Source: a virus (taxonomy: Duplodnaviria; Heunggongvirae; Uroviricota; Caudoviricetes). From it: a stretch of 16,119 nt of DNA. The notes beneath the pieces are model-generated. The model did no database searches and was not told the DNA's origin. It worked only from the letters and a program-made list of their open reading frames with translations. Each line of letters begins with the position of its first letter. Positions within the stretch are counted from its first letter, which is position 1. The stretch is taken from IMG/VR virus record IMGVR_UViG_2526164619_000006, positions 1 through 16,119 of that record; one strand, given 5' to 3'. The translations under genes were made by a program, and so were the position numbers. Of the stretch, positions 1 through 16,119 are shown one piece after another.

Positions 1-10192: not shown

Positions 10193-10879
10193 ATGACCCC
10201 AATAAAAATATTTATGACTATTGCTGATTTCAAACGGCCTAAATTGGAGCTCCCAAACGGGGCAAACAAACTACTACTGCACTCTTGCTGTGCTCCATGT
10301 TCCGGTGAAGTGATGGAGGCGCTTCAGGCCTCGGGAATCGACTACACCATCTTTTTCTACAACCCGAACATTCATCCTCAGAAAGAGTATTTAATTCGTA
10401 AGGATGAAAATATTCGCTTTGCTGAACAACACGGCGTGCCGTTTATCGATGCTGATTACGACACAGACAACTGGTTTGAACGAGCCAAAGGAATGGAATG
10501 GGAGCCCGAACGAGGGATCCGTTGCACCATGTGTTTTGACATGCGTTTTGAGCGGACAGCGCTGTACGCCGCTGAAAATGGTTTCAGTGTGATCAGCAGT
10601 TCACTGGGCATTTCACGCTGGAAAAATATGCAGCAGGTTAACGAGTGTGGGCGGCGAGCTGTTGCGCATTATCCGGGTATGGTGTACTGGGATTATAACT
10701 GGCGCAAGCAGGGCGGCTCGTCCCGTATGATTGAAATCAGCAAGCGCGAAAAATTCTATCAGCAGGAATATTGTGGCTGTGTGTATTCTCTGCGCGATAC
10801 CAATCTACACCGCAAATCTCAGGGACGCCCTCTTATCAAAATTGGCCAACTCCACTACGGAAAAGAAGAGAAGGAGTGA
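10193..10879 (+). CDS. queH: DUF208 / QueH-like protein (epoxyqueuosine reductase family)
   Basis: Intact 228-aa ORF with [36 protein letters not shown] and EYCGCVYS, which I recognise as the conserved QueH signature motifs. An extended -10-like TGcTACACT lies at 10171..10179. Confidence 0.7.
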
Positions 10880-10989
10880 TTTTATGGATCACCTTTCTGA
10901 TTGATTTCATATTGGCGAGGTGACGTGAGTTAAGTAGAATGGCTGCGTGAACCGCCCCGGGTTTCCTGGAGAGTGTTTTATCTGTGAAC

Positions 10990-11872
<883 letters not shown>

Positions 11873-11876
<4 letters not shown>

Positions 11877-12199
11877 TTTTTCCAGAGGCGGTCGAACTCC
11901 GCCTTCGCAAAATAAGCGGAAGCCTGGCGAAGGATATCGTTACTGCGGCGCAGTTCACGATTTTCACGCTCCAGCTCTTTCAGACGCTGACGTTCAGCGG
12001 TGGTGAGCCCGCCATCACCGCCTCCGGTATCCCGCTCATGCTGGCGTACCCAGACACGCAGAGTCTCCGGTGTACAGCCAATTTTTGGGGCAATGGAACA
12101 AATTGCCGCCCACTGTGAGTCATATTCGCCCTGACTTTCCAGAACCATACGAATCGCCCTCTGACGGACTTCGGGGGAAAAACGAGTATTTTTAGTCAT
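11873..12199 (-). CDS. IS629-like OrfA
   Basis: 108-aa [44 protein letters not shown].. Confidence 0.85.
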
Positions 12200-12425
12200 C
12201 CTGTTTACCTCTTTCTCAGGGAGTTTAGTCTCCAGGATTCCCGGGGCGGTTCAGCGGGTGCTTGAGGCTATCTGTCTCAGGCATGAACACTGAAAGGCAG
12301 ATAGAGAAAAGCCCCAGTTAACATTTCGCGTCCTGCAAGACGCTTAACATTAATCTGAGGCCCAATCTATGTCTCACAAATGTAGATTAGCCTCTTACGT
12401 GCCGAAAGGCAAGGGGAAGCAGGCT

Positions 12426-12581
12426 ATGAAGCAGCAAAAGGCGATGTTAATCGCCCTGATCGTCATCTGTTTAACCGTCATAGTGACGGCACTGGTAACG
12501 AGGAAAGACCTCTGCGAGGTACGAATCCGAACCGGCCAGACGGAGGTCGCTGTCTTCACAGCTTACGAACCTGAGGAGTAA
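12426..12581 (+). CDS. hok: Hok/Gef-family membrane toxin (51 aa)
   Basis: MKQQKAMLIALIVICLTVIVTALVTRKDLCEVRIRTGQTEVAVFTAYEPEE: single transmembrane helix plus the conserved Cys and C-terminal region of Hok/Gef/RelF-type toxins. Track ORF 12369..12581 adds an in-frame upstream extension (possibly mok-like). Confidence 0.8.
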   Translation: MKQQKAMLIALIVICLTVIVTALVTRKDLCEVRIRTGQTEVAVFTAYEPEE

Positions 12582-12651
12582 GAGACCCGGCGAGGGAGAA
12601 AACCCTCGCCACCTCTGATGAATCAGGCATCCTCAACGCACCCGCACTTAA

Positions 12652-12676
12652 CCCGCTTCGGCGGGTTTTGTTTTTT
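12652..12676 (+). terminator. Rho-independent terminator downstream of hok
   Basis: cccgcttcggcggg GC-rich hairpin followed by ttttgtttttt. Confidence 0.6.
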
Positions 12677-12748
12677 CCTGGCATTCTGGTTTACAATTCG
12701 CACGTCAGCCTGAACAACTGGCACCTGCTGCGCCAGCAGAGAAAGACG

Positions 12749-13027
12749 ATGGCGCACAATACCAAATCACACAATTCTGATAATTCAGCTGTCTTTGCCA
12801 GCAGGCACGGGCGGCGTTCCCGCACATTCAAATCTGATTGGTACCATCATTCCCCATGTACTGAAGAACAAGCTGAATGGCTAATTCAGTGCTACCGCAG
12901 ACACGGATACGAGATTAAGAAAGCCCTCAGCCTCGATTATCGTCACTGGATAATCTCCGTCAGGCTTCCTTACTCTGAACGCCCACCGCGTCCGTCCCGC
13001 ACATTCCAGCAACGCATCTGGAGGTAA
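12749..13027 (+). CDS. Small basic hypothetical protein (92 aa)
   Basis: ATG 12749, in frame within track ORF 12668..13027, whose 5' part overlaps the hok terminator. Sits between hok and the DUF968 gene. Confidence 0.4.
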   Translation: MAHNTKSHNSDNSAVFASRHGRRSRTFKSDWYHHSPCTEEQAEWLIQCYRRHGYEIKKALSLDYRHWIISVRLPYSERPPRPSRTFQQRIWR

Positions 13028-13028
13028 C

Positions 13029-14084
13029 GTGCGGGTATTACTTCGACCTGTTCTGGTACCGGAACTCGGGCTGGTGATCGTTAAGCCGGGCTGTGAATCC
13101 ATGCCGGTATTCCACAATACCCGGGTACTGGTGGAGCCGGAACCGAAAAGCATGCGTAATCTGTCGTCCGGGGTCGTTCCTGCCGTTCGCCAGCCGCTGG
13201 CGGAGGATAAATCATTACTGCCATTTTTCAGCGACGAACGAGTGATTCGTGCTGCTGGTGGCGCTGGCGCATTGTCTGACTGGTTACTGCGCCATATTAA
13301 ATCCTGCCAGTGGCCACACGGCGATTATCACCACAGTGAAACCGTCATTCACCGTTATGGTACCGGCGCAATGGTGTTGTGCTGGCACTGCGACAACCAG
13401 CTGCGCGACCAGACCTCCGAATCACTCGGGCAACTTGCTCACCAAAACCTGTCTGCATGGATGATTGACGTCATACGCCATGCAATGAATGGCTCGCAGG
13501 AACGGGAATTATCGCTGGCTGAATTATCCTGGTGGGCGGTCCGCAATCAGGTGGCGGACGCGCTACCGGAAGCGGTATTACGTCGTTCGCTGGGGTTGCG
13601 TGCGGAAAAAATCCGCTCAATGTACCGTGAAAGCGACATCGTACCGGGAGAGCAGATCGCCACCAGCATACTGAAGCAGCGCACAAAAAATCTTGCGCCG
13701 CTGCCTCACGCCCACCAGCAAAACCCGCCACAGGAAAAGACGGTGGTCAGCATTGCCGTTGATCCGGAGTCACCGGCTCAGTATCTCCAGCGCCAGAAAT
13801 CACAACGGGAAGAGATGCCTGTATACACGCGCTGGGTAAAAACGCAGAAATGCATGACGTGTGGCAATCAGGCAGATGATCCGCATCACATCATTGGTCA
13901 TGGACTGGGAGGGATGGGAACAAAGGCTGATGATTTGTTTGTTATTCCGCTGTGCCGTAAATGCCATAGCGAACTACACGCCGGGGTAAAAGATTTTGAA
14001 GAAAAACACGGCAGCCAGCTGTTGTTGCTGATTCGTTTTTTAATGCACGCGAGAAATTCGGGTGTTCTGAAGTGGAAAGCATAA
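13029..14084 (+). CDS. DUF968 (YdfU-like) prophage protein with C-terminal HNH-like Cys/His motif
   Basis: 351-aa ORF, GTG start with GGAGG RBS 4 nt upstream. C-terminal CMTCGNQADDPHHIIGHG..CRKCHSELH. Size and context match my recollection of Qin-prophage YdfU. Confidence 0.65.
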   Translation: MRVLLRPVLVPELGLVIVKPGCESMPVFHNTRVLVEPEPKSMRNLSSGVVPAVRQPLAEDKSLLPFFSDERVIRAAGGAGALSDWLLRHIKSCQWPHGDYHHSETVIHRYGTGAMVLCWHCDNQLRDQTSESLGQLAHQNLSAWMIDVIRHAMNGSQERELSLAELSWWAVRNQVADALPEAVLRRSLGLRAEKIRSMYRESDIVPGEQIATSILKQRTKNLAPLPHAHQQNPPQEKTVVSIAVDPESPAQYLQRQKSQREEMPVYTRWVKTQKCMTCGNQADDPHHIIGHGLGGMGTKADDLFVIPLCRKCHSELHAGVKDFEEKHGSQLLLLIRFLMHARNSGVLKWKA

Positions 14085-14450
14085 ATGACTGAACGCATAG
14101 AATTTGTTTTGCCTTACCCGCCAACGGTGAACACTTACTGGCGACGTCGTGGCAGCACATATTTTGTATCAAAAGTCGGTGAGCGTTATCGCCGTGATGT
14201 GGCGCTTATTGTTCGCCAGCAGCAACTGAAATTAAACCTGTCCGGAAGGCCGGCAATAGAAATTATTGCAGATCCACCGGATAAGCGCCGTCGTGACCTG
14301 GACAATATCCTGAAGGCACCACTGGATGTACTGACGCATGCGGGGCTGCTCATAGACGACGAGCAGTTTGATGAAATTAATATTGTGCGCGGTCAGCTTG
14401 TTCCTGGTGGGCGGTTGGGGATAAAAATCACAGAACTGGAGTACGCATGA
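14085..14450 (+). CDS. rusA: RusA-family Holliday junction resolvase
   Basis: 121 aa with LPYPPTVNTYWRRRG .. DKRRRDLDNILKAPLDVLTHAGLLIDDEQ .. GGRLGIKITELE, matching the RusA pattern. The start overlaps the upstream stop (TAAATG). Confidence 0.85.
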   Translation: MTERIEFVLPYPPTVNTYWRRRGSTYFVSKVGERYRRDVALIVRQQQLKLNLSGRPAIEIIADPPDKRRRDLDNILKAPLDVLTHAGLLIDDEQFDEINIVRGQLVPGGRLGIKITELEYA

Positions 14451-15136
14451 ATAACCAGTATTTACAGTTTGTTCGTGAGCAACTCATGATTGCCACCGCC
14501 GATTTGAGTGGATCAACAAAAGGGCAGCTTGAGGCCTGGCAGGAGAATGCCATGTTTGATACAGGGCGTTACAGGCGTAAAAAAATCCGGTACCGCGATG
14601 AAGTGACTGGAAAAATGATAACGCGGGATAATCCACCAATCCCGGGAAAGCAATCGCTGGCGAAGGGGGCGTCAATTCCTCTCGTCAGTCCGGTTGAGTT
14701 TTCGACATCATCGTGGCGGCGGGCTGTTCTGTCTCTTGAAGAACATTATAAAGCCTGGTTGTTGTGGTGTTACAGCGGGAGTATTTGTTGGGAATATCAG
14801 ATCGCGATAACGCAGTGGGTGTGGAATGAATTTAAAACCCGGTACGGCACCAGAAAAATTGCAGGGAAAACGCAGGAGCGCGTGAAGAAGTTGATCTGGC
14901 TGGCGGCACAGGATGTCAGAGGATGGATTACCGGGTGTGAGGTCTACCAGAGACAGGAGCTTGCCAGACTGTGTGGAGTTAAGCCTGATAACTGGAGCCA
15001 TAATTATGCGAACTACTGGCGTGAGATGTGCGATATTTTTAAGAGTCTCGATAGAGAATCTGTGATTTGCACCGTGAAAATAAGAGCGCAACAAAAAGCG
15101 ACTTTTTCACGACGAGATATTGCAAAAGTCAATTAA
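14447..15136 (+). CDS. Putative late-gene antiterminator (Q-like), assigned mainly by position and size
   Basis: 229-aa Cys-rich ORF immediately after rusA (ATGA overlap), followed by a promoter-like element and terminator. No similarity to lambda Q or the short 82-type Q that I can confirm from memory. Confidence 0.4.
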   Translation: MNNQYLQFVREQLMIATADLSGSTKGQLEAWQENAMFDTGRYRRKKIRYRDEVTGKMITRDNPPIPGKQSLAKGASIPLVSPVEFSTSSWRRAVLSLEEHYKAWLLWCYSGSICWEYQIAITQWVWNEFKTRYGTRKIAGKTQERVKKLIWLAAQDVRGWITGCEVYQRQELARLCGVKPDNWSHNYANYWREMCDIFKSLDRESVICTVKIRAQQKATFSRRDIAKVN

Positions 15137-15148
15137 ATAGCGTACGTT
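15120..15148 (+). promoter_or_regulatory. Candidate sigma70 promoter at the 3' end of the Q-like gene (pR'-like)
   Basis: TTGCAA (15120..15125), 17-bp spacer, TACGTT (15143..15148). Confidence 0.25.
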
Positions 15149-15203
15149 TCGTATAAATCTGATATTTTGCCGATTTTGTACGCGATGGCAAAGTAAGAAA
15201 AAA

Positions 15204-15225
15204 CTGCCGTCAGGCGGTTTTTTTT
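15204..15225 (+). terminator. Candidate rho-independent terminator (tR'-like) downstream of Q-like gene
   Basis: ctgcc-gtca-ggcgg short stem (one G-U pair) followed by 8 T; preceded by an A-run. Confidence 0.4.
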
Positions 15226-15347
15226 ATGCCCAAAATCGCGTCAGTACAGTAAACACGCTGGTGGTTGCGAATACGGGTCTTTCAGCTTGCTGGCTTTTTC
15301 GACAAGAGTTATTGGTATGTCACGTTAACCGGAAAAAGTAAAAAGAC

Positions 15348-15545
15348 ATGCTAAAACAGCAGGATATGACAGAAACCGCCAGAGTGGTGTTTAATGAATT
15401 AAGCGTTACCGAACCGGCGACAGTCGGGGAGATAGCGCAGAATACTTACCTTTCACGCGAACGCTGCCAGTTAATACTGACCCAGCTGGTTATGGCGGGT
15501 CTGGCAGACTATCAGTTCGGTTGTTACAGACGCCTTCCGCAGTGA
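15348..15545 (+). CDS. Small hypothetical protein (65 aa), possible winged-helix DNA-binding
   Basis: Track ORF; segment TVGEIAQNTYLSRERCQLILTQLVMAGL resembles an HTH recognition region. Weak RBS, so the start is uncertain (alternative ATG 15366). Confidence 0.35.
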   Translation: MLKQQDMTETARVVFNELSVTEPATVGEIAQNTYLSRERCQLILTQLVMAGLADYQFGCYRRLPQ

Positions 15546-15559
15546 AGGCTTTTTTATTT
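15532..15559 (+). terminator. Rho-independent terminator
   Basis: gccttc-cgcagt-gaaggc hairpin followed by ttttttattt; it overlaps the stop codon of the 15348..15545 ORF. Confidence 0.55.
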
Positions 15560-15572
15560 GTGGTAAATGGGC

Positions 15573-15603
15573 GGCTGGTGGGTGTTAGGGGCACCCACCA
15601 GCC
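15573..15603. repeat. Perfect 12-bp-stem inverted repeat (hairpin)
   Basis: ggctggtgggtg / ttagggg / cacccaccagcc. No T-tract follows on either strand. Confidence 0.6.
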
Positions 15604-15644
15604 ATCTGCTCATGCGTTGGGTTCACAAGCAAAGCTCAGGCCCA

Positions 15645-15663
15645 CTGCTTTGCGCAAAAGCAG
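15645..15663. promoter_or_regulatory. Palindrome ctgctttgcgcaaaagcag, candidate operator ~35 bp upstream of the methyltransferase start
   Basis: 7-bp arms ctgcttt/aaagcag around a gcgca centre. Confidence 0.35.
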
Positions 15664-15695
15664 AATGAGCCTATCAGAGACAGGCTTAATGATTC

Positions 15696-15920
15696 ATGCT
15701 TAATACTGTAAAAATATCCAGTTGTGAGTTAATCAACGCCGACTGCCTGGAATTTATCTGGTCGTTACCCGAAAATTCTGTTGACCTGATAGTCACGGAC
15801 CCGCCGTACTTTAAAGTGAAGCCTGAGGGCTGGGATAACCAGTGGAAGGGCGACGATGATTACCTGAAGTGGCTGGACCAGTGTCTGGCGCAGTTCTGGC
15901 GGGTGCTGAAACCTGGGTAA
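15696..15920 (+). pseudogene. Beta-class DNA methyltransferase (N6-adenine or N4-cytosine), 5' fragment truncated by IS1
   Basis: Motif IV DPPY (LIVTDPPYF) lies near the N-terminus. The ORF stops at a TAA supplied by the IS1 terminus after 73 native codons. Confidence 0.75.
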
Positions 15921-16119
15921 TGACTCCAACTTACTGATAGTGTTTTATGTTCAGATAATGCCCGATGACCTTGTCATGCAGCTCCACCGATTTTGAGAAC
16001 GACAGTGACTTCCGTCCCAGCCTTGCCAGATGTTGTCTCAGATTCAGATTATGTCGCTCAATGCGCTGAGTGTAACGCTTGCTGATAACGTGCAGCTTTC
16101 CCTTCAGGCGTGATTCATA
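15916..16119 (-). mobile_element. IS1, partial (runs off the window), inverted relative to the IS1 at 8448..9215
   Basis: Starts ggtaatgactccaacttactgatag.. and by eye is identical to the reverse complement of the insB-end of the first IS1 copy. Confidence 0.9.

Follow-up and report, generated by a model that had tools for sequence, protein, structure and literature searches.

The locus described here raises the question of whether a Shigella flexneri prophage that has been broken up by insertion sequences carries a genuine, intact gene for the epoxyqueuosine reductase QueH, and if so, where the gene came from and what it could do in a lysogen. QueH turns oQ34 into Q34 in tRNA-Asp, -Asn, -His and -Tyr by reducing the epoxide to a cyclopentenediol and, as a property of the family, employs iron cofactors and not cobalamin (PMC6461909, PMC13443448, PMC10570037); it has been described as a cobamide-independent alternative to QueG (PMC6461909), which is cobalamin-dependent (PMC4646009). 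Both enzymes have been reported from S. aureus, where their divergent expression possibly reflects cofactor availability (PMC13443448).

The window, by which we mean the whole stretch of 16,119 nucleotides that was analysed, is 100% identical over all of its bases to contig AKMY01000016.1 of assembly GCA_000268165.1 (Shigella flexneri K-315), the strain that is also named in the database record of the truncated DUF1627 protein encoded in it. A map built from alignment to intact relatives and from domain scans reveals a lambdoid prophage broken by five insertion sequences, namely an IS4, two IS3-family elements, an IS1 and an IS629-like element. The integrase gene (1-918) is followed by IS4 (939-2360) and by a large recE-like exonuclease gene, present as three fragments (2857-3537, 4726-5448 and 7081-7806) and split by the two IS3-family elements (3512-4759 and 5821-7083). 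On the K-315 contig an ABC-transporter permease gene lies directly outside the integrase gene, which agrees with an intact relative in E. coli strain 20.1 that is integrated next to potC. IS1 (8448-9215, plus strand), recognised by its Pfam IS1 transposase domain and delimited by comparison with L001, an intact prophage of E. coli, stands in place of about 4.5 kb of prophage DNA with the repressor, cro-like, ydaT-like and replication genes as well as the 5' part of the DUF1627 gene; at the breakpoint, the L001 coordinates jump from 6856 to 11417. Owing to this replacement, the native early-right promoter region is absent. The DUF1627 gene truncated by IS1 (9242-9598) is followed by a DUF977 (ydaW-like) pseudogene on the plus strand (9614-10039), which is detected as two Pfam DUF977 fragments and carries a TGG-to-TAG nonsense codon at 9830-9832 in alignment with an intact E. 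coli allele, and then by queH (10214-10879, plus strand).

The IS629-like element of the IS3 family (10948-12253, minus strand), which we take to be IS629 from its terminal sequence, contains rve and HTH_Tnp_1 domains and was delimited against the uninterrupted loci L082 and L018. It inserted 68 bp past the queH stop codon and is flanked by a duplicated GCG target (10945-10947 and 12254-12256); an ALIL frameshift pseudoknot is found within it at 11802-11918. The hok/sok type I toxin-antitoxin locus comes next (12256-12581, plus strand), identified by an Rfam sok match of 121.6 bits (12256-12431) and by a Pfam HOK_GEF domain in the open reading frame 12369-12581, before the DUF968 gene (13029-14084), rusA (14085-14450) and the Q antiterminator gene (14447-15136). 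No tRNA genes were found in the window. The earlier note on this DNA had seen the QueH-like gene as lying between prophage genes and a hok toxin and as one of the few genes untouched by insertion sequences. The neighbours are indeed DUF1627 and DUF977 upstream and hok/sok downstream, with the addition that the IS629-like insertion now stands between queH and hok/sok; queH itself is intact, but so apparently are hok, the DUF968 gene, rusA and the Q antiterminator gene, so that its escape is less singular than had been supposed.

The open reading frame 10193..10879 on the plus strand, comprising 228 codons and a stop, is uninterrupted, as had been claimed. Its first ATG (10193) is, however, an unconvincing start, since it is not conserved among prophage alleles: the E. 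coli allele L083 has ATT at this position and then an in-frame TAA ahead of the second ATG. Codons 1-7 accumulated four to five non-synonymous changes versus one synonymous change among the prophage alleles, and residues 1-7 have a pLDDT below 50 in the AlphaFold2 model. The start at 10193 was thus rejected, and the coding sequence was placed at 10214-10879, from the conserved second ATG, which is also the start annotated in RefSeq and gives a product of 221 amino acids followed by a stop. By eye, no obvious Shine-Dalgarno sequence was seen before the ATG at 10193 or that at 10214. A Shine-Dalgarno-like GGTGA does lie directly 5' of a third candidate, the ATG at 10313 (Met41), from which the K-315 gene call takes its 188 amino acids, and the PHROGs family phrog_3217, which is labelled "unknown function" and was built from calls starting at Met41, covers residues 41-228 only. 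If the real product began there, it would be without the CCAPC cysteines and hence without reductase activity. We consider this close to inconceivable, as codons 8-40 are constrained (seven synonymous changes versus one non-synonymous in the most divergent allele), and residues 8-40 align with chromosomal homologues and a crystal structure, including two invariant cysteines, and are modelled at high confidence. The Met41 start fails this conservation test over codons 8-40 and was set aside as an annotation artefact.

The assignment to the QueH family (formerly DUF208), which had been proposed from motifs, was confirmed by profile search. Pfam PF02677 matches with an E-value of 1.1e-65 and 221.5 bits against a cut-off of 23.5, and the match extends over positions 1-174 of the 175 in the profile, far beyond what chance would produce. 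All four motifs that had been named are present, namely, in the numbering of the 228-residue translation, CCAPCS (32-37), YNPNIHP (56-62), RCTMC (110-114) and YCGC (193-196). Alignment to the Thermotoga maritima enzyme (PDB 7lc5) gave an E-value of 7.8e-22 over residues 27-203 with an identity of about 30%. The cysteines were inspected in an alignment of 65 sequences, comprising the window protein, 63 representatives of 50%-identity clusters that are 35-74% identical to it, and the T. maritima sequence. Cys32 and Cys33, encoded together with Cys36 by the CCAPC codons (10286..10300, plus strand), and Cys194 and Cys196 of the YCGC codons (10769..10780, plus strand) are invariant in 65/65 sequences, while Cys111 and Cys114 of the RCTMC codons (10520..10534, plus strand) are cysteines in 64 of the 65, with a gap in the remaining one. 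These six residues correspond to T. maritima Cys9, Cys10, Cys169, Cys171, Cys87 and Cys90, respectively, so that every cysteine ligand expected from the characterised enzyme is retained. Cys36 aligns with T. maritima Asp13, a position that is occupied by Cys in 61/65 and by Asp in 4/65 sequences; in this alignment, it is the crystallised enzyme that represents the minority variant. According to the report of the T. maritima structure, these cysteines and the Asp13 position are said to bind a [4Fe-4S] cluster and an adjacent iron. The PDB also holds C9S and D13N mutants of T. maritima QueH, from which we conclude that both positions are mechanistically important.

The predicted structure agrees with this assignment. 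The AlphaFold2 model has a mean pLDDT of 92.4 and a pTM of 0.89, and when it was searched with Foldseek, the top five matches were all T. maritima QueH entries (target-normalised TM 0.90-0.92, rmsd 1.3-2.0 Å), the best superposition reaching a TM of 0.92 at 1.3 Å. The next matches, to TtuA, had E-values weaker by about ten orders of magnitude. No NCBIfam family was matched at E-values up to 0.01; nevertheless, PGAP names the identical RefSeq protein QueH, and presumably follows another rule for this name. As judged from its sequence and its model, the gene is a genuine, intact member of the QueH family with its ligand cysteines kept.

The enzyme identity is already known to the databases, and the protein is a textbook member of a characterised family: RefSeq WP_000150294.1, "epoxyqueuosine reductase QueH", is identical in amino acid sequence to the window protein, and the exact 228-residue translation is found on at least 1000 contigs and bears the name QueH in UniRef. 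Calling the gene unexpected, as had been done, was therefore an overstatement. The accompanying remark that it would be a second, non-orthologous reductase is nonetheless borne out for E. coli, in which queH DNA occurs in 995/5426 complete genomes (about 18%), usually as a single copy, and queG in all 5426, so that an E. coli queH is always a second reductase. Of the E. coli copies, 985/995 (99%) are full length, i.e., with at least 80% of the gene covered, each of the copies listed carries the PGAP label "epoxyqueuosine reductase QueH", and 1014 of 1017 places are chromosomal. Among viral sequences, at least 188 prophage contigs with queH are present in IMG/VR, while an alignment-based scan of viral contigs for distant QueH led back to 80 close loci, and about 26 of 214 viral-contig matches were not of the E. 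coli type. A tblastn search of GenBank phages returned a homologue in 25 of 50,697 records, of which the lambdoid Escherichia phage HannyBb, where the product is annotated as "hypothetical protein", is the only convincing cultured phage; the others are faecal fragments that bear no annotation, or else records that are very large or unannotated and are suspected to contain host DNA. Carriage of QueH by phages is thus real and rare among phages, and our literature search retrieved no paper that deals with QueH in prophages of E. coli or Shigella, nor any published description of such carriage.

In the Rac-like, Qin-like and potC-type prophages examined, queH always comes after the DUF977 gene, where the replication module ends. 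The genes downstream vary, with hok/sok in 54 of 86 related loci, a cytosine methyltransferase and an NgoMIV-family endonuclease in 22 of the 86, a Kiwa KwaB-like gene in one locus and a DUF1971 gene in another, which marks the slot as a hotspot for cargo, defence and toxin genes included. PADLOC found no match between QueH and any of its defence-system families. The gene is present or absent between otherwise syntenic phage genomes and sits at a module boundary, as is typical of a moron, and the view of queH as prophage cargo was well founded, given its recurrence in one slot after the replication genes of lambdoid prophages.

QueH acts after QueA, on tRNA-bound oQ, and we know of no DNA counterpart to the oQ-to-Q step. 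It had nevertheless been suggested that the gene might belong to a 7-deazaguanine pathway, which in a phage would mean DNA modification against restriction. QueH is an enzyme of the queuosine pathway, and genes of related pathways are found in DNA-modifying phages (PMC6884629), but no QueA, QueG or QueH was found in the deazaguanine phages analysed in that work. Moreover, no annotated queC, queD, queE, folE, tgt-like gene or dpdA is present in the whole strain 20.1 prophage or the whole HannyBb genome, nor were annotated 7-deazaguanine partners found within 7-12 kb of queH in three other E. coli prophages. For all four loci from E. coli the annotation is that of PGAP; the annotation of HannyBb is sparse, which makes its negative weaker evidence when taken alone. 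With no partner genes annotated, the suggestion is not supported by gene content, and we give it next to no credence.

The nearest relatives outside prophages point to the origin of the gene. These are the chromosomal queH genes of other Enterobacterales, in the genera Erwinia, Providencia, Proteus, Photorhabdus, Gibbsiella, Ewingella, Rahnella, Dickeya and Sodalis, whose products are 79-86% identical to the window protein. The belief that enterobacteria use QueG for this step therefore holds for E. coli but not across the order, given the chromosomal queH of Erwinia-like bacteria, Providencia, Photorhabdus, Ewingella and Gibbsiella. QueG homologues were found in Photorhabdus, Rahnella, Morganella, Pantoea, Serratia and Pectobacterium, and the genera Photorhabdus and Rahnella contain both enzymes, in different species as sampled. 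In the Erwinia-like contig, queH lies between purL and a two-component sensor-kinase gene, in Providencia it lies near tmcA and purC, and in Photorhabdus, Ewingella and Gibbsiella its settings are ordinarily chromosomal; no phage genes were found near queH in any of these loci. The Erwinia-like and Providencia housekeeping genes encode proteins 83-86% identical to that of the window, and the prophage gene accordingly looks captured from a host. It appears that a lambdoid phage lineage of E. coli and Shigella took queH from another Enterobacterales chromosome.

Upstream of the gene we noticed TGCTACACT, an extended -10-like motif (TGnTACACT) at 10171..10179 on the plus strand, which occurs once in the window and lies 35-43 nt upstream of the conserved start. 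Its GCTACAC core is retained in every prophage allele, including L083, which is without the last base of the full motif and whose sequence farther upstream is unrelated, and the full motif also stands 40 nt upstream of the Erwinia-like chromosomal queH. A strict two-hexamer sigma-70 consensus scan of the plus strand upstream of queH called no promoter, TGCTACACT included. The sole terminator-like site on the plus strand (10957-10969) falls inside the IS629-like element. We regard TGCTACACT as a candidate promoter of queH itself, its function being a prediction, and because it is common to the prophage alleles and the Erwinia-like chromosomal gene, we infer that queH was probably captured together with its own short promoter region.

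Comparison of alleles indicates that the prophage gene has been maintained by selection. Between the window allele and the commonest E. coli allele, 9 of 687 nucleotides differ, and all nine differences are synonymous with none non-synonymous; since only 21% of sites are synonymous, neutral evolution would produce this with a probability of about 7e-7, which by our estimate stays below about 1e-4 even when transition bias is allowed for. Versus more distant prophage alleles, dN/dS ranges from 0.05 to 0.09, and the constraint noted above over codons 8-40 embraces the CCAPC motif. The adjacent DUF977 gene, at the same divergence, has accumulated 10 synonymous and 7 non-synonymous changes, among them the stop; the contrast (0/9 versus 7/17 non-synonymous) is modestly significant, with a one-sided Fisher p of about 0.03. 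These alignments argue clearly for purifying selection on prophage queH, while the purely synonymous divergence may have arisen before this prophage decayed, in which case it would not bear on selection within S. flexneri.

E. coli and Shigella possess QueG but do not synthesise cobalamin de novo, and Frey is said to have found in 1988 that oQ accumulates without B12. The same study is cited, in a passage of PMC4646009, as evidence that E. coli and Salmonella need cobalamin for the final step towards Q. As QueG requires cobalamin, these hosts make none de novo, and QueH does without it, lysogens could finish Q in the absence of B12. We therefore hold it likely that the locus encodes a functional-looking QueH, captured from an Enterobacterales chromosome, which would act as a B12-independent backup for the conversion of oQ to Q in lysogens. 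We envisage that a phage lineage took up the chromosomal gene and has since carried it as a lone accessory gene that closes its replication module, that queH would be transcribed from the -10-like motif after the loss of the early-right promoter, and that the enzyme would reduce oQ to Q in the tRNA of the lysogen with no need for cobalamin, which would uncouple the completion of Q from the supply of B12. An effect on the queuosine status of host tRNA, which had been put forward as one of two options, thus emerges as the best reading of queH.

Whether a tRNA carries oQ or Q makes no physiological difference to decoding that we know of. For this reason, any benefit in fitness or virulence from prophage queH is conjecture. 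In Shigella, tgt mutants produce less VirF, and the Q pathway thus matters for virulence (PMC5041530), so that a benefit of this kind through the Q pathway is conceivable. A bolder version of the proposal would have the phage lineage spread a cofactor-switching gene, by which the tRNAs of lysogens would stay fully modified with Q where B12 is scarce, for example in the inflamed gut or in the cytosol of host cells; this could measurably raise lysogen fitness or the translation of virulence genes. If true, this benefit would explain a pristine queH in a prophage wrecked by insertion sequences, and as far as we could find, no enzyme confined to the tRNA branch of Q synthesis would have been documented on a phage before this QueH; we nonetheless regard the bolder version as quite doubtful.

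The backup function has to be weighed against the idea that queH is idle in S. flexneri, unexpressed and intact merely through too little time or recent recombination, with selection acting only in active phages or in other hosts. The replacement of the immunity and replication region and of the early-right promoter by IS1 speaks for this, as do the consensus scan without a promoter, the want of an evident Shine-Dalgarno sequence and the modest significance of the contrast with the DUF977 pseudogene. The nine synonymous and no non-synonymous differences, however, are those of the Shigella allele itself, the conserved -10-like motif that is common to a chromosomal homologue could drive transcription alone, and the full-length 99% of E. 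coli copies include many in cryptic Rac- or Qin-like prophages, so that we consider idleness unlikely, if plausible enough to be taken seriously. A role in the lytic cycle or against host defences is, in our view, very improbable, and would be speculation from position alone: QueH made early might retune the wobble modification of host tRNA and thus favour late-gene translation, or blunt host nucleases or toxins for which the anticodon loop of Q-family tRNAs is the recognition site. The gene does belong to the early-right unit, with the replication genes on one side of it and the Q antiterminator gene on the other, in a slot that elsewhere holds the NgoMIV-type restriction-modification pair, the Kiwa KwaB-like gene, hok/sok and relBE, and HannyBb, a working, virulent-capable phage, retains it. 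On the other side, PADLOC yielded no match for QueH, no known defence system is documented as telling oQ from Q, and the fact that the gene is conserved in cryptic prophages that died long ago agrees better with a benefit to the lysogen.

Should the prophage-borne enzyme prove active, the response of tRNA queuosine to the supply of B12 would depart from that of K-12 in about one in five E. coli strains, O157:H7 and ST131 isolates included, and in some Shigella, which would be relevant to studies of Q-dependent translation or virulence. Our analysis also corrects the record in two respects, namely the 2019 survey of deazaguanine genes in viruses, in which no QueA, QueG or QueH homologues were found (PMC6884629), and the "unknown function" label of the PHROGs family, whose Met41 calls are without the catalytic N-terminus. 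What remains of interest is the carriage by phages of an enzyme of the tRNA branch of Q synthesis, the purifying selection upon it and the hypothesis of B12-independence.

Compared with known systems, the window protein resembles T. maritima QueH (7lc5, 7lc7, 9deu) in the full domain, the six cysteines, the predicted fold, the size and the single-domain architecture, whereas the two share only about 30% identity, T. maritima has Asp13 where the window has Cys, and its gene is chromosomal and not part of a prophage. The gene for WP_000150294.1 in the E. coli lambdoid prophages (Rac-like, Qin-like and potC-adjacent) shares with the window gene its position behind the DUF977 gene and the genes that usually come next, hok, DUF968, rusA and the Q antiterminator gene; it differs from the window gene by the nine synonymous nucleotides, and the prophage of the window is set apart by its five insertion sequences. 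The chromosomal queH genes of Enterobacterales have the same length at 79-86% identity, and the Erwinia-like one shares the upstream motif TGCTACACT, but they reside among core metabolic genes, in contrast to the mobile, phage-borne copy of the window. QueG, finally, performs the same reaction on the same tRNAs (PMC4646009, PMC10570037), yet its fold and cofactor are unrelated to those of QueH, and it is universal in E. coli (5426/5426), where QueH is an accessory enzyme (995/5426).

Compared with its E. coli allele, queH (window 10214-10879) carries no amino-acid changes, unlike the DUF977 (ydaW-like) gene directly upstream, in which a TGG-to-TAG nonsense mutation (9830-9832) is accompanied by six other amino-acid changes. 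Phage annotation pipelines seem to start queH at an internal Met codon located 3' of a GGTGA sequence. The PHROGs family phrog_3217, listed as 'unknown function', covers only residues 41-228 of QueH (10313-10879; numbering on the 228-aa frame from 10193), and the gene call in Shigella flexneri K-315 is likewise 188 aa long. Such a start cuts off the cysteines of the N-terminal CCAPC motif and thereby hides the QueH function.

Elsewhere in the window, insertion sequences have disrupted the prophage. With the intact prophage of E. coli strain 20.1 as the reference, an IS1 copy at 8448-9215 stands in place of approximately 4.5 kb, and the lost segment comprised the repressor, cro-like, ydaT-like and replication genes together with the start of the DUF1627 gene, so that the prophage is no longer equipped for immunity or replication. 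At the right edge of the window, a further IS1 end (15916-16119) cuts short a DNA methyltransferase gene (15696-15920). The large recE-like exonuclease gene on the minus strand, which in its intact form encodes approximately 820 aa, was split into three fragments (2857-3537, 4726-5448, and 7081-7806) by two IS3-family insertions (3512-4759 and 5821-7083), the second of which has a broken transposase reading frame.

An IS629-like element (10945-12256 with its flanks) parts queH from hok/sok. The last base of the element is 12253 and the Rfam match to sok begins at 12256, which places the insertion precisely on the 5' boundary of hok/sok. Inside the element, Rfam matched an ALIL pseudoknot, which marks the programmed-frameshift site of its IS3-family transposase, on the minus strand (11802-11918), and judging from this 120-bit match the frameshift signal looks intact.

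QueH homologues were also found in very large 'phage' records (CAKLQH020000001.1, CAKLQF020000001.1, and OR844989.1), namely Acinetobacter phage MD-2021a (328-379 kb) and Staphylococcus phage SA 1306 Kay (283 kb). These records may hold host chromosomal DNA and not be true phage genomes. In E. coli prophages, the slot directly 3' of queH varies and carries defence cargo (L001, 13265-15275; L085, 7896-9535; L075, 1926-3942), its contents being a cytosine methyltransferase paired with an NgoMIV-family restriction endonuclease, or a Kiwa KwaB-like pair, with relBE or hokD farther downstream. This pattern is consistent with a hotspot for cargo genes that lies after the replication module and ahead of the Q antiterminator gene.

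Follow-up and report, generated by a model that had tools for sequence, protein, structure and literature searches.

A hokD-type hok/mok/sok module with an IS629-type insertion at the predicted start of its toxin transcript

What remains of the control of a hok toxin gene when an insertion sequence (IS) lies exactly at the 5′ edge of its locus? We addressed this question in a 16,119-nucleotide stretch of a Caudoviricetes record (IMG/VR IMGVR_UViG_2526164619_000006, positions 1 to 16,119; hereafter the window), in which the IS ends at 12253 and the hok ATG follows 172 nt on. An initial annotation of this DNA had described a Hok-family locus, an IS629-like element at its 5′ edge, the displacement of any upstream promoter or antisense control region, and a fold-back pairing between the first bases after the insertion and a stretch just before the terminator. 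All of its coordinates, including those of the IS end, the hok ATG, and both complementary stretches, were recovered as given. We conclude, with a probability of roughly 0.75, that the locus is a complete hok/mok/sok module of the hokD type that received a simple IS insertion between the −10 element and the +1, and that the module was disarmed because hok mRNA is largely lost while Sok is kept.

The toxin gene is a 51-aa open reading frame (12426..12581, + strand) that matches the full-length profile PF01848 (E = 1.2e-23), and 100% identical Hok proteins occur in E. coli, E. albertii, and Shigella. The 172 nt between the IS end and the ATG (12254..12425) consist largely of a Hok-type leader: Rfam family RF01794 was detected at 12256..12431 on the + strand over the full model (1-157) with 121.6 bits (gathering score 59; E = 8.8e-28). 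The consensus of this family opens with GGGUGCUUGA and closes at the hok AUG, in hok-sense orientation. The Pfam and Rfam matches thus confirmed the assignment to the Hok family. RF01794 is named "sok antitoxin", but it marks the toxin mRNA leader and not the antisense RNA, and Sok would be mislabelled in annotations that adopt the strand of the match. Downstream of hok, an intrinsic terminator (12650..12676, + strand) has a 7-bp stem with five G-C pairs followed by a T run. From the Rfam leader start, the terminator, and the fold described below, the full-length hok mRNA is predicted to span 421 nt (12256..12676, + strand), with tac, ucb, the Sok target, mok, hok, fbi, and the terminator all intact.

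A mok-like frame of 70 codons (12369..12581, + strand; ATG at 12369) is in frame with hok, and its 70-aa product is called by gene callers in uninterrupted alleles. In R1, by contrast, mok is out of frame with hok. We considered the in-frame mok as an oddity and dropped the idea, as the annotated K-12 mokC/hokC pair is arranged likewise. The locus combines a small membrane toxin of the Hok/Gef type (~50 aa), an RF01794 leader, and an overlapping mok whose start precedes that of hok. Of the family's traits, toxicity and post-segregational or rifampicin-induced killing are predictions for the window locus. The Tyr47 codon of Hok, UAC, lies inside UUACGAA (12563..12569) and thus in a UACG context. 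For hokB, a change of Tyr to Cys through A-to-I editing by TadA has been reported, and in hokC, hokD, and hokE it is said to affect the C-terminal position (bioRxiv 10.1101/2025.08.07.668861).

The element next to this locus is an IS629/IS1203-type member of the IS3 family, 1306 bp long (10948..12253, − strand), as identified by its inverted repeats, open reading frames, Rfam match, and alignment to a relative. Its terminal inverted repeats, at 10948.. and ..12253, are perfect over the first 14 nt (TGAACCGCCCCGGG) and match at 23 of the first 25 nt. It is flanked by two copies of a 3-bp target-site duplication, GCG (10945..10947 on the left and 12254..12256 on the right), where uninterrupted alleles have a single GCG; with the last G of the right copy, the hok mRNA is predicted to begin. 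Target duplications of IS629 are 3-4 bp long (PMC3271280). The window copy is 98.8% identical to an annotated 1310-bp IS3-family copy, and its close relatives are named IS1203 or IS629 in RefSeq. Together with the duplication and the inverted repeats, this identity bore out the proposal of an IS629-like element exactly at the 5′ edge of the locus. A search of the IS629 paper (PMC3271280) for a link between hok and IS629 returned a single co-occurrence, the word "Hokkaido".

The sole gap in the alignment with the 1310-bp copy is 4 bp (ACGC on the + strand) missing at 11673/11674 of the window. On the − strand, orfA is intact (12199..11873), whereas orfB is divided by this deletion after 11673 into two frames of 118 aa (11876..11520) and 222 aa (11658..10990), so that an intact OrfAB transposase is not encoded. 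The ALIL frameshift pseudoknot is present (11918..11802, − strand; RF01497, 120.2 bits), and the ~1.3-kb length, the inverted repeats, the 3-bp duplication, and the orfA-orfB arrangement with a −1 frameshift pseudoknot are all as in IS629/IS1203. Because the 4-bp deletion splits orfB, the window copy is probably non-autonomous, so that transposition or excision would depend on a transposase provided in trans.

Upstream of the IS, we identified the displaced native hok promoter, TTGGCG-17-TAGAAT (10912..10940, + strand), which was the sole consensus sigma-70-like site on both strands when 10850..12800 was scanned. It now lies 1.3 kb from the transcript and points into the IS, antisense to the transposase, and its end at 10940 is 7 nt before the last duplicated G. 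In 23 distinct relatives, which belong to Escherichia, Pseudocitrobacter, Citrobacter, Pantoea, and Photorhabdus, a −10-like hexamer (TATAAT, TAGAAT, TATATT, TATTAT, or GAAAAT) stands exactly 6 nt before GGG(T/C)GCTTGAG. This conserved spacing places the hok +1 at the first G of the motif, which we infer to be 12256 in the window, within about 1 nt. The IS would then be located between the hok −10 and +1, with no transcript nucleotide lost. In uninterrupted alleles the toxin promoter is directly upstream of the transcript start, whereas 1306 bp of IS separate the two here.

The corresponding empty site is widespread. The joined flanks (10748..10947 + 12257..12456) occur without interruption in 741 complete E. 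coli genomes, with identities of up to 99.8%, where they are annotated as QueH and HokD, and ten further contigs or assemblies carry QueH followed 180 nt on by the 70-aa Mok/Hok frame. Because the target duplication coincides with a matching contiguous empty site in these 741 genomes, the event is a simple transposition in which 3 bp of the target, GCG, were duplicated. None of 5,426 complete E. coli genomes contains the insertion allele with its exact IS-hok junction, the identical junction was likewise absent from a GTDB search with one genome per species, and no complete genome covers >60% of the window in a single region. On ETEC plasmids, hits that resembled the junction (H32 to H46, query 1-132) proved to be an IS inside another IS and not hok. 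An IS629-like element near hokD was listed for 58 genomes. Three of these loci were inspected and rejected as the same event: the IS is 108 bp or ~500 bp upstream, or ~140 bp downstream of the hok stop codon and there beyond the terminator.

The antisense gene fared differently from the promoter. By alignment with the annotated K-12 sokC, a Sok RNA of ~77 nt is predicted at about 12377 to 12301 on the − strand, where it overlaps the mok start codon. In its fold (−31.1 kcal/mol, z = −5.6), a long hairpin separates a single-stranded 5′ tail from a U-rich one. A putative sok promoter can be read at 12384..12412 (− strand) as TTGCCT (12412..12407)-17-TAATCT (12389..12384), with a G at 12377 as the +1. 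It scores below the threshold of the consensus scanner; its position agrees with the 5′ end of K-12 sokC, and its −35 is conserved as TTGCCT/TTGACC in the alignment. The sok gene and its promoter, with ends predicted by homology, thus appear to lie inside the locus and to be untouched by the IS, and a cis-antisense Sok with predicted expression is present at the sequence level. The predicted Sok RNA is transcribed toward the IS and in parallel with the transposase genes, and only 47 nt lie between its 3′ end and the left inverted repeat (IRL). If its terminator were read through, transcription that starts at the sok promoter would run on into orfA.

These results divide the initial annotation's proposal that upstream control had been displaced. 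The promoter is indeed displaced, itself intact at 10912..10940, whereas the antisense region is internal (12377 to 12301) and was not displaced. The annotation had named two findings that would speak against it, namely a promoter and antisense RNA gene wholly downstream of 12256, or an mRNA 5′ end further downstream. Alignment to K-12 sokC puts sok and its promoter wholly downstream of 12256, which corresponds to half of what the annotation had named; the predicted mRNA 5′ end, by contrast, falls on the insertion point itself (12256, ±1 nt).

We then examined whether the mRNA keeps the long-range pairing characteristic of hok. The two stretches pointed out earlier, ggtgcttgagg at 12257..12267 and cctcaacgcacc at 12631..12642, correspond to a 5′ tac element (GGGUGCUUGAGG; 12256..12267, + strand) and an fbi element (CCUCAACGCACCC, CCUCAA(C)GCACCC; 12631..12643, + strand). 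In the minimum free energy fold of 12256..12676, the first 12 nt pair with 12631..12643, with one bulged C, and so close the whole molecule. This fold has −169.9 kcal/mol (z = −6.5), and 0 of 100 shuffled sequences were as stable. When the last 48 nt are removed (fold of 12256..12628), the 5′ end pairs instead with a ucb-like box, AAGCCCC (12309..12315, + strand), and this stem is also part of the Rfam consensus structure. That tac pairs with fbi as long as the RNA is complete, and with ucb once its 3′ end is trimmed, corresponds to the alternation described for R1 hok in the Gerdes-lab literature.

To follow this helix among relatives, 53 related loci were gathered with one genome per species, and the 42 with enough flank for the 5′ motif and 3′ box, from Escherichia, Kluyvera, Citrobacter, Pseudocitrobacter, Pantoea, and Photorhabdus, were used. 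All 12 of the 12 positions form standard pairs in 14 of the 16 distinct 5′/3′ haplotypes among these 42 loci. Non-cognate 5′/3′ combinations also pair well (mean 11.25 pairs, against 11.9), and because the helix itself is highly conserved, the evidence for it lies in compensatory changes and not in the pair count. Such double changes were found at position 4 (U-A to C-G) and at positions 11 and 12 (G-C to A-U). The fold and the covariation in 16 haplotypes uphold the earlier suggestion of a hok fold-back; the tac-fbi complementarity is, by these comparisons, not a product of chance, and the predicted tac-fbi and tac-ucb pairings are both present in the window. An RNA duplex scan of the whole upstream against the whole downstream regions had given over-extended duplexes that were barely above shuffles, and it was replaced by the count over the 12-bp helix.

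Among the 42 species-representative loci, about six are without a recognisable tac or fbi (L009, L010, L019, L031, L049, and L051). The routes of loss include deletion of tac, a K-12-type relE-hokD fusion (also seen in one Kluyvera genome), a 3′ end truncated by IS186, and mutation of fbi. Among hok loci, the RNA control elements commonly decay.

Given this arrangement, the most likely consequence is the loss of most hok transcription, with Sok retained. Native-start hok mRNA would no longer be made, as its promoter and +1 are separated by the IS. Read-through over 1.3 kb of untranslated IS RNA, antisense to the transposase, would be weak; strong polarity and Rho-dependent termination are expected in an RNA of this kind. 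Sok would still be produced from its intact internal gene, and the net effect would be a toxin that is transcriptionally uncoupled and an antitoxin that is retained. A scan of the IS end for an outward promoter found none at consensus stringency, and a relaxed scan gave at most 7/12 matches, compared with 9/12 for the native hok promoter.

Transcripts that begin at the hok promoter, in queH, or at weak promoter-like sites in the IS end could still reach hok. Read-through or a weak IS-end promoter might keep the toxin expressed from a 5′-extended hok mRNA, which may still be regulated by Sok and tac-fbi or may be misregulated, its tac no longer at a free 5′ end. Within 10940-12256 there is no strong + strand terminator, the only terminator-like site inside the IS being a weak candidate with a 5-bp stem (10957..10969), and promoter-like sites with 7/12 matches occur near the IS end, such as TTTACC-16-TAGTCT at 12204..12231. 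Against these stand the termination expected in the antisense RNA, the weakness of the candidate promoters, which fall far short of the native one, and the orientation of the element: the end that faces hok is the IRL (the transposase-start end, upstream of orfA), whereas IS3-family elements carry the outward −35 for hybrid promoters in the IRR, the IRL having an inward −10 (PMC9330008). In K-12, gef/hokC has been reported to be transcriptionally active despite an adjacent IS186 (PMC3562002), so that a nearby IS does not guarantee silence. On balance, we regard continued expression of the toxin as unlikely. It is doubtful, too, that the insertion is without functional effect because chromosomal and prophage hok loci of this sort were already inert and IS629 merely accumulates in prophages. 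In O157:H7, 62% of IS629 copies are in prophages and the element has no strict, sequence-specific target (PMC3271280), and about six of the related loci described above lost tac or fbi in other ways. The uninterrupted allele, however, is widespread and keeps all regulatory RNA elements with compensatory changes, and this speaks for a working module under purifying selection; the representative Hok homologs tested in one study were toxic regardless of localization (bioRxiv 10.1101/2025.08.07.668861).

An IS-mediated rearrangement or deletion that placed foreign DNA beside hok and removed the native upstream region has precedents at related loci, namely an IS3-family element that cuts ~14 nt into the leader in pEC529_02 (L001) and the replacement of the whole leader by relE in K-12 hokD. 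For the window this origin is hardly credible, as the 3-bp duplication is perfect and the flanks join seamlessly, at 99.8% identity, to a site found in hundreds of genomes; together, the duplicated target and the corresponding empty site refute it. A more elaborate proposal is that the IS629 insertion serves as a reversible off-switch, excision restoring the hok promoter, or that the 5′ edge of hokD-type loci is a preferred or selected site for IS3-family elements. Precise excision of IS629 by the IS-excision enhancer IEE, with transposase in trans, is known from the literature. The hot-spot idea draws on three independent but anecdotal insertions, one at the +1 in the window, one ~14 nt inside the leader in pEC529_02, and one 108 bp upstream in M171-1, and we consider either version quite improbable. 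In pEC529_02 (L001 2601..), the IS3-family element replaces the first ~14 nt of the leader and tac is lost, whereas in M171-1 (L003 2601..2709) it lies 108 bp upstream of the +1 and the promoter is intact.

Returning to the reading of a simple insertion into a complete module, we compared the window with known loci. Its surroundings are those of a mosaic lambdoid prophage nin region, in the order queH, hok, a rem-like gene, DUF968/ydfU, rusA, and Q; hok genes show enrichment within prophages (bioRxiv 10.1101/2025.08.07.668861). Among the closest uninterrupted counterparts is that of E. coli 4/1-1 (NZ_CP023844.1, 1447535..1447934), whose queH-hokD segment is 99.8% identical over 400 nt of joined flanks and which shares the gene order DUF977, queH, hok, DUF968, rusA, and Q. 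There the promoter directly abuts the transcript without an IS, whereas in the window the IS lies between them. The Qin prophage hokD (relF) of K-12 has a hok ORF identical to that of the window at the DNA level, an identical or nearly identical fbi and terminator, and rem and ydfU as common downstream neighbours. Its homology starts only ~16 nt before the ATG, however, with tac, ucb, mok, and sok replaced by relBE, while the window keeps all of them. The R1 hok/sok (parB) system resembles the window in its stable mRNA locked by 5′/3′ pairing, the tac-ucb alternative, mok coupling, and a cis-antisense Sok, and the window's own match to the family was shown with Rfam and Pfam; R1 hok/sok resides on a plasmid, and the window locus on a prophage with an IS-uncoupled promoter.

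The K-12 hokC(gef)/mokC/sokC locus is another parallel. As in the window, its 5′ end, GGGTGCTTGAGGCT, follows the −10 by 6 nt, mok shares the frame of hok, the antisense Sok overlaps the mok start, and a chromosomal hok carries an IS outside the coding frame. The Sok hairpin of the window is 18 nt longer than that of K-12 sokC. At hokC, however, fbi and the terminator are lost to IS186A, which is inserted 20 bp past the stop codon, whereas the IS3-family element of the window sits at the 5′ edge and removes only the promoter linkage. Disruption of fbi by IS186 in K-12 hokC is reported in the passage of PMC3562002 that cites Pedersen & Gerdes 1999. That chromosomal hok loci are IS targets, as had been noted for the window, is a known theme of which K-12 hokC with IS186A is one example; ORF-sparing IS hits on such loci are already established, and the window adds a 5′ promoter-uncoupling allele to the 3′ fbi-removing one of K-12 hokC.

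The finding matters little beyond annotation; similar events are already known for chromosomal hok genes. Annotation pipelines label the gene HokD and miss the separation of the toxin from its promoter, the intact sok and RNA control elements, and the defective IS copy. The window nevertheless provides a clean example of a hok locus that was probably disarmed by an IS without damage to the toxin ORF, with the insertion point resolved to the nucleotide, and the allele could be used as a natural promoter-uncoupled variant for testing prophage hok/sok function.

Three further observations were made among the loci collected here. IS186/IS421-type elements occur at the same point 3′ of the hok stop codon, in a G/C-rich hairpin (GGCGGGGAG..ATCCC|ATAA), in K-12 hokC and pEC529_02, and PSS-12 appears to carry one at the same point by its identical offset. 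The sites are at L001 2911..2960, L004 (K-12 hokC) 432..452, and L071 about 2763..2957, and their recurrence suggests a hot spot at which IS186 insertion removes fbi. Directly upstream of hok, queH (10193..10879) encodes a full-length epoxyqueuosine reductase QueH (PF02677, E = 1.1e-65), and an identical QueH protein was found in 9,174 blocks of the assembly collection. Hok sequences 96-100% identical to the E. coli protein were also recovered from assemblies of Acinetobacter idrijaensis (L021, a 275-bp contig) and Xanthomonas pisi (L026, a 431-bp contig), and these tiny contigs look like E. coli DNA contamination.

Follow-up and report, generated by a model that had tools for sequence, protein, structure and literature searches.

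What is the short segment that directly follows the Q-like gene of this prophage, and is it the place at which that Q protein would act? The window, by which we mean the whole stretch of 16,119 nucleotides that was analysed (IMG/VR record IMGVR_UViG_2526164619_000006, positions 1 to 16,119), had been read from its letters alone as carrying a promoter-like pair and, shortly afterwards, a hairpin with a T8 run. We consider that this segment very probably controls the late genes of a lambdoid prophage, as a unit of the type known from phage 82. Homology, geometry, a terminator present throughout the family and the gene context speak for an 82-type unit; what we infer is where transcription starts at the window locus, that the polymerase pauses there, and that Q binds and permits readthrough. 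The coordinates of all features are collected in Table 1.

Table 1. Features of the unit, its surroundings and the rest of the window
Feature	Position	Strand	Basis
Q antiterminator gene, 229 aa, phage 82 family	14447..15136	+	Pfam PF06323
-35 hexamer TTGCAA, 5/6 to consensus, within Q codons 225-227	15120..15125	+	TTGCAA in 158/167 family sites
Spacer AAGTCAATTAAATAGCG, 17 nt, expected position of the Q-binding element	15126..15142	+	Location of the 82 Q-binding element
-10 hexamer TACGTT, 3/6 to consensus, A at position 2 and T at position 6 kept	15143..15148	+	Sequence, family counts
Inferred transcription start +1, A	15155	+	Register with GCC at +15-17 of 82 pR'
Sigma-70-dependent pause element (predicted): TG (+6,+7), TATTTT (+9..+14), GCC (+15-17)	15160..15171	+	Identity with PhiR47_2; PMC5001585
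Predicted promoter-proximal pause +25/+26, T at +25, presumed Q loading site	15179..15180	+	Register with 82 pR'
First RNA hairpin UAUUUUGCC / GGCAAAGUA, +9..+41	15163..15195	+	Minimum-free-energy and centroid fold
Intrinsic terminator tR' (predicted): A6 15198-15203, core CTGCC-GTCA-GGCGG 15204-15217, T8 15218-15225	15198..15225	+	Terminator scan
Predicted short terminated RNA, at most 71 nt (~69-71)	15155..15225	+	+1 and end of T-run
First ORF of the predicted antiterminated transcript, 65 aa, weak TrmB-like match	15348..15545	+	ORF list, profile search
5' fragment of late-operon DNA methyltransferase gene	15696..15915	+	PF01555
Phage integrase	1-918	-	
IS4 transposase	952-2298	-	
IS3-family integrase-core ORF	3912-4751	+	
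IS1 transposase (internal IS1)	8697-9200		
QueH	10193-10879		
IS3-family integrase-core ORF	10990-11658	-	
ALIL frameshift pseudoknot	11802-11918	-	
hok/sok module, sok	12256-12431		

The Q gene and the motifs behind it

The product of the Q-like reading frame matched the Pfam profile PF06323 (Phage_antiter_Q) with 281.9 bits (cutoff 25; E = 4.9e-84) over profile positions 1-217 of 220, and it is 66% identical in amino acid sequence to the Q protein of phage 82, with residues 1-155 highly conserved and residues 156-229 divergent. This profile stands for the Q82 family, and Q proteins comprise three families that are unrelated to one another (PMC9388147). The assignment of the gene as Q is thus borne out, and the possibility that the Q-like protein belonged to an unrelated family, which the sequence-only reading had allowed for, is answered by the Pfam search, in which the product falls into the Q82 family. 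RusA and DUF968 genes are located upstream of Q. The last codons of Q (I-A-K-V-N-stop) extend across the -35 hexamer into the promoter spacer, where the stop codon (15134-15136) lies; PhiR47_2, an 82-like phage, shows precisely this overlap.

The pair TTGCAA / 17 nt / TACGTT can be read in the sequence exactly as it had been described, and the same holds for the hairpin and the T8 run, the hairpin core beginning 55 nt past the -10 hexamer. How much do such motifs mean by themselves? The pair is absent from the list returned by our promoter scan of the window: it scores 8/12, with 3/6 in the -10 hexamer, against a scan threshold of 9/12. That scan listed 15 sites against 15.2 expected. The pattern TTGCAA-N17-TANNNT is found once in the window against 0.23 expected, and at least once in 41 of 200 shuffles, and the T8 run is the sole one on either strand of the window (1 against 1.79 expected). 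The consensus motifs alone, the promoter pair and the T8, are no better than chance. A minus-strand promoter hit within the unit (TTGCCA / 16 nt / CAAAAT, 15191-15164) was rejected as an antisense image of the repeat that forms the first hairpin, the scan total being equal to the shuffle expectation.

The hairpin and T-run at 15204-15225 were listed by the terminator scan. The 72-nt span 15155-15226, which comprises the predicted 71-nt RNA and one further base, folds into two hairpins with -25.6 kcal/mol (z = -4.65), and none of 200 shuffles was equally stable. The 16-mer AATCTGATATTTTGCC, which covers positions +2 to +17 of the predicted transcript, recurs together with the -35 hexamer and the spacing in over 100 prophage loci, downstream of genes of the Q82 family. 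Through this homology, the existence of a promoter-to-terminator unit after Q, beyond chance expectation, is confirmed at the level of sequence. When the same 16-mer was searched for in 596 Gb of genome contigs, only chance matches in unrelated taxa were obtained, the 16-mer being too short for that volume.

Correspondence with the late promoter of phage 82

In the late promoter pR' of phage 82, a -10-like pause element with an extended -10 motif lies at +9 to +14 and is followed by GCC at +15-17, and the sigma-70-dependent pause occurs at +25/+26, with U at +25 (PMC5001585). The Q-binding element of phage 82 is located between the -35 and -10 hexamers, within the region from -31 to +30 (PMC4914094). 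The phage 82 record X92588 ends at the Q stop codon, and the comparison with pR' was made through PhiR47_2, which has a Q protein almost identical to that of phage 82, in combination with the published coordinates. PhiR47_2 reads TTGCAA / 17 nt / TATATT / 6 nt / AAATCTGATATTTTGCCAATGTTGT. We placed +1 at the first A of AAATCTG because the published numbering of 82 pR' fits PhiR47_2 only in this way.

In the window, the corresponding start would be A15155, with a gap of 6 nt from the -10 hexamer, and the initial transcribed sequence from this base is AAATCTGATATTTTGCC. In this register, TG falls at 15160-15161, TATTTT at 15163-15168, GCC at 15169-15171 and the T of +25 at 15179. The window and PhiR47_2 are identical from +1 to +17 and differ at 4 positions over +1 to +36; their spacers are identical at 11 of 17 positions. 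Every published pause determinant of 82 pR' is reproduced, namely the extended -10-like element, the GCC, the AT-rich stretch and the U at +25. Because the hexamers chosen by the sequence-only reading yield the geometry of phage 82 pR', we regard them as the correct ones.

The likeness to the phage 82 type therefore extends, by direct comparison or through PhiR47_2, from the Q family (PF06323), TTGCAA, the 17-nt spacer that holds the Q stop codon and the 6-nt gap to +1, through TG-n-TATTTT and GCC within the identical +1..+17 and the T at +25, to the order of a first hairpin and then an intrinsic terminator. There are also differences. The -10 hexamer is TATATT in the 82 type but TACGTT in the window, and the weak TACGTT could mean that promoter activity is low. 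Six of the 17 spacer positions are changed, and Q diverges over its C-terminal ~75 residues, which may mean another class of Q-to-site specificity. The terminator hairpin of the window is unrelated in sequence to that of the 82 type and shorter, with a predicted RNA of ~70 nt against ~78 nt. By analogy with phage 82, the 17-nt spacer is a putative Q-binding element, and a pause at +25/+26 is predicted at the window locus from the register with 82 pR'. That the Q of the window matches this site is assumed here, given a spacer that differs at six positions and a divergent C-terminal third of Q.

How would such a unit work? Sigma-70 RNA polymerase would start at a constitutive promoter formed by TTGCAA in the last Q codons and by TACGTT, at about A15155. 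Sigma-70 would stay on the polymerase and re-bind TG-n-TATTTT at +6 to +14, backed by the GCC at +15-17, and the complex would scrunch and pause at about +25 (T15179). Without Q, the polymerase would escape from the pause, stop at the hairpin and U8 (15204-15225) and release an RNA of ~70 nt. With Q, the protein would bind its DNA site in the spacer and board the paused polymerase, with NusA assisting, and the Q-modified polymerase would then read through tR' and later terminators into the late operon. The proposal that the unit may be of the lambdoid pR'/tR' kind on which Q acts, which had been put forward before these comparisons were made, is supported by the Q82 family of the protein, the 82 pR' geometry, the conserved position of the terminator and the late operon of Escherichia coli CE10 described below.

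The short RNA and its terminator

The terminator hairpin with its A/U extension has a folding energy of -14.5 kcal/mol (z = -4.98), and the core alone is short, at -6.9 kcal/mol with 5 pairs, including one G-U pair. The A-run and the T-run make tR' symmetric and, to judge from the letters, potentially bidirectional. We noted that the lengths of the two runs vary between near-identical loci, being A6/T8 here and A8/T8 or A8/T9 in relatives (L005, L011); these differences look like homopolymer slippage, and they could tune the strength of the terminator.

The first hairpin, whose 5' arm is the pause element itself, is preserved in RNAs of the 82, PPompW and window types. The L035-type RNAs likewise have a hairpin at this position, and in the IsrJ type a different, weaker hairpin (GUCG/CGAC) takes its place; one short variant, L058, is without a first hairpin.

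We considered whether the transcript might encode a leader peptide or act as an attenuator. The only ORF within it is ATG-GCA-AAG-TAA (15185-15196), and the 82-type sequence has no ATG at that place (ACTGGCAG); this candidate was rejected. Matches to Phe_leader (27.3 bits against 55), P26 (25.9 against 36), isrK (18.5 against 50) and other RNA models were sub-threshold and driven by the terminator.

A family of related loci

Two pattern scans of viral contigs, together with annotated phage and E. coli loci, gave a family set of 167 sites. The distance from the start of the -35 hexamer to +1 is 35 nt in 164 of the 167 sites, and the hexamer itself is TTGCAA in 158. The -10 hexamer is TATATT in 127 sites, TACATT in 19, TATGTT in 10 and TACGTT in 8. 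The TACGTT form is common to the window, E. coli CE10 and several prophage contigs; because it is shared in this way, we regard it as a lineage variant and not as a private lesion.

Beyond about +40, the sequences of the family split into unrelated modules. Nevertheless, a hairpin with a T-run is present in all 61 unique variants of the region +1 to +100, with the run ending between +51 and +78 (at +68 to +78 in 60 of the 61), and these 61 variants hold 25 distinct terminator hairpin sequences. Within the window's own terminator type, the stems CTGCC/GGCGG, CCACC/GGTGG and CCGCC/GGCGG are compensated. It is thus the position of the hairpin and T-run, and not their sequence, that is conserved, as expected for a functional tR'.

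The C-terminal ~75 residues of Q82 proteins (residues 156-229; 14912-15142 in the window with the spacer included) and the adjacent 17-nt spacer fall into four or more linked types: ..IAKVN with AAGTCAATTAAATAGC, ..IAKLD with AACTGGATTAAAA, ..LAKPN with AACCGAACTGAAA and ..QQCIA with TAAATGAACTAATTAGC. These linked types may represent classes of Q-to-DNA specificity, although their tight physical linkage predicts the same pattern.

Relationship to IsrJ and other short phage RNAs

Are short RNAs known from homologous units? The small RNA IsrJ (Rfam RF01393), from Gifsy-type prophages of Salmonella, lies behind TTGCAAAA / 17 nt / TATATT or TACATT / 6 nt / AAATCTGATAT. IsrJ loci are often found directly behind a full-length Q82-family gene, and their hairpin and T-run end at +72 to +78. 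In one Salmonella IsrJ group, the spacer AAGTCAATTAAATAGCA matches that of the window at 16 of 17 positions, the window ending in ...GCG. The RNAs of IsrJ and of the window diverge in sequence after about +12. The window is not a member of isrJ RF01393 in the sensitive Rfam scan, in which it scored 21.4 bits at 15152-15223 on the plus strand against a gathering threshold of 37. The 5' consensus of the isrJ model, uguAaauCUGAUAuC, equals the start region of the 82 type, and the model starts 3 nt upstream of the base equivalent to +1. With 82-102 bits, the loci that an IsrJ-derived pattern retrieved are true members of this family.

IsrJ is reported to be an RNA of ~74 nt that is expressed in Salmonella and has a role in invasion (10.1101/787010). 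Because IsrJ shares the promoter and the initial transcribed sequence, a homologous unit yields a short terminated RNA in vivo. From this comparison, the virulence-associated small RNA IsrJ of Salmonella appears to be the short RNA of a Q82-type late promoter.

The arrangement of Q and IsrJ varies. In a Salmonella-type prophage contig (L246), IsrJ lies directly behind a full-length Q82-family gene. In two Gifsy-1-like loci, on the contigs L268 (674-2310) and L245, the Q homologue aligns only to residue 218, and it is followed by a TTGACA / 17 nt / TATATT promoter and then by isrK, which the C4 and c4-a1b1 models for the immunity region of P1/P7 match as well. Some 800 nt further on in both, there is an 11-codon relic of the 3' end of Q (..VVIAKLD-stop), followed by a pR'-like promoter and isrJ. 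From these sequences, isrK-orf45-anrP looks like a cassette inserted in the end of antQ, which would have split Q from its own late promoter. We did not find an insertion of isrK-orf45-anrP into antQ stated in the papers that we consulted.

The unit also shares its logic with the lambda 6S RNA and StxS: a constitutive late promoter is terminated just downstream in lysogens, and Q lifts the block. Both of these RNAs come from systems with other Q families, whose promoter and pause sequences are different. No Rfam family of the lambda 6S/StxS kind matched the window in the Rfam scans. With some Stx2 phages, only the terminator-plus-downstream module is common with the window. The case of StxS illustrates that an RNA by-product of pR'-tR' can become an Hfq-binding regulator (PMC7547250).

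Downstream module and state of the prophage

The E. coli CE10 locus is 98.9% identical to the window over a 271-bp query, and 80% or more of this query is present in about 304 of 5426 complete E. coli genomes. Downstream of the unit, CE10 carries the 65-aa ORF, an intact methyltransferase gene, three tRNAs, an esterase gene and, at the end, holin and lysozyme genes; this gene set is a late operon. The 65-aa ORF is also annotated in phiP27 and Stx2 phages. In the window, only this ORF and a methyltransferase fragment are kept downstream of the unit: the methyltransferase gene, intact in CE10, is interrupted at 15916 after ~220 nt, and the late operon is thereby cut ~760 nt downstream. The sequence from 15916 (window 15916-16119) begins with the terminal repeat GGTAATGACTCCAACTTA..., which we identify as that of IS1.

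From about 15200 onwards, the window belongs to a different mosaic module (terminator, leader, 65-aa ORF and methyltransferase), which recurs in phiP27 and many Stx2 phages, and there is a recombination joint just upstream of the terminator hairpin (window 15200-15350 compared with L323 1495-1650 and with L324). In the Stx2a phage Stx2_EH2201, the same terminator module lies behind a Q21-family Q of 126 aa (PF06530), and the promoter region there is a different one. That one terminator module stands behind two unrelated Q families fits a Q-modified polymerase that ignores terminators in general. A terminator-like hairpin, GCCTTCCGCAGTGAAGGC with T6 (stem 15532-15549), overlaps the stop codon of the 65-aa ORF, and a strong GC-rich inverted repeat without a T-run, GGCTGGTGGGTG...CACCCACCAGCC (~15573-15603), is found in the interval between this ORF and the methyltransferase gene; these two structures, within 15532-15636, may be extra terminators for a Q-modified polymerase to pass.

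The host prophage is heavily degraded and carries no fewer than five insertion sequences. Late expression under Q control has probably been lost in this host, even should the promoter remain active, and the unit may play no role in this host, in a prophage broken by insertion sequences and with its late operon cut.

Alternative explanations

Might the segment then be a decayed relic, in which the -10 hexamer drifted from TATATT to TACGTT, initiation is slight or nil, and the hairpin with T8 merely ends an early transcript that contains Q in a defunct prophage? The 3/6 score of the -10 hexamer, the absence of the pair from the promoter-scan list, the TATATT of most relatives (127/167), and the IS4, IS3-family and IS1 insertions with the cut late operon would all suit such a decay. 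However, TACGTT, TACATT or TATGTT is found in 37 loci, including CE10 with its intact late operon, which indicates a stable lineage and not a private lesion; moreover, the most critical -10 positions (A at 2 and T at 6), five of the six -35 positions and the 17-nt spacer are kept, and the pause element is intact. We therefore consider decay of this kind quite improbable. A start elsewhere would change the reading in another way: if transcription began at about 15164 from TATAAA (15152-15157), the pause element would lie at the 5' end, Q would not be loaded, and an RNA of ~60 nt would have nothing to do with Q control. This hexamer matches the consensus at 5/6 and occurs only in the window's lineage, where relatives have ATGCAA or ATGTAA, but it has no T at position 6, its best upstream partner is poor (GTCAAT or TCAATT at 17-18 nt), and the 35-nt register that the family keeps from TTGCAA is preserved in this very lineage. 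Such a start seems very improbable to us.

The functional product could also lie on the other strand, as a small RNA like STnc370 (RF02064) that ends at the symmetric terminator read in reverse. In a search of 201 nt, this model gave a minus-strand match of 43.6 bits (E 2.4e-5) at 15192-15266, and A6-hairpin-T8 could terminate in both directions. The score, though, is below the gathering threshold of 54 and comes mostly from the terminator and the A/T runs, two pairs of the 5' hairpin are non-standard, and the gathering score was reached by no related locus. Convincing minus-strand -35/-10 hexamers were not seen upstream by eye, the promoter scan gave none there, and the neighbouring genes all lie on the plus strand. 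An antisense product is, in our opinion, hardly credible. A further possibility leaves the promoter and terminator as described and concerns only the fate of the transcript: the ~70-nt RNA of 15155-15225 might be a constitutive, Hfq-binding, trans-acting small RNA of the StxS/IsrJ kind, kept for the benefit of the host. It has a single-stranded 5' stretch, a stable first hairpin, an A-rich linker (AGU-AAG-AAA-AAA) and a U8 tail. We regard this as a tentative idea and on the whole an unlikely one, but if true, it would explain why the Q/pR'/tR' segment is intact in a prophage with at least five insertion sequences.

Implications

As an 82-type late-gene control unit, the segment would be an ordinary textbook element, of a kind already well characterised in phage 82. 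For the annotation of this prophage, its value lies in fixing where the late operon begins, which Q family is present and where Q is likely to load. With regard to the family, the late promoters of the Q82 type form a large and rigidly spaced group, among which terminators have been swapped freely between phages. The Q C-termini and spacers that vary together should provide useful material for defining the DNA specificity of Q82, a family that has been named an outstanding priority for the mechanism of antitermination (PMC9388147).

Follow-up and report, generated by a model that had tools for sequence, protein, structure and literature searches.

A co-varying leader element linked to DNA methyltransferase genes at the entry to the late operon of lambdoid prophages

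The region between the Q antiterminator gene and the DNA methyltransferase (MTase) gene described here lies where the Q-antiterminated late operon of a lambdoid prophage begins. It carries a folded leader of ~130 nucleotides that co-varies among homologous loci, is linked to the MTase gene, and occurs independently of a small upstream gene, ORF65. A hairpin and a palindrome described separately in an initial annotation of this locus are helices P1 and P3 of this one leader (15567-15686). The best explanation for these findings, and in our judgement probably the correct one, is that the Q-operon entry has been equipped with a structured RNA leader that acts in cis on the gene for a toxic MTase and that does not depend on ORF65. 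All positions refer to the window, which is the whole 16,119-nucleotide stretch of viral DNA that was analysed (Table 1).

M.EcoGII-type enzymes methylate adenine whatever its sequence context, are harmful if mistimed, and are common laboratory tools. Genes of this type are carried by roughly half of complete E. coli genomes, Stx phages included. A widespread structured element that precedes such MTase genes, and that is absent from Rfam 15 and from the literature searched, is now defined. Its strong covariation and two folds make phage control of a toxic, non-specific DNA modifier open to direct test.

Table 1. Features of the late-operon entry, numbered by position in the window
Feature	Position	Strand	Description
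Q antiterminator gene	14447..15136	+	PF06323, E 4.9e-84; homologous loci annotated as Q
First intrinsic terminator after Q, tR'-type	15198..15228	+	inverted repeat AAAAAACTGCC/GGCGGTTTTTT, then T-run
ORF65	15348..15545	+	small winged-helix protein, phrog_331 (unknown function); 334 homologs; AF2 model
Second intrinsic terminator	15532..15559	+	from terminator scan; overlaps ORF65 stop codon
Segment a	15567..15572	+	AUGGGC; 5' strand of helix P0 or of extended P1 hairpin
Helix P1	15573..15603	+	12-bp hairpin; 10/12 pairs compensatory; 92.8% of cells paired
Helix P2	15605..15633	+	UCUGCU (15605-15610) with AGCAAA (15628-15633); 5/6 pairs compensatory (alignment A7)
Segment b	15608..15613	+	GCUCAU; inside P2
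Segment c	15640..15644	+	GCCCA; 3' strand of P0; 99.6% of cells paired; 3/5 pairs double-changed
Helix P3	15645..15663	+	palindrome, CUGCUUU/AAAGCAG, loop GCGCA; 4/7 pairs compensatory; 89.9% of cells paired
Helix P4	15668..15686	+	AGCCUAUC/GACAGGCU; last helix before start codon; terminator-like in scan of - strand
MTase gene, 5' fragment	15696..15915	+	predicted beta-class N6-adenine MTase, M.EcoGI/GII family; PF01555, E 8e-7; DPPY motif
IS1 end	15916..16119	-	truncates MTase gene; terminal inverted repeat GGTAATGACTCCAACTTACTGAT; extends to window edge

Layout of the late-operon entry

The Q gene provides the context that defines the late operon, and it is followed in order by a tR'-type terminator, ORF65, a second terminator, the leader, and the MTase gene. 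Intact relatives carry tRNA genes, stx or nanS-p, and lysis genes (holin) downstream of the MTase gene, and no restriction endonuclease gene is annotated in these intact homologous loci. The block recurs in 2,511 of 5,426 complete E. coli genomes. Stx phages have the same ORF65-leader-MTase block, located 5' of the tRNA genes and stx. No tRNA or tmRNA gene was detected within the window itself.

The initial annotation had placed a terminator between the Q-like gene and the MTase gene, and such a terminator is indeed present, with a GCCTTC/GAAGGC stem (15532-15549) followed by TTTTTTATTT. Among homologous loci, a terminator-type hairpin is always found just 5' of the leader, with a T-run that is weak in several of them, and its stem co-varies (GCCTTC/GAAGGC, GCTGCC/GGCGGT, GCCTCC/GGAGGC). 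A terminator scan calls this structure and the one at 15198-15228, but not the 12-bp hairpin P1. The latter was rejected as an intrinsic terminator because no T-run follows position 15603 (ATCTGCTC).

The terminator located directly after Q is an addition to the features listed initially, and by analogy with lambdoid architecture it would close a short PR' transcript. This same stretch bears a weak Rfam resemblance to isrK (+ strand) and STnc370 (- strand). The arrangement resembles the lambdoid PR'-tR' entry with its morons and StxS or 6S-type short RNA, where Q and a promoter-proximal terminator are likewise followed by cargo genes whose expression has to await Q antitermination. However, the small RNAs StxS, AgvB, AsxR and Pas are encoded elsewhere, either within the PR'-tR' transcript or 3' of stx, whereas the leader described here resides between the second terminator and the MTase gene.

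Fold and covariation of the leader

The overall fold is a three-way junction, in which P0 closes P1 and P2; hairpins P3 and P4 come next, and the leader ends ~10 nucleotides before the MTase start codon. RNA corresponding to positions 15560-15700 folds at -61.4 kcal/mol (z = -3.8), and none of 200 shuffled sequences folds as well. The perfect 12-bp stem without a T-tract that was reported initially is exact. Its arms, GGCTGGTGGGTG (15573-15584) and CACCCACCAGCC (15592-15603), enclose a 7-nucleotide loop and form the sole perfect inverted repeat of at least 12 bp in the 16-kb window whose arms lie close together. The palindrome, which was described as a 19-bp element, exists but is imperfect: CTGCTTTGCGCAAAAGCAG has 7-bp arms around a 5-nucleotide GCGCA centre that is off dyad symmetry by one base, and it ends 33 nucleotides before the MTase ATG. 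The P4 hairpin (AGCCTATC/GACAGGCT) was not among the features of the initial annotation. All eight of its pairs vary on both sides, and it is the weakest helix because only 71.9% of its alignment cells are paired.

A 33-codon ORF that begins at the conserved ATG at position 15567 was considered and rejected, as it stops after 7 codons in most homologs (MGGWWVL*) and varies in length and sequence. No conserved ORF is found inside the leader among the homologous loci.

Covariation is evident across the fold. In alignment A7, which was fitted to the model structure and therefore inflates pair counts somewhat, 32 of 40 pairs exhibit compensatory changes, compared with 18 +/- 1.8 in shuffled alignments, none of which (0/500) reaches 32. 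Likewise, 87.7% of cells in this alignment are paired, but only 32-39% when the partners are slid relative to each other. Raw sequences reveal that P1, P2 and P3 are fully redesigned with pairing kept in phiKO2-type and L171-type loci. For example, P1 is wholly different in the phiKO2-type loci (GCUGCAGCAUG/CAUGCUGCAGC), and wholly redesigned versions of P2 occur there and in loci L116 and L171-175. The strongest single covarying pair is 54/78 of alignment A5, located in P2, which is U-A in 31 sequences, C-G in 26, A-U in 10 and U-G in 4 (99% paired).

In every sequence, segment a can base-pair with b and with c, and the three segments co-vary. Segment c closes the P0/P1/P2 junction, and changes in a are matched by changes in c at two loci (L096 and L137). 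Since a can pair either with b, to give a long P1 hairpin, or with c, to give the junction, two mutually exclusive folds are possible, and these lie within 0-7 kcal/mol of each other. This co-variation suggests a two-state RNA switch. The default RNAalifold structure, in which the long P1 hairpin is combined with a long-range helix that occludes the stretch upstream of the ATG, was dropped because its key pair 78/133 is inconsistent (GC 27, AU 23, UC 11, AG 8, GU 2, GA 1), whereas position 78 is 99% paired with position 54 through three Watson-Crick types. From this default structure, the a:b extension alone was retained, as the alternative state.

We considered whether the leader might constitute a new type of riboswitch-like RNA. 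In such a mechanism, a trigger (SAM, SAH, the MTase, or another phage or host factor) would stabilise P0/P1/P2, flip the RNA between a:b and a:c pairing, and license translation of the toxic MTase at the proper stage of lytic growth only, while the P3 apex would serve as a second input, either as a kissing dimer or as a dyad site for a protein. As in riboswitch and attenuator leaders, there is a junction fold, a segment with two covarying partners, near iso-energetic states, and a location directly 5' of an ORF. Unlike in those leaders, no ligand, leader peptide, terminator or anti-SD expression platform was identified. We consider a mechanism of this kind improbable.

Two observations count against an RNA leader. 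First, the P3 apex is a self-complementary sequence in almost all lineages (GCGC, CGCG, GUGCAC, GUAC, UGCA, AUCGAU), as is expected of a dyad in double-stranded DNA but is not required of an RNA hairpin. Second, the two strands are not discriminated by wobble counts (92 G.U versus 91 A.C) or by folding energy, as the minus strand folds at least as well as the plus strand. Such results would suit a DNA operator, in which an always-available dimer (the MTase itself, through autoregulation, or a host factor) binds the P3 duplex to act as a repressor or a roadblock; the rest of the helices would then be incidental or separate sites. The centre of P3 is symmetric in at least five independent variants (GCGC/CGCG, GUGCAC, GUAC, UGCA, AUCGAU), with one exception, and autoregulation by binding near the start of the own gene is established for several type II MTases. 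However, non-palindromic loops, bulges, a three-way junction closed over a long range, and covariation among a, b and c are meaningless in duplex DNA. Moreover, an operator at P3 leaves P0, P1 and P2 unexplained, and no promoter is predicted nearby. We judge a DNA operator to be unlikely. A multi-helix fold with covariation is a better fit to RNA than to a set of operators, which also speaks against the controller-protein reading discussed below. The context, in which a terminator is followed by the element and then by the ATG, and in which a promoter scan predicted no minus-strand promoter for the leader region, favours the plus strand.

The P1 arms also bear Chi octamers in opposite orientations (15574-15581 on the + strand and 15595-15602 on the - strand). 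A further + strand Chi is present at 15257, and the window has 7 sites in total compared with 0.52 expected. Given that the octamer (GCTGGTGG) is kept in most enterobacterial copies of the leader, the hairpin might be conserved as a carrier of Chi, oriented such that RecBCD entering from a nearby cos or pac end would be stopped, or as a recombination linker between modules. Mosaic breakpoints immediately after P1/b in Stx2k-type phages and a degenerate second copy in locus L094 agree with this proposal. However, the P1 helix is kept without Chi in N15-type loci and in L170, L176, L201 and L208, and the octamer is broken while pairing persists in several close copies (L063, L072, L093, L107, L116, L126-128). 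Helices P0, P2, P3 and P4 are also left unexplained. The Chi-less homologs refute Chi as the main explanation, and we regard a role of this kind as extremely improbable. By these comparisons, the octamers are a lineage-specific overlay rather than the conserved feature.

Association with the MTase gene and independence from ORF65

The leader was found in Enterobacterales prophages, in N15-like phages, and in Vibrio and Aeromonas phages, and at ~100 loci it is located directly 5' of the MTase gene, or of a Com gene plus the MTase gene. It is conserved behind differing Q types and differing upstream genes, and in N15-like, Vibrio and Aeromonas phages it also precedes MTases with no more than 56-68% identity. 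The leader has a mean pairwise identity of 0.855, versus 0.52 for third-codon positions of the MTase gene, and its conservation is as strong as that of the amino-acid-determining codon positions. The spacing between the leader and the ATG is fixed, and conservation reaches into the first 25 nucleotides of the MTase coding sequence. A search upstream of homologous MTases, which the initial annotation had proposed for the palindrome, revealed that it is conserved there together with the hairpin. This finding marks the stretch as a control region dedicated to the MTase gene. A few close MTase homologs (L108, L120) are without the leader, and so it is not indispensable.

This folded leader has apparently not been described so far. 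The + strand of the leader yielded no Rfam 15 match at E <= 1, and nothing relevant was retrieved with five divergent homologs or five distant loci. The only Rfam match in the leader is to P26 on the minus strand (E 0.006), which is below the gathering score and at chance level. The leader is not described in the searched literature on prophage small RNAs (AgvB/AsxR, StxS, Pas) or on N15 and phiKO2, and the passages on M.EcoGII in PMC5778455 mention no upstream element and say no more than that lysogens keep the gene silent.

The element might instead serve some purpose other than MTase regulation, for example as a stable noncoding RNA or as a processing or stabilising module that is cut from the late transcript. 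Candidates are a cleavage site for RNase III or RNase E, a structure that protects the 5' end of the late mRNA, and an RNA with a trans-acting or anti-defence role that simply travels with the MTase gene. Prophage late regions are rich in small RNAs (PMC4104026), and the long, near-perfect stem formed by a:b plus P1 resembles RNase III substrates. This possibility is also consistent with the absence of a clear state-dependence of start-site accessibility, and with two loci (Aeromonas phage phiARM81ld and L192) in which a Com-like gene, and not the MTase start, comes next after the leader. However, the placement of the leader at the ~100 loci, its fixed distance to the ATG, and the conservation that extends into the coding sequence all argue against such a role, and no independent promoter or terminator was found for the element. 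We assign this alternative a low probability.

The 65-amino-acid ORF of the initial annotation is present, and its proposed winged-helix nature is borne out by an AF2 model (H1-H2-H3 plus a beta wing, pLDDT 92) and by codon-position conservation of 0.71/0.76/0.49, in which third positions are the least conserved. Its homologs all derive from Enterobacterales prophages. ORF65 is a genuine conserved gene, but it is a facultative neighbour of the MTase module. It is the commonest upstream neighbour of the MTase gene, with a homolog at 28 of 41 enterobacterial loci and at essentially all 80 IMG/VR loci. No homolog is present at the remaining 13 of the 41, which have the leader, or at any N15-like or Vibrio leader locus checked. 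The retention of the element at these loci indicates that it travels with the MTase gene and not with ORF65. By inspection, no link was seen between the presence of ORF65 and sequence variants of P3.

These results bear on the hypothesis of the initial annotation that a controller protein regulates the MTase gene. In this model, ORF65 would resemble a C protein and would switch MTase transcription by binding to the palindrome and perhaps also to the hairpin. The confident winged-helix fold, the NCBI label of ORF65 ('TrmB family transcriptional regulator'), its frequent position beside the MTase gene and the dyad symmetry of the P3 apex are consistent with this hypothesis, as is helix 3 (CQLILTQL), which is invariant even among homologs that are 40% identical. 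However, the residues that would contact DNA, which are polar ones where helix 3 begins, are those that vary. Pfam profile searches yielded only winged-helix families below the family cut-offs (TrmB, E 0.0026; MarR_2; DprA_WH) and no HTH_3 match, and Foldseek retrieved only generic winged-helix domains (best E 1e-3) that indicate neither partner nor function.

Like the controller proteins C.PvuII, C.AhdI and C.Esp1396I, ORF65 is a small protein of DNA-binding type encoded beside an MTase gene with a palindrome nearby. Those proteins, however, are Xre-type, all-alpha HTH dimers that bind C-boxes 5' of their own genes and time endonuclease expression. In contrast, the palindrome here is located in a leader that is predicted to be transcribed, 100 nucleotides 3' of the ORF65 stop codon, rather than at a promoter, and no conserved dyad comparable to a C-box is present 5' of ORF65 (15229-15347). 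The leader, including the palindrome, is equally conserved without ORF65, and Stx2k-type phages (L007 and L019) have ORF65 without either the palindrome or the MTase gene. Because ORF65 is missing from a part of the leader loci (13 of 41 enterobacterial and all N15-type loci checked), its fold and the site of the palindrome differ from those of C-protein systems, and no restriction enzyme gene is present, the controller model is not supported, and we consider it very unlikely. The 'TrmB family transcriptional regulator' label is misleading in this regard, as ORF65 is not a controller-protein partner of the MTase. ORF65 would instead be a late-expressed winged-helix protein that the leader-MTase module does not need.

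The MTase, its proposed control, and its disruption by IS1

The MTase gene starts at an ATG (15696) that has no Shine-Dalgarno sequence and has an in-frame stop codon shortly before it. The fragment in the window includes the DPPY motif, and intact homologs are 349 amino acids long with DPPY and FxGxG motifs (in L001, DPPYF at residues 35-39 and FFMGSGS at 309-315). This motif order, with an N-terminal DPPY, a central target-recognition domain and a C-terminal FxGxG, is that of beta-class enzymes, and the PDB relatives, RsrI, CcrM and MboIIA among them, are of this class. Comparisons with the MTase of phage 1720a-02, which is called 'very similar' to M.EcoGII in the passages of PMC5778455 that concern these enzymes, gave identities of 95-96%, with 96% for the fragment in the window. 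The same passages describe M.EcoGII as silent in the lysogen and deleterious when constitutive. On the basis of these similarities, the MTase appears to belong to the M.EcoGI/GII family, and it is predicted to be non-specific for adenine and toxic if made constitutively. M.EcoGI and M.EcoGII (Murray et al. 2018, PMC5778455, as described in the corresponding passages) share its protein family and prophage context, but the copy in the window differs in its truncation.

We propose that the leader acts in cis as plus-strand RNA. Transcription of the MTase gene would require read-through of the terminators by Q-modified RNA polymerase. The leader would then set the amount or timing of the toxic MTase, either by control of translation initiation or by control of mRNA processing and stability. 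As to translation, constrained folding predicts that the accessibility of the start codon differs little between the two folds, with a small and inconsistent trend, which counts against this part of the proposal.

The arrangement resembles that of phage Mu com-mom, in which a late, host-toxic phage DNA-modification enzyme is likewise encoded behind a dedicated structured leader, often with a small protein gene. In phiARM81ld and L192, the similarity extends to a Com-like zinc-finger gene (phrog_6417, 'translational regulator') between the leader and the MTase gene. However, genuine Com-like genes are confined to distant relatives (L137 and L192), and ORF65, which has two cysteines, is a winged-helix protein rather than a zinc finger (CxxC...CxxC). 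Mu has one inhibitory hairpin next to the Com site, whereas the leader described here has a five-helix, two-state fold and is present with or without a small protein. The enzyme is an N6-adenine MTase and not Mom, and its regulation is at this point a prediction.

As the initial annotation had reported, with the suggestion that a partner activity may have been toxic or lost, IS1 interrupts the MTase gene after 73 sense codons. The terminal inverted repeat (GGTAATGACTCCAACTTA...) begins at 15916, and blastn matches to features annotated as 'IS1 family transposase' establish the identity of the insertion, which has knocked out the MTase gene of this prophage. None of the 5,426 complete E. coli genomes contains the MTase::IS1 junction, which indicates a lineage-specific insertion in a silent late gene. 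The presence of IS1 at this location is as expected from ordinary decay.

The region between Q and the methyltransferase gene

The 65-aa ORF (ORF65), the terminator, the 12-bp hairpin without a T-tract and the IS1-interrupted methyltransferase (MTase) gene were each found where the initial annotation had placed them. The 19-bp palindrome it described also exists, but is imperfect. A scan of the whole window revealed that the 12-bp repeat is the sole perfect inverted repeat of its size, and the predicted RNA fold of positions 15560-15700 has a z-score of -3.8.

Features of the late region and of the leader preceding the MTase gene
Feature	Position	Remarks
DUF968/HNH gene, rusA, Q antiterminator	upstream of ORF65	Q: PF06323, E 5e-84
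tR'-type terminator	15198-15228	after Q
ORF65	15348-15545	
Intrinsic terminator	15532-15559	overlaps ORF65 stop codon
P0	15567-72 with 15640-44	segment a (AUGGGC) with segment c (GCCCA); closes three-way junction
P1	15573-15603	inside junction; perfect 12-bp inverted repeat GGCTGGTGGGTG/CACCCACCAGCC, no T-tract
P2	15605-10 with 15628-33	inside junction
P3	15645-15663	3' of junction; palindrome CTGCTTTGCGCAAAAGCAG, imperfect, GCGCA flanked by 7-bp arms
P4	15668-15686	3' of P3; further hairpin, absent from the initial annotation
N6_N4 MTase ORF	from 15696	PF01555

In aligned homologous loci, this intergenic region outscores its flanking genes in conservation. Mean pairwise identity over the 133 nt preceding the ATG is 0.855 across 26 enterobacterial loci, compared with 0.85/0.90/0.52 for MTase codon positions 1/2/3. 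A genome-wide scan with the MTase yielded 48 loci from many genera, and the element containing the palindrome precedes the gene in 41 of them, as the initial annotation had proposed to check. An ORF65 homolog is missing from 13 of these 41, where the upstream neighbour is another gene or Q itself, and Stx2k-type phages without the MTase retain ORF65, the terminator and the first hairpin alone. Therefore, the element goes with the MTase and not with ORF65. We conclude that the element is an apparently undescribed two-state leader, co-varying and widespread among M.EcoGII-family MTase genes.

Other readings of this region were rejected. The element is not coding: in most loci a stop codon occurs seven codons past the AUG of segment a, and an in-frame stop lies ahead of the MTase ATG. 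A terminator was dismissed, given that the 12-bp hairpin lacks a T-tract. The element matches no known Rfam family and corresponds to no described prophage sRNA. Each arm of the hairpin carries a Chi octamer in E. coli, but these octamers are missing from divergent P1 helices and broken in several close copies that still pair; Chi is thus not the conserved feature, and may have a secondary role in the E. coli lineage. The window carries seven Chi octamers (GCTGGTGG; 3418, 13254, 13660, 13712, 15257, 15574 and 15595) versus 0.52 expected from shuffles. Those at 15257 and 15574 lie on the late-operon sense strand no more than 320 bp apart, in an orientation that would face RecBCD coming from a downstream cos/pac end.

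Covariation and alternative pairing in the leader

The same architecture, built from other helix sequences, precedes MTase homologs of 56-68% identity. Distant carriers include N15-like phages (phiKO2 and many IMG/VR contigs), Vibrio VP58.5 and Aeromonas phiARM81ld. A covariance model prepared from the enterobacterial alignment recovers every divergent copy (weakest E 2e-4). In the resulting 56-sequence alignment, 87.7% of cells are paired, versus 32-39% when partners are slid, and compensatory double changes occur in 32 of 40 pairs (shuffles 18 +/- 1.8, 0/500 as high), with 10 of the 12 pairs in P1 co-varying. Although this alignment was fitted to the model, helix redesign is plain in the raw sequences, for example in P1 of phiKO2 (GCUGCAGCAUG/CAUGCUGCAGC) and of homologous locus L201 (GGCGGAGAGGGUG/CACCCCAUCCGCC). 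The top covarying pair of an independent MAFFT alignment, 54/78, resides in P2 (U-A 31, C-G 26, A-U 10, U-G 4). In N15/phiKO2-type loci, the P1 arms include a pair of inverted PstI sites (CTGCAG; L138 1938-1965, L140-L165).

Segment a is also complementary to segment b (GCUCAU, 15608-13), which lies within the 5' arm of P2. This complementarity is present in every sequence at a constant offset, and variants of a are accompanied by a matching b and/or c (CGUGGC in phiARM81ld, AUGAGC in locus L096, GUGGGC in VP58.5). Pairing of a with b lengthens P1 into a long hairpin and precludes P2, such that it and the three-way junction formed by a and c are mutually exclusive. The two states are predicted to lie only 0-7 kcal/mol apart in ensemble energy. 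Mutually exclusive, co-varying pairings of nearly equal predicted energy are the signature of a putative conformational switch. Predicted accessibility of the start region is nearly alike in both states. In most lineages no Shine-Dalgarno sequence precedes the MTase gene, whose coding sequence is unusually conserved over its initial 25 nt. The context suggests that the plus strand is the functional one; wobble statistics are neutral.

Just within the MTase coding sequence lies a CACUGU-AAAAAUAA-ACAGUG hairpin (window 15703-15725, +8 to +27) whose nucleotide sequence is conserved across all lineages (0.90 identity over +1 to +25). It is weaker in the window copy than in homologs, and may be part of the regulatory fold. 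Most enterobacterial copies carry a GATC (Dam site) 3-6 nt 5' of the ATG (CTGATCTATG), which is changed to GATTC in the window (15685-15695). Another conserved leader, ~150 nt before the MTase start (locus position 1501), occurs in L193-L200, L202, L205 and L210, whose MTases are 59-61% identical homologs. It has no Rfam match and is also junction-like, with GCCUUGA...UCAAGGC around two variable hairpins; a proper Shine-Dalgarno sequence (AAGGAG) comes after it. Because UCAAGGC is common to both junctions, it may be a remote variant of the main element.

ORF65 and the P3 palindrome

ORF65 is a real gene, with conservation at codon positions 1/2/3 of 0.71/0.76/0.49, lowest at the third. AlphaFold yields a confident winged helix (pLDDT 92), in agreement with the fold suggested initially. 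Fold and profile searches return generic winged-helix domains only, with marginal scores (MarR/OhrR, IclR, O-methyltransferase dimerisation domains, SelB), and the protein belongs to phrog_331, listed as function unknown. Its 334 homologs are confined to Enterobacterales prophages and, as noted, do not accompany every copy of the leader. In homologs with an overall identity as low as 40%, helix 3 (CQLILTQL) and an N-terminal DMT motif are still invariant; the polar residues with which helix 3 begins, the usual DNA contacts, differ among homologs. ORF65 is an unlikely binder of P3. The initial annotation was right to suspect a control region here, but the remainder of the controller-protein reading is unsupported. 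In two loci without ORF65 (L100 and L103, 2058-2297), a 79-aa protein that carries three CxxC pairs (phrog_7682, listed as function unknown) stands in its place, ahead of the terminator and leader.

The idea of a binding site at the palindrome survives in part, without ORF65 as its probable ligand. The P3 apex is self-complementary in almost all lineages despite differing sequences (GCGC, CGCG, GUGCAC, GUAC, UGCA, AUCGAU), as expected of a dyad DNA site or a kissing-loop contact. Because this symmetry exceeds the needs of an RNA hairpin, action of P3 at the DNA or dimer level stays a live rival to a role solely in the leader fold.

Late-operon context and proposed control

Of 5,426 complete E. 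coli genomes, 2,511 contain the block comprising Q, ORF65, 150 nt and the MTase gene. Where the copy is intact, the MTase has 349 aa, and tRNA-Ile/Arg genes, nanS-p and a holin gene come after it. The ORF65-intergenic-MTase module also occurs in phiP27, SfV, cdtI, Stx2a/c/d phages and Citrobacter phiNP. Since it is placed there after varied Q genes and immediately before the lysis cassette, the module is cargo of a Q-dependent late operon. No restriction endonuclease was found in the compared loci carrying it.

The truncated MTase shares 96% identity with that of phage 1720a-02. Murray et al. (PMC5778455) name this phage as encoding an enzyme very similar to M.EcoGII, and describe M.EcoGII as a non-specific adenine MTase whose gene is silent in lysogens and whose constitutive expression is deleterious. 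The IS1 terminal repeat at 15916 interrupts the gene after 73 codons, and the window terminates within IS1 (15916-16119). Because this junction is missing from all 5,426 complete E. coli genomes, the insertion is lineage-specific; it needs no special explanation for an MTase that is a silent late gene. The prophage probably comes from a Shigella or some other IS1-rich strain not represented among those genomes.

From this arrangement we infer the following mechanism. In the lysogen, PR' transcripts would end at the terminators, and therefore neither ORF65 nor the MTase would be made. After induction, Q-modified polymerase would read through, and the leader would adopt one of its two folds, tuning translation or processing of the toxic MTase shortly before lysis and packaging. 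Such control would parallel the multilayer control of Mu mom, and Aeromonas relatives have a Mu Com-like gene between leader and MTase. This zinc-finger gene (phrog_6417, 'translational regulator'; phiARM81ld, L137 1826-2041; also L192 and L207, among some IMG/VR contigs) sits 3' of the leader and overlaps the MTase start.

The stretch that follows Q and takes in the first terminator (15127-15266) shows sub-threshold Rfam resemblances, on the minus strand to STnc370 (15192-15266, E 1.3e-4) and on the plus strand to isrK and Phe_leader. These fit a short PR'-tR' RNA of the StxS / 6S / IsrK kind. Mosaic breakpoints fall directly after segment b (L007 2815-2875, L019, L094 1526-1684). Stx2k-type phages retain ORF65, the terminator and a-P1-b, with unrelated sequence beyond, and L094 bears a degenerate second a-P1 copy ~830 bp upstream of its intact one. 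The element seems to be a recombination boundary between modules.
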